Below are positions 1 through 64,000 of a stretch of DNA of 64,000 nucleotides, piece by piece. Made by a program: the position numbers and the translations under genes. The notes under the pieces were generated by a model, which had not been told where the DNA came from, did no database searches, and was given only the letters and a program-made list of their open reading frames with translations. How positions within the stretch are numbered: the first letter of the stretch is position 1; each line of letters opens with the position of its first letter. Source of the stretch: a virus; the IMG/VR virus record IMGVR_UViG_3300008263_000022, positions 1-64,000 of that record. One strand, given 5' to 3'.

Positions 1-410
1 GGATTAGAATGGCGTTTTGATTTTGTTTTTCTTTTTGAACCACGCAACTCAGCAGGCACATCTTCATCATCAATCCATGGCGAACCATGAGTTTCTTCTT
101 TTAATTGTTTGAGCATTGGTAAAATGATATAAGACAAAGTGTAATCCATTGACCATGTATCATAACGGTCAATTTTTACATATTTGATTGGTGGGCGAAT
201 AAAGTCGAGTACAACACGAATGGCCTCACAAATGGGTCTAACATACTTTGTGTATTTCTCAACCCATACAGGATGATCCACATAATCTTCATCGGCAATT
301 ACACCTTTACTACGACCACATTTACTCCAATCTGTCCAAAAAAAGATATACTCAAAAACAGTATGTGGAGAAATCCAATGGCTACGATAGCCACTTAAAT
401 AAACTTTCAC
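1..410 (-). CDS. conserved phage hypothetical protein (3' end runs off the window)
   Basis: GTG start at 410 after GGAG. Hand translation MKVYLSGYRSHWISPHTV...VKIDRYDTWSMDYTLSYIILPMLKQLK stays open to the window edge. Confidence 0.7.
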   Translation of the reverse strand, partial: MKVYLSGYRSHWISPHTVFEYIFFWTDWSKCGRSKGVIADEDYVDHPVWVEKYTKYVRPICEAIRVVLDFIRPPIKYVKIDRYDTWSMDYTLSYIILPMLKQLKEETHGSPWIDDEDVPAELRGSKRKTKSKRHSN

Positions 411-820
411 TTTTTATCTCCTGTTGGGAATGGCCAACTAGACGGTGCCAGTTCGCCATCAAATTCAATTGGTTTAAAATATCTATCATGCAATTCTTCC
501 ATGATAGTCATCACTTGTTCGGTATTTAATTCTGTATCTTCTAATCGTTCTTCTAAATCTAAAATTTCCCACTCATCTTTTTCTACATCATGCCATACCC
601 AAATACAAACTTCTTCTTTTGGTCTATGTATCAGGCACCATGGAGTAAACTCGTGTTCAGGAAATACAAAGCCTTCGGTCAAAGCATTTTTGTGAATAAA
701 GACGGCAAAAGATTCCATGTTCTTATTGCCGCCTTCAATATATTGATAAAGCGCACCCTCGCCTGTTTCAAGGTCACCATAACCATCAAAAATGATTTTC
801 ATTTCTTCTTCGTATGGCAT
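407..820 (-). CDS. hypothetical protein
   Basis: 137-aa acidic ORF tightly packed with its neighbours. Confidence 0.7.
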   Translation of the reverse strand: MPYEEEMKIIFDGYGDLETGEGALYQYIEGGNKNMESFAVFIHKNALTEGFVFPEHEFTPWCLIHRPKEEVCIWVWHDVEKDEWEILDLEERLEDTELNTEQVMTIMEELHDRYFKPIEFDGELAPSSWPFPTGDKK

Positions 821-821
821 A

Positions 822-1670
822 CTATACTTTCAATAATTGTGATAATGTATAAACGGATTCCATATATGTAGAAGGATTATTCAATACACTATATTCTAAA
901 TCACCTTCTCGTCTTTGGCAATAGTTTACTTGAAAATCGCAATTGTTTACCAGTTTAAAGGTGTCTACCATTTCCTTAACAGTATGACCTTTACCATGGC
1001 CTAAATTTTCTAATGAATTGGCAGGTGTTTTAATTGCCTTTTGAATAGAATGGCATATTTCATTCACATGAACATAATCTCTAACAGGTGTGCCATCTGG
1101 TGTATTGTAATCACCACCATATAAATTAAATACTCCTGTTTCTCTTGCTTTCATTAAGTTATACATCAACCCATCCATATTAGTGGGTAAAATCCCATCA
1201 GACCCAATCACATTATAAAATCTGAATGAAGTGAAAGTTTTTGTATTTTCAATGCAATATCTTCCTACTATATCTTCAGCACATCTCTTACTCAAAGCAT
1301 ATGGGTTGATGGGATTAGCGGCTGTGCCTGTCGATGCAAACACAAAATTTTTGTAATTCAAATTCGTTAATACATTATGTGTACCATTAATATTGGTATC
1401 ATAATACTCATATGGTTTTGTTACTGATTCATTTACTTTGACCAATGCAGCCAAATGAACCACGGTGTCAAACTCATCAGAATAACATAATTGATAACCA
1501 TTCGTAATATCATATGAAAGAAAATGTTTGGGTAACAGATAATCATTCAAGCATGGTTTAATATCAGTACCAAACACCTCGTATCCTTCCTTTTTGAGGA
1601 GCTTTACAAGGTGCTGGCCGATATAACCAGAACTGCCGGTCACCAATATTCTTTTTGAATCAATCATCAT
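822..1670 (-). CDS. galE: NAD-dependent epimerase/dehydratase (UDP-glucose 4-epimerase-like)
   Basis: TGSSGYIG Rossmann motif, HLAA, catalytic YALSK (YxxxK), RFYNVIG, DGTPVRDYVHV. Confidence 0.85.
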   Translation of the reverse strand: MMIDSKRILVTGSSGYIGQHLVKLLKKEGYEVFGTDIKPCLNDYLLPKHFLSYDITNGYQLCYSDEFDTVVHLAALVKVNESVTKPYEYYDTNINGTHNVLTNLNYKNFVFASTGTAANPINPYALSKRCAEDIVGRYCIENTKTFTSFRFYNVIGSDGILPTNMDGLMYNLMKARETGVFNLYGGDYNTPDGTPVRDYVHVNEICHSIQKAIKTPANSLENLGHGKGHTVKEMVDTFKLVNNCDFQVNYCQRREGDLEYSVLNNPSTYMESVYTLSQLLKV

Positions 1671-1953
1671 ATCCTTCAGCCCAAGTTATTTTGGGATTAT
1701 TTCTTTCATACAATTCAACCAAATCTTTTAAATTCCACATGAAATCGGTTTCAAAGGTATCTAACCATTTACTAAATCTACCCCAATCTTCAGCAAGCAT
1801 TGGTGATAAACCAATCTCATCACCAAATTGTCCTAAATCTTCACCACGACAATCAATACGGCCAGCAGCATAAGTCCAAAGCTCAAGGCCTCGTTCTTCA
1901 TACCATTGCTTATTGATTGGTCCCATCCAGTTGGTACTATACCTCACAGGCAT
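1660..1953 (-). CDS. hypothetical protein
   Basis: 97-aa ORF overlapping neighbours. Confidence 0.6.
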   Translation of the reverse strand: MPVRYSTNWMGPINKQWYEERGLELWTYAAGRIDCRGEDLGQFGDEIGLSPMLAEDWGRFSKWLDTFETDFMWNLKDLVELYERNNPKITWAEGYDD

Positions 1954-2269
1954 AATTTAATTCCTTCCAATTTGTATTCTCAGGCATTATTTCAATTTCG
2001 TATTCGGCCTTATCAATGAAATTGGCTAATACGCTGCCGCCATAGCCGTTGGTGCCATAGCAATTCTTATGACAACGATATACCGATCCAGAGGTACCAT
2101 GAAATTCATAATAGTCATCTACCAATTCAACTTTAACAATACCGCTATTGAATTGCCACGAATCAGAACCAAGATACCCTCCATACCAGCAGGCAAATAC
2201 TTTATATAATGGTTCTTTGTCCGTTGTAATCTTCACAACAACCCATCTCTCAGGCGTATAATCACTCAT
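1937..2269 (-). CDS. conserved phage hypothetical protein
   Basis: YTPERWVVVK...WYGGYLGSDSWQFNSGI...GTSGSVYRC, a pattern I recognise from large tailed phages. Confidence 0.7.
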   Translation of the reverse strand: MSDYTPERWVVVKITTDKEPLYKVFACWYGGYLGSDSWQFNSGIVKVELVDDYYEFHGTSGSVYRCHKNCYGTNGYGGSVLANFIDKAEYEIEIMPENTNWKELNYACEV

Positions 2270-2612
2270 CTACTTTTTCAATCTTCAAAATTTTACCATC
2301 CATGAATAGAGCTTTATATTCTATCCATGCATCTTGTTTCCACGATTCATGTTTATCTTCTAGTGCAGCACGATAAAATCGGATTAAACCATCAAAATCA
2401 TGGCAACACACCCAGCGTTCATTAAACTGCCTGAGGTGGCCACCAAGAAATCCTTCGCCATCTACCCATTCAGCATCATAATCTTCATGCCACAAGAATA
2501 AATGACCAGAATCTCCGTTATAATCAATCTTATATTTGTCCAACATTTGGCAAGGAGTATCTTTCGTCTGATACACCTGTCCTTGATAGTGTATGTAGTC
2601 AAACATTCCCAT
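2262..2612 (-). CDS. conserved phage hypothetical protein
   Basis: MGMFDYI...YQTKD...W.EYKALFMDGK pattern. Confidence 0.7.
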   Translation of the reverse strand: MGMFDYIHYQGQVYQTKDTPCQMLDKYKIDYNGDSGHLFLWHEDYDAEWVDGEGFLGGHLRQFNERWVCCHDFDGLIRFYRAALEDKHESWKQDAWIEYKALFMDGKILKIEKVDE

Positions 2613-3488
2613 TTAAATCTCCAAATATCTCAATTTAAATTCTTTTGCTCTTTGTTCATGGCCAATATAACCACGAGGATTACAAACTACTCTTGTATCA
2701 CCAATCATATAATCAGATACATTATGCATATGACCATGAGTCCACAATTTAATCTGTGGTCTATCTAAAATAAAATCAGATAAATCAGAAGCAAACGCAC
2801 CGTTCATTAGTGTATCATGCTTATAACACTCAGCAATACTAATTGGTGATGGTGCATGGTGTGTTACCACAACATACTGTTTTGTTTTATTCTCAGTAGC
2901 AATCTTTATGTAGTCTAACATTTTCTTGTGGTCTTCCACAGAATCTTCTGGTGACCACTTTGAAGGTGACTGATAATGATCCACAGTTTTAACAACTAGT
3001 GTGCCATCTTCGTTACGCTCACTCTCATGGTAAACATTTCTTTTATGTTGAACCATACGATTACTATTTTTAATTACTTGAAAATCACTCATACCTTTAC
3101 TGCAATGCCATAAGGTCAATGGATCACCTTTGTTCATATCAGTCCATAACGTACCAGCAACAAAGGTCACACCATCATGTTCCCATGTTTCTTTCTCAAG
3201 TAAATGAATATTTGGTAAATCAGCCAACTCAGCTTTTAATCTATCATAGGTATCAATAATATCAAAATTATAATGCTCGTGATTACCCATAATGTAAACC
3301 ACATGAGGAAATTGAAACGAACAACGCTTAAAGAAATCTTTAACCATCATTCTTTCTTTTGGTTTATTCTTGAATTGACTGGCGGTACAGATATCACCAC
3401 TCAAAATTAAAACGTCAGCATTCTCCTCATTCTTTAAAAGAATGTCGCCAAATTCTAAATGAATATCAGATGCTAACGATATTTTCAT
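2613..3488 (-). CDS. calcineurin-like metallophosphoesterase
   Basis: SDIHLE, LSGDI, GNHEHY, THHAPS, HGHMH and NPRGY motifs. Confidence 0.9.
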   Translation of the reverse strand: MKISLASDIHLEFGDILLKNEENADVLILSGDICTASQFKNKPKERMMVKDFFKRCSFQFPHVVYIMGNHEHYNFDIIDTYDRLKAELADLPNIHLLEKETWEHDGVTFVAGTLWTDMNKGDPLTLWHCSKGMSDFQVIKNSNRMVQHKRNVYHESERNEDGTLVVKTVDHYQSPSKWSPEDSVEDHKKMLDYIKIATENKTKQYVVVTHHAPSPISIAECYKHDTLMNGAFASDLSDFILDRPQIKLWTHGHMHNVSDYMIGDTRVVCNPRGYIGHEQRAKEFKLRYLEI

Positions 3489-3721
3489 TAATGTACCAGT
3501 TTGTTTTCTCGTTCTGTTTTGTGTATAACATCTTTTGGTGACTCCAAAAGCTTTATGTAATCTTCTTCAATATTGCTTTGTTTGGCTATCCATGTTAAAC
3601 GAGCCAAAATCACGGCAATCAAATTGAGTGGATGAATTTCAAATGTAGTCAACCACTTTAATAATTCAGTATCAATATCTAGTGATAGTTGCTCTAACTT
3701 ATCATCATTAAATTGGGCCAT
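3488..3721 (-). CDS. hypothetical protein
   Basis: 77-aa ORF, translationally coupled to neighbours. Confidence 0.6.
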   Translation of the reverse strand: MAQFNDDKLEQLSLDIDTELLKWLTTFEIHPLNLIAVILARLTWIAKQSNIEEDYIKLLESPKDVIHKTERENKLVH

Positions 3722-4160
3722 GTTTCACCTTTATCATTTGGCCATTTTTCCATTGATTACGCCATTTGACTGGTTCGGCATTGTTTTCACGGTCACGCCA
3801 GAGTGCCGCACATTGTGATTGTGTTAAACCACCATACACATTGCAATCTTCCATAAACAACTGTTGGTCAGTTTTGGGTTTTGTTTCAGGTTTGGCCGCA
3901 ACCACAGGTGGTTGTGGTTTAACTTCTTCCCACTTTGGTTCTTCATTGATAACTGGTGTTTTTACTGCAGCCACTTCAACAGATTTATTATCATTCTTCG
4001 ATGGCATGGCGAACACGACAACACAAAATACTATGCCAATACCAGTAACAATAAATCGCCAGTACATGCCAACCAAAAAGATGGCAATAGCAGCAACAAT
4101 TATAATCTGTAATACACCGGTCGTTAAACCTACTTCAGCTAAATTATCAAATAATTCCAT
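3708..4160 (-). CDS. membrane protein
   Basis: Two N-terminal hydrophobic segments followed by a Pro/Lys-rich linker. Confidence 0.65.
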   Translation of the reverse strand: MELFDNLAEVGLTTGVLQIIIVAAIAIFLVGMYWRFIVTGIGIVFCVVVFAMPSKNDNKSVEVAAVKTPVINEEPKWEEVKPQPPVVAAKPETKPKTDQQLFMEDCNVYGGLTQSQCAALWRDRENNAEPVKWRNQWKNGQMIKVKHGPI

Positions 4161-4162
4161 GA

Positions 4163-4405
4163 TTACTTTTTCTCAGGATATGGTTCACAATGTACATTGA
4201 TTGGTACTAATACTTTACCAGAATCAGTTTTCTTTACAACATACTCAACATTTGGCCTCATACCAGCGCCAACACAATCTTTATTGTATTTGATGACATC
4301 AGTATTTGCCAATGCTTTAGGTCCTTCGTAACCAGAGAGTTTTGGTGTTGAACTGCAACCAATCAATAACAATATCAAACTACTAACTGCTATGCTTTTT
4401 TTCAC
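4163..4405 (-). CDS. lipoprotein
   Basis: MKK + hydrophobic stretch + LIGC lipobox. Confidence 0.7.
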   Translation of the reverse strand: MKKSIAVSSLILLLIGCSSTPKLSGYEGPKALANTDVIKYNKDCVGAGMRPNVEYVVKKTDSGKVLVPINVHCEPYPEKK

Positions 4406-4604
4406 TTTTTAACTCCATAATGTGTTTAATAACTTCTTTTGCTTGAATCATATCAGATTTAGATAAAGCCGATTCAATCAATGATTCACTAAGCGATTCT
4501 TCTTTAGAACGATTCAACAACCATTGCATAAACAAATTTGCTTCCGATTTATCATAAAAATTTTTAATGGGTTTGCCATTCATTCTTACTGTATAAAGAA
4601 TCAT
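4383..4604 (-). CDS. hypothetical protein
   Basis: 73-aa ORF in the operon. Confidence 0.55.
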   Translation of the reverse strand: MILYTVRMNGKPIKNFYDKSEANLFMQWLLNRSKEESLSESLIESALSKSDMIQAKEVIKHIMELKSEKKHSS

Positions 4605-4754
4605 TTTTCAACACTCACATTAATTGATTTGACCTTATCGATACCACCATCTAAGGCTTGTGCAATACCAGTAAAACCTACTGTACCAACAAAAAATCCT
4701 AAAACACAACCAATAACAAAATTAATCATATAAATTCCTTTCTCACTTTAAAAA

Positions 4755-4807
4755 CCATTATATCACAACCATGGAATAATACAACCATCTGTTGTGTGGA
4801 TACAACA
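4755..4807 (-). promoter_or_regulatory. early-type promoter with TGTTGT-N6-ACAACA operator
   Basis: TATAATGG on the minus strand; palindrome tgttgtgtggatacaaca at 4790-4807. Confidence 0.7.
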
Positions 4808-5026
4808 CTACTCAGGCCTCAATTCCAACTTACCAATACCAATATATTCTTCAATGGACTTCTTTAGGTTGCGCTTGGAGGTTGATGGTGGTATGAACAC
4901 ATAGTCCCGATGGTCGCCTGTTTTGGCACTTAGGATCTCGTTTAGGTAGGTCAAAGCATCAATTGGATTATTGAACTCTTTGAGACCTACATTATTCATC
5001 AAATTTGGTTTTGCAATATATTTCAC
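4808..5026 (-). CDS. hypothetical protein
   Basis: 72-aa ORF. Confidence 0.55.
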   Translation of the reverse strand: MKYIAKPNLMNNVGLKEFNNPIDALTYLNEILSAKTGDHRDYVFIPPSTSKRNLKKSIEEYIGIGKLELRPE

Positions 5027-5349
5027 TTTTTACCTTTTTCTTTTTTCATTAATTGTTCACGTAATGCGGCACATTCTTCTTCAAGCATTTTATTCTTACG
5101 AACTTCTGCCATCATTACATCTTCAAACAAACTCCACAATTTCTGAAATTTAACATCATAAACATGAGCAAGGCTCTGCACATGATTTGAAACTGTGTAT
5201 TCATTATCATGTTCTACCCAGCCCTCAAATAAACCTTCATCGAGCTCTTTAAGGTCATCAACTATTCCCCAACATTTGATAATTTGTTGTTCAAAATCAA
5301 ATCGGTCACTAGGTGCTTTTTGGTCACCAGCCATATGATGGTCACTCAT
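5023..5349 (-). CDS. hypothetical protein
   Basis: 108 aa, DRFDFEQQI..CW motif, C-terminal coiled coil. Confidence 0.65.
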   Translation of the reverse strand: MSDHHMAGDQKAPSDRFDFEQQIIKCWGIVDDLKELDEGLFEGWVEHDNEYTVSNHVQSLAHVYDVKFQKLWSLFEDVMMAEVRKNKMLEEECAALREQLMKKEKGKK

Positions 5350-5586
5350 AACTTTTCATCCATTCCAATAATATGATTTTTGCTTCTCTGTGTTCAATGC
5401 CAAATGCCTGTTGCAAATATGGTGAGGCACCAAACATATTGGTTACACCAGTTTCACGTAGTGTATTCAAATACTCAAACATTTCTTCTTTATCGATTGT
5501 CATAGATTTCCATAATATAAAAAGGTGCCATCATATAGCTCGAGCGTTTCACAACGAGTCTAAACGACTATATGATAGCGGAGAGA

Positions 5587-5922
5587 TTAAGCTGTAACAG
5601 ATTGCTGCACAACAACTGGTTTTACAGGTGTTGCTTTAGTTTGTAACTGTTGGTTGCCTTTGAATCGACCATTAGAATCGAACTGGTCAAAGTTAACCAA
5701 TTGATATGCCTTTACTTTACGGCCATCTTTAATTACTTTCACAATACCACCATCTTTACGAATGTTATAGATGTTGGTTGAGAGGCGATACAATACTGAT
5801 TCTTGGTCTGTGCCTTTGAATACTGTTTCGATTTCAGCAGGACTCACAGGTTTGCCTGACAACATTACTTGGGTAATTTTCTCATGACGGTTTACCTTAC
5901 CTTTGCGAACTGTTAATGCCAT
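5587..5922 (-). CDS. hypothetical protein, possible winged-HTH
   Basis: PVSPAEIETVF...LYRLSTNIYNIRKDGG resembles a wHTH. It has its own promoter (TATAATGG near 5975). Confidence 0.55.
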   Translation of the reverse strand: MALTVRKGKVNRHEKITQVMLSGKPVSPAEIETVFKGTDQESVLYRLSTNIYNIRKDGGIVKVIKDGRKVKAYQLVNFDQFDSNGRFKGNQQLQTKATPVKPVVVQQSVTA

Positions 5923-5982
5923 TGTAATACTCCTAATAAATTAATAATATAAAAACTTCTCACTTGCTACACCACCATTATA

Positions 5983-7143
5983 CTACACTTGAGATTGGTT
6001 GGCAACCTCAGATGTGGTAGAAATGGTACTTGTATTGGCAGGTGATTCTACCGAACTATCCACCTTGCTATACAAATCTAAGAATGCCATTTTCGTTTCT
6101 TCATCAAAACGATTCACACACAAGGTGATGGCCTTCATACGATCCTTGAAAATCGTAAATGCTTTGGCAATATGTACCAAACGGCGAGTGCTGATAATTT
6201 CATCAGTTGCGCCTTCATCATACGATTTACGAACCACATCAGCCCATTGGCATAAATGCTCTACGAATTCTGCATCAGCAATTAATGGTGACAGAATTTT
6301 CTTTTCTGTTTTGGCATCAGGATATTCCTGTTCTACCGTAATTGGAAATCGTTCTAAGAAAGCATCATCAAGAATTTGTGATAGATACTTGCCTTCATCA
6401 CTACCACGACCTTTGGTATTGGCAGTTGCAACGATTGTGAAACCAGATTTTGGATACACCATTTCACCTGATTTCTTATTGTAATGTGGTTTGCCTTCCA
6501 TAATGCCTTGCAAACACATCAATTTATTAGAACCACGGTCGACCTCATCAATCAACAATACTGCGCCACGCTTCATAGCGATAAGAACAGGACCATCACG
6601 ATTGACCACATTACCATTGACCAATGTGGGACCACCAAGCAAATCGGTTTCATCGGTTTCAACGGAGATATTCACACGAATACACTCACGACCTAATTCA
6701 GCACACACTTGCTCGACCATCAAGGTCTTGCCATTACCAGATAAACCAGTAACAAAGATTGGATAGAATGATTTACTACTGATAATGTTTCTCATATCTT
6801 TAAAAAAACCAAACGGTACATAATCAGGCCATTTTTGTGGCACCGATGGTTCGGAATCATCCAACAATTTTGGTTGGCGGAACTCTAACACTTGTGCAGG
6901 TTGTGCATAAGCAACTTCTAATTCAGGTTCTTGTTCTTTCATTTTCGCTTTTGGTTTCTCGCCACTTGGTGGTACCTTGTATTGACCACGGTCATAACGA
7001 TATTGTGATTTGGTCACCAACCAATATGGATATGGTGCACCTGATTCGTTGCAAACTTGTGTAATGCCATCTCTTGTGATAATTGATTCAGAACCAAATC
7101 GTTCTTCACACGCTACAACGAAATGCTTTGCATTTTTATTCAT
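5983..7143 (-). CDS. cobS: CobS-like MoxR/AAA+ ATPase
   Basis: Walker A GLSGNGKT, Walker B LLIDEVD, ATANTKGRG, DAFLERF and ISTRRL, typical of T4-like phage CobS. Confidence 0.9.
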   Translation of the reverse strand: MNKNAKHFVVACEERFGSESIITRDGITQVCNESGAPYPYWLVTKSQYRYDRGQYKVPPSGEKPKAKMKEQEPELEVAYAQPAQVLEFRQPKLLDDSEPSVPQKWPDYVPFGFFKDMRNIISSKSFYPIFVTGLSGNGKTLMVEQVCAELGRECIRVNISVETDETDLLGGPTLVNGNVVNRDGPVLIAMKRGAVLLIDEVDRGSNKLMCLQGIMEGKPHYNKKSGEMVYPKSGFTIVATANTKGRGSDEGKYLSQILDDAFLERFPITVEQEYPDAKTEKKILSPLIADAEFVEHLCQWADVVRKSYDEGATDEIISTRRLVHIAKAFTIFKDRMKAITLCVNRFDEETKMAFLDLYSKVDSSVESPANTSTISTTSEVANQSQV

Positions 7144-7267
7144 AATGTAAATCTTTCAATTTATGTTTAACACGCCTCTTGAAGGCGACCTTTGACACCA
7201 CTCTTTTTGGTTTGAATGGTGTATTACTACAAAATAATACGAAATGTGCTCTAGTTTTCTTTTTCAT
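7136..7267 (-). CDS. small basic peptide, ArfA-like
   Basis: Hand translation MKKKTRAHFVLFCSNTPFKPKRVVSKVAFKRRVKHKLKDLHYE; it overlaps the cobS start. Confidence 0.55.
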   Translation of the reverse strand: MKKKTRAHFVLFCSNTPFKPKRVVSKVAFKRRVKHKLKDLHYE

Positions 7268-7287
7268 AATATACTATTTAATACTTT

Positions 7288-7362
7288 TGGTACACGGTAG
7301 GAGAATCGAACTCCTCTTACTGCCGTGAAAGGGCAATGTCCTAACCGATAGACGAACCGTGC
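7288..7362 (-). tRNA. tRNA-Glu(TTC)
   Basis: Cloverleaf gcacggttcgtctatcggttaggacattgccctTTCacggcag...gttcgattc...ccgtgtacca with encoded CCA. Confidence 0.92.
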
Positions 7363-7363
7363 A

Positions 7364-7449
7364 TGGTGGGTAAGGATGGATTCGAACCAACTCAGCCTTA
7401 GGCAACGGATTTACAGTCCGCTGTAACTCTCCAACTTTACCGCTTACCC
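7364..7449 (-). tRNA. tRNA-Tyr(GTA)
   Basis: Anticodon arm gcggactGTAaatccgt, long variable arm, GGTTCGAATCC, CCA end. Confidence 0.92.
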
Positions 7450-7460
7450 AATTCAAACTA

Positions 7461-7513
7461 CCATTATACAGATTCCACACCAGAAGTCAACCTACTGTTG
7501 TGTCCATACAACA
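7461..7513 (-). promoter_or_regulatory. sigma70-like promoter for the tRNA pair, with TGTTGT-N6-ACAACA operator
   Basis: TTGACT...TATAATGG on the minus strand; palindrome tgttgtgtccatacaaca at 7496-7513. Confidence 0.75.
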
Positions 7514-7516
7514 CTT

Positions 7517-7852
7517 TTAGTACCATGTTCTATGTTTTTCTGCAATATGTTCCAAACCATCGTATTGTACCACTTCCCAATTCACATCATCGGGTATTTC
7601 CACAATTTTTAGATTGGCAGCAAAACCAAATGATTTACTACCTAAATCTTCAACAACTTTAATCAACACAGAATCATTTCGTTCAATGTCCCTGCTTTCA
7701 AAATCTTCATTGGTATCAACATTTGTATATAATGTTATACCAAATGTGGTTTTTTCTTTTTTCAATTTGATGCCTTTGCGGTCAGCATATGTTTCGATTG
7801 CCAAATCAGACAAAGAAAAACCACCATAATCACAATTAATTACTATTTTCAT
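7517..7852 (-). CDS. conserved phage hypothetical protein
   Basis: KIVINCDYGGFSLS...LKIVEIPDDVNW...YDGLEHIAEKHRTW pattern. Confidence 0.75.
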   Translation of the reverse strand: MKIVINCDYGGFSLSDLAIETYADRKGIKLKKEKTTFGITLYTNVDTNEDFESRDIERNDSVLIKVVEDLGSKSFGFAANLKIVEIPDDVNWEVVQYDGLEHIAEKHRTWY

Positions 7853-8237
7853 TTCTTATCTGCTCACTATGTTTACATTTACCACGATAGGCATACCCTA
7901 TACAATTACATTGATATTTACCAGATTCTAGAGTGATGGTATAGGTCTTGCCTGAATCACTTACAACCTGCCAATGAGGCACATTCAAAGCCTCTGGCTG
8001 TTGAATCACCACCGTTGCGCCAATAGCGTCCAATTCTTTGTGTTTGACCTTGATAAACTTACGCCTACGAGTGTCCATTGGTATTGGTTTGTTGAATACC
8101 TTAATCTCACCATCACTCTCACGAGCATAGGCCAAAATATTGGATTTACCATCAAACAAATAGATATGATTAGGCACCACGAACTCTGGTTCATTCCATT
8201 CGGTAACTTCTTTATATGCACTAATACTCATTAACAC
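7836..8237 (-). CDS. SWIM zinc-finger protein
   Basis: C-terminal CNC-x8-CKH preceded by SDSGKTYTI. Confidence 0.75.
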   Translation of the reverse strand: MLMSISAYKEVTEWNEPEFVVPNHIYLFDGKSNILAYARESDGEIKVFNKPIPMDTRRRKFIKVKHKELDAIGATVVIQQPEALNVPHWQVVSDSGKTYTITLESGKYQCNCIGYAYRGKCKHSEQIRNENSN

Positions 8238-8422
8238 CTACCATCCAAATCTTCATCACGCCACTGGTCGTTTTCACCAGTTTCTTGCCAAACATTTAAA
8301 ATCTTGGCATCAGGCCAACCGAGTTTAATACTATACACCGCCTCTTGTGCTGAGATAGCAGAAACTCCTTCATACTGAGTATGAACCGAATCGTCCATAA
8401 ATTCTACAAGGTAATAATTCAT
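8231..8422 (-). CDS. hypothetical protein
   Basis: 63-aa ORF. Confidence 0.55.
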   Translation of the reverse strand: MNYYLVEFMDDSVHTQYEGVSAISAQEAVYSIKLGWPDAKILNVWQETGENDQWRDEDLDGRC

Positions 8423-8768
8423 TTCTTTGCCTTTATTTTATTAATGGCATCCATAGCATCAGGATATTCCTGCATCCACGAAACCAACTCATCATTCTTC
8501 ATCACATCTTGCAACGGATCTTTTGGTCGTGTATTGACCACAATATTATACTTGGCCAATTTATTCCAATCGATTTGATAATTGTTTTTATTCATCTTCA
8601 TCTCCACCAACATAAACTTCTTGGTAAATTGTTTTGATGATTTCGTTTGAATATTCATCAGCACAATATTCTTTTACATCTTGAACTTCATAAAAGCTTA
8701 AATGAATGATTCGGCCGGATTCAAACTCAACCATGTAAACATTTTCAACATCAGAATCGTAACTCATA

Positions 8769-8960
8769 TCAAACTCCTACAATATTGGTATTATACCGCT
8801 CTTCATAAATCTTAACAATCGTATCATCAGTCAGCTCACGCAAATTATCTGTAAGCAATTCTTTTGTTACCATTACCAATTCTGTTTTTTTCATTTTTTT
8901 AATATCTTTCATAGAATCGGCAACTAATTCATTAATCAATCTATCAATCGTTTTACTCAT
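8769..8960 (-). CDS. hypothetical protein
   Basis: 63-aa ORF. Confidence 0.55.
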   Translation of the reverse strand: MSKTIDRLINELVADSMKDIKKMKKTELVMVTKELLTDNLRELTDDTIVKIYEERYNTNIVGV

Positions 8961-8962
8961 AA

Positions 8963-9202
8963 TTAATCCAATAAAATCATGTAAGCATTACCATTGTTGG
9001 TACGAAACCAATCAAGGGCTTTACGCAAACCTTTATAATCACCAATCAATTCACAACCTTTAAGGTAATCATAAACCGCAACCTCATCAGGCGTTAGAAT
9101 GGTACTTTCACCACTAAATGGATTTTGAACTTTAACTGGTTCTTTATCAAGCACCATAATGCCAGGAAATAAATCTTGAATTGCTTTTTTTGCCTTACTC
9201 AT
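8963..9202 (-). CDS. conserved phage hypothetical protein
   Basis: VQNPFSGES..LTPDEVAVYD.LKG...AYMILLD pattern. Confidence 0.65.
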   Translation of the reverse strand: MSKAKKAIQDLFPGIMVLDKEPVKVQNPFSGESTILTPDEVAVYDYLKGCELIGDYKGLRKALDWFRTNNGNAYMILLD

Positions 9203-9648
9203 GCTGTTTCCTTTTCTTTACAGAATTCCACAAACTCAGGTAATGAACCAGAGAAAATAACTTCACTCTCATAATCACTACTCATGCCAAACATATTGCA
9301 ACCACAATAATACACTTCAATTTTGAATTGACCATCAACATTCAAAATGTGATACTCATAATCTTGGCCACATGATTGTTGAACAACAGGATGCAAATAG
9401 AATTGACCTGCACCATCTTTGAAGTTTGCTACCATCTGTGCAGCCAAACAACCCATGCCATTGAAAAATCTCTCATTGGCACCAAGGCGTAGGCCATTGG
9501 TCATTGTACCGCTTGATAGAAACTCTGCCAATTCAGCACCATGGCCAGATGGATAACCATCGTATTGGCGGTACATATTGATAATACGCTCAGCGGCCTC
9601 ACCGCTTTTGGATTCGTTATAAACGAATGTTAAACTTCTGGTACCCAT
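9199..9648 (-). CDS. conserved phage hypothetical protein
   Basis: MGTRS...MYRQYDGYPSGHG...NGMGCLAAQ; start moved to the ATG after GGAG. Confidence 0.7.
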   Translation of the reverse strand: MGTRSLTFVYNESKSGEAAERIINMYRQYDGYPSGHGAELAEFLSSGTMTNGLRLGANERFFNGMGCLAAQMVANFKDGAGQFYLHPVVQQSCGQDYEYHILNVDGQFKIEVYYCGCNMFGMSSDYESEVIFSGSLPEFVEFCKEKETA

Positions 9649-9775
9649 AATATAAACTCCAATCAAATAAGAATAAGTGTTGGTTTTTCTTTATAGTCTA
9701 TAGCCAACAAAAAAGACTGCTGCTGTTTAGGCCGTTTATAGTCCGCCAAGGATATTCCTCCATTAAGACTTCATA

Positions 9776-10108
9776 CTAATGACTACGATTATTAGCCCAC
9801 TTCACACCACGCTGAAATGCCTCAAGCTCAATACGAATCTCATGAACTGCACGAGCATCACGCTGATACACATCAAACGCTTTTGCATCACGCTTACGAG
9901 TGGAACTGGCACCACGCCTACGAGGACCACGGAACATTACAAAATATTTGGTGAAATCAATAAACTGTTTGAGTTGCTCGTAATTGTCAATCGGTACGCC
10001 TTTGTAAACTGACCGAAAACCAATTGGCGAATGATGATTAGCAAATATAGATTGCATAATATCTTCTTTCTGTTGAAAACTTAATTGCATAATTACGCTC
10101 CACACCAT
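9776..10108 (-). CDS. hypothetical protein
   Basis: Basic ORF with FRGPRR. Confidence 0.55.
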   Translation of the reverse strand: MVWSVIMQLSFQQKEDIMQSIFANHHSPIGFRSVYKGVPIDNYEQLKQFIDFTKYFVMFRGPRRRGASSTRKRDAKAFDVYQRDARAVHEIRIELEAFQRGVKWANNRSH

Positions 10109-10386
10109 CTAATATGTTTAAAACCACCACACAATACATTACCACGAGCAAAGTTTCTTGCTGGTGCATTCCATGATGCTGATTTGAGAATGTCACCTTG
10201 CTTAAACTTCTTATCATCTGCCAACATCACCCACGAATGTGAACTGCGTTGATTATCTTCCATGATGATATGCACATACTTACGACCAACAGCAGCATAA
10301 AACTTTTTACTATTGTAAGCCGCTGTATTGGTATAATCATCTGCCAAATGTTTAACATACGCATCAATGCCTTCGTATAAATCCAT
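10093..10386 (-). CDS. conserved phage hypothetical protein
   Basis: GRKYVHI...GDILKSASWNAPARNFARGNV pattern. Confidence 0.7.
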   Translation of the reverse strand: MDLYEGIDAYVKHLADDYTNTAAYNSKKFYAAVGRKYVHIIMEDNQRSSHSWVMLADDKKFKQGDILKSASWNAPARNFARGNVLCGGFKHIRWCGA

Positions 10387-10387
10387 A

Positions 10388-10690
10388 TTAACCTCTACTC
10401 AAATTAATCACACGAAAATCAAATTCCATAAAACTGGTCTGGTGTGGCACAAACATAATTTTACCAACACGATTCTTTTTATTAGGTTTGGTTTCAAACT
10501 TAACAAATTTGTCAGCAGTCACCGTAATTTTGTAGCAGTTAAAACCAGGTTCATTACAATTTGCCTGCTCAACCACACCTTCAATAAAAGCATCATCACG
10601 ACCTGCACATGGTTTAAAATCATATGCACGAATCATATCACCAACTTTTGCAATTCCTTCAAATTTCAACATAATGTACCTTTCATTCAA
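10388..10690 (-). CDS. hypothetical protein
   Basis: VGDMIRAYDF pattern; lies directly downstream of a promoter. Confidence 0.6.
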   Translation of the reverse strand: MNERYIMLKFEGIAKVGDMIRAYDFKPCAGRDDAFIEGVVEQANCNEPGFNCYKITVTADKFVKFETKPNKKNRVGKIMFVPHQTSFMEFDFRVINLSRG

Positions 10691-10699
10691 TTTATACTA

Positions 10700-10752
10700 C
10701 CATTATACACTTACCACAGGGGTTTTCAAGCCCCTGTTGTAAATATACAACA
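10700..10752 (-). promoter_or_regulatory. early promoter with TGTTGT-N6-ACAACA operator
   Basis: TTGAAA...TATAATGG; palindrome tgttgtaaatatacaaca at 10735-10752. Confidence 0.7.
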
Positions 10753-10876
10753 CTATTTGGTTTTCTTGATAGAATAACCTTTTAATAAAACCCATTCAAC
10801 ATATGCTTCAACGATTGCCGGTGTATCTGGCCGTTCCTGTTGTAATGCCTTTAATTCTTTGATTGTAAATTCCCAT

Positions 10877-11413
10877 TTACTCATCATTTTCCTCGTTTTC
10901 TTCTTCCCATTCACGCATGGATTCGGTGATACAAAACATTTCATTCAAAGCTTCAGGAAGATATTCTTCCGCTTCATCAGCACTCATGCCAGAATAATCG
11001 TAGCATTCATCCACGCCTTCATACACACCAGCAAAACCCATACCAGGTTCATAGTAATATGCACGAACCTCAAAACCTAATTGTTCCAACTGCTCATAGG
11101 CCTGTATTGGAGGACCCCATGGCGAATCAAAAGTGCCATTTAGTGTATTGCCTTCGGCTTCACACTCATAAGGGCTGATATCCCACTTGGTACCCCAATT
11201 ATTCACACACCACGAGTACCAGTCAGAATAACCGTATTTGGCGACCAATGCTTCATCGGACTCACGAGCAGGCGCCGTGGTGTCTTCCAATTCTTTTGGT
11301 AATGGAATAAACTCATTCAACAATGTACCATCAGCAAATGCTTTGGCGGCACGCTCGACCATCGCTTTATCAGGATGGGACAACTCAATATTATTATTAC
11401 ACCAATTTGGCAT
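10877..11413 (-). CDS. YubB/Api92-type ferredoxin-like domain protein (DUF1281-like)
   Basis: MPNWCNN, WYSWCVNNWGTKWD, FDSPWGPP, YYEPGMGFAG. Confidence 0.75.
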   Translation of the reverse strand: MPNWCNNNIELSHPDKAMVERAAKAFADGTLLNEFIPLPKELEDTTAPARESDEALVAKYGYSDWYSWCVNNWGTKWDISPYECEAEGNTLNGTFDSPWGPPIQAYEQLEQLGFEVRAYYYEPGMGFAGVYEGVDECYDYSGMSADEAEEYLPEALNEMFCITESMREWEEENEENDE

Positions 11414-11639
11414 ACTCAAAACTCCTCAATAACAAAATAAATTAATAACGCTGAAACGACCATATACAACAAAATACCAATAGTGATTGCGACCATCATA
11501 CCTTGATTACTCGCTCAATATTCAAAGCAATATCAAACTTACGAAATTGCTCATTGGCATATGCTACCGCTGTTGCATATGAATCAAAAAGTAAACCATC
11601 ACACACATAAAAAGTCATACATTTTCTCCACTTAAAAGA

Positions 11640-11707
11640 CCATTATACAGGAAACTGGTATAAATGTCAATACCCTGTATAATAGTCGACCAAATCGGTC
11701 AACTATT
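11640..11707 (-). promoter_or_regulatory. early promoter with 27-bp palindromic operator (class 2)
   Basis: TTGACA...TATAATGG; aatagtcgacc-aaatc-ggtcaactatt at 11681-11707. Confidence 0.7.
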
Positions 11708-11713
11708 CAAAAC

Positions 11714-12001
11714 CTAATCACAAATACTTACCGAACAACTAAGAATTAATTGCCGTTTTTCAATATCTACACCAACAATATTATCAGCATTTGACCACCG
11801 TAAGGCACCATAACCACTCTGATTGGTACCAAGTTTGCCAGCGTTTTTCCACGCTTCACAAATTGCCAAGGTCACCGCTGGTGTCAATTCACCATCATAT
11901 TCAATATCGACCAAATCTTGCCAAGTGTCCTGATAGGCCTCCATGCGGTGGGTGCCTTCAATCATTTTCCTAGTGCTCACTAATATTTTACCACCAAACA
12001 T
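11714..12001 (-). CDS. hypothetical protein
   Basis: Probable start MFGGKILVS after GGAG. Confidence 0.55.
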   Translation of the reverse strand: MFGGKILVSTRKMIEGTHRMEAYQDTWQDLVDIEYDGELTPAVTLAICEAWKNAGKLGTNQSGYGALRWSNADNIVGVDIEKRQLILSCSVSICD

Positions 12002-12002
12002 A

Positions 12003-12185
12003 TTACACTCCATACATGGAAGGTGGAGATATATTTTTGTTACCAGCACGAACAAAATATATTTCCTGTTCAACATATTCCAATGGCAGATGCAATACTT
12101 TTGCAATATGCTCACTGGTGCGACCTTTGAAGTAAAACTACTCAATCGCCGAATAAATCAATTCTTTTTCATTTATTGCTTTCAT
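12003..12185 (-). pseudogene. small HTH-like ORF interrupted by an in-frame TAG
   Basis: MKAINEKELIYSAIE*FYFKGRTSEHIAKVLHLPLEYVEQEI...; TAG at 12138-12140. The frame fills the intergenic gap. Confidence 0.5.
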
Positions 12186-12451
12186 ACTTACTCCAAGGTT
12201 AAAGTTTCAATTTCCACATCCTCGGTTTCACCAAGGTTCTTTGTTGGTATCTGGTCCTGCACCATTTTCATAAACGCCACCGCCTTATCATAATTCGAAA
12301 AAGCTCGGAGATTCAACCATTCCCAACCACTAAAATCGACCAACTGGCCAGATTTCACAATATACACATTTGTCATAAACAAACTCCTACTAATAATAAC
12401 AATACACCGATACTGAACCGAATCAATATCTGCCGATCCTGCCAATCCATA

Positions 12452-12595
12452 TTATTCAGCAAAATCCGTCCAATATTCTACTGCCTGCTCTGCCATTTCC
12501 AACGAGCAACCTAATGCTTGAGAGATTTGGTCGGCATTGTAACCACACTCCAATAATAACTGGACTTCATCCAGAAATGCTTTCATACCGCTCAT
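12452..12595 (-). CDS. small HTH-like protein
   Basis: MSGMKAFLDEVQLLLECGYNADQISQALGCSLEMAEQAV, after a GGAGG RBS. Confidence 0.6.
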   Translation of the reverse strand: MSGMKAFLDEVQLLLECGYNADQISQALGCSLEMAEQAVEYWTDFAE

Positions 12596-13365
12596 ACTGC
12601 CTCCAATTTCATAGTAAACGAATAATTCCCAACAGGATACTTCACAAACCCGCTGGTGTCCTTTTTGGCCTTGCCTTTGGCATATAGACCAACCACACAA
12701 CCTTTTGGATCAAGAAAGCGTAAATCGCTATCATCACCATTGAATACGGATAGATTATGGTTGAAGAATTTCTTAGGCATTGCGGTACCTTTCTTGATAC
12801 CGAATACCACAGCAACATTCAATCCTTCAGCAACCGCACGCTTACAATCCATATAATTACCATCTGCCATCGAAAATGTAAGATGATAATTTTTGATGCC
12901 TGCTACTTTACGACCAATCACCTTGGTATAGTCATAGAATTGCACATTGGGAAAAGCTGCAAAGATGTTAGTGAAAACTTCACCACCACGCACAACCTCA
13001 TACTTTTCCCATGATAAATCAGAGGTGCCATTCAAGCGAAATACGGGAATTAAACCTTTCTTAGCAGATTGCTTAATCGCCAATTCAATATCAGCAACTA
13101 ACCACTCCATGAAATACTTCCGCTCTTCAAAGAAAAATGCCGTTTTACGCATCCGTGCTTCTTGAATAACATTGGTGGTCGTACCTTTCTTGAATAGACC
13201 ACCACGACCTGCCGTATTCAAACAGGCAGATTTGCATCCGACCGTTGCCTTTGGACAGGTATTGTAACCAGAAAGGTCAGCAGGCGCAAGATGCAATATG
13301 TAAGTATTGTAACCTTGTGCCAAACCTTTCAAAATCTTAGGATTGCCAGTAGATAATAATTTCAT
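12592..13365 (-). CDS. GP88-family (radical-SAM-like) phage protein
   Basis: CPKATVGCKSACL Cys cluster, RLNGTSD, FYDYTK, GDDSDLRFLD. Confidence 0.75.
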   Translation of the reverse strand: MKLLSTGNPKILKGLAQGYNTYILHLAPADLSGYNTCPKATVGCKSACLNTAGRGGLFKKGTTTNVIQEARMRKTAFFFEERKYFMEWLVADIELAIKQSAKKGLIPVFRLNGTSDLSWEKYEVVRGGEVFTNIFAAFPNVQFYDYTKVIGRKVAGIKNYHLTFSMADGNYMDCKRAVAEGLNVAVVFGIKKGTAMPKKFFNHNLSVFNGDDSDLRFLDPKGCVVGLYAKGKAKKDTSGFVKYPVGNYSFTMKLEAV

Positions 13366-13393
13366 AATATAAATTTCCAATCAAATAATACAA

Positions 13394-13456
13394 CCATTAT
13401 ACCAGACCGGTGGTGGATGTCAAGAGAAATCCGCAACCTGTTGTATAAAAGCGACA
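13394..13456 (-). promoter_or_regulatory. early promoter with degenerate TGTTGT-N6-ACAACA operator
   Basis: TTGACA...TATAATGG; tgttgtataaaagcgaca at 13439-13456. Confidence 0.65.
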
Positions 13457-13861
13457 AAGTGTGAAAAAGTGGGATAAAGTGTCGTTTATACCATCGCCGC
13501 ATATATGTAACCTGCGGCTCTTAGTTTGTTTCCACGATTCTCCTACTCTTTCCTACCATTTCCTGAGTATCCTAGAGTAATACTAAGCAACTCAGAAAAA
13601 AGTGGTGGTCTTACTTGTTTGCCACCGAAAGAGAATTTCTATATTGGTTGGTTCTCTGATAATACTTCTTGAATACGGTCACGCTGGTCTTCGGTAAAAT
13701 TGAAGGCAAAGCGGTTTAGCAAAAATACTATAAAACTGGTAACTATACTATTAATCATTGTGGATCTTTCATAATTTTAAGGTAAACTAAATCATCAAGA
13801 GCAGTATAAGCGGTGTTTAATATCTTAACATACTCTGGATGGTCGATATAATACTGGTCTT

Positions 13862-14134
13862 TTAACTAATAGCACTTTGAAAAGAATTGGTATAATCAAT
13901 TCTATTATATTCTTCATGCGATATATCTCCGAATTCGGTCGACTCTAACGAATAAATCTCATACTGCGATTCATTGAATTCGTTAAATGATTCGACAAAA
14001 TATCCGAGCGGATTATCATTACTATCATATACTTCGTATTGATTTTCATCACGAGATGCGTAACTTTGCACGACATAATAATTATCAGTTTTTACTACAA
14101 ATGCAACATTCATCATATTTTTTATCTCTTTCAC
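13862..14134 (-). CDS. hypothetical protein
   Basis: Acidic 90-aa ORF with a promoter just upstream. Confidence 0.5.
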   Translation of the reverse strand: MKEIKNMMNVAFVVKTDNYYVVQSYASRDENQYEVYDSNDNPLGYFVESFNEFNESQYEIYSLESTEFGDISHEEYNRIDYTNSFQSAIS

Positions 14135-14196
14135 TTTAAAAATCTATTATAACATAAAACGGCAAATATCACAAGCACTATTAATACTTGAGTAAA

Positions 14197-14406
14197 TTAG
14201 TCGACTATTTGCAAATCGGTATAAATCACTTGTCCGGCATTGCGTTTAACTATGGCAATTTCATTGCACTTGCGTGTTTCATATTGCCAGTAATCTACTT
14301 TGGGGGCAGTAAATTCGGTGGTCACAGTCAGGTTTAAATCTGATTGTAGCATTGCTAATAGTGTTTTTTTATCAGCAAGGGGTAATTCTCGTATTCTATC
14401 TAGCAT
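14197..14406 (-). CDS. hypothetical protein
   Basis: 69-aa ORF. Confidence 0.5.
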   Translation of the reverse strand: MLDRIRELPLADKKTLLAMLQSDLNLTVTTEFTAPKVDYWQYETRKCNEIAIVKRNAGQVIYTDLQIVD

Positions 14407-14469
14407 ATAATCTCTTTATAATAAATTTACTAGTAGCGACTATCTCAAATCGCTACTATAAATTCACTA

Positions 14470-14745
14470 TTAGGCGAAAGTGGTAACTACTGGTTTACTA
14501 GGTTTGCGATTTAACTTAGTAGCAACAGCGCCGGTGGGGTTGCGGAGTTTTGCTAGTTTTTCTTCTAATTTCGCAATGCGTTCTTGTTTTTTCTGAGCAC
14601 GAAGCAAAGCAGAATTTTGTTTGCGTTGGAAATTAGCGTCACGATTAGCAGCGATATGCTCTTTAATCATTAATTTAATAGATTTGACTAAATTGCGTTT
14701 TTCAGCGACTGTAAGGTTTTGAATTGTATCAATATATGAAAACAT
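14470..14745 (-). CDS. basic coiled-coil hypothetical protein
   Basis: 91 aa, Lys/Arg-rich; first gene after the promoter at 14791-14820. Confidence 0.6.
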   Translation of the reverse strand: MFSYIDTIQNLTVAEKRNLVKSIKLMIKEHIAANRDANFQRKQNSALLRAQKKQERIAKLEEKLAKLRNPTGAVATKLNRKPSKPVVTTFA

Positions 14746-14790
14746 AATTTTTCTTTCGTTATAAGTGTTAATGAATTACTACAATAGAAT

Positions 14791-14890
14791 CTATTATACA
14801 CGAATTGGCGCCAGTGTCAATAACTATTTGCCACTCCTGTAAGCGCTTGATTTTATTGAGAATAATACTGTAGCGTTTTGGTCAAGTATT
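14791..14890 (-). promoter_or_regulatory. strong early promoter with class-2 operator
   Basis: TTGACA...TATAAT; aatactgtagc-gtttt-ggtcaagtatt at 14864-14890. Confidence 0.65.
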
Positions 14891-15270
14891 GGTCGGGGTT
14901 CACGAGGACGCACGAAAACGCCTCGAGGTGGTACGGCTCGGAGGGTCGTGGAGCCAGCTCTGGAGCCGTGTGGGGATTGGGTGGGATACTGGAGAGCTGC
15001 AGTACTGGAGCCGTATGGGGACTGCTTCGGAGTGCTTCGTGACTGCTGTACAGCGCTGTACTGGTACGGCTCGGAGGGCAGCTCTGATTTTGACTATATG
15101 GTGTATAGGGGGGAGGGGTGGTGTGAAGTGTTAGCTAAAAAAGTGTTTCCAGGTCAAACTCTTTTTTCCAATTTTTTATTTTCTGGGGCTTCCGTCAGGA
15201 TTTCGATTTTTCGGATTCATTAATCCTAAAATTTTTTTCAGGTCCGTCCACAAGGACCAGAAGCGTTCTT
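14891..15270. repeat. GC-rich non-coding island with short direct repeats and a G-tract
   Basis: ggtacggctcggaggg at 14930 and 15063; ctggagccgt(g/a)tgggga(t/c)tg at 14960 and 15005; G-run at about 15107-15123, then T-tracts. Confidence 0.7.
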
Positions 15271-15278
15271 GGTATTGT

Positions 15279-15497
15279 CTAACGGGATCCATAGATTTGT
15301 TTCTCTAATTCATGAATACGGTCCACGAGTTTCATTACATCTTCAACTGGTACCCATTTACCAGAAATATCGGTACAGAAGGCTCTCATGCGTTCACCGG
15401 AGATATGGAGTGTTTGTTTATTAGGATTGATACTGTGTTCTTTTAATAGTTCTTTCATCATTCTTCTATCAATGTCCTTTCTTGTATCATCCACCAC
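15279..15497 (-). CDS. hypothetical protein
   Basis: 72-aa ORF. Confidence 0.5.
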   Translation of the reverse strand: MVDDTRKDIDRRMMKELLKEHSINPNKQTLHISGERMRAFCTDISGKWVPVEDVMKLVDRIHELEKQIYGSR

Positions 15498-15700
15498 CTT
15501 TCTACAGCAGCTTTGGCGGATTCGGAGTTAATGTACATTCCTAAAGAGAATATTTCTTTGTTGTCTGGATAGATGGTTGTCGTGTGTTTAGTTTTAATCT
15601 GATGACCAGCAAGGCCCACTTCGCCAATGATTCGACCACTCTCATCATAATACAGAAAGTGTGCAACGGTTTCTCCATCTTTCCATTTACGAATATTCAT
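15458..15700 (-). CDS. hypothetical protein
   Basis: 80-aa ORF ending LGMYINSESAKAAVERWW. Confidence 0.55.
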   Translation of the reverse strand: MNIRKWKDGETVAHFLYYDESGRIIGEVGLAGHQIKTKHTTTIYPDNKEIFSLGMYINSESAKAAVERWWMIQERTLIEE

Positions 15701-15848
15701 ATTGAAATATTCGGTCTATCGAAAACCATTGCGATACCACAGATGGTTAATAATAGATAACCTTTTGGTGTGTATTCTTTGTAATACCAGAAATTCTTAG
15801 AGAACCAGAGGTCGGTATGTGTCCAGTATTGAAAGAGATGCAGTAACC

Positions 15849-16058
15849 TCATTTTGCTTCCTTGTCTTTAATGATTAAATTGGTTCGTTCTTTACCATTT
15901 TGGTCGATACAAATCCAAGTATGGCTCAGCGGCTTCTGAGGCCGACAGGTGAGAACACTATTGGAATCTTTTGATTGTATTGGTATCTCGGAAGCGCTTT
16001 GTCCGGAGGCGGCGGAAACGCAGAGGAGTAAGAGAGGTACTAGAAGGAGTTTTGCCAT
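15849..16058 (-). CDS. secreted hypothetical protein
   Basis: Signal-peptide-like N-terminus. Confidence 0.5.
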   Translation of the reverse strand: MAKLLLVPLLLLCVSAASGQSASEIPIQSKDSNSVLTCRPQKPLSHTWICIDQNGKERTNLIIKDKEAK

Positions 16059-16258
16059 GATATAGAGATTGTGTTTCGCAGATACGTTTCGCTATTTGGT
16101 GATGTTATTCCAAAAGTCAATATACGTTTCGATGAGTGTGGTCCAAAGTTTGATAATCGTTTTGATTGGATGTTCTATGAGGGTGGCCATAGCGATAAGT
16201 GTGGCTGGTACAGCGACCAGTGCGGTGATAAGTATACCAAGGATGCCTAAAAGTGTAA

Positions 16259-16621
16259 TCATGTTTTTATAAAGTCAATAATGCCTTGTGCTGTATTCAT
16301 ATGGCGGGTTTTATGGGAACGGTATTCTTCTAGTTCTTTTTCAAGTTCAAGGATGCGTTTACGTAGTAAGGAGTTCTGTTCTTCGGTATCAGATAGGTTC
16401 AAGTTAAGTTGGTTACCCGACATACAATCTTCGGTACTGAGTATGTCTTGGTATTCATTTTTTAGTATGACAGCATCTTCGTAACCAGGATGATACGGTG
16501 CTTCGGCAACTAAATCAGGTTCTTCCATGCCGTTAGTAGAAGATGGTGTTACACATCCTAAACCTGGTTCATATGCAGATTTTCTATCGTCTGACGTAAA
16601 AGTGGTCATGTTATTCTCCAA
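16259..16621 (-). CDS. hypothetical protein
   Basis: MTTFTSDDR...APYHPGYED, coiled-coil C-terminus. Confidence 0.55.
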   Translation of the reverse strand: MENNMTTFTSDDRKSAYEPGLGCVTPSSTNGMEEPDLVAEAPYHPGYEDAVILKNEYQDILSTEDCMSGNQLNLNLSDTEEQNSLLRKRILELEKELEEYRSHKTRHMNTAQGIIDFIKT

Positions 16622-16871
16622 AGATTAAAACGATTTCGTCCTCAGAAATGATATAGTAGTCTATACCATCATACTTGGTTTTACGTGCGGCATTCCAATT
16701 AGGCAATACTGTATCACCTTCTTTGACCATTTCTGCGTCAGGTCCTAGTGATACTACTTTTCCTTTATTGGCTTCTAATGGATCAGCAGACGAAAGAAGA
16801 ATGCCAGAACCGGTAATCTTTTCTTTTTCAATCAACTCAATAATTACATTATTTTTAATAGGTCTTAACAA
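16611..16871 (-). CDS. groES: co-chaperonin GroES (Cpn10)
   Basis: LRPIKNNVII...TGSGILL...GKVVSLGP...VKEGDTVL...ISEDEI. Confidence 0.85.
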   Translation of the reverse strand: MLRPIKNNVIIELIEKEKITGSGILLSSADPLEANKGKVVSLGPDAEMVKEGDTVLPNWNAARKTKYDGIDYYIISEDEIVLIFGE

Positions 16872-17061
16872 TTACAAATCTCCTCTTGGTATCGTTACAT
16901 AAATCAACTACGTCTTTTGGTGTTTCATAATTTAACATACTACAATTATACTCGATAGCAATAGGTTTGTCAAACTTTTTATGGTAATCATCATGCTGTA
17001 CAAAGGCAAAGACCATTGTAAAGGCAACGATAAAGAGGCAAAGTTTGAGGTATTCTAGCAT
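16855..17061 (-). CDS. membrane-anchored hypothetical protein
   Basis: N-terminal hydrophobic segment. Confidence 0.5.
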   Translation of the reverse strand: MLEYLKLCLFIVAFTMVFAFVQHDDYHKKFDKPIAIEYNCSMLNYETPKDVVDLCNDTKRRFVIVKTY

Positions 17062-17184
17062 ACCTCTATATATGTTTATTGCCTCTGTGCCTTCAACTGA
17101 TTAATCATATTTTGTATTTGATTTCGTATATAACTACCAGGAGGTGCCCAAGGTAATAAATGTTTTAGAAACTTTAATAGTTCG

Positions 17185-17481
17185 TCAGGATGCATCTTTA
17201 AAAATACTCGACCATTTTTTTAGTTTTATTTTTTTGGCTTCCATGGCAGCCAACATATCATGTTCATTGATTACCTTTTGTTCAACCAATAAACCAATCA
17301 TACACAATAGTTGACCTAACTCCATAGTCAGGCATTCTTTGGTTGTTGCCGAATCTTCTGTGGGATAACACGATTCAAAACCGAATCGAAATATCTTAGA
17401 GGTTGCTTGGATTACTTCTGCACATTCTTCTTGTAATATAATTAATGTTTCTTTTGTTTTATTTTCCATCATCTTCCACAA
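17185..17481 (-). CDS. MazG-like NTP pyrophosphatase-fold protein
   Basis: LQEECAEVIQATSKIFRFG...ELGQL. Confidence 0.65.
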   Translation of the reverse strand: MWKMMENKTKETLIILQEECAEVIQATSKIFRFGFESCYPTEDSATTKECLTMELGQLLCMIGLLVEQKVINEHDMLAAMEAKKIKLKKWSSIFKDAS

Positions 17482-17722
17482 ATTTAATCACAGGCATATA
17501 TTCTTCTACTTTTTTAATTGCTGACTCTCTGGTCGGAGCAATTACTTTACAAGTATACATGCCATCTTTCATACTGATTGTGAATGGTACAACACCATTG
17601 ATAAACCATTCTTCTTGCACATAACACTTAATGTTCCATTCTCTGGCATTAAGGCATCGTTTGATCATCTCATCGGCAATTTTCTTAGGATTAAAATCAT
17701 CTTCAGCAATCATATTAGACAT
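17459..17722 (-). CDS. hypothetical protein
   Basis: 87-aa ORF. Confidence 0.55.
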   Translation of the reverse strand: MSNMIAEDDFNPKKIADEMIKRCLNAREWNIKCYVQEEWFINGVVPFTISMKDGMYTCKVIAPTRESAIKKVEEYMPVIKFVEDDGK

Positions 17723-17927
17723 CGTTCCATTTCTCCACTAAAAAGCTTGGCCCCTTCTTTTCTTCAGCCAAAACATAATCTTCTGCCATATCTTCTGCTT
17801 TCTGATAATCGGCAGTAACTTCTTTTTTAATTATTTTTTCATTTAGATAATAAACAATAGTGTAATTATACTCAGACCTTTCTACAATGGCTTTCTTATC
17901 ACCATTCATAAATTTAGATAGTTCCAT
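17715..17927 (-). CDS. hypothetical protein
   Basis: 70 aa with KAEDMAEDYVL. Confidence 0.6.
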   Translation of the reverse strand: MELSKFMNGDKKAIVERSEYNYTIVYYLNEKIIKKEVTADYQKAEDMAEDYVLAEEKKGPSFLVEKWNDV

Positions 17928-19947
17928 TATGCAATCATTCCTATAAATCGATTTAGTACAACACGGTTAGATAACCTGTTACCAGCATATTTACTGAATG
18001 CTGACACCAGACCACGAGTAGTAGCATTTTCTTTTACATGAAATTCTACACCATCATCAGTATCTAGGCCTTCTGAACGGAGTAAATAATATTCATCAAA
18101 GCCAGCATTGGTAATAATTTTATATTTCTCTTTACGGAACTCGGCTTTTAATTTCATATGGTCACTAGCTCTAGGATAGAATGTGTGTGCAACACGGCCA
18201 AACTCACGAGCAGACAATACATAGAATCCCGAATCACTAAGACCTTTTCTTTACCATAACCGCCACCTAAATCTAAATCAGGATTATTATAACCAGATAG
18301 TTGTTTTTCTTTGCCATCGGTGTGTGTATGTGAGAACAAAACATTTCTTACTGGATTGCCTTCACCATCGGTTAGAAATACTGTATTGACAATTTGCAAC
18401 TTGTAGTTCTTTTGAAACTCAGGTATAATCTTCATAGCAGCAATCACGGATTCATAGAGTGGTGTACCACCAAGATGAAACCAATCTGGACGGCAAGACC
18501 GTGGATTAACACAATGTACTAAAGCAGAAGAAGCGTAAGTGAATTCAGAAGCCGACATTTTGCTTGATAACAAGTTCATCAATTTAAAATTATGTAAGTC
18601 TAAATCACCCACTTTGAAATCGACACTATACTTGTCAGTATGTTCGGATGTAAAAGCATATACTTCGTAAGGAATATTTACCTTCTTACAGAACATTACT
18701 AGATTGATTAATTGCTTGACCGTGTTCTCCATGTGGTCAGACATAGATCCAGACCAATCAAGGAACATAATAAGGCCATGAGATTTACCTTCAGGCAAAA
18801 CTGTCATACGTTTAAAAATGTCTTCGGTAAATTTATACGCATAAACTTTGTTCATGTTTAATTCACCAGTTTTAGAAATCGATGCACGTTTTTGCTGGTC
18901 AGCATTTTTACGCAATTCAAATTCTTTGGCCAAATAACTAACAACTTTTTTGGCGTCATTACGAATTTTCATAAAAGCAGGTGTGTCGATACCAGAAATG
19001 TTGTATTTACCCAAATCATTTTTGTATTCTGTCCATAACTGTTTGTATGAAACAACTGCACGTTTTAAATCGATATCATTAATGTTACCATAGTAATAAT
19101 GTCTATTACTCGATTCAAATAATTTACTTTCGTTTTGACGATATGATTTATCAGTCAAAGAATCAACTTCTTGACCAGAATCTCCACCATCATGGCTAGT
19201 TCTTTCATCTTTGTATTCATCTTCAATTTCATCCATTGATTCATCGGCTTGAGAATTCGATTGTGAAAATTTCTCCATGGTGTCATCATCATAATCATCA
19301 GAATCTTCGTAACCGTCAGATTCAAACTCACCATCAGGATCTTCTTCGAATTCAGATTCTTCAAATTCAGGATTTTGCAATTTGCGTTGTTCGGATTCTT
19401 CTTTCAAATAATCCATAACGTCATACGCAAGCTTGATGACATCATCATATGATTCGGTATTTTCTATACGTTGAACTAACGATTTTTCAAAATCAGTAAA
19501 ACAAATACCTTGTGCAGCTCCGCCTTTTGTATAGAGATTAACCCGGTCAATAAAATTCATATCATTGAGATCCGTGCCGTTTGTGCCAAAGAAATCTTTT
19601 TCAATTAGTTCACGGTAGCCACGGACAAAAGAGGAACGAATGCCGGGATATTTGTTTTTGATTTTTCTTTCAATACGGGAATCTTCCAGCACATTCATAA
19701 TACCCATTGGTATCTTTTCTTCGTGTGCTTTCATCATGCCGTCTAGGGGAGTGTATAGAGCATGGCCCACTTCGTGACCTAGAAAAAGGTCATAGAGATA
19801 ACCTGAGATGTTTTTATCGAGAACGGGAACGGTCAATACACGGTTCTTCACATCAAATGCGGCCGTGTTGGTATTGCGCTGTTCGATTGTCAGATTCTCA
19901 TTTGCCATTAGTTTGGCAAGTAACGATTTAGATTGAATTAGTTCCAT
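17927..19947 (-). CDS. CobT-like peptidase/VWA protein, frame broken near 18228
   Basis: HEVGH metallopeptidase motif, NVLEDSRIE, acidic linker, MIDAS DWSGSM, GGTPL, LTDGE. The C-terminus (GFYVLSAREF...VLNRFIGMIA) is in a different frame (ORF 17927..18217). Confidence 0.8.
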
Positions 19948-19969
19948 AGATTCTCCGAGTTAATAATAG

Positions 19970-20033
19970 TATTATCTCATAAAAATCATCTACCGTCAAG
20001 CGGTAACTTTCAGGCTGTTGTTTTTATACAACG
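19970..20033 (-). promoter_or_regulatory. promoter with TGTTGT-N6-ACAAC operator
   Basis: TTGACG...GATAAT; tgttgtttttatacaacg at 20016-20033. Confidence 0.65.
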
Positions 20034-20128
20034 CTCTGATCTGATAAGGCTTTTAGGTAGAGTTTTCCTTCTCTATATTCCATTTCAATCGCTTGGCCTT
20101 CTTTCCAATGCAAATATGCTCAGGATTG

Positions 20129-20356
20129 CTATTCATATCTTTTTCCTTCGTTTTTATCGAAAATTCGCTGTTCGATTGCTGTTGCAAGCTCTTCGGCAAG
20201 AGCAGGATTGAACTTTACCAGAAAATGAGCAACATCATCAGCTGGTATATGACGCAAATTGTGCATAATTTCGTCAATTCCTCTATATATTTGTGTTTCT
20301 TCCCATTGTTGTAACATACTTACCTCACATTTTATAAAAAGTTTCATTAGGAACAA
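20129..20356 (-). CDS. hypothetical protein
   Basis: Probable start MLQQWEE after GAGG. Confidence 0.55.
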   Translation of the reverse strand: MFLMKLFIKCEVSMLQQWEETQIYRGIDEIMHNLRHIPADDVAHFLVKFNPALAEELATAIEQRIFDKNEGKRYE

Positions 20357-20498
20357 TATTTTTGCCTTCTCTTTTCGCTTTTCCGAGCGAATGAAGCAAT
20401 TTTAACTCAATTTCAAGCTCATTGGCAGACAAATTTTGCAAGTATTCCTCATAATCGTCCCAATCTTCATCACTCCAACCTTTTGGACTCATTTTTGA

Positions 20499-20897
20499 CT
20501 ATCTCCGCATGCTGGAAATTTCTTTTGCTTCAGTATCCGTAAAAACCGGTACAGCATTTGATTTGTGCATTGTAGCAATACCTTTCATTTTGTTGCCGGT
20601 GTACGAATTTGGAACAGGTTTTGTCAAAGCGATAAAACCAGTATCTACGGACGCAAAGTGGGGAGTTTCACGGCCTGCAGGAATCTTGTAAGATGGAAAA
20701 CTGTTGAAAATCTTCGTGGATTTATTTTTACTGAAATTGGTAGATATAGAATTGATAGAAGCTAACCACTCTTGATTCTGAGTTTGCTTCGCCTTTGAAA
20801 CTTTCCGTTTTTTAGATTTTGGAATATATCCGTAAATAATCATAACAATTCTCCAGTGTAGAAGAACCATTATACTATAGGAATAGGGGAATGTCAA
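20499..20897 (-). CDS. conserved phage basic protein
   Basis: YTGNKMKGIATMHKSNAVPVF...AKEISSMRR; the real start is probably MIIYGY. Confidence 0.7.
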   Translation of the reverse strand: MTFPYSYSIMVLLHWRIVMIIYGYIPKSKKRKVSKAKQTQNQEWLASINSISTNFSKNKSTKIFNSFPSYKIPAGRETPHFASVDTGFIALTKPVPNSYTGNKMKGIATMHKSNAVPVFTDTEAKEISSMRR

Positions 20898-20921
20898 TAG
20901 ATGTGTTGTGTCGGAACAACA
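20867..20921 (-). promoter_or_regulatory. promoter with TGTTGT-N6-ACAACA operator
   Basis: TTGACA-17-TATAAT; tgttgtgtcggaacaaca at 20904-20921. Confidence 0.75.
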
Positions 20922-20995
20922 TTAATACCAATACCTTTTATTTGAAACGGCAGCATACTTACTTATACTGAAAAAAACAAAAAATAGTGGTATTT

Positions 20996-21178
20996 TTAAG
21001 AATTCTTACTATGTGAAATTTCAAGTTCTTCGAATTCTTCAACTTGCCAATTTTTTAATTGTTTTTTTACTTCTGGATGTTCGCCTCTACGTTTTTTATT
21101 GTGTAATACTGTTTTGGCGTAAATGTAGTCATCGTTATAATCTTTATTTTTACGAAACTTACCTACAAACTTTGTCAC
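20996..21178 (-). CDS. hypothetical protein
   Basis: 60-aa basic ORF. Confidence 0.5.
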   Translation of the reverse strand: MTKFVGKFRKNKDYNDDYIYAKTVLHNKKRRGEHPEVKKQLKNWQVEEFEELEISHSKNS

Positions 21179-21187
21179 TTGGTTCTC

Positions 21188-21559
21188 CTATTTCATGGTT
21201 TCAAAATTGATGCCTTTTATCTTAGTTTCAGGCATATTGAACATATCATCCTCCGAAATATAGGTTATATTTGCATCAGGATAACAAGCTTTTATTATTT
21301 TGAGTAATTGGCAGACCGTGCCATCCGAATCATTGAATGAAAACACCTCATCAACTATTTTTAAACCTTTTATGATATTCCTACGAGATTCATAATTCTG
21401 AACAAAACCACCGTCACACCAAGCAAGATACCAATCAGAGTGTACGCCGACAGCTAACCAATCACCTTTTCTTCTACACTTCTGTAAGAAACTTAATTCG
21501 TGATTGCTTAATGGATCGAATTTTCCTGATACTACGACTATTCTATCTTGCGGATGCAT
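21188..21559 (-). CDS. cytidylyltransferase-like (HIGH-fold) protein
   Basis: VVSGKFDPLSNHE, LAVGVHSD, VDEVFSFND; the HxGH motif is degenerate. Confidence 0.7.
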   Translation of the reverse strand: MHPQDRIVVVSGKFDPLSNHELSFLQKCRRKGDWLAVGVHSDWYLAWCDGGFVQNYESRRNIIKGLKIVDEVFSFNDSDGTVCQLLKIIKACYPDANITYISEDDMFNMPETKIKGINFETMK

Positions 21560-21981
21560 TACGGTAAAAGTTGTGGAAAAGCCTCTTTAACAAACTTATA
21601 GTTTAAACCTTTAACACCTAAATCTTTACTTAATATACCAATAACAACTTCTGCTTCACGAGGTTCAAGAGATTCAATTAATTGTAATAGTAACTGTTTT
21701 CTTTTTTCGTCAGATAATTTTTCTGCTGTGGCATCACCTTTTTTGAACAAATACAATTTTCTAATTTCTGTGGATAACTGACACCTAGAAATTCCAGGCA
21801 AAGTGTCAGGAATTTTATATTCGTTTGGCATTTCATTTATTAGCCATTCATAATCGGGGTGAAAAGCCAACTCAAGTACCTGTATTAGTGTTCTCGATAA
21901 ATTCTTCTCAATGACTGCTAATTTTTCTTTTTTTGATGAAGCCATTTCAAACTCATCAAATATCTCATATATGTTTTTCAT
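21559..21981 (-). CDS. conserved T4-like hypothetical protein
   Basis: IYEIFDE...KRKQLLLQLIESLEPREAE...VKEAFP; this type of gene usually sits beside rnh. Confidence 0.7.
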   Translation of the reverse strand: MKNIYEIFDEFEMASSKKEKLAVIEKNLSRTLIQVLELAFHPDYEWLINEMPNEYKIPDTLPGISRCQLSTEIRKLYLFKKGDATAEKLSDEKRKQLLLQLIESLEPREAEVVIGILSKDLGVKGLNYKFVKEAFPQLLP

Positions 21982-22826
21982 TAGAATTCCTCTATCACAT
22001 CCATTAAATTTTTAAGTTTATGTTCCATAAAATAATTCAGTAACTTACCTTTAGCCGGTTTTGTTTCTTCATAATTATTTATAATTTTTCTTTTGATATC
22101 ACCTGGAATGTTTCTAAGGTCGATCAAGGTTTGATTCCTTGAAAACCCAACCTTGGCCGCATCATCTTGCCAATCACCATAATCTTCGGTCATATATTTC
22201 TCAATAACCTTTTGTGTGATAGGTTTTTGCCTCAGGTCACGAACAAAACAATCTGATGGTGAAAACACATTTGGTATACCATCACCTTTATCTCCACGAA
22301 TAATCTTTTCCTTTAACTCTAGAAGTGGATTATGTGATTTTATATATTTCTTTTGTGATGGATTGTATTGTTTGACATTATTACCATACATCTGTAATTG
22401 TAAGAAATCTCCGTCACTCGATAGAATCAAAATCTTTTGGCTTGGAGCATAGATTGGAACCAAGGTACCAATGATATCATCAGCTTCAGCACCCTCAACA
22501 TCAATTACTTTATATGGAAAGTTTTCTTTGAGTTCCTGTTTTAACTTAGCAAGAATATCAAAAATAAGATGCCAATCTAAATCAGATTTTTCTCTGGTCT
22601 TTTTTCTACCAGCTTTATAAAATGGAAAAAAATCTTTACGCCAATATTTACGATTATCACAACAAAGTACAATCTCACCATACTCATTTTTAAAATTCTT
22701 CACATGAGTGCGTATGATGTTTAATACCATATGGCGTATTAAACTTTCTTCCAATTTGCCTTTCTGATTAGCAATTTGTGCCATTAGACCAGCAAGTAAC
22801 ACTTGATTCAAATCAACTAAGACCAT
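21981..22826 (-). CDS. rnh: T4-like RNase H / 5'-3' exonuclease
   Basis: VLVDLNQ, YWRKDFFPFYKAGR, EADDII, SSDGDF, GDKGDGIPN. Confidence 0.93.
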   Translation of the reverse strand: MVLVDLNQVLLAGLMAQIANQKGKLEESLIRHMVLNIIRTHVKNFKNEYGEIVLCCDNRKYWRKDFFPFYKAGRKKTREKSDLDWHLIFDILAKLKQELKENFPYKVIDVEGAEADDIIGTLVPIYAPSQKILILSSDGDFLQLQMYGNNVKQYNPSQKKYIKSHNPLLELKEKIIRGDKGDGIPNVFSPSDCFVRDLRQKPITQKVIEKYMTEDYGDWQDDAAKVGFSRNQTLIDLRNIPGDIKRKIINNYEETKPAKGKLLNYFMEHKLKNLMDVIEEF

Positions 22827-22864
22827 AATAAACTTTCAATAGTTTCCAATAAGATTCTATTGTA

Positions 22865-23209
22865 TCATGCTTTTTGTATTTTGTCAACTATTTTGTCAAC
22901 AATTTTTTGTGATGTGGTGGTCTTTTTGGCAATTATACCAAGCCAGCCTGATGGTATGAGTCCTGAAATGTATTCTAATGGATCTGGTAATATGGCATCG
23001 AAATGATCAAAGTCAATATACTTATCTTCTAATTCATCATTACGAAATAGTATAATATGATATGCATCACCCATAGCGCTACCATCAATCTTTTCTCCAG
23101 GATTGGCATAATCCTGTCCTTGGATTTGTATTGAATTTTCTTTATCACCATCTAAGAATGTTAAGAAATCAAACTTATCATTCTTTAGTGGTCTGAGAAA
23201 GTCTAGCAT
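22865..23209 (-). CDS. hypothetical protein
   Basis: 114-aa ORF. Confidence 0.6.
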   Translation of the reverse strand: MLDFLRPLKNDKFDFLTFLDGDKENSIQIQGQDYANPGEKIDGSAMGDAYHIILFRNDELEDKYIDFDHFDAILPDPLEYISGLIPSGWLGIIAKKTTTSQKIVDKIVDKIQKA

Positions 23210-23615
23210 TATATTCCTTTATGTGTGATCTTCTAACTCTTACCATTATCCATGTGTTATAGTAATCTTCCGATTCCATTACACCACGAACAAACTGTTC
23301 TTTTGCTTCGAGATAACCACATTCACCTTTAGATTTACATAAATGTAGGATTTCACGTACAAATTTTTCATGTCCTAATTGTAACACATCTTTCTGTAGG
23401 TTGTCACTACTTCCATAGTAAGTTTGCCAGTTTGAGAAAACCTTTGTTTTTTTCTTTCTCCCATTGACTTGTTTGGTTTTGGTAGAATAAAAGAATTTCT
23501 TACCTATGTATTTTTTACCATTCGTCAGATTAGTTATCTGATACACGAACCCGTAATTATTACCAATCAAATCTTCCGTAAAATCTTTACCATCATATTG
23601 CCAGTTTAGTCCCAT
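23178..23615 (-). CDS. GIY-YIG endonuclease (endonuclease II-like)
   Basis: GFVYQITN...YIGKK, YYGSS, YLEAKEQF, YYN. Confidence 0.85.
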   Translation of the reverse strand: MGLNWQYDGKDFTEDLIGNNYGFVYQITNLTNGKKYIGKKFFYSTKTKQVNGRKKKTKVFSNWQTYYGSSDNLQKDVLQLGHEKFVREILHLCKSKGECGYLEAKEQFVRGVMESEDYYNTWIMVRVRRSHIKEYNARLSQTTKE

Positions 23616-23794
23616 TCCTTAGTATCCAAATCATTGTCATCATCCTCTATATAGTCCTCGGATAATTCTTCGATTTGTTCACCGCAAAATGGGCAATACT
23701 CTGGCAGTTCTTGTGAAACCATTTCTTCCATATATGATACACTATAAGTTGATTCACAATTCAGGCAGTCGCCTGATAATGATTTGTTTGTCAT
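23606..23794 (-). CDS. small zinc-ribbon protein
   Basis: CLNC...CPFCG with an acidic tail. Confidence 0.75.
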   Translation of the reverse strand: MTNKSLSGDCLNCESTYSVSYMEEMVSQELPEYCPFCGEQIEELSEDYIEDDDNDLDTKEWD

Positions 23795-23803
23795 TTGATT
23801 TCC

Positions 23804-24790
23804 TTAATGAGCCCACACATCACCCCAATTTCCTGATAAAGCTCCTTTTGCGTAATCAGTAGCACGATTCTCAAAGAAATTAGTATGTGTTGGTGCGTTA
23901 ATCATTTCTTCCACCCACGGTAGAGGATTCTTTTTCACTTTAAACACACCTTTGAGTCCTAAAGAAATTAGGCGGCGGTCTGCAATATAACGAATATACT
24001 TCTTAACATCTTCTGAAGATAAACCTTCCATTTCATTTACACCAAATGCAAGGTCAATAAACTTATCTTCTAGTTGAACCATTCTTTCTGCAATCGTGTA
24101 TATTTTTCCTTTGAGATCATCATTCCAAATCTCACGATTTTCTTCTATGTATGTTCTAAACAATTTAACCATAGACTCTGCGTGTTGAGTTTCATCAACA
24201 ATCGACCATGTGATAATCTGACCCATACCTTTCATTTTACCTTGGCGAGCAAAATTCAATAACATAATGAATGAACTGAATAGTTGCATACCCTCGGTAA
24301 AGGCTGAGAACACGGCAATATGTGTTGCGGTATTCTCTCTAGTGGTATTCTTACTGGAGATATCCATAACATAGTCATGTTTCTCTCTCATTGCTTCATA
24401 CTCTAGGAACTCATTGTAAGTGGTTTCAGGTAGACCTAATGTTTCGATAAGATGTGAGTAGGCGGCAATATGTAATGATTCTCGGGCAGCGAATCCTGTG
24501 AGCATCATGCGAATCTCTGGTTGTGGAAAGTATGGCAGATAGTTCTTAACATAACCACCAGCCACATCAATATCACCTTGTGTAAAGAAACGGAAGATTT
24601 GTGTTAGGAATGTTTTTTCTTCTTTAGTTAATTTTTTCTTCCAATCTTTTACATCCTCTGACATAGGAACTTCGGTGTGCAACCAATGAGATTGCTCATG
24701 TTTCAACCAAGCTTCATATGCCCAAGGATAATTAAAAGGTTTGAAATAGTTGCGCTCTTCCGAAAGATTTGATTCTATTTTTTTTATCAT
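23804..24790 (-). CDS. nrdB: ribonucleotide reductase class I beta subunit
   Basis: RESLH, EGMQLFSSF and DETQH diiron ligands; NFFE C-terminus. Confidence 0.95.
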   Translation of the reverse strand: MIKKIESNLSEERNYFKPFNYPWAYEAWLKHEQSHWLHTEVPMSEDVKDWKKKLTKEEKTFLTQIFRFFTQGDIDVAGGYVKNYLPYFPQPEIRMMLTGFAARESLHIAAYSHLIETLGLPETTYNEFLEYEAMREKHDYVMDISSKNTTRENTATHIAVFSAFTEGMQLFSSFIMLLNFARQGKMKGMGQIITWSIVDETQHAESMVKLFRTYIEENREIWNDDLKGKIYTIAERMVQLEDKFIDLAFGVNEMEGLSSEDVKKYIRYIADRRLISLGLKGVFKVKKNPLPWVEEMINAPTHTNFFENRATDYAKGALSGNWGDVWAH

Positions 24791-24809
24791 TATTGTTTTC
24801 CTTTAAAAA

Positions 24810-26600
24810 TTAGCCTTCGCAAGCCAAACATTCGTTGCCTTGAGCAATAGCGCTCATATCTAATTCTTTAATCACTTCTCTTTCAATTTTTTTGGCAACT
24901 TTGTCTGCTTTACCAATTTTCTCAGAACGACAATAGTATAGAGTTTTCAATCCTTTTTTCCATGCAAGAAAATGACAAGCATGGAGATACTTCAAATTAA
25001 CATCTGGTCTAAAGAACAAATTAAGTGACTGTGCTTGGTCGATATACTGTTGTCTATCAGAAGCCAATTCAATCACCCAACGTTGGTCAATTTCCATGGA
25101 TGTTTTAAATACATCTTTATCATGGTCAGACATCCATTCTAAATGTTGAACAGAACCATCATTAGCAATAATAGATGACCAAACATCATTATACCAATCT
25201 TCTGGTTTATCCTGTGATAGTTTAATAATCAATTCATTCAACCAACGATTCTTGTTTAGATATGCTCCTGATAAGGTGTCTTGTCTGTAAGCATTAGCAC
25301 GATATGGCTCAATACTAGGACTGGTGTTGCCCATAATAATAGAGCTTGATGCGTTTGGGGCAATAGCCATAACATGAGAGAACCGTAGACCGGTGCCAAC
25401 ACAATCAGGAGGAGAGCCACGTTCTGTACCCAATTCGAGATTTGCATTATTTAATCCTTCTCTAATATGTTTAAATATTTTATTGTTTGCAACTTTGGCC
25501 ATTACTCCTTCAAAAGCAATGCCATTGCGCTGTAGATAAGCATGGAACCCAAGAGCACCGATGCCAATAGAACGCTCTCGCTCGGCACTAAACTTTGCAC
25601 GAGCAATAGCATCAGGAGCATTAGCGATGAAGTAATTGAGGACGTTATCAAGCATTTCGGCAACGTCCTTAAGAAATAATGGTTCAGACTTCCATTCATC
25701 GTAGTTCTCCAAGTTTAAAGAAGATAAACAACATACAGCTGTTCGCTCTTCATTTGTGGGTAGAATAATTTCAGAGCAAAGATTTGATTGATGAATCCTT
25801 AAACCTTTGTCTTTGAGAAACTGTGGCATCTCACGATTGCTTGTATCGATATAGTGAATGTATGGTTCACCTGTCATCATACGAAGCTCTAGAATTTTCT
25901 GCCAAAGTTCTTTTGCAGATACAACCTCTCTTACTTCGCCTGAATGTGGATCTTTTAATTCCCAATCATCTTTTGCTTCAGGATCCAACATACACGTTTC
26001 GATGATGTGCATGAAGTCATCGGTGATATTAATACCGTGATGTAAATTTAAACAACGAACATTGGGATCGCCTGTCGGCTTTCGCATCTCTAAGAAAGAG
26101 ATAATATCTGGATGAGAGATATTGAGATAAGCAGCATAGCTGCCCCTGCGAGTGCGACCTTGCCTGTATGCCAAAGAACTGGCGTCATAGATTTTGAGGT
26201 GAGGCATGACACCAGTAGATTTATCGTCTGCTGAACGAATACCAAAGCCAATACCAACACCACCCCCGAGCATAGAAAGCCAATTAGTTTCTGATAGATT
26301 ATCAACTAGTCCCTCCGCAGTATCTTCAATATAGTTAAGGAAACATGATATAGGCATCCCACGCTTAGAACGACCAAAAGAAAGAATGGGAGTAGAATAA
26401 GACAACCAATGTTTGCTAGAGTAGTTGTATAATCTCTGTGCGTGTTCCGGATTGGAACTAAACGATTTTGATACGAATGCGAATCTATGTTGTGGTGATT
26501 CTTCATCTTCTTTCATGTAACTTTCTTTAAGTCTTTTAATTCCAAGTTCGTCAAATAATTTATCTTTTTCTAAATCTATACTGATGCCTAGGTATTCCAT
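24810..26600 (-). CDS. nrdA: ribonucleotide reductase class I alpha subunit (no ATP cone)
   Basis: ISCF, SNLCSEI, VCCL, APNASSS, KTLYYC, C-terminal CLACEG. Confidence 0.95.
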   Translation of the reverse strand: MEYLGISIDLEKDKLFDELGIKRLKESYMKEDEESPQHRFAFVSKSFSSNPEHAQRLYNYSSKHWLSYSTPILSFGRSKRGMPISCFLNYIEDTAEGLVDNLSETNWLSMLGGGVGIGFGIRSADDKSTGVMPHLKIYDASSLAYRQGRTRRGSYAAYLNISHPDIISFLEMRKPTGDPNVRCLNLHHGINITDDFMHIIETCMLDPEAKDDWELKDPHSGEVREVVSAKELWQKILELRMMTGEPYIHYIDTSNREMPQFLKDKGLRIHQSNLCSEIILPTNEERTAVCCLSSLNLENYDEWKSEPLFLKDVAEMLDNVLNYFIANAPDAIARAKFSAERERSIGIGALGFHAYLQRNGIAFEGVMAKVANNKIFKHIREGLNNANLELGTERGSPPDCVGTGLRFSHVMAIAPNASSSIIMGNTSPSIEPYRANAYRQDTLSGAYLNKNRWLNELIIKLSQDKPEDWYNDVWSSIIANDGSVQHLEWMSDHDKDVFKTSMEIDQRWVIELASDRQQYIDQAQSLNLFFRPDVNLKYLHACHFLAWKKGLKTLYYCRSEKIGKADKVAKKIEREVIKELDMSAIAQGNECLACEG

Positions 26601-26617
26601 GTATTCGCCTTACCTTA

Positions 26618-27262
26618 TTATTGTGTTATAAATTCTTTAATCATGGGAAAAATCGGTTCAATTGCATCAGCACAAGCCAAAGCGATTTCACGATGTTCTT
26701 TTTGTGTTTCCTTTCCGCTTCGTAGTTGTATATAGTGAACCCAAGACCGCATAGTTCCATTCATATACAACTTTGAAACGGTAATACCTTCAGGCAATAC
26801 AGATCGGGCCTGTTCTTTTGCAATACCATGTTCAATAGCCCAACGATATGCTCTTTCTGCTGCTACTATAACATAATCTTGTTGTGTTTCCCAATTCAAC
26901 TTCAAACCAATGTTATCTGTTTCAATACTATTCTGCCGATTTTTTTCGTCTTGTAATCTGGCTTCTTTAAATTCAAAGCCTAAATCTGCTACTGCATATC
27001 TTTGAGAAAACTCTTGGAATGAAAAGGAACGATGTCGTAGTATTTGTCTTGCTATATCTCTTGTAGTTTCAATTTCTAAACAAACATTCACCATTTCAAG
27101 TGGTGACCAGTGTTGATGCTTAATCAAATAACGGACTAACTTTTCAGCGGTGTCGTTATTATCTTGATTTGATGGGTTTGAAACTCTAGCGGCATATGCT
27201 ACTTGCTCTAATAAGTTTTTACCATCTGTTCCTTGTGTGTATGATATTAATTTTACATTCAT
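26618..27262 (-). CDS. thyX: FAD-dependent thymidylate synthase
   Basis: HWSPLE, RHRSFSFQEFSQRY (RHR-x7-S), AKEQAR, TQKEHRE. Confidence 0.95.
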   Translation of the reverse strand: MNVKLISYTQGTDGKNLLEQVAYAARVSNPSNQDNNDTAEKLVRYLIKHQHWSPLEMVNVCLEIETTRDIARQILRHRSFSFQEFSQRYAVADLGFEFKEARLQDEKNRQNSIETDNIGLKLNWETQQDYVIVAAERAYRWAIEHGIAKEQARSVLPEGITVSKLYMNGTMRSWVHYIQLRSGKETQKEHREIALACADAIEPIFPMIKEFITQ

Positions 27263-28275
27263 TATGTTTTTTTCCAACTCACGAATTCCATCTTTGCTCT
27301 AAGATTTACAAAGGTATTTTTACTTATAATATCTTGGATTTCATCTGGCGAAAAACCAGATAACACCATATCATTAATATCCTTTTCTTCAATCATTTCA
27401 GGCCATATAACAACATTAAAATGGTTATCTATGGCGTGTTCCATCTTAAAAACAATTTCTTTGTTACGTGGCTCATTGTCGAACACCAAAACCACCTTGG
27501 ACTTGTCCAATACATCGGTAATCGATTCCAAATTAGAGTCTGCTGTTGCCACTGCATTCTCTAAAAACATTGAATCAATAGGCCCCTCAAGTACATATAT
27601 TAATTCTTCTTCATTGATTTTGTCAAGCCCAAATACTTTTTTATTATCATCGTGTAGCTTTAAAGTTATGTATCTTAGCTTGGATTCTCCTAGCGCTCTC
27701 CCCTGTATTGCGACAAGGTTCTTTTCTTTGTCGTAGAACGGAATAACGAGGCGTTGGTCGTTTTTGTGAAGTCCCTCTTTTTCAATCCCGAGATTTTGTA
27801 TGAAGGCTGCGAAATCTTCCGCAAAGTATAATTGCGAATAAAAGGTCTCTGGAATCCTTCTTTGATGAACATAGTTCTTAGCAAAATGTGCTTCTGGTAA
27901 CGATTCGATTGATGGAAGTTCCAAGGCTTTCTTAAACTTTGGTGCCTCTTGTTTATACTCATCAAAATCCGGCTTGGGGTAGTTGTTGTTTCCGGTTTCT
28001 CCATTTTTATATCTTTCTAACTGATACTCTTTGAGAAGTGTATCGTCCACCTGTTTTAAAAAATTATAAAAAGTAGTTGATACACCACAATTATGACACA
28101 TATAAAAGTAATCATTTTTTTTGCGATAAACATAACCACGAGATTTTAATTTATTCTTTTGTGAGTCGCCACAAAGCGGACACCTGAAATTATAAAGGTC
28201 ATCCTTCTTCTTGGCAAACCTTTGTAATTTAGGCGATACTTGTAACAGGAAGCTCCTGTCAATAAAAACACTCAT
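27262..28275 (-). CDS. gp61: DNA primase (T4 gp61-like)
   Basis: Zn finger RCPLCGD...CHNC; TOPRIM EGPIDS, FDNEPRN, KDIND. Confidence 0.95.
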   Translation of the reverse strand: MSVFIDRSFLLQVSPKLQRFAKKKDDLYNFRCPLCGDSQKNKLKSRGYVYRKKNDYFYMCHNCGVSTTFYNFLKQVDDTLLKEYQLERYKNGETGNNNYPKPDFDEYKQEAPKFKKALELPSIESLPEAHFAKNYVHQRRIPETFYSQLYFAEDFAAFIQNLGIEKEGLHKNDQRLVIPFYDKEKNLVAIQGRALGESKLRYITLKLHDDNKKVFGLDKINEEELIYVLEGPIDSMFLENAVATADSNLESITDVLDKSKVVLVFDNEPRNKEIVFKMEHAIDNHFNVVIWPEMIEEKDINDMVLSGFSPDEIQDIISKNTFVNLRAKMEFVSWKKT

Positions 28276-28292
28276 AATATAAAACCAATCAA

Positions 28293-28715
28293 TTATTTAA
28301 TAAACTTGCTTATTGTATCAGGATTAACGTGAGATATCAACCACGAGATAGCAATAATACCACCGGCAACCATCCACTTCCATTTCAGTAAATTATCTAG
28401 AGCATCTTTTTCTTGTTTGTTATGATCATTCATATCTTTACGGAGAGATTTGAATTCATCCATAATTTCTTTATTTGAGGTTTCCATTTTATACAAAACG
28501 GTATCAATTCGCTGATGTATTTCTTTGATATCGGCATCTGTTTCTAGTCTGCGATTGTCCATGTCGGTATATACCTTTGCGATATGGCGGTCGTGTTGGT
28601 CCACCAGTTTTTCTATAACTTGGTCCATTTTATTACAAAGTGCAGATAAAGTCAATACTTGTGTTTTTAAAACACCAATGTCGACCTTGATATCGGTATC
28701 GTCAAACTCTGCCAT
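28293..28715 (-). CDS. coiled-coil protein with C-terminal TM helix
   Basis: Heptad pattern followed by WKWMVAGGIIAISWLI. Confidence 0.7.
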   Translation of the reverse strand: MAEFDDTDIKVDIGVLKTQVLTLSALCNKMDQVIEKLVDQHDRHIAKVYTDMDNRRLETDADIKEIHQRIDTVLYKMETSNKEIMDEFKSLRKDMNDHNKQEKDALDNLLKWKWMVAGGIIAISWLISHVNPDTISKFIK

Positions 28716-28907
28716 TTATTTTTTCTCTGGTACCTTTGTGCCATCCAATTTTTTATGCACTTTAATTTCTTTGCAAACTTCTTTTTCTTTACCAGTTTTT
28801 TGGTCTTTTTGCATTACACAGGCTTTCTTTGTTTCTGCTGCATAAGCAACTTGATAACCAACAAAAGACCAGACCACGAGATTGAGTGCAATTAAAAACT
28901 TTTTCAT
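28716..28907 (-). CDS. small secreted protein
   Basis: Signal peptide ending AYA; two Cys; EVCKEIKVHKKLDGT. Confidence 0.65.
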   Translation of the reverse strand: MKKFLIALNLVVWSFVGYQVAYAAETKKACVMQKDQKTGKEKEVCKEIKVHKKLDGTKVPEKK

Positions 28908-29128
28908 TTTTGTTCTTCCTTTTTAGCAAATTTTTCTGAGGCGGTAAAGCCTAATCCTGCAATTACCAAATATATCATCGAATCAAATAGTGATGGAGTT
29001 ACTTTATATCCATATATGTCAGCAACAAGTGCAAAGCCACATACTAGAAATGCCAAAAATGTTATAACTCTTTTGCTACTGACTGAACTATTTTGTCCAT
29101 CGGATAGCATGCTGTTCAACCAATTCAT
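28904..29128 (-). CDS. two-TM membrane protein (holin candidate)
   Basis: SSKRVITFLAF...IAGLGFTASEKF, charged C-terminus, close to the endolysin. Confidence 0.6.
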   Translation of the reverse strand: MNWLNSMLSDGQNSSVSSKRVITFLAFLVCGFALVADIYGYKVTPSLFDSMIYLVIAGLGFTASEKFAKKEEQK

Positions 29129-29129
29129 T

Positions 29130-29612
29130 TTATAACTCCGGCTGAGGTGGTTGAACTGGTGCAGCTTTGCCACCAAATCCTGTTACAACTGCTGGTGCAA
29201 ATGGAGATGGTGCAGGTGCCGATGCAAAAGTAGGTGTTGTTGCACCAAAACTTGGTGTAGATGGTGTTGTTGGTGCAGGCGATACTGTTGTTGTTCTATT
29301 GGCCAACTCCAATGCTCTCTTTTGTGCATCTTTATCACCACCAGCCAACATAATGCCAGACAATGTACCTGTTAAAAATGTGGCGATAGGTATAATCAAT
29401 TCAAAGAACTTTTGATCAATTGGTGAAATAGCATTGAGTGGTTGTGTAACAAAAATTAGTGAGTATAACACCACAAACACAATACCAAACAATGTAAGTG
29501 ATAAACAGATACCAATAAAAAACTTCAAGCGAGCCATTAACTGCTCTTCGGTATACATGAAACTATCAGGTTGTTTTTCTTCTTTATTAAAAATATTTAA
29601 ATTCATTTGCAA
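29130..29612 (-). CDS. two-TM membrane protein with Pro-rich tail
   Basis: Two hydrophobic helices, PIATFLTGTLSGIML. Confidence 0.65.
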   Translation of the reverse strand: MQMNLNIFNKEEKQPDSFMYTEEQLMARLKFFIGICLSLTLFGIVFVVLYSLIFVTQPLNAISPIDQKFFELIIPIATFLTGTLSGIMLAGGDKDAQKRALELANRTTTVSPAPTTPSTPSFGATTPTFASAPAPSPFAPAVVTGFGGKAAPVQPPQPEL

Positions 29613-29875
29613 TTCGCTCCTGTTACTGGTACGGTCGGTGTATTTTGTGCAAGAGGTTTATTACCTCCTGGTCCCAATCGTGGGTCATTTTGACCTTTGA
29701 ATATGTGTTCTGGACAAGTTCTTGTTACGTCACAATATGGTAGTTTGCATATATCTTTATCCCAATTCGATGGGTCTTGGCAAGGATAACGAAAACGGTC
29801 GCCACTAAAATAAGCCAATGTCAATGGTAATAATAATATGAACAATATCCATTTCATTAACTTTTTATCATTCAT
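29603..29875 (-). CDS. membrane-anchored Cys-rich protein
   Basis: TM helix followed by RYPCQDP.NW...C..PYC....TCP. Confidence 0.65.
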   Translation of the reverse strand: MNDKKLMKWILFILLLPLTLAYFSGDRFRYPCQDPSNWDKDICKLPYCDVTRTCPEHIFKGQNDPRLGPGGNKPLAQNTPTVPVTGANCK

Positions 29876-30501
29876 TAATGAACTCCTAATACATGAAGTG
29901 CGTGTTCATAATGTTTAATTCTATCTTCAAGTCCAATGGTACCACCATTGATACGCTTTGTTAATGTGAGTATGTCGCCTTTGTCCGCCCATTGGTTTAG
30001 ATTGTTTGTTTCCCAAAACCAGCAAGCAGATTGAGCTGCACCTTCAAATGTTTGTAGATATTCAGATGCTTGTTCAACAGGTATTTCAATTGAGGCAGCA
30101 AACCAAGAATAGTTTTCTTTACCTGTCAATTGAATTAAACCACGACCACAATAACGAAAACCATCACCAGATGCCTCATCGCCATTACCCATGCGATTAG
30201 CATAGATACGATTTGCAATTGCTTCTTGTTTATTTGGTTTGTTTGCATACTCATTCGCCAGTTCATCTGTTGGAAAATACTTAGCAAATAGTTTGCGTAG
30301 TGTTGCAGCTTTGTAATTTAGATTCTCTTTGAGAAATACAAAATTACCAGATTCGTGAGCGCATTGTGCTATAAAGGCTGCAATACGTTGTGGTGTATCA
30401 ATGCCATAGTCAGGCAACAATTGTGCCAATGCACCGTGCCATTGGCCAATGTATGGATTCTTTGGCAGTAATTGCTTGAGTTGTTCTAGTGTTAAATCCA
30501 T
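29875..30501 (-). CDS. glycoside hydrolase family 19 endolysin
   Basis: AFIAQCAHES, ENLNY, GRGLIQLTGKENY, INGGTIGLEDR. Confidence 0.92.
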   Translation of the reverse strand: MDLTLEQLKQLLPKNPYIGQWHGALAQLLPDYGIDTPQRIAAFIAQCAHESGNFVFLKENLNYKAATLRKLFAKYFPTDELANEYANKPNKQEAIANRIYANRMGNGDEASGDGFRYCGRGLIQLTGKENYSWFAASIEIPVEQASEYLQTFEGAAQSACWFWETNNLNQWADKGDILTLTKRINGGTIGLEDRIKHYEHALHVLGVH

Positions 30502-30614
30502 TATTTTTTAAACATCCCTAAAACTTTAGCTTTGATTGCTTTAGCCCAAAAAGGTTCTGGAAAATGCCAGCCTACAAATGCTCCTACTGCGATCCAAAAT
30601 AGTGTATCTAACAT
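30501..30614 (-). CDS. small membrane peptide
   Basis: MLDTLFWIAVGAFVGWHFPEPFWAKAIKAKVLGMFKK; TAATG coupling to the endolysin; AGGAG RBS. Confidence 0.6.
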   Translation of the reverse strand: MLDTLFWIAVGAFVGWHFPEPFWAKAIKAKVLGMFKK

Positions 30615-30623
30615 ATTTTTCTC

Positions 30624-30830
30624 CTATGCCATTAAAGAAGCCGCACTAATAGCAGCGTTGATGATTACATTTAATTGCTCTTTCAATGCCAATCCTTCAG
30701 CATCGTCAGCAATACCTTCCATAATATTAATACCTTTTAACAATTCTACATATTCTTCTTTACTGATTTGGCCTTGTTCTAGAGCCTTATTATACTCAAT
30801 GATGTAGCTATTTAATAATTCTGGTGTCAT
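30624..30830 (-). CDS. hypothetical protein
   Basis: 68-aa ORF. Confidence 0.55.
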   Translation of the reverse strand: MTPELLNSYIIEYNKALEQGQISKEEYVELLKGINIMEGIADDAEGLALKEQLNVIINAAISAASLMA

Positions 30831-31231
30831 CTTGGTTTGCTCCCTAAAACATGTTGAATGGTATCTGCTGAATTAATTACTTGCTGTAACTTTGTTTTAC
30901 AGAAAATTGGTGAAATCTTTTCTGCTTTGTTAAAATAATCTCTTGTGTCTTTTGTTAATGTCAATAACTTGGTTGACATATTATTTGCATCTTTGTTTCT
31001 TGGTATGTGCATCGTAAAGTTTTTGAACTCTAACGATTTAATATACAATTCATTTACCTGTGTAACAACTAACAGATGGTTGCCACAGTTTTCTTCCGCT
31101 ATCTGTGCCTTTGTTTTAATTTCATTCACTAAAGCGTATTCGGTCGTATCATATTTGGCCATAAAATAGGCATCAAACAAGGCACAACCAGACAAACTAA
31201 ACGCAAATAGAACTATAAGTATTCTTTTCAT
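30827..31231 (-). CDS. lipoprotein
   Basis: LSGC lipobox. Confidence 0.75.
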   Translation of the reverse strand: MKRILIVLFAFSLSGCALFDAYFMAKYDTTEYALVNEIKTKAQIAEENCGNHLLVVTQVNELYIKSLEFKNFTMHIPRNKDANNMSTKLLTLTKDTRDYFNKAEKISPIFCKTKLQQVINSADTIQHVLGSKPR

Positions 31232-31584
31232 AATTTCTTTTTATTTTCTTTCTCACGAAATTTATTATATTCTTTTAGTGCTTCTGCTGGCATGGGTTCA
31301 AAACTAACACCTACCGCCAATATACAATACTTTTGTTCTTCTACTTTTTCCGCAACCGTAAACGATCCTGTTTTTTGATTTACAAAAATTACAAGTGGGT
31401 TAAAAATTGGAACACCTAGCACAGGAGAATTCAATGCACGAATAAACGGAACTTCATCAAACTCACCTAAAAGCTTGTATATGTTTTCTTTGTTCACACA
31501 AGAGACCGTGCGAGATTCATTTATTACCTCTTGAGCAAATACAAGATTGGGTATCATACACAAAAGAATTAACAGCTTTTTCAT
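31228..31584 (-). CDS. secreted hypothetical protein
   Basis: Signal peptide; FVNQKTGSFTV...CILAVG. Confidence 0.65.
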   Translation of the reverse strand: MKKLLILLCMIPNLVFAQEVINESRTVSCVNKENIYKLLGEFDEVPFIRALNSPVLGVPIFNPLVIFVNQKTGSFTVAEKVEEQKYCILAVGVSFEPMPAEALKEYNKFREKENKKKL

Positions 31585-32018
31585 TAGTTACACCATGATT
31601 GCTTTGCATCGCCAAAATACTCACGAGCAAAACCATTTTTAATTAAACCTGTGCGTAGTGATTGACCATCTAAAATGATATCACCCAAGACACGGCCACC
31701 AAATTTATCCCAGCCATACAACACAACTTGACGCTTGGTAGATTTGTTGACGGCGGCTTTTGTAAATTCACTAGCGGCTTTACCTCGTGCATCTTCGGAA
31801 GGACATTGAGCTCTATGTCCTTTTTCGGGAGTATCCACGCCGAATATTCGCACGGCAAGTTCTGGCTTAAGTGGTGCCGGTAAAAAGGGAGCCGCTATGA
31901 CCACAGTATCGCCATCACTTACACGGACAATCTGAGCATTATAGGTTACACCTTGCGGAGTTTTTTGTGCCATTGCCATCATAGGCACGGCAAGTAATAC
32001 TAGTAATAGTTTTTTCAT
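31584..32018 (-). CDS. staphylococcal nuclease-like (SNase) with signal peptide
   Basis: RVSDGDT, VRIFGVDTPE, DKFGGRVLG, GFAREY. Confidence 0.9.
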   Translation of the reverse strand: MKKLLLVLLAVPMMAMAQKTPQGVTYNAQIVRVSDGDTVVIAAPFLPAPLKPELAVRIFGVDTPEKGHRAQCPSEDARGKAASEFTKAAVNKSTKRQVVLYGWDKFGGRVLGDIILDGQSLRTGLIKNGFAREYFGDAKQSWCN

Positions 32019-32308
32019 TTTACACTTTCAAATATTTGTTTCTGTTGTTTATACCATAATTGCCATGCATTGTATCTATCTTGTAGTTCATAATACAATC
32101 CATAATTCTCATTAGCATTTTGTAACAAATCGGCTAATGTTTTTTTATTCTCATTTAGAGGCTTTAGAACCGGAACGGGCTCCATTAGCACTTGAGGAGC
32201 TTCTGGAAACTTTTGGCTCAACGGCACGGTTGTAGAGCACCCAAGCATCATCAGACAACTTACACTCAGCGTTAATAGCTTCCCTTTTTGCTTCAATATC
32301 TTTAGCAT
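32015..32308 (-). CDS. outer-membrane spanin (Rz1-like) lipoprotein
   Basis: MLGC lipobox followed by Pro-rich FPEAP..LMEPVP; overlaps an Rz-like ORF. Confidence 0.65.
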   Translation of the reverse strand: MLKILKQKGKLLTLSVSCLMMLGCSTTVPLSQKFPEAPQVLMEPVPVLKPLNENKKTLADLLQNANENYGLYYELQDRYNAWQLWYKQQKQIFESVK

Positions 32309-32407
32309 TCTTATTCACCTTCTCTTTAATCAACTCTTTATTCTTGCTAACTTCAGCTGCCAACTTCTCATTGGCTTTGGCAGATTTATGAATGACAAAA
32401 ACCACAT
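32151..32407 (-). pseudogene. inner-membrane spanin (Rz-like), N-terminal TM region missing
   Basis: ATG at 32407 gives MWFLSFI, then the frame shifts into coiled-coil KSAKANEKL...INAECKL...YNRA. Confidence 0.55.
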
Positions 32408-32409
32408 TT

Positions 32410-32889
32410 TTAAGCCTTAGGCTGTTTTCTCCGAATCGACATTAAGATTGGAGTTTTTTTCTTTTTTAAATTGACACCAGGTTCACCATCTTTACCCACA
32501 CCGATGCCTGCGATTGCACCACCACCCACAACATTAGCAATTCCATCTTCATTGACAGATTCCTCAGGTACACAATTTGGTACCATGCGATTACCTTTTT
32601 TCTTTAATCCAACAGCTTTATATCCTGTCCAACAAGCTTCAGTTCTCACATTGATTGGTGCGCCACGGCGTTCTGGATTAGGATCTTCTCTACGTTTTCT
32701 TTGAGCTGCAGAAGCACGAGCTTCTTTACCAATTGCATGAGCTTTGGCTTGAGGTAAACACTTTGGTTTGCCTTCACCTGGTTCTCTTGCACAATCACCT
32801 TTAATATTACCCTTGGTGTCCATTCGAACCCATTTTTGTTTAAACCATTTACGTAAATCTTCACCCAGGTGTTGTTTAAAGCTTTTCAT
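32410..32889 (-). CDS. probable capsid-packaged protein
   Basis: N-terminus MKSFKQHLGE; DLRKWFKQKWV...KPKCLP and CWTGYK...MVPNCVPEE modules. Confidence 0.65.
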   Translation of the reverse strand: MKSFKQHLGEDLRKWFKQKWVRMDTKGNIKGDCAREPGEGKPKCLPQAKAHAIGKEARASAAQRKRREDPNPERRGAPINVRTEACWTGYKAVGLKKKGNRMVPNCVPEESVNEDGIANVVGGGAIAGIGVGKDGEPGVNLKKKKTPILMSIRRKQPKA

Positions 32890-33194
32890 TAACAGTTCCA
32901 CTTTCTTAAAGCTTTGTTGATACGGCTATCCGGATCATTTGCTGTTTTAGCTGATGTTAATCGTTTTTTCATTCCACCCATTCTTGCACAAAATGATTTT
33001 CTGCGATTAGCTGCTTTGGAACCTGGTTTTAGTTTAGATGGCTTTGTTGTGACAGCCATTGATAATTTAGAACCTGGATTTTCTCTACGATATGAAGCAA
33101 TACCTTTACGATTTAGACCGCCTTCTGGATCTTTACCTGCAGAACGTTGCCATGCTGGAGATTTTTCTTCTAAGTATTGTTTAAAAGTTTTCAT
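32889..33194 (-). CDS. conserved basic T4-like protein, probably capsid-packaged
   Basis: MKTFKQYLEE (CTS-like); RRKSFCARMGGM...ALRKWNC. Confidence 0.75.
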   Translation of the reverse strand: MKTFKQYLEEKSPAWQRSAGKDPEGGLNRKGIASYRRENPGSKLSMAVTTKPSKLKPGSKAANRRKSFCARMGGMKKRLTSAKTANDPDSRINKALRKWNC

Positions 33195-33577
33195 ATTTTT
33201 AGTAGTATCTCTGCGATATTGTTATCTAAAGGAATATCTCCGGTTCGTATATTCTTTCCGTTAATGCCATAAATCATATCCGGTAAAATATTCAAATACA
33301 TCAAAAATGTTTTTAATACATCATAATCTCTTTGATCTATTTTATAAAACAATATTCTCGCTGTTGCTTCTGGTTCAAAAACATTATTCAATAAAATAAT
33401 GTGATTTAATATCAGCCTTTCTTTTACAGATTTTGTAATTTTATATCTACGAAATAATCGTTTTAAATATTTTATTCTTTTAATATCACTTTCAAACTCC
33501 GACATCATACACATTGGAGAATTATAGTGTTTTACGGCATATATTAAAAAGTTTTCATCAGTCAAATTGTCAAACAT
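33191..33577 (-). CDS. conserved T4-like hypothetical protein
   Basis: NFLIYAVKHY...KYLKRLF...ERLILNHII.LNNVF. Confidence 0.75.
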   Translation of the reverse strand: MFDNLTDENFLIYAVKHYNSPMCMMSEFESDIKRIKYLKRLFRRYKITKSVKERLILNHIILLNNVFEPEATARILFYKIDQRDYDVLKTFLMYLNILPDMIYGINGKNIRTGDIPLDNNIAEILLKI

Positions 33578-33629
33578 ATTATTATTTTTATTTCTCTCAA
33601 ATTCAAATAATGATTATTTAAAAATAATA

Positions 33630-33995
33630 TTATGGGTTAGCTGTATTAGCGATTGTTGTTGTATCACCGTCACCAGTCATGTTGGTTAAAGTAACCAATG
33701 TTTCATATTGAACACGACCAGCACGACCACCTTGGCCAGTAGTTTTTAATACCCAACCAGCATGTGCAACACCAGCTTGTTGGTTATTTGCTGTTTCAGC
33801 ATTATCAATACCAAACAATCCAATAGTTTCACGAGAGGTGTAAACGTTTGCTGTTGTGTTTGCATACAACAAAGCTACGTTGGCTGCTGTTGGGGCTGAA
33901 TAATTAGCTTTTACGTTTGTTGCGTTAACAATTGTTGAATTAACAGCCCAATATGGTGCATTGTTTGCGTTATCAATTTTTCCGTGCGATGACAT
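33630..33995 (-). CDS. putative virion structural protein
   Basis: Asn/Thr/Ala-rich; HAGWVLKTTGQGGRAGRVQYETLV; late-promoter-like GATAAATA upstream. Confidence 0.65.
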   Translation of the reverse strand: MSSHGKIDNANNAPYWAVNSTIVNATNVKANYSAPTAANVALLYANTTANVYTSRETIGLFGIDNAETANNQQAGVAHAGWVLKTTGQGGRAGRVQYETLVTLTNMTGDGDTTTIANTANP

Positions 33996-34035
33996 CTTTT
34001 TCTCCTTTAAATGTCCGTTGTTAGTTATTTATCTC

Positions 34036-35585
34036 TTATGTTTTTTTGTTTTGATCCAAAGGAGGACCAGGTTTTCTCATTAATGGATCAATTTCCAGGG
34101 TATCTCTGTCCTGACCAGTTAAAGTTTTACCTCCAGTTAAAACTGCTGCGGCTTGTGGTTCTTTATCACTTATAGTCAACTTTTTATCAGCTCTTACCAT
34201 CGATGGTTTTTTACCATAGGGAGTTTCAAGTTTATCTGTTTTTTCTTTATCATACATGATACCACCACCAGATTGACCATCAACACCTTCTTTCATGCCT
34301 TTCTTTTTATATAACGACTTAATCATACGAGCTGATTTAGACATTTCTTTTCTTTTATTGTATTTCTCATCAGCCGGTAAATCAACAATTTCCATACCTG
34401 TTGTTTGTGTAGCAGCATATGAATCTTGATAAGTATCTTCTTTATTAAGTAGTCTGGATATAAATGAAGCCTTTTTAGATGGGTTCTTGGCCAGAGTTTT
34501 TGGTTTAGGATTATAACTTGGAGTGCCCAAATTTACCTTAACATTCCTTTTATTTTTGATTGAATCTAAAGCAGCTTGAGATACATGACCTTGAACTCCT
34601 GTGGAAAAAACTTCCGACACATCTTCAGTTTCTTCTGATGTTGGTTTGTAGCCAGCTAAACGGTCTAAAGCTCTATTCCAACTTTTGCTATGGGATTTAA
34701 TTTTTTTGTTGTGGTCTTTTCTGGTCATACCTGGTTTTTTCTCAGGTACAACCGGTTGTTGTTTTAACCAAGAAAATACTGTAGATTTTTTGAGTTCATC
34801 AATCTGTTCAACTTCTTCATCAATACCACTTCCATGAAATTTATGAGCAATATGCATGGCCAATTTTTCATGTTTTTCTTTTGGTACATTGGTACTTCTT
34901 AAATATGATAAAGCTGATTGGTGGACTTTATTATCATCTCCAGCATCACTATTATAAGGAGCATGTTCAGAGTTTGTCCAATTATTGAAATGGTGTTCAA
35001 CTTCTGAACTGGAAACTTCATCAATCTGTTCAGCTTCTTCTTTGTTTAGATGTTTCTCTAAACGGTCAATTGCAGCAGTCATACCAGAACCATCTTTAGA
35101 TTGTTTCTTCTGAATCTCATCGTGTTTCTTTTCTCTTTCAGCTGCAGCTGCACGAAACTTCTCTAGTGCTGTCGGTTTCTTTTCTTCAGAAAATGACCGT
35201 TTAGCCATAATCTTGGCTAATTTACTCATTGCTTTCTTACGGGGTTCAGCTCGTTTTGGATCTTTACTGGTTGTTTTCAGAACATAAGATGCCAATGTTT
35301 CTGGAGCCAACTCATCAAGTTGTTCAGATTCTTCTTTTAAACCTAAACGGCGAGCCTCTCCTTCCATAAAAGAGTGCAGACTTTCGAATTCGCTAAATGA
35401 TTTAGCAATTTTAACTTGATACCATTCCTCTACTTCTCCACCTTCCATTTTGCAAACTCAGCTGATTTTGCATGAGAAATTTTTGTATCTTTTGTTACAA
35501 ATCTAGGATTGATTCCTCTAGAATTTAAATATACACTTAGAAGCTTTTCTTCACTGGCTTCACTAATTGTTTTATTTTCTATCAT
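34036..35585 (-). CDS. modular internal head polyprotein, frame broken near 35445
   Basis: ATG at 35585 gives MIENKQISE...KSAEFAKWK, then the frame shifts to ORF 34036..35448. Repeated EESEQLDE, EEAEQIDE and EEVEQIDE linkers. Confidence 0.6.
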
Positions 35586-35587
35586 TT

Positions 35588-37333
35588 TTAACTTTCAGAT
35601 GTGCCTAATTTACCTAACATTTCTGTTCTAACTTTTTTTAATGCTGCTTTGGCCAAATCTCTTGCTCTGGACATTGGTGTATGAACTGCACCAGATTTGT
35701 CTTTAACATTACTCGGAATTCTTGTATATGGTTGTTCAAATGGAGGTGCATCATCCGTTTCTGGACGTTTTCCTTCTTTAAGCTTGAGTGATGAAGCAGT
35801 TTCATGTGATTTTCTTGCTGGTGTGTCATCTGGTTGTATTGCTATAGGTGTAGAATCTTTTGGTTGATGTTCGCCTTCTTTATCCAAAGGCCTAACTCTT
35901 ATTTTATAGGATTTAAAATCATTTGATTTACCACCAGGCATGCGACCAATTAATGTATCGGTTGTTATGGCAGAAGAATCTTCAGTTCCTTCTTTCATTG
36001 CTTGTTTTGTTGCTGTGGCATACATTACTGATTTAGCATCTTTACCATAGCGTGATTTGAACCCAGCCAAACCTTTTTTCATTGACTTAACAATTTTTTC
36101 ACGTTTGGCCATTTCATCATCAGTCATTTGCTTTTCGTCCAACTCAACTTCTTCGCTAGCATAAGCCTTAACGCTGTCGTGCGGATCGCCTCTCATCAGT
36201 TTGCGACCAATTGCTGTATCTACATTGGAACCTAATCCTAATTTTCTGATTTTATTATCACGCCTAAATTTAGAACCCAATTTAGCTGCATAAACTTTTG
36301 CCTTAATTTTATTATCTCTTGCTTGTTCGGAAGCTTCATCCAATTCTTCAGCTTCTTCTTTCTTCATTGATTTTTTGAAACTTTTATTCAACATAGGAAG
36401 TAAAGCGCTAGTGGTTTGTTTGACGGTAGGACTTTTTCCTGGTGCATTTAAATCTGTTGGATCTTTTTTAGCGGAAGATTTAAATGCCTTCGTCAAAGAT
36501 TTACCTTCTTTACTATCAGGATGTGGATATGTGTCCATTTCATTCACCTGTTCAGATTCTTCTTTAACAGATTTCCAACCACCACCCATTGCTTTGTATT
36601 TTTTAGAAGCCCAACCATTGGCATATGCAGAAGGATAAACAGCAAACTTAGATTTGGCAGCCGCTTTGGCACGAGCCCATTTTTCTGGACTTGTTGGCAC
36701 ATTCTTCTCATCAATCTGTTCAACTTCTTCATTGCGTGCTTTTGCTAGATTTTTTGGATCAGAAATAGAATCTTTTGAACCAGACTTTACTTCAGCTGGT
36801 GTTAATGGTGCATCACCACGAGCTTTGCGAACATAAGCAGGAATATCAGAACGCTTCATGCCTTCGATTAATTTCTTTGCAAAGTACATATCTTCTTTGA
36901 CTTTCTTTTTGCTACGGAGAATAGCAAAATCATGAGCGTCAACTTTATTATTTTTATTGGCATCAATCTTATGTTGGTCACCCTTTAATTCTTCAGCAAC
37001 TTTCTTTTTGGTGGCTAATGCGGACTTCATTGGCTCTTTTTTGTCACCGTCTTTATCAAAGTCTAAGTAATCTGGCTTGGCAGCTTCATCATACTTACCT
37101 TTTGTTTTCTCATGTTCTTCTTTGTCTTTCTGCATCAAGTCTTTTGTTTTAGGACCTTTGAGGTCATCAACAGAAGATTTAGTTTGATCTTGTTTAGCCT
37201 TTGCAGAATTACCATAACTACGGCCATAAACTTTCATGCCTGTAGAAGTGGGTTCTTTGATGGGACTGGCTTCACCAATAATGTTTTTAACAGCATCTAC
37301 CAAAGATTGGCTTACATTATTTTTTGTAAACAT
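35588..37333 (-). CDS. modular internal head polyprotein
   Basis: Lys-rich modules separated by EEVEQIDE, EESEQVNE, EEAEELDE and EEVELDE; YPSAYANGW and DFDKDGD modules. Confidence 0.7.
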   Translation of the reverse strand: MFTKNNVSQSLVDAVKNIIGEASPIKEPTSTGMKVYGRSYGNSAKAKQDQTKSSVDDLKGPKTKDLMQKDKEEHEKTKGKYDEAAKPDYLDFDKDGDKKEPMKSALATKKKVAEELKGDQHKIDANKNNKVDAHDFAILRSKKKVKEDMYFAKKLIEGMKRSDIPAYVRKARGDAPLTPAEVKSGSKDSISDPKNLAKARNEEVEQIDEKNVPTSPEKWARAKAAAKSKFAVYPSAYANGWASKKYKAMGGGWKSVKEESEQVNEMDTYPHPDSKEGKSLTKAFKSSAKKDPTDLNAPGKSPTVKQTTSALLPMLNKSFKKSMKKEEAEELDEASEQARDNKIKAKVYAAKLGSKFRRDNKIRKLGLGSNVDTAIGRKLMRGDPHDSVKAYASEEVELDEKQMTDDEMAKREKIVKSMKKGLAGFKSRYGKDAKSVMYATATKQAMKEGTEDSSAITTDTLIGRMPGGKSNDFKSYKIRVRPLDKEGEHQPKDSTPIAIQPDDTPARKSHETASSLKLKEGKRPETDDAPPFEQPYTRIPSNVKDKSGAVHTPMSRARDLAKAALKKVRTEMLGKLGTSES

Positions 37334-39092
37334 TTTTTTCTCCGTTGTTTTTCTTCTTTTTAATTGTTATTGTTTGAGTTTGGTTATCCGATGGAGTAAC
37401 CATAGGCTCTTTATTTGAAGCACCACCAAGTGTGCCACCAACACCCATGTCGTTGGCACCAGGATCATCTATTGCTTCTAATACTTTTCTAAATTTATTA
37501 AATTGCTTTTGTTCTCTATATGTTACATCGCCAAGACCGGACATGGGATATACTGTTCCCTGCTGGCGTGTATCGTATTCTGGACCTATTCCGGTCACAT
37601 TTCTAATTCTTTGGCTTACCGACTGTATGTCGGTAAACCGTTTTTTGCTTACTTTTTCTTTGTCCTTGGAGAAATTGGTTTCTTTGGGGACTGGCGAGAT
37701 TTTGAGGACTGGCTTTTGGGCTTCTGTGTAGGTGCGGAAGTTGTAGCTGCCGCCTCGTTTGTTTGCGTTCCACTTGATGTCGTCTGCGTTGGGGTCGCTG
37801 GCTCGATTGTCGGCTGGGATACTGTCGAGTCCGTTTGTTCGGAGCTCTGGTGTGGTTTTAATTTTATAAAATCGATTAGTGCTTTTAACATTTTTTTCTT
37901 CCTTAAATAATGAAATATTTCTATTTTTCCAATCACTAGCGATATCACTTATATTGCCAGTATCCAAGAATTGTTTAGTAAATTGATATACTTCCGTAAT
38001 GTCCTCTTCCTTGGTATCTATATCACCGGTATTATCGAAACCGATAAAATCCACAAATGATTCTCTGAAATATTTAGTATTTTCTTGACATTTCATCCAT
38101 TTATCATACCGTACAGACTCCACCATCATTCTAGACAATGCTGAGTTTCTCTCCTTACTAACTTCATTTGTGGTATTGACAAAAATCATCATTGTGTCAT
38201 ACCCCAATTCTTCCAATTCTTCTTTTATATATGACAATTTTTCAAAATCATCAGCTGGTCCGTTAATAATTAATGGACCCCTTCTACGAATAGATTCTCT
38301 ACGGAAATCACTTGTTTTTTCTGATAGTTTTTGTTTATCACTCAAGTAATCTCTGGCTTGAACAAAATTCAATTCTACAATTTTGGACTCTGCAATGGCT
38401 TCACGGATTACAATATCTTTACCAGAACCTGGACCACCAGTCACAAAAATGGCTTTAAATTGGCCATGATTATGTGCTTCATGTAGGCCCATACCTTTGC
38501 GTGTATCGTGCATGAGGTCTTTTGCATGTTTATCTGACACATGATCAGGAACACCTTTTCTAAATTCTCCAAAGTTTTTATTTTTGGCGTGCTCTCTCAT
38601 TTTGGTGCCTGACATTCCGGTGGAACCTTCAGCGTCCGGATCACGGTGGCCAGCAGAATGAACAGTAATTTTTTTAAAATCGTAATGGCCGTGTTTACCT
38701 TTTACACCATTATATTTGTGTAGTGAATCTTTGAACTCTTTAACACGGTCAGAACCAACAACCACATGAAGGTGGGTTATACCTTGTTTGTGTAATTCGG
38801 CAGCATGATGAAAGATAGATGGATGTTCTTTTGAGGACGATTTTAAATTAGTACCTGGTGCATATCTTTTTAAATGTTTAACTTTAGATTCACCAGACAA
38901 TGGATTTTTTTTAGAATCTTGTGAATGAGATACCACAACAGTATGACCTGCATTGTTTTTATCTGCAACTTCTTTGACCTTATGAATAAGTTTAAGGTGT
39001 CCTGTTGTAGGAGGATTCATCCGACCAAAAGTCATCACATGATGTTTCTGTGACGATTCATCTTCTTGAACTAATTCTAAAAATGATTTCAT
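37317..39092 (-). CDS. cytidylyltransferase-like domain fused to P-loop kinase-like domain
   Basis: FGRMNPPTTGH, VVGSDRV, MSGTKMR; second domain GGPGSGK; N-terminus MKSFLELVQE. Confidence 0.8.
   Translation of the reverse strand: MKSFLELVQEDESSQKHHVMTFGRMNPPTTGHLKLIHKVKEVADKNNAGHTVVVSHSQDSKKNPLSGESKVKHLKRYAPGTNLKSSSKEHPSIFHHAAELHKQGITHLHVVVGSDRVKEFKDSLHKYNGVKGKHGHYDFKKITVHSAGHRDPDAEGSTGMSGTKMREHAKNKNFGEFRKGVPDHVSDKHAKDLMHDTRKGMGLHEAHNHGQFKAIFVTGGPGSGKDIVIREAIAESKIVELNFVQARDYLSDKQKLSEKTSDFRRESIRRRGPLIINGPADDFEKLSYIKEELEELGYDTMMIFVNTTNEVSKERNSALSRMMVESVRYDKWMKCQENTKYFRESFVDFIGFDNTGDIDTKEEDITEVYQFTKQFLDTGNISDIASDWKNRNISLFKEEKNVKSTNRFYKIKTTPELRTNGLDSIPADNRASDPNADDIKWNANKRGGSYNFRTYTEAQKPVLKISPVPKETNFSKDKEKVSKKRFTDIQSVSQRIRNVTGIGPEYDTRQQGTVYPMSGLGDVTYREQKQFNKFRKVLEAIDDPGANDMGVGGTLGGASNKEPMVTPSDNQTQTITIKKKKNNGEKNVYKK
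37649..37891 (-). CDS. candidate overprinted gene
   Basis: AAGGAAG RBS before ATG 37891; MLKALIDFIKLK...KKPISPRTKKK in an alternative frame. Confidence 0.4.
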   Translation of the reverse strand: MLKALIDFIKLKPHQSSEQTDSTVSQPTIEPATPTQTTSSGTQTNEAAATTSAPTQKPKSQSSKSRQSPKKPISPRTKKK

Positions 39093-39101
39093 TTTGTCTT
39101 T

Positions 39102-40502
39102 TTAATGTGAAGCGGCCGGAGTAACGGTATAATTTGATGTATCGGATTTTAAAGCATTGCTATTTGTTTTTGGTCTATAGTGAGCTAGTGCTGTATGTGA
39201 ACCATTTTTTTCAACTTTATGTAGTGTTACTGTAGCACCGTTTCTAGATACAGCATATTTTGATTTTTTATTATTAAAAACTTTATTTAATGGATGTTCA
39301 CTTCCGGGTGTAACAGTAGATTTAATTTTATGTTCTTCGTGACCCATCACATGAACTTTAGACCAAGGCATTTTGGTATTTGGTGTTAAATGTTTTTTTA
39401 ACATTTGGCCAACCATTCTATGTCCTTCATCTCCAGTATGGTGTAATAAATGATGTATATGATTATGTAATTCTTCAGCAGTATCTTTATGTACTGGTTG
39501 AGCTAATTTGCTTGCCTTTTGTTCAACGGAAGAATGCTTTGTGACATTTTCTTTTTTTCTAACGGCATCAATATGTCTACCCCTCTCAGCTGCAGATTTA
39601 TCACCGTGACCCATTTCACTATGAACTTTTTTTAATCCTTCTCTTGCAATTTTTTCAGTTTCTAATTTTCTTGTTGGGTGGTCTAACATATGATCCAAAT
39701 GTATTGCTGGATTTTTAGTTGTTATATTTTTAGATTTTTTGGACGATTTTAATGAAAATCCATCATAATTATGTTCATGTCCGGCACCAAATTCTTCCTT
39801 TAAATGGCCAGGAACATATGTTTTTACTGTGATGTCGGATGGATTTTCTTGAGTATCGTTATGTTTTCCTTGTGTGAATTTTCCAATATCTCCTTCTTTA
39901 GATGTGTGTCCAACTGCAGCAATTTTAACGTGAGGACCATGTTTTTGTTTTAATGTTTCTATAATTGAACCGGCTGCTGCTTTACCGTGGGCTTGTCTTA
40001 ACCTAAATTCTTTTTCGTGTGTTTTATTTGTTACATATTTCTTTTTAATGTCAGCTAGAGCTTTTACATGTGAAGTTAAATCTTTTTTATGTTCTGGAGT
40101 TCCATAAGTTCCATGTTGTGTATGCATATGATGAATTAAATGTATTGCTGTGGAATGTTCTGTTGTTTTTCCTGAAGGATCATTTCCAAGACCTTCTTCT
40201 TTTTTTTCTTCTCTTAGATGTCCTTCGTGATTTTCGTGACCTGCTTTTTCTAATTCATCTTTGGTGGGAGTATCAGCATTATGTTCCCAATGAACTAATT
40301 TTGTTATATTATTTAAATTTTTGTTATAAAAAACAGCATGAGAACCGTTAGTATTATTAAAAACATGAACATCAACTTTATGTCCATCTTTTGTTGTATA
40401 TGTATGGTGTGGTTTTAAATTTGAAAAATCGTGGTCATCACCAAAATTTTCTTTAATTAGTCCGGCACGGTCAAGATATATTCTTAATTGTAAACTTGTC
40501 AT
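39102..40502 (-). CDS. His-rich protein with PD-(D/E)XK-like nuclease motif
   Basis: TTEHST, ENPSDITV...GFSLKSS; many His residues. Confidence 0.55.
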   Translation of the reverse strand: MTSLQLRIYLDRAGLIKENFGDDHDFSNLKPHHTYTTKDGHKVDVHVFNNTNGSHAVFYNKNLNNITKLVHWEHNADTPTKDELEKAGHENHEGHLREEKKEEGLGNDPSGKTTEHSTAIHLIHHMHTQHGTYGTPEHKKDLTSHVKALADIKKKYVTNKTHEKEFRLRQAHGKAAAGSIIETLKQKHGPHVKIAAVGHTSKEGDIGKFTQGKHNDTQENPSDITVKTYVPGHLKEEFGAGHEHNYDGFSLKSSKKSKNITTKNPAIHLDHMLDHPTRKLETEKIAREGLKKVHSEMGHGDKSAAERGRHIDAVRKKENVTKHSSVEQKASKLAQPVHKDTAEELHNHIHHLLHHTGDEGHRMVGQMLKKHLTPNTKMPWSKVHVMGHEEHKIKSTVTPGSEHPLNKVFNNKKSKYAVSRNGATVTLHKVEKNGSHTALAHYRPKTNSNALKSDTSNYTVTPAASH

Positions 40503-41689
40503 TTTCTCACCTTTAACAAATTTTGTTTAGCAAATTCTGCACGGTTAACCAATTTGGTTGGTTCATTTTCGTGGTGAACCACAAAGCCTTCAGGTTTAGA
40601 TTTTTTGCCATCAATATGGTGTTCATAATGACCTTCATGTGTTTCTAAGGATTTCACCAAAGCATTTTTGGCTTGATGTAAATGGTGATGCATCGACAAT
40701 AAATTTCCATAATGAGCTTTGTGTTTTTCAACATGAGAAATTTGAGATTGACCTTCTTTTGTTTTTTCAGATTTTGATTTTTCAGATTTTACTTTTGCGG
40801 CCTGCTTTTCATGAACGTTGTGTATATGTTCTTTAAAACCTTTAACACTCGGAACTTCATCATGTTTTACTGTTTTGTTTATGTATGTTGATAGGTGGCC
40901 AGCTTCTCCACTATGTTTTGGATGAACGGCATCATACATCTTGTGACCATGTGTGTCGTGTATTTCTTTGGCTGCAGCCATATGTTTTTGAAAATGTTTT
41001 TCATTTTCGGCTGAATGTTTTACTTTGCTTGTATCATGTTCTGCGCCATGAATATGTACATCTGGATGTTCTTTGAATTTGCCCATATCAATATGTGGAG
41101 AAGCGTGTTTCATATCATCACTATATTGATGGTGAACAACAACACCAACTTTGGACTTTTTAATCTTTTCTGCTTCTTTACCTTTGGCAGTATATGTGAT
41201 TGTATTGGGAGTAAACGAAACATCACCTTTTGCTTCTACAATGTAACTTTCGTGTAAGGTCTTTGTGTCGGCATGATGCATTAAATCACCTTGATATACG
41301 CCATGTTTTGGTGTAACTTTTGGTAAATGTTTTAATGCGTGTTTGAGTGTTTTTGCTAATCCTGGTGCATGACCATGATTTTTATCGATATCTTTTTCTG
41401 TGTGATTAATCTTTGGATTTTTATTGAAGGCCGATTTTGTTGCAACAAAAAACTTACCATTCTTAGGATGGTGACCAAAAACAATTGATGGAGAACCGTC
41501 ATATTTCATCGTGAGATTGGTGTTTTTATTTTTGCTGATTATATGTTGATGAGCAGCCATCAAAGCGCCATGTGCATGTTCAAAACCAGCATGGCCGTGC
41601 ATTAATGGTCTATCTTCAGCATGATGAATATGTTTGAGTTCGGAACTTTGTTCCGATTCTTCAGTTAAGAATGACTTAAATGATAACAT
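40499..41689 (-). CDS. conserved T4-like His-rich protein with nucleotidyltransferase/ligase-like motifs
   Basis: MLSFKSFLTEE (CTS-like), HAED, TMKYDGSP, FFVATKS, YQGDLM, PEGFV, KLVNRAEF. Confidence 0.75.
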   Translation of the reverse strand: MLSFKSFLTEESEQSSELKHIHHAEDRPLMHGHAGFEHAHGALMAAHQHIISKNKNTNLTMKYDGSPSIVFGHHPKNGKFFVATKSAFNKNPKINHTEKDIDKNHGHAPGLAKTLKHALKHLPKVTPKHGVYQGDLMHHADTKTLHESYIVEAKGDVSFTPNTITYTAKGKEAEKIKKSKVGVVVHHQYSDDMKHASPHIDMGKFKEHPDVHIHGAEHDTSKVKHSAENEKHFQKHMAAAKEIHDTHGHKMYDAVHPKHSGEAGHLSTYINKTVKHDEVPSVKGFKEHIHNVHEKQAAKVKSEKSKSEKTKEGQSQISHVEKHKAHYGNLLSMHHHLHQAKNALVKSLETHEGHYEHHIDGKKSKPEGFVVHHENEPTKLVNRAEFAKQNLLKVRK

Positions 41690-41734
41690 TGAATTTCCTT
41701 TGGATTTGCAACACACTATGGTTGCCGATTTGCT

Positions 41735-41742
41735 TATTTATA
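41735..41742 (-). promoter_or_regulatory. T4-type late promoter
   Basis: TATAAATA upstream of the packaged-protein block. Confidence 0.7.
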
Positions 41743-41813
41743 CAACATTTAAATCTTGATGGCTAAACTATAAGGATATTCGATTCGATATATACGCCGC
41801 CGGATTGTTGGAT

Positions 41814-42827
41814 TTAAAACAATTTTTGTGTCCAAGTTTTAGGAGTTTTCTCGGAAATAATTTCCAGTGGTAGGTGATACTCAAAAGGTCTTGTTCCTCT
41901 TGAGTTTATATAATCAATCTGTTTTTGTAGAGATTGTTCCAATGAAATTTTTGTTTTATAACCAAAGAAATATCTGATTTTATCGGCTGAACAGTTGGCG
42001 TGTTTTACCTCTTGTGGTCGACCTGGCATGAATACTGGATTTAGTTCGAAATTCAACAGCTTGGCAACAACTTGAGCCAGTTCCAAAATGGTTACCGGAT
42101 TCTCATCAGGTCCAATATTGAATATTTCTCCAACCGCTTTAGGATTCTCAGCAAATTCCACAAGGCAGTCAACGTCATCTGATATATCAGAGAAACATCT
42201 GGTTTGTGAACCATCAGCATAGATAATAGGTTGGCGGCCTTGCAACATCAAATTAATCATAATACTTGCCACATTTCTAAAGGGATCATCATACTTCTGA
42301 CGAGGGCCAATGATATTGTGTGGAATAGCAATAACTAGTTCAATACCGTGTATCTCGGCAAGATTTTGTAGTAGTAATTCTGTACCATACTTTGCAATAC
42401 CATATGGGTCTTGTGGTTTACAAGTCATATCTTCGGTGAAAGGAACTCTATCTTGTGTTCCATATCTGGCCATTGAAGAACAATGAACAAATTTAGGAAC
42501 TCCGGATTGAATAGCCGCAGTTATAGCATTCACAGCAATTTGCGTTGTGTTCTGAACAATTAATGATGGAGAAAAAACCGAGAGGCCTTCATATGCTGTG
42601 CACGCTGTATGATATACAACATCACATCCGGCCATCATATTTTTTAATTTAGTAAAATCTATCAAATCTTCTTGGTAGAATTCTACTTCATCCGGAACAT
42701 TATCTCGATATCCACCCAATAGATTATCAATACCCGCAACTTGATATCCTTTAGATAAAAATGCATCAGCCAAATGTGATCCTAAAAAACCGGCCACGCC
42801 AGTAATAAAAACTTTTTTTATTGCCAT
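41814..42827 (-). CDS. NAD-dependent nucleotide-sugar epimerase/dehydratase
   Basis: TGVAGFLG, YGIAK (YxxxK), GSQTRCF. Confidence 0.9.
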   Translation of the reverse strand: MAIKKVFITGVAGFLGSHLADAFLSKGYQVAGIDNLLGGYRDNVPDEVEFYQEDLIDFTKLKNMMAGCDVVYHTACTAYEGLSVFSPSLIVQNTTQIAVNAITAAIQSGVPKFVHCSSMARYGTQDRVPFTEDMTCKPQDPYGIAKYGTELLLQNLAEIHGIELVIAIPHNIIGPRQKYDDPFRNVASIMINLMLQGRQPIIYADGSQTRCFSDISDDVDCLVEFAENPKAVGEIFNIGPDENPVTILELAQVVAKLLNFELNPVFMPGRPQEVKHANCSADKIRYFFGYKTKISLEQSLQKQIDYINSRGTRPFEYHLPLEIISEKTPKTWTQKLF

Positions 42828-43531
42828 TTTGTTCCCTCAAAATCTAACCAATATGTTGTCATTTTGCCTTTTCCTTCTAGTAGATAAAATGGTAAAGTGT
42901 GAATTAATCCTCGACTGGATCCATAGTATAACAGGTCTTTAGGTCCTTTGTCAAGAGCCCAAGCGAAATGGCTTGAACCTGTATCGCCACCCACAAATAT
43001 TTCAGCTGTTGTGATGTGGTAATAGTTTTGTACAAAATTAGTAGAATATCGCCAACCATCAAACGGACATCCTTCTGTAGGCTCACCTTTTTTACAAATT
43101 ATTTTTTCGTAATCTTTATATTCTTCGGTAGAATATTTGGCGATAATCTGTTCATATACATTCTTTGGCCAGTTACGCCATTGATTGTAAGGAGCATCAA
43201 ATAATGGAAATACTGCAATCTTCTTTTCCATTGGTGCATTGTTTGGTATTTTTATCAAGTCACCAGATATATCTCTGAAATCCCAAACATTGACTTTTCT
43301 CCAAGGTAATGATTGTTCACCCGGTTCTGTTGAAAAATAGTTAGTCATCTTCAACATTATCTCATAAAATGTTTGACAATGTGTGTCAGAGCTAACATTA
43401 CCTGGCTTCAAGTGGAATTGAATTAGTGGATTGTTGTTAACTTTTCGTATGTGCTCTAATACATTAGCAACGCCAATCATGTCACCATTACGAACTGTAC
43501 CAAAGGTGCCTGCTTCAATATTAATAATCAT
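42818..43531 (-). CDS. glycosyltransferase-like protein (GT-B/GT9-like)
   Basis: RNGD...FVGGDTGSSHFA resembles heptosyltransferase motifs. Confidence 0.55.
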   Translation of the reverse strand: MIINIEAGTFGTVRNGDMIGVANVLEHIRKVNNNPLIQFHLKPGNVSSDTHCQTFYEIMLKMTNYFSTEPGEQSLPWRKVNVWDFRDISGDLIKIPNNAPMEKKIAVFPLFDAPYNQWRNWPKNVYEQIIAKYSTEEYKDYEKIICKKGEPTEGCPFDGWRYSTNFVQNYYHITTAEIFVGGDTGSSHFAWALDKGPKDLLYYGSSRGLIHTLPFYLLEGKGKMTTYWLDFEGTKWQ

Positions 43532-44271
43532 AATAGTGTTTGCAATTCATTTGCATGAACAAGTTTAGCTTTTCGATTCAAATAGAAATGTTTTTCAAAT
43601 ATTTGATTGATGTTCTTGCCATTATCCCACGATACATCATCACCAACTCTAAATTCTGGTTTCCAATCTTCTGCTTTCCAAACACAATATAAAGGAACAT
43701 TACATAGGTCAGCGAGCATACCAACACCAGTAAAGTTTGTGATAAATGGCTTCTTTAAATTTTTAATAATGTAAGCATTCTCCAACATTGGCCGATTAAA
43801 ATTAAGAAACTCACAATCTTTTAAATGTGATAGTATATGAGTTTCTCTGCGGTCATCAATATTACCCACCGCCCAGCGGTCACCAACATAATATGCATCT
43901 TTCACAGTAATATTATATTCTGGTGTTTTTACTGTGAAATCATCATCAACTTTAAATAACATTCTGTATTTGTCATTCAACCAATTTTCATAACGACAAG
44001 TTTCTATTGGTCTATTCGGATCTTTTTTATCCTCTCTAATTGGCCATGAACTTAAATTAATGACATCACCATACATAAACAATTCGTCATCAAAAGAAAC
44101 ATCAGTAAATAAATCTTGATAAAGTAAAAATTCTTTAATGCCATTAAATTTACGCATTTCACTTTTAATCACAAGATCAAATTTAGCAACATCTTTACTT
44201 ATACCAGCCAAAACAGGCATGGCATTTAAAAAATCACCTAGATTAGAGGTACCACTAACAAATATTTTCAT
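43528..44271 (-). CDS. glycosyltransferase-like protein (GT9-like)
   Basis: NLGDFLNAMPVL...FITNFTGVGMLAD. Confidence 0.5.
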   Translation of the reverse strand: MKIFVSGTSNLGDFLNAMPVLAGISKDVAKFDLVIKSEMRKFNGIKEFLLYQDLFTDVSFDDELFMYGDVINLSSWPIREDKKDPNRPIETCRYENWLNDKYRMLFKVDDDFTVKTPEYNITVKDAYYVGDRWAVGNIDDRRETHILSHLKDCEFLNFNRPMLENAYIIKNLKKPFITNFTGVGMLADLCNVPLYCVWKAEDWKPEFRVGDDVSWDNGKNINQIFEKHFYLNRKAKLVHANELQTLL

Positions 44272-45068
44272 TCAGCAAATTCCTTAAAGGCAACAAACCA
44301 GTCCGATTTAGAAACTGGATGTAATTCAAACAATTCTGGTTTTTGTAGATAAGACATTAATAGTAATGTTTGGTCGTCATCAACTAAATCATTTTTAAGT
44401 AACTCATTTATGCTATGATACACCATTTTTTCTAGTGTTGGCCACATTTCTTTTCCTGCAACAATACACGGGCCTGTTACATGAACATCATTGTTAAAAA
44501 TAACATCACTAATATATGTGTTGGGTGTCCACTCTTTAATATTGAAGAAATGTATTTTATTTTTATCAAAAGGATATTTCCATTTCTTAACACCATTGAG
44601 TGTTGATTCTTCTCGGCAATAACCAAAATCCATCCATGCAACAAGGTCGGTGGTAATTAAATTATTCTCAATTGCTTTTGAAATGAAAGAGGATTTCAAT
44701 GCATTGACAATAACATAGTCAGCATTCCAATACTCTGGATTGCGATTTTCTTTAAGATTAATTTTACTTTGATATTCAGGATTTTTTTGTACCTTTGAAA
44801 CTTTTTCTCTTAGTTCTTGAAAGTTATTTTCGAAATCAACTGTGAGTATATCGGTAACTCGGTCTTGCCTTAAAAATTTAATATCATTGACGAATTCTTT
44901 TGATGTGTATACAACCATAGGATTTTCTAATTTAGCCATGTGACCAAATCTTTGTAGGTATGTTTGATTTGTTCGATGTAGATAGTGTGGTAAACCTTTA
45001 TCTGGTGTCCAGTCACCACGGCCAATATCAAAGAAGGCAGTTACAATCGTTATGTCGTTCATATCCAA
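44268..45068 (-). CDS. HtrL/YibB-family glycosyltransferase-like protein
   Basis: ITIVTAFFDIGRGDW, NPEYW, WMDFGY, DDDQTL. Confidence 0.8.
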   Translation of the reverse strand: MDMNDITIVTAFFDIGRGDWTPDKGLPHYLHRTNQTYLQRFGHMAKLENPMVVYTSKEFVNDIKFLRQDRVTDILTVDFENNFQELREKVSKVQKNPEYQSKINLKENRNPEYWNADYVIVNALKSSFISKAIENNLITTDLVAWMDFGYCREESTLNGVKKWKYPFDKNKIHFFNIKEWTPNTYISDVIFNNDVHVTGPCIVAGKEMWPTLEKMVYHSINELLKNDLVDDDQTLLLMSYLQKPELFELHPVSKSDWFVAFKEFAE

Positions 45069-45787
45069 TAATATTTTTTATAGTTATTAACAATTTCTAT
45101 TTTTTCTGGTTGTTCATTTACAAATTTATCATAATCATAACCATCGTTTTGATGGTGATGAGTATCTGTCATATAAGGATTTACTGAATAATTCTTACCG
45201 CATAAAAAATAATATACAACCATATAACAATCCATATAACCCAAAGGATTATATTTTATTTGAAACCAATCATGATTTTTTTTAAACCACTCAACCACTC
45301 TGTCATAATTGTTTAAGAAAGTTGAAACTTTAAATATAGAACCTCCACCACAACCATACTGATCAGTTAAAGGTTTCGTGCCAGAAAAAGATTCAATACT
45401 ATCTATAATGAAATCAGGAATCACATTTCCAATACGAATATCGTGGCCTACCATTTCCCAATCATCTTCTATTGTAATTTGTTTTTTAATCCAAACATCA
45501 TCTTCCATCATCATTATATGTGATGTGCCACATTTTTGGCAAGCTAGTTTAAATCTTTCTAACCACAATAATAATTTTTCTAAGTTATAACTAGGATATC
45601 CCACTTTGGTTCTAAAAGGATAGTAATCACAATTATTGTCGATTGCAATATCAGATAAATCATCTGCATTATCTGATCCCAAAAAGTAATAGGCATCAGG
45701 ATAATATTTTCTCACATTCTCTACCATTTTTTCGGTAGACAATTTTTTACCAGCTGAAGCAAGATGACAGAAAGAAATATCAGGCAT
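45059..45787 (-). CDS. glycosyltransferase-like protein (GT-A)
   Basis: MMMEDDVW, YGCGGGSIF. Confidence 0.55.
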   Translation of the reverse strand: MPDISFCHLASAGKKLSTEKMVENVRKYYPDAYYFLGSDNADDLSDIAIDNNCDYYPFRTKVGYPSYNLEKLLLWLERFKLACQKCGTSHIMMMEDDVWIKKQITIEDDWEMVGHDIRIGNVIPDFIIDSIESFSGTKPLTDQYGCGGGSIFKVSTFLNNYDRVVEWFKKNHDWFQIKYNPLGYMDCYMVVYYFLCGKNYSVNPYMTDTHHHQNDGYDYDKFVNEQPEKIEIVNNYKKYYWI

Positions 45788-46221
45788 ATCTCACCACAAA
45801 CATAATAGAATCACTCATATTGGAAATTTCACGAGCATCAATAATCTCATACACCATATTATCAGGAACCAATTTAATATATTCTTCAGTCCATTCCATT
45901 TGTGCAATATCTTCAATAACAAATACTCCGCCAGGATTTAATTTGGACAAATAAATTGACAATGATTGTAAATGACTTTCTCTTGTATGTGGTCCGTCAT
46001 CAATGATAATATCAAAGTTAGATAGTGTTTCAGCAAACTCTCTCCGATAACCATCAGCATAAGTTATATTGATTCTAGGAAATTTTGCACAATTTTCTTT
46101 TGCGCCAAAATCCATAGGATCTACACCGTATATTTGAGCTTTGGTGAAATACTCATGAAATACTGCAAGTCCGCCTCCACGATGAACTCCAATTTCCAAT
46201 AATTTAATTTCTTTATCTCAT
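45780..46221 (-). pseudogene. class I SAM methyltransferase, N-terminus missing or frameshifted
   Basis: LLEIGV, FDIIIDDGPH, LNPGGVFVIED. The coupled ATG at 46221 is out of frame with the body. Confidence 0.65.
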
Positions 46222-46748
46222 TATTTTCTTTCAATGAGTGTCATGCCGTTATTGTTTGTTCTTCGTTCAACTAATTGCCATTCTGGATGTGTAAATAGAA
46301 ATTCATCGATTGCGGGCCAAACTCCTCTTTCTCCGCCTTGTCCTCTATCACCAAATAATGTGGTATCGTGAAAGAAAATATATTTTTTAACTTTATGTGC
46401 ATGTAATGCCAATTCCTGAACAACTTGTTCATATGAATGATAACTATCGACCAAAAGAACATCAGTAGGATCAATATTAGCTTCTAATGTACTCTGTACA
46501 TGAAGTGTCACATTTCTTCCGCCAGCGATGGCCGATTTAAAATAAGCACCTGTTTCTGGATACACATTAATGTCATAACTGTGCATTTCAATATCTTGTC
46601 GTAAAAAACCTCTAGTACTTTGTGCATATCCTACACCAAACTCGGTTGCATGTTTACAACGAGAAGCTATTTGTGAAATCCAAGGCAGGTGTTCATGTAT
46701 ATCTGTATTTCTCACACAAGCTTCTTGGTATTCTTTTTCAAAATTCAT
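46221..46748 (-). CDS. SAM-dependent methyltransferase-like protein (Methyltransf_24-like)
   Basis: DIHEHL, TEFGV, VDSYHSYEQ, FFHDT, NNNGMT. Confidence 0.75.
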   Translation of the reverse strand: MNFEKEYQEACVRNTDIHEHLPWISQIASRCKHATEFGVGYAQSTRGFLRQDIEMHSYDINVYPETGAYFKSAIAGGRNVTLHVQSTLEANIDPTDVLLVDSYHSYEQVVQELALHAHKVKKYIFFHDTTLFGDRGQGGERGVWPAIDEFLFTHPEWQLVERRTNNNGMTLIERK

Positions 46749-47596
46749 TATTCGGTTCTAAAAGTAATTAAATCTTCTTGTTGGTATTTTTGTTTAATGT
46801 ATTCTTTCCACACAGGCACTCGGTCATATTGATGTACGATTGCAAATGGCTCACCCAAAGATGTTTTAACAACACCATCTTCAAATTTTGGTTCTGGTTC
46901 TAATAGATGTGGTCTGAATGATTCAATTTTAGACGGATCAACGGTAGTACCAGCCTGACAAGCCCATCCATCCAGTTGTACAGCAAAACGAGTTATATCT
47001 TTAAATGGTTGTGTTTGAATCAAAACATTATATACAGCCTGGTCACAAATAGGAATAGGCCTGTTGATTGCATTAAATAAAATATTGAAAACCATATCTT
47101 TTACATATTCAGAAACGCCACCAATGGTTCCAACATTGTATATTTCGTTATTTTTGAACTGCTCATAAACATATGGTCCATAAGCTTGCATAAGATTCTC
47201 GTTACCCCATGGTTCATCTTTATATCTCATACCTTCAGAACCAGCAACCAATTTCTTACCTTTGAGGTTCAATTCTAACCATGTAATTGGATTTGTTTGA
47301 AAATAAACATCTTTGACATCTGTGGTGACCACATGATTATAATTTTGCCAAGTGTTTTTGAGAAAATCGTAGATTGAAAGAAATCGAGCCACATGAATTG
47401 GTGCTTTGATATCATGCATCTTAATGATGATGAAATTCCTTTTAACTAGTTCATCAATCGTTTCTTGTGAAGCATTACCAACAACCATGGCTTTGTCGCC
47501 AGTAAAACCACACTCATCAATTGATTCAACCCAAGGTTTTAATTGATTGTAGTTGTAATTAGTAAATGCACCTATGATTAGGCTTTTTTCCGCCAT
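46748..47596 (-). CDS. glycosyltransferase-like protein (GT-A)
   Basis: TTDVKDVYFQ, NVGTIGG, DQAVYN, VHQYDR. Confidence 0.7.
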   Translation of the reverse strand: MAEKSLIIGAFTNYNYNQLKPWVESIDECGFTGDKAMVVGNASQETIDELVKRNFIIIKMHDIKAPIHVARFLSIYDFLKNTWQNYNHVVTTDVKDVYFQTNPITWLELNLKGKKLVAGSEGMRYKDEPWGNENLMQAYGPYVYEQFKNNEIYNVGTIGGVSEYVKDMVFNILFNAINRPIPICDQAVYNVLIQTQPFKDITRFAVQLDGWACQAGTTVDPSKIESFRPHLLEPEPKFEDGVVKTSLGEPFAIVHQYDRVPVWKEYIKQKYQQEDLITFRTE

Positions 47597-48291
47597 GGGT
47601 ATTCTCCATTATATTTTTCATTCATTACTTTGTTACCATTCTCAAAGAATTCTGCATTGACAGAACCTTTACCACCATCTACTCTATAACACGTTGTATA
47701 TTCTTTTGTACAATCAAATTTAGGAAAATGATGTGTTATTGCTTGTAGAAACACTCTATCTTGACCCCAACCACCGTGCCAAGCACTTGCAATTTTATTT
47801 GCTACTTCCGTTTTAATGAAATAACAATTAGTATCTATATGGTGCACTCCGTGATATGTTGGCCACTTACCTAATGATTCGCAATCATCAAAACAAACAA
47901 ATTTACCTTCTTTATTATATATTTGTCGTAGGGAGTAACACCAATCCAAACTTCTTGTGTTGATTGTTTTAATACATTGTTCAATATGAGACCGATACAA
48001 CCAATTATCTTGGTCGAGATATCCGACATATTCTGTATTGATTAGGTGTGTGAAGGCAGCATAGACACGGTGACCATAAAATCCATTGGCACCGACATTG
48101 ATTGGTAAAGAACAAATGTGAACTCGTATATCATCAACAGTTGAACCTAATGATTCTATTGTTTTGTCCATGTGTTGGTCGCCATCAATAATAACATAAC
48201 ATTCTGTAGGATGACTTTGATTTAGGACAGATTCAACGGCAGTTTTTACCTCTGGTGATCCAGTGGTTGGTATAATCACGGTAGCGGACAT
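47578..48291 (-). CDS. glycosyltransferase family 2
   Basis: VIIPT...VESVLNQ, YLDQDN (DxD), GQDR. Confidence 0.85.
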   Translation of the reverse strand: MSATVIIPTTGSPEVKTAVESVLNQSHPTECYVIIDGDQHMDKTIESLGSTVDDIRVHICSLPINVGANGFYGHRVYAAFTHLINTEYVGYLDQDNWLYRSHIEQCIKTINTRSLDWCYSLRQIYNKEGKFVCFDDCESLGKWPTYHGVHHIDTNCYFIKTEVANKIASAWHGGWGQDRVFLQAITHHFPKFDCTKEYTTCYRVDGGKGSVNAEFFENGNKVMNEKYNGEYPWRKKA

Positions 48292-48294
48292 AAT

Positions 48295-48573
48295 TTAATC
48301 TCTTGTTAGTTTAAGTATCTTCTCTATTTGTTTTTCTATAATAGGTTTACGATTTGGCCAATATATGTATTCTTTTTCTCCGGTCGAATGTAACTTGGTG
48401 AGAAAAGGAACAATCAATTTTTCTACTTCTTTTAGTCGAGCTTTATAATCTTCTGCGGTCTCGGCCGTTTTATTGATAACAGAATTGTATTCTTCTTCCG
48501 ATACGGCAGAAAAACCAAAATCATCTTCCATATCAAATTCTTGTGAGAGTTTATCAAAATCAATTAATGGCAT
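48295..48573 (-). CDS. conserved T4-like hypothetical protein
   Basis: DFGFSAV...EYIYWPNR. Confidence 0.7.
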   Translation of the reverse strand: MPLIDFDKLSQEFDMEDDFGFSAVSEEEYNSVINKTAETAEDYKARLKEVEKLIVPFLTKLHSTGEKEYIYWPNRKPIIEKQIEKILKLTRD

Positions 48574-48576
48574 ATT

Positions 48577-49836
48577 TTACTTTGCAATTATAAATGGTCC
48601 AGCATCTTCGGAACGAGATGATGTGTATTGGTATATAACACGCACAAATTTATCTGCGTTATCACCCCTATTAAACCAAGAGATTAACATAGGAATTAAT
48701 TTGTTTGTTACCTCAGCACTAAGTTCCGTTCTCGTTTCTTCGTACATCAACCTTATTGGATCTTTTTCTTTTTGTCCAGCAATTTGTTTCGGTTTTTTTC
48801 CACCAGAATATTTCTTAGTAAAATCTTTTAACTCTTTCTTAAATTTATCATTCGATGTTTTAAATTGTGATAACCATTTAGAGGCAAAGCTATTATCAAC
48901 GAGAGAAAGAGCATCAGCAAAAACATATTGTGATGATAAAGATCCGTGTCTAGCTTCAGAATTTTTATCCATATTGTTTGCTTTCCATCCACCACTCTCA
49001 TCGGTAACATGCAACATTTGAATATATTTTGTTTTATCTTGTGACATATACAGTTTCAAATCTCTGGCGTTTTTTCCACCAGGTTTTCTTGGTTGCCAAT
49101 CACTTAATCCATATGACTTCACTCTTTCTATTTCTTTTAATTCGTTTGGTCGGCTAAAATTAACCTTATAAATTTTTACTTCTTGAGTTTGTTTTTTTAA
49201 AGATAGTGGTAGTAAATTTCCAGTTGAAATCATTGAGGCTATAAATGTATTCAATGTTGAGAATGTTAAACCTTGCTTTTTCATTACCAAATTTTGTATA
49301 TCTTTTTTTGCTTTGGGTGAAGCAAAGTATATGTCGGCAGGAGACCATTTATTAATATCACCAAATAATAATTTTCTAGCCTGGCCACTCTCAACTAACA
49401 TTTGATTAATTTTCTTTTGATCATCATTGGCTTCTTTGAATAATTCTTGAATATTATCCATAACCTCTTTGTCACCACGCACATAAAAAACAGATGACCA
49501 TGAAGGTCTTTTTATTGTATTAAATTTATTTGATATGTCCTCTAAATCTTTTATGAGTTTCTTTGCAATCTTTAAAGAAGAAATATACCAACTATCATCT
49601 TTCATTAAAAAATCTTCAATTTCTTTTAAATTAGTTGTTCCAGAATCAACGTGTGTTTTAAACGCAACGCCAATTTTTGCTGTTGGATAATTTTCATCCC
49701 AAAATCTTTTAAATACTTTATATGTTGGATAAAGCTTTTCATCAAATATCTTTTCAACTTTGGCGGCTCCCACGAAATCGGCCATGGCACAAAACAATGC
49801 TTGTGCGGATTCTGCTTTTGAGGTATCGTCAGCCAT
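48577..49836 (-). CDS. PD-(D/E)XK-like nuclease-fold protein
   Basis: AESAQAL, NKWSPADIY...LPLSLKK; late promoter upstream. Confidence 0.55.
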   Translation of the reverse strand: MADDTSKAESAQALFCAMADFVGAAKVEKIFDEKLYPTYKVFKRFWDENYPTAKIGVAFKTHVDSGTTNLKEIEDFLMKDDSWYISSLKIAKKLIKDLEDISNKFNTIKRPSWSSVFYVRGDKEVMDNIQELFKEANDDQKKINQMLVESGQARKLLFGDINKWSPADIYFASPKAKKDIQNLVMKKQGLTFSTLNTFIASMISTGNLLPLSLKKQTQEVKIYKVNFSRPNELKEIERVKSYGLSDWQPRKPGGKNARDLKLYMSQDKTKYIQMLHVTDESGGWKANNMDKNSEARHGSLSSQYVFADALSLVDNSFASKWLSQFKTSNDKFKKELKDFTKKYSGGKKPKQIAGQKEKDPIRLMYEETRTELSAEVTNKLIPMLISWFNRGDNADKFVRVIYQYTSSRSEDAGPFIIAK

Positions 49837-49838
49837 TT

Positions 49839-50948
49839 TTACCTAATAATTTGAATATCTTTACCTGAAGTCCATACCTCAAGTTCGGTTCTTAATCTAC
49901 CCTCAGATTTAAGGGTTTCGTATCTATTTATAGCTTTACTCCGCCACCATTCGATAACATTATTCAATTCATGTTTATGATAGTTTTCACCAGGTAAAAG
50001 TTTATCGGTTTTTAGGTTAACATAATCAACCATATTTTTAAAACCATAATCACCAACATAATATCTTTTCTTTTCTGTCAACGATTTAGCCTTCTCAATC
50101 GTTAAAGAGAATGCCTCTGCTTCAGGTGATCCCTTTAAAGCAGCTTTAGTGAGAGCAATAATCTTTGTGAATGTTCTCAACTTTCTACTGGTGGTACTTT
50201 CATCACCACCCAAAATATCTCCGACTTTACTTTCAACATATTGTTTTAAATCATTATATGATTGACCGTGCATCATTGGTACTATATCGGATTCGGTAAG
50301 ACCTTTGTATCGAATATATGGTTTCATACCATCATATTGTGATACCTGTTTTGTCGAACCATATAAACTGGTTGTTTCGAACAAACAAAGATTCATACCA
50401 TATTTTTTATTACAGATTTCTCTTACTGTATGACTGGTACAAATGCCAGCCATTAGTTTACCACCTAGGTAATTAAAACCAAATGGCTGAGATGGTACAA
50501 TTACGAATCCCATCATAGCAGAGGCATTGAATCGCTTGGATGTTTCTGTGGTTTGCGAGAACACTTGTCCAAGCATCTCATTGCGTGGTCGCATATAGAT
50601 TACAGGTGAACCTAACCGAATGAAACCTAGAATCTTTCCTGAGTTCTTTTCTCTGACTGCCAATTGTACATTTCTGCCAACTGGTGCTTTATTGATATGT
50701 GATGATGTAATGGAAAGTAATGTTTCCCATGTTTGACCTGGTATTTCTACCACTTCAATATCCATATCATTGGGGTGCATTGAAAAATCTGAAAACAAAT
50801 CATCTTCAGGTGGAAATATTGATGTTGGTATTTGATCGAGAGATTTTATTTTTTCCTCTCGCATGTATTGTTCTATGTCATTATAATTATTAAAATAATC
50901 ATGAAAGACCTTAGCACAATACAAACCATTTTCTCTGGAGATTATCAT
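49839..50948 (-). CDS. DUF4338 (DruA-like) family protein
   Basis: PVGR, GFIRLGSP, VPSQPFGFNYLGGKL, ETTSLYG, SQYDG. Confidence 0.7.
   Translation of the reverse strand: MIISRENGLYCAKVFHDYFNNYNDIEQYMREEKIKSLDQIPTSIFPPEDDLFSDFSMHPNDMDIEVVEIPGQTWETLLSITSSHINKAPVGRNVQLAVREKNSGKILGFIRLGSPVIYMRPRNEMLGQVFSQTTETSKRFNASAMMGFVIVPSQPFGFNYLGGKLMAGICTSHTVREICNKKYGMNLCLFETTSLYGSTKQVSQYDGMKPYIRYKGLTESDIVPMMHGQSYNDLKQYVESKVGDILGGDESTTSRKLRTFTKIIALTKAALKGSPEAEAFSLTIEKAKSLTEKKRYYVGDYGFKNMVDYVNLKTDKLLPGENYHKHELNNVIEWWRSKAINRYETLKSEGRLRTELEVWTSGKDIQIIR
49925..49932 (-). promoter_or_regulatory. T4-type late promoter
   Basis: TATAAATA about 90 bp upstream of the 48577..49836 gene. Confidence 0.6.
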
Positions 50949-52276
50949 ACTTTAAAACCACTAAATGATTTCTTTTGTTTTTCTTCTCTTGTACCAAATG
51001 TGTTCAAAGGCTTATCGTGGCCAGCATCTGCGATACCCATTTGTGCGGCCTGTTCAACATCATATAGTTTCATTTTGGATCTATCAACACCAAGAGTAAA
51101 TCGTTTGTGGAATGTTGGATCATTATATCTATTCTTTAATTGTTTGACCATGATTTGGCCAAGTTCTTCTAGTTCTTCAGAAGAAATCAAAGCAAACATT
51201 AAATCTGCGGTGGCGGGAAGTCCGAACGATTCACTCGTATCCTCAAGACCCGGATCACTGGAAGTAAATCCTGAGCGGGTAGTTTGTGTAGCAGATACAA
51301 TAGGAACATTATACTCAACAGCAAGGCCACGTAATTCTTCTGCAATTGCTTTAACGTAGGTGTAGGAATTAATATTCGCACCAGCCTTAATGCGAGCAGA
51401 ACAACAAATATTGAGATAGTCAACGAATATAATGTCAGGTACAAAAGACCTCTTGAGATTGAGTTCATTTAATAGTGTCCTAAAATGAATAGTTGATGCC
51501 GAAGCAGTTGGATATTCTTTGATAATTAATTTGCCTGTGGTCTTTTCACGGACACGATTAACTTTTTTATCATACATATCTTTTGGTAACTCAATCAAAT
51601 CATCAATGGTAACATTCAATAGATTGGCATCAATTCGTTCTGCAATCTTTTCTTCACTCATTTCCAAAGTGATGTAAAGAACATTTTTACCCTGAACCAT
51701 GCACGAAGCAGCCACATGACACATAAAAAGAGATTTACCAACACCAGTCCCCGCCAAAGCAATGTTAAGCGTCTTAGCTGGTAAACCACCTTTTGTGATC
51801 TTGTTAAAGTAGTCGAGGTCGAATGGGATTCGTTCCTCTTTTCTATGATAGAATTCATATCGAGCATCTGAGTCCTGTAAGTAGTCATGGCCAACGGAGT
51901 TATCAAAGCTTACTGCTAAAGCGTCCGATAATATCTTGGGAATCTGACCTTTGTCGTGATTTTTATCTTTGCCATCGAGAATTGAAATAGACCCCAATAC
52001 TGCGTTGTATATGGCCTTCTCTTGGCAGAACTTTTCGGTCTTGTCAACAAGCCATTGAACTTCGGTTTCTGCCGATTTATTCTTTTCAATTTCTGATAGA
52101 TACTCCTCACATCTCTGAACTTCATCAGATGAAAGATTCCTCTTTTCTTTGATGGCAATACTAAGTGCTTCAATCGTTGCCGTGTTATTGTAAGTTTCCG
52201 TGAATGATGTAATTTCATTAAATAATGTTCTTTCTACACTATCACTAAAATATTCTAGCTTTAAAAATAGCTTCAT
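50945..52276 (-). CDS. gp41: replicative DNA helicase (T4 gp41-like), apparently missing about 20 N-terminal aa
   Basis: AGTGVGKS, ITLEM, KEYPT, VDYLNI, ATQTTR, SESFGLPATAD, KQLKNRY. Confidence 0.95.
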   Translation of the reverse strand: MKLFLKLEYFSDSVERTLFNEITSFTETYNNTATIEALSIAIKEKRNLSSDEVQRCEEYLSEIEKNKSAETEVQWLVDKTEKFCQEKAIYNAVLGSISILDGKDKNHDKGQIPKILSDALAVSFDNSVGHDYLQDSDARYEFYHRKEERIPFDLDYFNKITKGGLPAKTLNIALAGTGVGKSLFMCHVAASCMVQGKNVLYITLEMSEEKIAERIDANLLNVTIDDLIELPKDMYDKKVNRVREKTTGKLIIKEYPTASASTIHFRTLLNELNLKRSFVPDIIFVDYLNICCSARIKAGANINSYTYVKAIAEELRGLAVEYNVPIVSATQTTRSGFTSSDPGLEDTSESFGLPATADLMFALISSEELEELGQIMVKQLKNRYNDPTFHKRFTLGVDRSKMKLYDVEQAAQMGIADAGHDKPLNTFGTREEKQKKSFSGFKV

Positions 52277-52556
52277 CAATTATTTCCTGTTCAATATTAC
52301 TGCCCATAATTTCCACAAGTAAGTCGCCAATATAATTTTTAAACTTCTCGTCTTTTTCCAATTTTCGTGGTTTATCTACTGTAGATTCTAACACATCATA
52401 AGCAAAAAGTAAATACACTTGATCATTTTCTTCTTTAAACTTTACCTTACCATATTTAAATACGGTGTCTTTATAGAATCCTTCCAAAAATTTAATGTGT
52501 ACCGCAGTGCCATCATTTTTTGGATAAATGAAACAATAATCAATACCCTCAGTCAT
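52245..52556 (-). CDS. hypothetical protein at the gp40 position
   Basis: Lies between uvsX and gp41; FKYGKVKF motif. Confidence 0.6.
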   Translation of the reverse strand: MTEGIDYCFIYPKNDGTAVHIKFLEGFYKDTVFKYGKVKFKEENDQVYLLFAYDVLESTVDKPRKLEKDEKFKNYIGDLLVEIMGSNIEQEIIDEAIFKARIF

Positions 52557-52800
52557 CTTTCACCTCAAATCTCTTTTCTTGTATGGTTTTTTCTTTCCAT
52601 ATTTTTCTAGGATTACCACACATTGTACATTCAGGATTGCCACAGTCCATTGCATGGTGTTTGGCAAATTTGTGTGGTTCATCTACCGGCACGCCATGCG
52701 ATTTAGCAATCTTAGTTTGTTTTTTAATTTGATTTTGAGTTTTTTGAATACGCTTAGAATGTTTTAATTTAGCATCTTCATTACTCATTTTCGGTTCCAT
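52549..52800 (-). CDS. small Cys-motif protein
   Basis: CGNPECTMCGNPRK. Confidence 0.65.
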   Translation of the reverse strand: MEPKMSNEDAKLKHSKRIQKTQNQIKKQTKIAKSHGVPVDEPHKFAKHHAMDCGNPECTMCGNPRKIWKEKTIQEKRFEVKDD

Positions 52801-53860
52801 TCATGGTAACAACTTCATCAAATAAATTATCAATACCGCCTTGCATAATTTCACCAGCTGCAATTTGATATTTTTCTTTTACATAAGTTTGAAACTTTTT
52901 ACTTTTTAAAACTGGCATCCAAAAATCGGATGTGTCGGTTTCTTTGATACGGTATTTTTTATCCTGAATAACACCATCATCATCTACTTTCGAGTACCAT
53001 CCATTAGAAGGCTTAATAACAAATCCACCATCGAGTGCAATATCAAGTAGCCCACTCCAACGGCTAACGCCACCGTCAAAAGATACAGAAACGGGAATTT
53101 TTGATTTTTCTTTGACATATCGTGACTTCTCTACATTGATAATGAAATTATAACCAACAACTTCTGTGCCTTCTTTTTCTTGTTGACGACCAATAATAAA
53201 AATGTTATCAGCTGAATAATATGAACCTGTTCCACCACCAACAATATCTTTAGGAAACATACCAATTTCTTTATATGTGTGATTCACCACAATCATTGGG
53301 ACATCTTTCATTGTGAGATGTGGTGTTACCATGCGAAATAAACTTTTAACTTGTTTGGCACGGGACATATCAGCAACCGATTTGCCTTCTAGAGCATCTT
53401 CAACTTCTTTCTTTGAAGCTAAATTACCAATCGAATCAATAACAATAATTAACCTATCACTCCTTTCGAGATTGGTTAACTGTTGCATGATATCAAACTT
53501 TAATTGTTCAATATCAGTAAGAGGTGTATGTAAAACTCTGTTGGTATCAATACCAAAGCTGTCAAAATAAGACTGAGGAGTACCAAACTCAGAATCGTAA
53601 AATAATAACGCTGCATCTTCATATTTGTCCAAATAACTTTTTGCCATTAATAAACTAAAGGCAGTTTTAAAATGTTTAGATGGGCCAGCCCACATTGTAA
53701 GACCTGGTGTTAGGCCTCCATCTAAACGACCAGAAAGTGCCACATTAATAATTGGCACCGATGTGGGTATCATATCTTTCTGTGTAAAGAATTTTGATTT
53801 AGAAAGAATTGCTGATTCTTTAATACTACTGTTTTTTTTAATCTTGTCAAGTATGCTCAT
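52781..53860 (-). CDS. uvsX: RecA-like recombinase
   Basis: AGPSKHFKT, YDSEFG, DSIGNLAS, VNHTY, KSRYVKE. Confidence 0.95.
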   Translation of the reverse strand: MSILDKIKKNSSIKESAILSKSKFFTQKDMIPTSVPIINVALSGRLDGGLTPGLTMWAGPSKHFKTAFSLLMAKSYLDKYEDAALLFYDSEFGTPQSYFDSFGIDTNRVLHTPLTDIEQLKFDIMQQLTNLERSDRLIIVIDSIGNLASKKEVEDALEGKSVADMSRAKQVKSLFRMVTPHLTMKDVPMIVVNHTYKEIGMFPKDIVGGGTGSYYSADNIFIIGRQQEKEGTEVVGYNFIINVEKSRYVKEKSKIPVSVSFDGGVSRWSGLLDIALDGGFVIKPSNGWYSKVDDDGVIQDKKYRIKETDTSDFWMPVLKSKKFQTYVKEKYQIAAGEIMQGGIDNLFDEVVTMNGTENE

Positions 53861-53871
53861 AATTTTCCTTT

Positions 53872-54870
53872 TTAAAAATCACCACCATCTAATTTTGTTG
53901 TCGTGTTCGCTTTTTCTCTGAAAGCAAATTCATCTTCATAATCATACTTAGGTTCTAATTTCTTTGGTTGTTCTGCTGTCGGTGTAACATTGTGGTGTTC
54001 TTCATAAACTCCGGGTACAACATGAACTGTTAACGGAGGAATTGTTTCACCGGTCACTTCATCTATTATAATTGGTTGTTCTTCTATTTTAGTGATGTTT
54101 TCTTTTGGTATTTCAATTTTATCATTTGCAACTTCTACATTTTGTGTTGGTATATTTGGTACTATTTTAATAATTTCATTTTCTTTATTGACAACCACTT
54201 TACTTCTTTGTTGTAATGACATATTTGCTGCTATCAATAATAACACAGCTAAAGGGTCAAATACAACCATTATCAGCAATATTACCAAACGAACTGCTTT
54301 ATCAATACCATTGGCATCTTCGGTGCCATATACCATGTCACCAATATACTTAATGGGACCAACTTCGGCAATTAATTTATTTTCTTCTTTAAGAAGTGGT
54401 AATTTTCTTTTGTTGATATCTGCCAGTTCTTTTTGTGTTTGTTGAATTTGCCTATCAACATTGGCTGAAGCTGTTTCTGGATTACCAGCACGCTTCAGTA
54501 AATAATCTAAACGCTCTTTAGCAATTTTCTCTTGTTGATTGAGTGTCCGAATTTCAACAGAATTCACACCGGCTTCCATTGTGGAATCTATGTGAGCTTT
54601 AGACAAAAATCCAAAAATACCCATGCTTGTGATTATCATTAATATGACAACAGAGGATGTCAAATAAGATTTTAATAAAAGTGGGCAGGTTTTCCAATTA
54701 CGATATAACCATGATGCAGTAACTAATTTACTCATTTCAAGAACCGAGCCCATGAAAACGATTGGCCAAAATGCGCCTGTGAAGATTGCAGCTAAACCAA
54801 TAATAGAATAGTAAGCTGCAATACCTGATAGTAGTAGTGCCGATAATAATGTCAGTATGATTAGTATCAT
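53872..54870 (-). CDS. multi-TM coiled-coil membrane protein (conserved in T4-like phages)
   Basis: AAYYSIIGL...ITSMGIFGFLSKAH...EVGPIKY...FDPLAV. Confidence 0.75.
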   Translation of the reverse strand: MILIILTLLSALLLSGIAAYYSIIGLAAIFTGAFWPIVFMGSVLEMSKLVTASWLYRNWKTCPLLLKSYLTSSVVILMIITSMGIFGFLSKAHIDSTMEAGVNSVEIRTLNQQEKIAKERLDYLLKRAGNPETASANVDRQIQQTQKELADINKRKLPLLKEENKLIAEVGPIKYIGDMVYGTEDANGIDKAVRLVILLIMVVFDPLAVLLLIAANMSLQQRSKVVVNKENEIIKIVPNIPTQNVEVANDKIEIPKENITKIEEQPIIIDEVTGETIPPLTVHVVPGVYEEHHNVTPTAEQPKKLEPKYDYEDEFAFREKANTTTKLDGGDF

Positions 54871-57304
54871 GAGAAGAAATCCTCTATCGAACTTGTTTTT
54901 TCTGTTTTCCAACCCATACAATCCAAAATTACTCTGATCGGATCTAAAAATGCTTTGTCGTATTGCATATCATAATCAATATACTCTTGTAATTCAAACT
55001 CTTTTGGTAGGCGAGATGGATATGAAATGACAGTATCTTTAAATGGGTTTGGCATTTTTAGGTAAGTAAACTTAACTTTTTCGCCTTCTTGTATGAGTGG
55101 ATATTTTTTGGTTAGATTCTTTTGTTTTAGATTATGATTATAAAGAATAGCACCTTTAACATGAATTGGTGTTCCTTTTTTATATAAAGTTAAATCATCA
55201 GAATAAGTATTTAGACCATTAAGTCCACGAGGAAAAGATATTTCTTCTACGGGTAAAGTTTTAAATTCTTTTCTAAAATCCTCAATGAATTTGTGGATGT
55301 CATTCTCTGTGCCACTCACCATTAGTTGAATTGCTTGTTTCATTTTCTCACGAATGGCAGATGGCGTAGATGACTTAATCATTTCAAGACCCATAACTTT
55401 CATCTGTGGTTCTTTATATTGAACACCCTCATTATTGTATATGTTAAGGATGTATCGTTTTTTGGCTGTCCAGATACCTTTGTTGGATAGGCCTTCTCGT
55501 TTCATTTCCATTTTTTGCTGATACGCATGAACATATTCAGCCAGTTCTTGATATGACTTATCAATATATGGTTGAATCTTTTCCTCACAGATTTTATCCA
55601 TGAGTGTTATAACTTTTTGTTTATCCGTGGTATCTTTAACAAATTTATTAACGAGTTCACCCATGCGGAGGTAAATCGAATCGGTATCAGAAGCAATAAC
55701 ATAATCGACATCTTTTGTGTCAAGTATCTTATTCATCCACTCATTAATTTTATTTTCAATCCAACGAATACTCAACTGACCAGCAGTAGTAACACCAAGG
55801 GCCATACGTAAATCATAAAAACGGAAATACTGAGAACCCAAAGCACCGTAAGCGGAGTTTAGAGAGACCTTTTTGGCCAACTGAATGTTATTGTATTTGG
55901 CAATTCGTTTTTCAATTTCATAGAGTTTGCTTGGGTCTTTTTCATTTTCATATTCCTGTTTTGCAGCCAACATCATCTTTTTAAATTTACTCCTATCTGT
56001 ATACATTTCTTCCATCATCTTAGGTAAGAACCCCTGAATATCAGTACGGAAGAATTGGCCATTAGGTGTTAATGTTGCATTTTCTAATTTTGTTGTATCG
56101 ATTCGTTTTTTCAAAAGCCTATCAACAGAAACGCCTTGTTCTAATACACCACGCATTTCATTTGTATAGTTTTCTGGTTCAATCAATGTTTCTGGTGAAA
56201 TATTATATTGCATCATCAAATGTGGATACAAAGAGTTCAAATCAAACGAAGCAACCCAATCATGTAGACCAACTTGTGGCACTTTAACATAGGCGCCTTC
56301 AAACGCTGCATCTTTATCTTTAATCACTCGTGGTGGAACAATGATATCTTTATCACGCAGATAAGAGTATGTCAGAGCGTCCCACATACGAGTTTGTGCA
56401 AACACATCTTCAAAGTTTGATTTGGTGTCGTATGCAAGAGTTACTGCCAACTCAAGCAGTTTTAATTTATCTTCAAGTTTGATAATGAGTTCAACGTCTT
56501 TAATGTTATACTCAATAAATTTTTGATAGTTCAATCGATACAGAGTGTGAAGATTATCATATTCCTCATAGGCAATCTTACCTTCACCAAGTTCTACTTG
56601 TGCAATATTATCCAAACGATAAGACTCTTGTGACTTGCCGCCAGGTGCGTACCATTTGTATAGTTCGATATAATCAAGTGAAGAAACACCAACAAGAGTA
56701 TAATCAATCAATTGCCGATTGTTTACATATGCTTTGCGTTCTGTGATGTAATTCCATGGTGATAGTTTCTTGGCTTCATCATCACCTAGAATTTTACGAA
56801 AACGATTAATGAGATATGGTATATCAAAGAATTTTGTATTCCAGCCAGTAATGATGTCTGGATATTTGTCTTTCCAAAACTCAAGAAATTTTTTACAGAG
56901 ATTATATTCATCTTTGCATCGAATATAAATTTCACCTTCTTCAACTTGGTATTCACCACAACCAAATACAATTGGTTTGCCATTGAGAAATTTTAAACAG
57001 ATTGCTCCATACCTTGATGTTGGTCAGCAATGAAAGCATATTCAAATCGAGTTTGACCATAAATTTTTGGTGCACCAGAAACACCTTCAAATTGTTTGAT
57101 GTATTCTCTGGCGGCTTTGATTGATACTAGTTTTTTTTCTTCAAGATAATCACCTTCCAAATTTGTGAAGTTGGTGATTCGTTTAGATGGGAAAAACAAA
57201 GACGGAGCATATTCAACTCTTGTCTTTATTTTTTTACCGTTTTGAATGCCACGATAGAGTATAGTACCACCGATACTCTGAACATTAGTATAGAATGAAC
57301 TCAT
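54867..57304 (-). CDS. gp43: family B DNA polymerase (T4 gp43-like), frame broken near 57006
   Basis: SFDLNSLYP, KVSLNSAYG, ASDTDS, AKKRY. The N-terminal ORF 56993..57304 joins out of frame, and the ExoI DIE segment is absent. Confidence 0.92.
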
Positions 57305-57615
57305 TAACCTGTAATTAGTGTTTTGGTTGAAGGTACCACAAGGCCAGAACCAAAAATTGAATTATAATTATTGATAAAGTCTTGTGCCGGAACATAGGAG
57401 TATACTATATTCTTCTTGTTCAAGGCAACCGTGGCACCAGTCTTTTGTTCGGCATGAATGGGAAATGGTGCAAATCCAACATTAGGTTGGCCATCTTTAC
57501 CACGAACAATGGCGATACCAACTGGATTTTCAATAACAAATTCTGTTTCTGATTCTGATTCAATTTCACCAAGAATTTCTTCTCCGGTAACAAGTTTTAG
57601 TGCTAATATTTTCAT
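57304..57615 (-). CDS. conserved T4-like small beta-barrel protein upstream of gp43
   Basis: LKLVTGEEILG...YNSIFGSGLVVP. Confidence 0.75.
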   Translation of the reverse strand: MKILALKLVTGEEILGEIESESETEFVIENPVGIAIVRGKDGQPNVGFAPFPIHAEQKTGATVALNKKNIVYSYVPAQDFINNYNSIFGSGLVVPSTKTLITG

Positions 57616-57739
57616 TTAGTATCTCCGAAGCATAAATAAGTATGTAGTTGAATTGAAATTATATCTGATTTATCACTCCATGTCAACCTGACATTCGGTA
57701 TTCTTTATTATCTCCACCAATACAACCAAAAGAAATCAA

Positions 57740-58183
57740 ATGTCTGACCCTATTGTTGCCGGCGCTCAGAGTGCCGTTAATACACTCAAAGCTGCTCAAG
57801 GAGCTAGTAAACAATTAAGCTCTGTAATTATCGATCAACAAGCGGATATGGAAAAAGCTGTTCAACAACAGCATGTTCAAAGATTGAAGGCCAAAGCTGA
57901 ACAAGAATATTTGGCCACATTGGCTGAGTTTAGAGCCTACGAAAAATATCAAAAAGAAAAAGCTCACCAATTAAAAATTGATCAGTTGAAACTGGAAGCC
58001 ATTAAAAAATATGGTAAAAATGCTTGGGCTGAAATTGAAGCAACCAAAGCAAAAATGGAAAAAGATAGAGCTGATGAATTAAAATACATGGACAAAGACA
58101 GACAAAAACAAGCTCAAGTTTTTTGGTGGTGCCTAACAGCGGCTGCTTTAGTAACATATTTTTTTAGACTATATAAGTTATAA
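57740..58183 (+). CDS. coiled-coil protein with C-terminal TM helix
   Basis: 147-aa ORF not overlapped by any minus-strand gene; late-like CATAAATA at about 57631. Confidence 0.7.
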   Translation: MSDPIVAGAQSAVNTLKAAQGASKQLSSVIIDQQADMEKAVQQQHVQRLKAKAEQEYLATLAEFRAYEKYQKEKAHQLKIDQLKLEAIKKYGKNAWAEIEATKAKMEKDRADELKYMDKDRQKQAQVFWWCLTAAALVTYFFRLYKL

Positions 58184-58480
58184 ATGAATATGCAACCAAT
58201 AGTTTTTGTACTTGTTCTCATATTCTGTTTATGTTTAATGGTAATTGAATCGGGAGTGGTTAAATAGTTAAATAACAAATTGAGATGGAGGTATTATGAA
58301 TAAATTACCGCAACTAATATTTGCGATTGTATTGATTGGTAGTTTGACTCTTATGGCACTAGAAGCTATATCTAAAATGTCCTAAATAAGTAATGTCAAT
58401 AATAATTCATCCAATAGATTTTTGGGTATATCTTATGCTCAATTATTGGTTTCTTCCACACACACTTCTAAAACACACAA

Positions 58481-58706
58481 CTAAGCGTTAAATGAAGAAC
58501 CACATCCACAAGTAGATTTGGCATTTGGGTTACTAATTACAAATTGTGAGTTGAATTTTTCTTCTTTATAGTCTAGTGTTGCACCTTGAAGATATTGAGA
58601 TGATATCATATCAACAATTACTTTGACACCTTCATTTTCAAATACAAAATCATCTTCTGCAATTTCTACGAACTTTATTAATTGCACTTGCAGTTATCGT
58701 TAACAT
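58481..58706 (-). pseudogene. iscA: A-type Fe-S carrier (IscA/ErpA/HesB), internal segment missing
   Basis: [13 protein letters not shown], then a frame shift to EIAEDD...[14 protein letters not shown]; the GGCSG segment is absent. Confidence 0.8.
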
Positions 58707-59082
58707 TTTTTCCTTTGTAATTGTTTATTGCTGCCTTAATAGCGTCTTCCGCAAGGATTGAACAATGAATCTTAACTGGCGGAAGGGCTAGCTCTTCGGC
58801 AATTTTGGAGTTTTTGATTGCTCCTGCTTGGTCGAGAGTTTTTCCTTTGACCCATTCCGTGACGAGCGAACTACTTGCAATAGCCGATCCGCAGCCATAC
58901 GTTTTAAATTTTGCATCTGTAATAATACCTGTATCATGGTCAACCTTTATTTGTAATTTCATTACATCACCACAAGCTGGTGCACCAACCATACCAGTAC
59001 CAACATTAATGTCGGCCGAGTCCAATTTACCCACATTGCGTGGGTTTTCATAGTGGTCTATAACTTTATCTGAGTATGCCAT
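58678..59082 (-). CDS. iscU: Fe-S cluster scaffold protein
   Basis: [41 protein letters not shown]. Confidence 0.95.
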
Positions 59083-59397
59083 TTATTATTTATGTTGTTT
59101 TTCTATACGTTTAAATTCTTCATCTTCAGCAATTGCATCATCAATATCTTTTGGTTCAGGAGGTTGTGCACCAGTGCATGAACCTCCATTATTAAACCAT
59201 AACTCTAAAGCTTGTTGACGATACTTCTCTAAATCGGATGTCATCTACCTCTACCTGCCTTTCGCATTACAGTCATCTTAGGAACAAATGTTTGTTTTGG
59301 TTTTGGTGTTGATGGAGTTTTTGGTTTAGGAATAGTGTGAATCTCAATTGGTGGAACTCCACCTTTGGTTTTTGGTTGTGTCATAATATCTCCTTAT

Positions 59398-59472
59398 TGG
59401 TTGCGGGGGAAGGAATCGAACCTACGGCCCCTGGATTATGAGTCCAATGCTCTACCTCTGAGCTACCCCGCT
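59398..59472 (-). tRNA. tRNA-Met(CAT), initiator-like
   Basis: Anticodon CAT, 1:72 mismatch (A/A), CCA end. Confidence 0.85.
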
Positions 59473-59562
59473 ATAATTATATATATCAAAAACTAAAATT
59501 ACTTTTTTGAATCTTGAGAATGGCAAAAAAATTTTCGGAGGCTCCGAACATCCAACCATTTT

Positions 59563-60276
59563 TCAAAATATTATGGTAAAATCTTCTCTTTCTGGACAAT
59601 TTGGCATGTCTAAAGAATTTGGAAAATTAATATGTTTTTTTAATTTTATATTATCTGATGAAGTAAAAGACAATTCAACAACTGAAGGTATATATTGATT
59701 TTCATCAATTTGTATATAAGAATAATTGTTTATATGTACATGAACTAATTTTTGATCCAATTTACTAATAAAATTAGCCATTTCATTCAAGTTAAAATTA
59801 TCTTGTATATCATGAAATTCAATCACAATACCAGAAAACAATTTTGTGTGTGTGAGTATATTGTCTAAAATCTTATATTCAGAACCTTCAATATCACACT
59901 TTAAAAAAATATTTTTACCTTTATTTTCTAAAACAGATTCAAAAGTGATTTCATCGGATGTATTATTTTTACCTATGTTTTTCGTTATGTGTTGTTTTGT
60001 ACCAGTAAAAAATTCTTTATGAGATTCATATAATCCTTTATCTTTTAACATAACATCATTTACGGAATTATCATAACCAAATAAAGGACAATCTTTAATT
60101 TTAAGAAATTGATCCTCAAAAGACCAGTCATCATTGATGCCAAAGGATAATAAACATTCACTTTTCAATATATCATTTTTATTTAAAAGATAACCACCAT
60201 CGTTATTTTTACCAACTCTAACAAGGTCGGAACAGTAATAAGGCTGTAGTAATCTAGGAAGTGTTATTGTTTTCAT
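59563..60276 (-). CDS. FkbM-like methyltransferase
   Basis: DGGY, SFGINDDWSFE, KCDIEGSEY, IEFH, HINN. Confidence 0.8.
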   Translation of the reverse strand: MKTITLPRLLQPYYCSDLVRVGKNNDGGYLLNKNDILKSECLLSFGINDDWSFEDQFLKIKDCPLFGYDNSVNDVMLKDKGLYESHKEFFTGTKQHITKNIGKNNTSDEITFESVLENKGKNIFLKCDIEGSEYKILDNILTHTKLFSGIVIEFHDIQDNFNLNEMANFISKLDQKLVHVHINNYSYIQIDENQYIPSVVELSFTSSDNIKLKKHINFPNSLDMPNCPEREDFTIIF

Positions 60277-60277
60277 A

Positions 60278-60991
60278 TTACCATTCACCAGACCAATGTT
60301 TTATATTGGCCTCAGCATAAAATTGTTTTTTTAATTTTTCCCAATCCATGTCACCATCACCTTTATAAATTATTGTATCGTGTGGTGGATGTTCTTTGTA
60401 TGTTTTAATAAACGGAATTTGTTCCATATATTTACGCATCTCAGCAAACTTTTCGACACCAGGATCCGTGTTAATCATTTCACCAAATAATACTGTTGTT
60501 ACGGCGTGCATGTATGTTTGTGGACCTAAAAAGAAAACATTCTTATGTCCTTCATACCGCCTCTGTAATATCAATTCAATTGTTTTTGCTTGAATTGGAT
60601 TTTTAGGTTCAGTCAACATAAAGTCTTGTGAGAAATCCCATTCTAAACAAGTTGGTAACACACACTTTATACCATCTGTTATAATTTCTGAGAATGGTAT
60701 ATTACAAAAACGGTCAATGTCCATGTAAAGACCACCTTCATTATATAATTTAAAGAGCCTCCATAGATCAGTTTTTTCAACTATATGTATATCTTTAATT
60801 AAATTATAATCTCTTTTATTTAAAACATTTTTTAGATATTCATCTACATCATTATCATCATGTACTGTAACAGTCCAGTCAGGATTCAAATCAATTAGTT
60901 TGCGCAAACCATTGACAATGAGTGGTGATTTACTGTCGACCACATCTTTAGTCTTCCAAGCAACGTGTGCAATTTTAGGTATGGAACTCAT
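60278..60991 (-). CDS. GT32-like DXD glycosyltransferase
   Basis: IPKIAH, DLWRL..LYNEGGLYMDID, GP. Confidence 0.85.
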   Translation of the reverse strand: MSSIPKIAHVAWKTKDVVDSKSPLIVNGLRKLIDLNPDWTVTVHDDNDVDEYLKNVLNKRDYNLIKDIHIVEKTDLWRLFKLYNEGGLYMDIDRFCNIPFSEIITDGIKCVLPTCLEWDFSQDFMLTEPKNPIQAKTIELILQRRYEGHKNVFFLGPQTYMHAVTTVLFGEMINTDPGVEKFAEMRKYMEQIPFIKTYKEHPPHDTIIYKGDGDMDWEKLKKQFYAEANIKHWSGEW

Positions 60992-60999
60992 TATAAATA
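60992..60999 (+). promoter_or_regulatory. T4-type late promoter
   Basis: TATAAATA 5 bp before the J-domain ATG. Confidence 0.6.
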
Positions 61000-61004
61000 C
61001 ATGT

Positions 61005-61616
61005 ATGAATAAAAATCTATATGATATCTTAGGCGTTTCTAAAAATGCAACATTTGAAGAAATTAAAGCCAAATACAAATCTCTTGCTCAACAACATCAT
61101 CCAGATAAAGGTGGCGATCCTGAAATATTCAAGGAAATAAAAAACGCCTATGAAGTTTTAAGTGATCCTGTTAACAGGAAAAAATACGACACCACAGGCC
61201 ACTACGAATCTGGTACAAGTCTCCGTGATCAAGCTCTAGAACAACTTAGTCGGTTATTTTTCAATTTACTTTCGAACATTAATCCTGATCTTGATGATTT
61301 AATACTAATTATGAAAAATGAAAGCAGACGAGAAAAAGAAAACATTAATGGTAATATCAATGCTTGTAATGCACAAATGTTTAAATTAAAAAAAATAATC
61401 AATAAAATTAAAAAGAAAAAAGATGATGGTGAAAATTTGTTAAAAATGTTTGCTGAAAACAAATTAAAAATGCATCAAAATGAGTTACAAAATTTTGTTA
61501 GGCAAATACAAATAGTTGATAGTGTAATTGAAATACTGGAAGAATACCAATATGGTGATGTGTCAATTTTACTCGAATCATTTGTAAATCCTGAATCTGT
61601 TCCTCATAACAATTAA
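61005..61616 (+). CDS. J-domain (DnaJ-like) co-chaperone with coiled coil
   Basis: YDILGV...HPDKGGD...AYEVLSD...YD. Confidence 0.9.
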   Translation: MNKNLYDILGVSKNATFEEIKAKYKSLAQQHHPDKGGDPEIFKEIKNAYEVLSDPVNRKKYDTTGHYESGTSLRDQALEQLSRLFFNLLSNINPDLDDLILIMKNESRREKENINGNINACNAQMFKLKKIINKIKKKKDDGENLLKMFAENKLKMHQNELQNFVRQIQIVDSVIEILEEYQYGDVSILLESFVNPESVPHNN

Positions 61617-61692
61617 TGGTGCCCCAACCATGACTCGAACACGGGACCTACTGATTACAAATCAGTTGCTCTACCAACTGAGCTATTAGGGC
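61617..61692 (-). tRNA. tRNA-Thr(TGT)
   Basis: gccctaatagctcagttggtagagcaactgattTGTaatcag...gttcgagtc...ggcacca. Confidence 0.92.
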
Positions 61693-61743
61693 TCTTTTTT
61701 GCAACTGCCATGACAACTGCCATGATATAGTCCTTAAAGAATT

Positions 61744-61813
61744 TGGAGCGGTGGTCTAGATTCGCACTAGATGAGTAAGTTGGACACCTACTCTGGTTCT
61801 ATACCCCGACCGC
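61744..61813 (-). tRNA. atypical tRNA-Gly-like RNA (70 nt)
   Basis: GCG...CGC-U73-CCA Gly acceptor identity; TGCGAAT T-loop; minimal D-arm; anticodon loop tgTCCaa. Confidence 0.6.
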
Positions 61814-61831
61814 ATATGTAATACTATAACA

Positions 61832-62368
61832 TTATATAGTGTGATTGTCAACACTTATTTGTGGTATATTTAACCATGCTATTGGTTCTGGCTTGAGTGG
61901 TGCATCCGGATTACGAATATCACTAAACACTTCCCACAATTTTTCTTTGATAGCAAATTTGGTAAACAATCCTGTTGATAATCCAAAAGCTTCAATTTCC
62001 CATGGCTCATCATAGTAATTTAAGTTTTCTGTAATTTTTTGGCCTCTCCAACGAGTGCCATATTCATTCATTTCATTATAGGCATATTGTTTAACATGAA
62101 TCATTTCATGTGCTAATGTTTCTAGTATATCATGTGAACCTATAACCGGATTCAATTCTATTTGAAATTCTCTAGGTTTATTGCTTTCGTTGTAGTTCAA
62201 TACATCAGCATAACCCAAAACATCAAGTTTAGAGTTAAATTTAATCCGAACACATATATTTTCTAACATCTTAGGTGTCATCAATTGTTCAGCATAAAAA
62301 ATAGCTGCACGTTTAACAAATGGTCGAAAACGTTTTTTATCGGGACATCCGATTATACTGAGTTGCAT
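61832..62368 (-). CDS. zinc metallopeptidase-like protein (HExxH)
   Basis: TLAHEMIHVKQY, PWEIEA. Confidence 0.8.
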   Translation of the reverse strand: MQLSIIGCPDKKRFRPFVKRAAIFYAEQLMTPKMLENICVRIKFNSKLDVLGYADVLNYNESNKPREFQIELNPVIGSHDILETLAHEMIHVKQYAYNEMNEYGTRWRGQKITENLNYYDEPWEIEAFGLSTGLFTKFAIKEKLWEVFSDIRNPDAPLKPEPIAWLNIPQISVDNHTI

Positions 62369-62422
62369 CTGAGGTTTCTCCTGTGAAAACCAACTAACAC
62401 TTCTCAAATATTTAGGTACTAT

Positions 62423-62869
62423 CTACTTTTCACCAGGTGAAATTTGTTCTACTGGTATACCACATTTATTTAAGAAGTCTATGCCGATGGTATCTCGATA
62501 CGAATTACGGTAATATACCTTTTTAATACCAGCGGTATAGACTTGTTTTGCACAATGAATACATGGAGCATGTGTCAGGAACATGGTGGAACCATCTCCA
62601 GATTCACTACTTTTGGCCAGTTTGGCGATGGCATTAGCTTCTGCATGGATGACTTCATCCTTGGTTTTGGTGATAGTTCCACCATCTTCTAGGTATTCTA
62701 CCACCTCTTCACATTCATTGGTCCAGCCTGCAGGCATGCCATTGTAACCAATTGATATAATCCTATCATCTTTGACGATAATAGCACCAACCTGTAATCG
62801 TTTTGCGGACGATAACTTGGCAAATCTTTCTGCCACATCCATATAAGCGTTAATAAATTTTTGTTTCAT
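62423..62869 (-). CDS. cd: dCMP deaminase
   Basis: GYNG, HAEANAI, PCIHC. Confidence 0.92.
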   Translation of the reverse strand: MKQKFINAYMDVAERFAKLSSAKRLQVGAIIVKDDRIISIGYNGMPAGWTNECEEVVEYLEDGGTITKTKDEVIHAEANAIAKLAKSSESGDGSTMFLTHAPCIHCAKQVYTAGIKKVYYRNSYRDTIGIDFLNKCGIPVEQISPGEK

Positions 62870-62874
62870 AGTTT

Positions 62875-62951
62875 TGGTGGGCCTTGTAGGACTCGAACCT
62901 ACGACCAAAGGATTATGAGTCCTCTGCTCTAACCAACTGAGCTAAAGGCCC
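62875..62951 (-). tRNA. tRNA-Ile2(CAT), lysidine type, or elongator Met
   Basis: gggcctttagctcagttggttagagc...ctCATaa...ggcccacca; acceptor stem resembles Ile2. Confidence 0.85.
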
Positions 62952-63127
62952 CTTTGGTTACCAACTCCCGTCATCAATCCATACACGAATTGTTATTGGT
63001 AAAAATTCAATAATATAAGAAGTTGTTACTTCCCAAGCATCATTCTCACTACCTTTACTAAAATCAATTCTCCAATGAAATGGATTTAATTTTAGTGTAA
63101 TATTACATCCAGAATATTTTAACCAAT

Positions 63128-63358
63128 TCATTTTAAAATTTCTGCAATAGGTTCATTAATGTTAAATTGACTACGGATATATTTGTCTTTTAACATTTCT
63201 GGAATAATTGTATGTGGTTCTTCTAACATAAACGGACAAGGACCTCCCCATTTATTATGGGCCAAAAACGATTTAAATATTTCCAAATCTTTTTTATCTT
63301 TTGGATCAAAAGTTCTTTTTTGATTTTTCGTCAATTGGTAATTTGTAAGAATTGTCAT
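63128..63358 (-). CDS. hypothetical protein
   Basis: FDP...WGGPCPFMLEEP pattern. Confidence 0.65.
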   Translation of the reverse strand: MTILTNYQLTKNQKRTFDPKDKKDLEIFKSFLAHNKWGGPCPFMLEEPHTIIPEMLKDKYIRSQFNINEPIAEILK

Positions 63359-63588
63359 TTTACATATTCCATACTATCTTTTTTCATATAATGAACTATC
63401 TGATTCTTTTTTGAATCAGGTACTTCTCTAACAACAGCAATAAATTTTTCGCCATCGATTTCTTCGATTGGCCAATTGGAATATGTATAGAAGATATCCG
63501 TACCATTTCTAGCACGAACTTTTTTGAGAATTGATTTCACTTTTTTCATAATATGTACCATTATAACATAGAATAGGGGGTCTGTCAA
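63355..63588 (-). CDS. hypothetical protein
   Basis: Probable start MKKVKS; sigma70-like promoter at 63558-63588. Confidence 0.55.
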   Translation of the reverse strand: MTDPLFYVIMVHIMKKVKSILKKVRARNGTDIFYTYSNWPIEEIDGEKFIAVVREVPDSKKNQIVHYMKKDSMEYVK

Positions 63589-63665
63589 GAGCCCCCTACA
63601 TGTTTACCGACTTTTTGGATAATTCAACTGATCCCATTCCTCATCGGTTACGGGCCACCAGTTCA

Positions 63666-64000
63666 TCATATACTCTTTTCTTTGATGGTAATTCTTTTAA
63701 TGGTGTCTTGAGCCTGCACAAGGTTTTCTAACCACACACGCAACATACCATTTACCATTTCGGCTTGACCGATTTCAATCTTGTCAGCCAATGTAAATGA
63801 ACGTGAAAAATTACGATTAGCGATTCCTTTAAAGAGGAAATTTTCTTCTTCTTTAAGTTCATCTTCTTTTGCAGAGCCTTTGATGACCAATTTATTACCT
63901 TCAAGAGTTACTTCAATATCAGACTTGGCGAAACCAGCAACTGCCAATTCAATGACATACTTGTTTTTGCTTACTTGTTTGATATTGTATGGGGGATACG
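63666..64000 (-). CDS. hsp20: small heat-shock protein Hsp20 (5' end outside the window)
   Basis: YPPYNI, IELAVAGF, KGIANRNFSRSFTL, NGML. Confidence 0.92.
   Translation of the reverse strand, partial: YPPYNIKQVSKNKYVIELAVAGFAKSDIEVTLEGNKLVIKGSAKEDELKEEENFLFKGIANRNFSRSFTLADKIEIGQAEMVNGMLRVWLENLVQAQDTIKRITIKEKSI

Follow-up and report, generated by a model that had tools for sequence, protein, structure and literature searches.

We examined a 64,000-nt stretch of viral DNA (positions 1 to 64,000 of the IMG/VR record IMGVR_UViG_3300008263_000022), referred to here as the window, and identified a 70-nt tRNA-like element at 61744..61813. It lies on the minus strand, as do the tRNAs nearby, and thus reads from 61813 to 61744; by its sequence and fold it was assigned to a tRNA-Gly-derived RNA, here denoted type A. 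The source phage of the window is a freshwater, T4-like virus. The initial annotation had described a non-canonical tRNA-Gly-like RNA preceded by a promoter-like sequence, and every feature it listed was found once the element was read on the minus strand. The 5′ end (GCGG) and the 3′ end (CCGC-T-CCA) form the pairs G1-C72, C2-G71 and G3-C70, followed by U73 and an encoded CCA, and the acceptor consists of 5 bp, a bulged or mismatched C6 and 2 more bp. The D-arm has a 3-bp stem (GGU/ACC) and the loop AUAGA, without GG, while the T-arm has a 5-bp stem and the loop UGCGAAU. The long anticodon-like helix comprises 7 bp (GAGUAGG/CUUACUC) and the loop UGUCCAA, with G at position 33; alternatively, 8 bp with a 5-nt loop can be drawn, positions 32 and 38 forming a Watson-Crick pair that shuts the loop to 5 nt. 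The predicted fold had an energy of -25.5 kcal/mol (z = -2.98), and 1 of 200 shuffles was equally good. In this fold, the helix arithmetic of type A is about kept (acceptor 7 + T 5; D 3 + anticodon helix 7).

The 7-bp acceptor helix, with its bulged or mismatched C6, the discriminator base, the CCA and the T-arm of 5 bp and a 7-nt loop are tRNA-like, whereas U33, G18-G19, U54-U55-C56, the 5-bp anticodon stem and the 4-5-nt variable loop of canonical tRNAs are absent. The variable region is 1 nt long, there is no G18, and G55 occupies the place of the universal U55. The canonical tRNA-Gly that adjoins the RNA in relatives has U33, a purine at 37, G18-G19, U54-U55-C56, and a normal stem and variable loop. 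In keeping with the non-canonical status initially claimed, ARAGORN did not call the window element and, at a relaxed threshold, called none of 19 variants. The Rfam tRNA model RF00005 gave no match to the element in the 401 nt searched, even at E <= 10, and at gathering thresholds Rfam detected only canonical tRNAs in the whole window (n=5).

The promoter-like sequence noted upstream proved to be a sigma-70-type promoter (TTGACA-17-TATAGT; 61823..61851, minus strand) with 11 of 12 matches, whose -10 box stops 9 nt short of G1. Of the 90 distinct contexts upstream of the RNA in family members, 69 contained a promoter with at least 9 of 12 matches in the same register, and in 67 of these 69 the -10 box ended 8 or 9 nt before G1, so that the conserved promoter would be expected to drive the RNA. 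The upstream neighbour, at 61832..62407 on the minus strand, encodes a SprT-like zinc metallopeptidase of 191 aa with an HEMIH motif (Pfam E = 6.6e-5, under the curated cut-off) and keeps its synteny with the RNA across 45 loci. The possibility that this gene is a disguised acyltransferase was ruled out by its HExxH motif and by its Pfam matches, which are all of the metallopeptidase type; its product had no match in PADLOC or among PDB sequences.

Downstream of the element, a remnant ORF of 12 codons (MAVVMAVAKKEP*) was found at 61685..61723 on the minus strand, with its Shine-Dalgarno sequence AAGGA at 61731-61735. Relatives carry the full-length ORF after the RNA, encoding a basic protein of 53-68 aa, and its Shine-Dalgarno sequence lies 12-15 nt past the CCA of the RNA. 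As the small ORF is deleted in the window while the RNA and its promoter are intact there, the RNA is not merely the leader of that gene. A canonical tRNA-Thr(UGU), called by ARAGORN and scoring 69.6 bits with Rfam, follows at 61617..61692 on the minus strand, co-oriented with the RNA and 51 nt downstream of it; in many relatives, a tRNA-Thr likewise comes after the RNA or its small ORF. The first product of the transcription unit is always the RNA, with a tRNA or the small ORF directly after. For 17 distinct variants a canonical tRNA-Gly (UCC, once GCC) lies 1-7 nt downstream, and in a complete 168-kb relative tRNA-Gly(GCC), tRNA-Gly(UCC) and the RNA are all found within one 24-tRNA cluster.

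When 55 related viral loci were fetched through the neighbouring protein, 45 had the RNA at the corresponding place. Two architectures were detected in those 45 loci, the type A of the window (70 nt) and a type B of 67-68 nt, which share G1-C72, C2-G71, G3-C70, U73-CCA, the UAG of the D-loop, the NGC of the T-loop and the CC in the long anticodon-like hairpin. Copies in relatives were identical or 91-99% identical, with the flanking protein there being 79-99% identical. Types A and B occur in tandem in some contigs, and at one locus they replace each other as alleles among close relatives: a tree of the flanking gene, with 35 sequences, shows 7 switches, and well-supported branches force at least 4 of them. 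Covariation across related phages, proposed as a check in the initial annotation, was examined in several sets: helix cells were paired in 253 of 253 cases in set A1, in 176 of 176 in set A2 and in 99% of 946 in set A4, the type B set, from which L089 and L142 were excluded for an indel in a loop. In A4, both sides had changed in 12 of 22 pairs, compensatory cells numbered 95 against 26 in shuffles, and pairing dropped to 27-64% when the partners were slid. Substitutions in the helices of the family are compensatory or wobble, and the acceptor pair 5-68, for example, covaries as U-A, A-U and G-C.

The family extends over more than 118 viral contigs among the matches listed, which gave 79 distinct pattern matches; those of 65-71 nt with a TAG in the D-loop were kept, leaving 71 distinct sequences. 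Those dropped were GC-rich matches inside coding DNA (e.g. L108, L109, L114, L116, L122, L124, L131, L138, L146 and L173) and two canonical tRNAs (L130 and L157:5855). The two cytosines at C31-C32 of the element (positions 35-36 in tRNA numbering) and the G-C of the T-loop were invariant in the 71 sequences, and neither was imposed by the searches. On the other hand, position 33 varied among G, C and U and position 34 among U, A and G, position 37 was often C, and type B relatives had no purine at 37. A covariance model built from type B relatives only, R1, matched the window element with 32.1 bits (E about 1e-6) and detected no other copy in the 89.6-kb contig. Over 812 kb, the only canonical tRNAs that R1 scored were tRNA-Gly genes, and with filters off its best and only weak match in the 8-tRNA cluster of T4 was likewise the tRNA-Gly (13.5 bits). 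R1 detected nothing at E <= 1 in the whole records of Mosig, HTVC008M, S-SCSM2R, S-SSM7 and T4, and in the surroundings of the DruA-like genes in Mosig and HTVC008M it had no match with filters off either. However, a plain end-motif pattern retrieved 74-nt relatives from two cultured Pelagibacter phages, HTVC008M and Mosig; R1 is thus too narrow for the wider family. Megablast with 5 kb around the element returned tRNA-sized matches only, with no close cultured relative by DNA, and searching 50,697 phage records by blastn with the A and B elements gave nothing at E <= 1. No description of this RNA was found in the literature searched, and in the accessible part of a methylophage paper the term "tRNA-like" refers to tmRNA only.

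The glycine identity set of bacteria comprises U73, G1-C72, C2-G71, C35 and C36, as given in the consulted sections of a review (PMC9976931). Together with G3-C70, this set was complete in the window element and in each of the 71 distinct sequences of the family, where the invariance of the first four acceptor pairs is partly imposed by the search patterns in the pattern-derived loci and is free of them in the 45 protein-derived loci. Descent from tRNA-Gly is indicated since 17 variants adjoin a tRNA-Gly, the type A loop UGUCCAA differs by 1 base from the UUUCCAA of the neighbouring tRNA-Gly, and R1 scores no canonical tRNAs other than tRNA-Gly genes in the 812 kb. The RNA gene is therefore best explained, judging from sequence comparison, as encoding a small stable RNA derived from a phage tRNA-Gly(UCC), which would be tRNA-like at its ends and non-decoding. 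That it is a functional, non-decoding derivative of tRNA-Gly we consider very likely, and its role probably lies off the ribosome. It is an extra species and not a replacement, as the complete relative has both canonical tRNA-Gly(GCC) and tRNA-Gly(UCC) besides the RNA.

We propose that host sigma-70 RNA polymerase would transcribe the RNA from its own promoter, whose conservation at a fixed distance points to this step, and that the transcript would be trimmed as a tRNA is, RNase P presumably cutting at G1 with the CCA already encoded. Host glycyl-tRNA synthetase (GlyRS) might then charge it, as suggested by the strictly kept G1-C72, C2-G71, G3-C70, U73, C35 and C36. EF-Tu and the ribosome would largely ignore the charged RNA, given that position 33 is G or C, that many members have a pyrimidine at 37, that G55 is present and G18 is not, and that the anticodon helix spans 7-9 bp and the variable region 1 nt. 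The use that we prefer is that of a glycyl carrier private to a phage transferase that works apart from translation. As a complete series of steps up to the glycyl-donor role, this is a tentative proposal that we rate as somewhat less likely than not.

The closest parallel is found in Staphylococcus aureus and S. epidermidis, whose non-proteinogenic (NP) tRNA-Gly species NP1-NP3 are glycyl donors for FmhB, FemA and FemB and carry UGC or UGU where the T-loop would have UUC, while retaining glycine identity, as described in the part of PMC7826273 used here. The phage RNA is likewise an extra tRNA-Gly paralogue beside proteogenic tRNA-Gly, and it shares with those species the glycine identity set and UGC in the T-loop; in both, UGC for UUC leaves no possible pseudouridine-55, and the altered D- and T-loops would presumably make both poorer substrates for EF-Tu and the ribosome. 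However, the staphylococcal species are full-size cloverleaves called by tRNA finders, belonging to a staphylococcal lineage and provided with known Fem partners, whereas the phage family has 66-70 nt, a 3-bp D-stem, a D-loop of 4-5 nt, an anticodon helix of 7-9 bp and a 1-nt variable region, and the window copy lacks U33, is phage-encoded and has its own promoter. If the RNA proves to be a tRNA-Gly dedicated to work off the ribosome, it would be the first viral case of its kind and, next to the staphylococcal NP tRNAs, the second in nature, and it would show which features of a tRNA can go while the marks read by GlyRS stay. Such a role would also fit the 2026 finding of phage enzymes that use Gly-tRNA-Gly as a chemical donor: according to the accessible text of Silva et al. 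(Nat Commun 2026, PMC13219725), Mom of phage Mu takes glycine from Gly-tRNA-Gly and, as its authors suggest, probably recognises the acceptor end. Mu, as portrayed there, relies on the tRNA-Gly isoacceptors of its host and has no tRNA gene, whereas the phage studied here has its own tRNA-Gly-like RNA. Two stable RNAs inside the tRNA cluster of T4, species 1 (rnaC, 139 nt) and species 2 (rnaD, 119 nt), are likewise non-tRNAs with no assigned role, but they are about twice as long as the phage RNA and R1 matches neither. In reduced mitochondrial tRNAs, a short D-arm and short connectors are offset by a longer anticodon helix; those tRNAs still decode, whereas the phage RNA does not conserve the positions of the anticodon loop on which decoding depends.

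The initial annotation had proposed a glycyl donor for a phage transferase; its view of the RNA as a tRNA-Gly derivative with glycine identity and a UGC T-loop stands, whereas the known transferase families were missing from the records at hand. FemAB, Acetyltransf_6, LPG_synthase_C, Leu_Phe_trans and Mom were each found in 0 of 5 element-bearing records, 2 of which are 100% complete, unlike staphylococci with respect to Fem. As controls, 14 known genomes were searched, of which 4 had a match to PF02388 and 10 a match to PF13480. In a further difference from Mu, the Mom family (PF25680) was absent from this contig and its 4 relatives, while Mu Mom itself was detected at E = 2.4e-75 as a positive control. 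DruA/DUF4338-family proteins emerged as the only candidate partner, a role suggested by gene context. A paralogue of 369 aa is encoded in the window at 49839..50948 on the minus strand (Pfam PF14236, E = 3.6e-9), and a DruA-like gene of 421 aa lies outside it, at 68968-70233 of the contig, about 7 kb from the RNA. Its homologues, 62-65% identical, were identified in all five element-bearing records, this contig included. In a sister clade, 16 distinct loci have a DruA-family gene directly upstream, which ends 19-61 nt ahead of the RNA. On the other hand, none of 80 DruA loci in the window's own clade had the RNA within 1.5 kb, and as this adjacency is one of at least 4 genomic contexts of the RNA, chance synteny within a single clade may account for it. 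The DruA-like family showed no profile similarity to Mom by hhalign (probability about 0.1%) and no match among PDB sequences, and no structure of the protein was found in the ESM Atlas; the available portion of the YprA/Druantia preprint holds nothing on DruA chemistry. A cyanophage gene annotated as "methylcarbamoylase mom" was rejected as a Mom homologue, being a DruA-family protein by Pfam. A two-part reading, in which aquatic T4-like phages including SAR11 myophages pair a purpose-built, host-charged mini tRNA-Gly that does not decode with a DruA/DUF4338 enzyme that would use its glycine off translation, for example to modify DNA or another macromolecule, is unlikely on this evidence. If it were true, proteins of the DruA family would be aminoacyl-tRNA-dependent transferases, among them the DruA of Druantia, a bacterial defence system in which its role is unexplained.

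Perhaps the RNA is instead a decoy or sponge, made early and in bulk, that is charged or displays the acceptor end of tRNA-Gly and absorbs a putative defence enzyme directed against tRNA-Gly, such as a GNAT toxin of the TacT/AtaT2 type acetylating Gly-tRNA-Gly or a modifier of the CCA end, while the neighbouring canonical phage tRNA-Gly makes up for damaged host tRNA. This we regard as a doubtful but serious possibility. Damage to the RNA would be harmless because it cannot enter the ribosome, the frequent pairing with a canonical tRNA-Gly fits, and the consensus, early-type sigma-70 promoter of the 69 contexts is no less suited to takeover or counter-defence than to glycine donation. The swapping of A and B alleles at one locus is expected of an arms race or balancing selection, but ordinary mosaic recombination across conserved flanks explains it too. 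Phage tRNAs have already been proposed to act against tRNA-targeting defences (PMC10264068, in the part consulted), and U73 and G71, both invariant here, are the pair read by TacT according to the consulted sections of PMC9976931. However, a decoy for a reader of the acceptor end has no obvious need for the UAG of the D-loop, the GC of the T-loop or the long helix. Those loop motifs would find a use if the RNA were a tRNA-shaped handle for processing or stability, bringing in RNase P or RNase E to mature the tRNA-Gly, tRNA-Thr or small-ORF mRNA transcribed along with it: the invariant UAG G of the D-loop and NGC C of the T-loop could make a G19-C56 elbow pair, and RNase P reads the tRNA elbow. 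The constant first place in the transcription unit, ahead of the tRNA or small ORF, is consistent with such a handle, or with a titrator or regulator of GlyRS that transfers no glycine. Yet the window has neither the ORF nor a tRNA-Gly after the RNA and the RNA is unchanged there, canonical tRNAs of the same clusters manage without a helper, and processing leaves the strict conservation of C35-C36 unexplained, which makes this pair of roles improbable.

A tRNA-Gly that still decodes through an unorthodox, compensated cloverleaf, supplying GGN decoding or resisting an anticodon nuclease, is very unlikely. The roughly kept helix arithmetic of type A and the 74-nt copies of the SAR11 phages, which have U33 and A37 and one of which, that of HTVC008M, is called tRNA-Gly(ACC) by ARAGORN, are in its favour; family-wide, however, positions 33, 34 and 37 vary and C35-C36 alone are fixed, the 32-38 pair leaves a loop of 5 nt, G55 replaces the universal U55, and complete relatives are already provided with canonical tRNA-Gly(UCC) and tRNA-Gly(GCC). 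A decaying pseudo-tRNA, which the initial annotation expected if relatives showed no conservation or covariation and expression was lacking, or a chance cloverleaf, hardly merits consideration. Rejection by tRNA finders is what such a relic would show, but the covariation counts refute decay: the RNA is conserved with compensatory or wobble changes in its helices, it is 91-100% identical in relatives that share just 79-99% identity in the flanking protein, a promoter of its own precedes it, and two architectures are both maintained, in tandem in some contigs.

With regard to expression, four metatranscriptome runs were compared through their Logan contigs, from which ends, strand and level are not readable. 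RNA-library contigs of three runs span the element at a depth of 2-18, and those of the fourth end at 61847. This coverage weakly hints at expression and also fits DNA carry-over or read-through.

The family is thus abundant and under clear structural selection, and it is missed by standard finders, public records being blank or having a CDS drawn over it. The HTVC008M copy is blank in its public annotation, and the Mosig copy lies under a hypothetical CDS of 31 aa. Since both phages are cultured, their 74-nt relatives bring the question of what the RNA does within reach of the bench.

The 70-nt tRNA-Gly-like RNA lies on the minus strand of the window (61813→61744), a strand that the initial annotation had not named and that also bears the window's five canonical tRNAs, and all the features that the initial annotation had listed for its ends, D-arm, long helix, loop and T-loop were found in the sequence. 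Its acceptor helix pairs 5′ GCGG with 3′ CCGC (G1-C72, C2-G71, G3-C70 and G4-C69) and continues below G4-C69 with U-A, a bulged or mismatched C6 and two further G-C pairs, and the 3′ end carries a discriminator U followed by a CCA encoded in the DNA. The D-arm has a 3-bp stem and the loop AUAGA, and the long helix GAGUAGG/CUUACUC has 7 bp and the loop UGUCCAA, or 8 bp and a 5-nt loop if U32 and A38 pair. A single connecting A leads to the T-arm, with its 5-bp stem and the loop UGCGAAU. The minimum-energy fold takes this four-way shape (-25.5 kcal/mol, z = -2.98; 1 of 200 shuffles equally good). The promoter-like sequence noticed just upstream is a near-consensus sigma-70 promoter, TTGACA-17-TATAGT (11/12 matches), ending 9 nt ahead of G1. 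ARAGORN, which had been proposed as a check, did not call the RNA or any other of 19 variants (0/19) even with a relaxed threshold, and the Rfam tRNA model did not match it at E <= 10 in a 401-nt slice; the adjoining tRNA-Thr scored 69.6 bits.

The source contig (89.6 kb, IMG/VR, completeness estimate 53%, GC ~35%) has T4-type replication genes, including a family B polymerase (phrog_262) whose identity to cultured cyanomyophage polymerases does not exceed 55%, and also encodes dCMP deaminase, NifU, DnaJ and glycosyltransferases; its DNA was found in freshwater and lake metagenomes from many studies. Upstream of the RNA is a gene for a 191-aa SprT-like HExxH metallopeptidase (61832-62407, minus; sub-threshold Pfam match, PHROGs families of unknown function). 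Downstream follow a 12-codon ORF remnant, MAVVMAVAKKEP* (61685-61723, minus), and then tRNA-Thr(UGU); a DnaJ-domain protein gene (60900-61616, plus) converges on the unit formed by this tRNA and the RNA; in relatives, a small basic ORF and further tRNAs occupy the place of the latter gene.

Through the SprT-like protein we retrieved 55 viral loci, of which 45 have that gene as the fixed upstream neighbour and carry the same cassette in the same slot, namely the conserved promoter, the RNA (GCGGU...ACCGCUCCA) and the Shine-Dalgarno and ATG of a conserved 53-68-aa basic ORF (MAVSKSKKKNPMLTKNGKPRLGPLN...). Among the other 10, four (L047-L050) carry a 66%-identical protein, with the RNA elsewhere in the locus in L049 and L050, one (L051) is cut at a contig end, and L052-L056 have no copy of the RNA. 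Deletion has shrunk the small ORF of the window and its closest relatives to the 12-codon remnant, which runs into tRNA-Thr, and since the RNA and its promoter are unaltered there, the RNA is not merely the leader of the ORF. The deletion junction is marked by an 11-base duplication, and in several relatives the last codons of the ORF overlap tRNA-Thr.

The interior of the RNA has two architectures in the 45 loci, type A (70 nt, 26 loci, including the window) and type B (68 nt, 19 loci), and the covariation that had been suggested as a check was found in both. In alignment A1 (type A, 11 distinct sequences) 253/253 cells are paired, with double compensatory changes at 4 pairs (slid controls 29-49% paired); in A2 (type B, 8 distinct sequences) the figures are 176/176 cells and 4 pairs (slid controls 20-67%), and in A4 (type B enlarged to 43 distinct sequences) 99.0% of 946 cells and 12 of 22 pairs (slid controls 27-64%). 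Substitutions in A4 are spread over all four helices; a D-stem pair changes from G-C to A-U in 20/43 sequences, and a T-stem pair from U-A to C-G in 12/43 and to G-C in 3/43. Compensatory cells in A4 number 95, against 26 ± 6 in shuffled data (0/500 shuffles reach 95); kinship alone can let sequences beat shuffles without structure, a reading disfavoured here because the slid controls are low and the pair types many.

At least 118 viral contigs contained a match to a pattern made only of features common to both types (GCGGU, D-loop AUAG and CACCGCUCCA). After exclusion of matches outside 65-71 nt or lacking D-loop TAG, which were mostly GC-rich and inside coding DNA, 71 distinct sequences among the matches listed were kept in a 70-column alignment, A-B intermediates among them. 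All 71 have C31-C32 in the long-helix loop (tRNA positions 35-36) and G49-C50 in the T-loop (55-56), neither of which the pattern imposed; positions 33 (G/C/U), 34 (U/A/G) and 37 (A/C) vary. The invariance of the D-loop UAG was selected by the pattern, and the first four acceptor pairs were imposed for the pattern-derived loci but not for the 45 protein-derived ones. Acceptor pair 5-68 covaries (U-A, A-U, G-C), also in second copies obtained with a looser pattern. A sigma-70-type promoter scoring 9/12 or better precedes the RNA in 69 of 90 distinct combinations of upstream region and element (at least 10/12 in 68), its -10 box ending 8 or 9 nt before G1 in 67 of the 69; the 21 promoterless contexts include 3 second copies of tandem pairs and several copies directly after a gene end.

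R1, a covariance model trained solely on the 43 B-type sequences, detected the A-type element of the window at 32.1 bits (E ~1e-6 to 1e-5) as the sole copy in the 89.6-kb contig, and four large relatives each gave a single copy. Some contigs (L174, L099, L154) have A-like and B-like copies in tandem. Two 79-nt sequences with the same ends (L162 3189-3267 and L172 7630-7708; R1 27 bits), preceded by a terminator-like hairpin, are perhaps a larger form of the same RNA.

A maximum-likelihood tree was built from the final 534 nt of the flanking gene, for which the 45 loci supply 35 distinct sequences. The A/B label must change 7 times on it, at least 4 of these changes being forced by well-supported branches, and the A-type L016 is nested in a B clade with support 99/98. 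Shuffled labels need ~12 changes, and 2/500 shuffles need as few as 7. The cassette has therefore been swapped repeatedly among close relatives across conserved flanks, which fits diversifying or balancing selection but plain mosaicism too.

Several lines point to a tRNA-Gly origin. In 17 distinct variants a canonical tRNA-Gly(UCC), once GCC, follows the RNA after 1-7 nt, often with another tRNA ~56 nt upstream and the promoter in the gap. This neighbour shares with the RNA the GCGG/CCGC top, U73 and the encoded CCA, and it has U8, D-loop GG, a 5-bp anticodon stem, T-loop UUC and the loop UUUCCAA, one base apart from the type A loop UGUCCAA. Across 812 kb of loci, all identified full-length canonical tRNAs with R1 E <= 1 are tRNA-Gly (~26 bits in L115 and L129, 16 bits in L130), and in the eight-tRNA cluster of T4 the sole, weak match is tRNA-Gly (13.5 bits). 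In a complete 168-kb relative the RNA stands at the end of one 24-tRNA cluster that includes Gly(GCC) and Gly(UCC), and in a complete 236-kb relative the order is Trp-Asn-Tyr, RNA, Gly(UCC). Because complete relatives also carry canonical tRNA-Gly, the RNA is an additional species and not the sole tRNA-Gly of the phage; none is present in the window's contig, which is incomplete.

U33, G18, U55, the 26/44-48 region and the 5-bp anticodon stem are lost from the RNA, and purine 37 from many members; to our knowledge, decoding tRNAs have these features universally or nearly so. The bacterial glycine identity set, described as U73, G1-C72, C2-G71, C35 and C36 (PMC9976931), is fixed throughout the family. 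From the marks and ends that were kept and the decoding features that were lost, we infer selection for recognition by GlyRS and for overall tRNA ends, not for codon reading.

The observation as a whole was thus upheld, and the RNA is very probably derived from tRNA-Gly, functional and under structural selection, and most unlikely to decode; judged by its sequence, it is probably also glycylated. Residual decoding is highly improbable with positions 33, 34 and 37 variable and U55 gone, and decay, which the silence of the tRNA finders might suggest, is scarcely credible for helices that pair and covary as in A1, A2 and A4. The nearest known counterpart of the RNA is the staphylococcal non-proteogenic tRNA-Gly, whose genes are described as having the T-loop TTC replaced by TGC or TGT, and whose products are said to bind EF-Tu and the ribosome poorly and to be preferred by FmhB, FemA and FemB (PMC7826273). 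The likeness in T-loop TGC drawn by the initial annotation holds, and the RNA is alike on paper, but it lies outside the staphylococcal lineage and lacks the Fem partners of that system. We found no description of this phage family in the open-access literature searched.

Our preferred reading, still a tentative one when taken as a whole chain, is that the RNA would serve as a glycyl carrier reserved for a phage transferase. Next in rank, and rather unlikely, it would be a decoy for host toxins directed at tRNA-Gly; the toxin TacT is described as reading U73 and G71 (PMC9976931), both of which the RNA keeps, and the repeated swapping of the cassette would fit an arms race but can also come from mosaicism. 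A processing or regulatory role, ranked after the decoy, is more doubtful again; the position of the RNA ahead of a tRNA or the small ORF speaks for it, and the persistence of the RNA where that ORF is deleted speaks against it.

For the glycyl carrier, the only candidate partner would be a protein of the DruA family. FemAB, Acetyltransf_6, LPG_synthase_C, Leu_Phe_trans and Mom (PF25680) were each matched in 0/5 records (the contig plus four large relatives; two records are 100% complete); known genomes used as controls were matched for the first four, and the Mom control gave one match, below the cut-off. Mu Mom is described as using Gly-tRNA-Gly as the donor of the glycine that it transfers to adenine N6 in dsDNA, any of the three E. 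coli isoacceptors being accepted (PMC13219725). The 171 instances of the element have 71 different upstream contexts; the SprT-like gene lies upstream in 41/71 and a 425-447-aa protein, ending 19-61 nt ahead of the RNA, in 16/71; 33/171 instances have no upstream ORF, usually a tRNA instead, and the rest are assorted. The 425-447-aa protein belongs to the DruA/DUF4338 family (Pfam PF14236, E 1e-17 to 1e-22; PADLOC DruA), and a 62-65% identical homologue is encoded in 5/5 large records, in the contig as a 421-aa gene outside the window (~68968-70233), ~7 kb from the RNA. Against a close link, 0/80 loci closest to the contig's DruA-like gene have the RNA within 1.5 kb of it, and DruA-like proteins are very widespread, occurring in at least 566 viral stretches and 3607 database proteins. 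Compared by profile with Mu Mom, taken either alone or in an alignment of 18 members, the DruA-like protein gave a probability of ~0.1%, and a PDB sequence search with it gave no match.

The 421-aa gene adjoins a peptide deformylase gene in the contig and in Pelagibacter phage Mosig. The phage of the window also has a distant 369-aa DruA/DUF4338 paralogue (window 49839-50948, minus), a type found as 'putative cytoplasmic protein' among cyanomyophage clamp-loader genes (in S-SSM7, between gp44 and gp62). Gene SSCSM2R_152 of Synechococcus phage S-SCSM2R (L285 904-2025), deposited as 'methylcarbamoylase mom', matched Pfam DruA (E = 9e-9) and no Mom family, and that label is probably wrong.

Metatranscriptome contigs span the element in 3/4 runs (0-3 differences, depth 2-18); being assembled from RNA libraries, they give no ends, strand or level and could derive from DNA, and they point only weakly to expression. 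In cultured phages, the DruA-like protein has 59% identity in Mosig and 55% in HTVC008M. R1 found no RNA in either record, and an end-motif pattern found one 74-nt sequence in each (Mosig, MT647606 7774-7869; HTVC008M, NC_020484 91140-91213), with the loop UUACCAA, T-loop G55-C56 and a D-loop without GG. ARAGORN called the HTVC008M copy tRNA-Gly(ACC) and missed that of Mosig, and the deposited annotations have no tRNA at either site, Mosig having a 31-aa hypothetical CDS (Mosig_000011) over the RNA. These SAR11 myophage sequences look like larger, less reduced relatives of the RNA; that R1 missed them means that the B-type model under-samples the family, and their presence in cultured phages offers an experimental handle. 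The HTVC008M copy lies 14 nt ahead of a phage ribosomal protein S21 gene. Behind the DruA-like gene of HTVC008M and the DruA-like/MazG gene pair of Mosig lies a similar stretch of ~60 nt with a GUGCG...CGCAC hairpin (L284 2640-2700 and L283 3165-3215), perhaps a terminator or small RNA.
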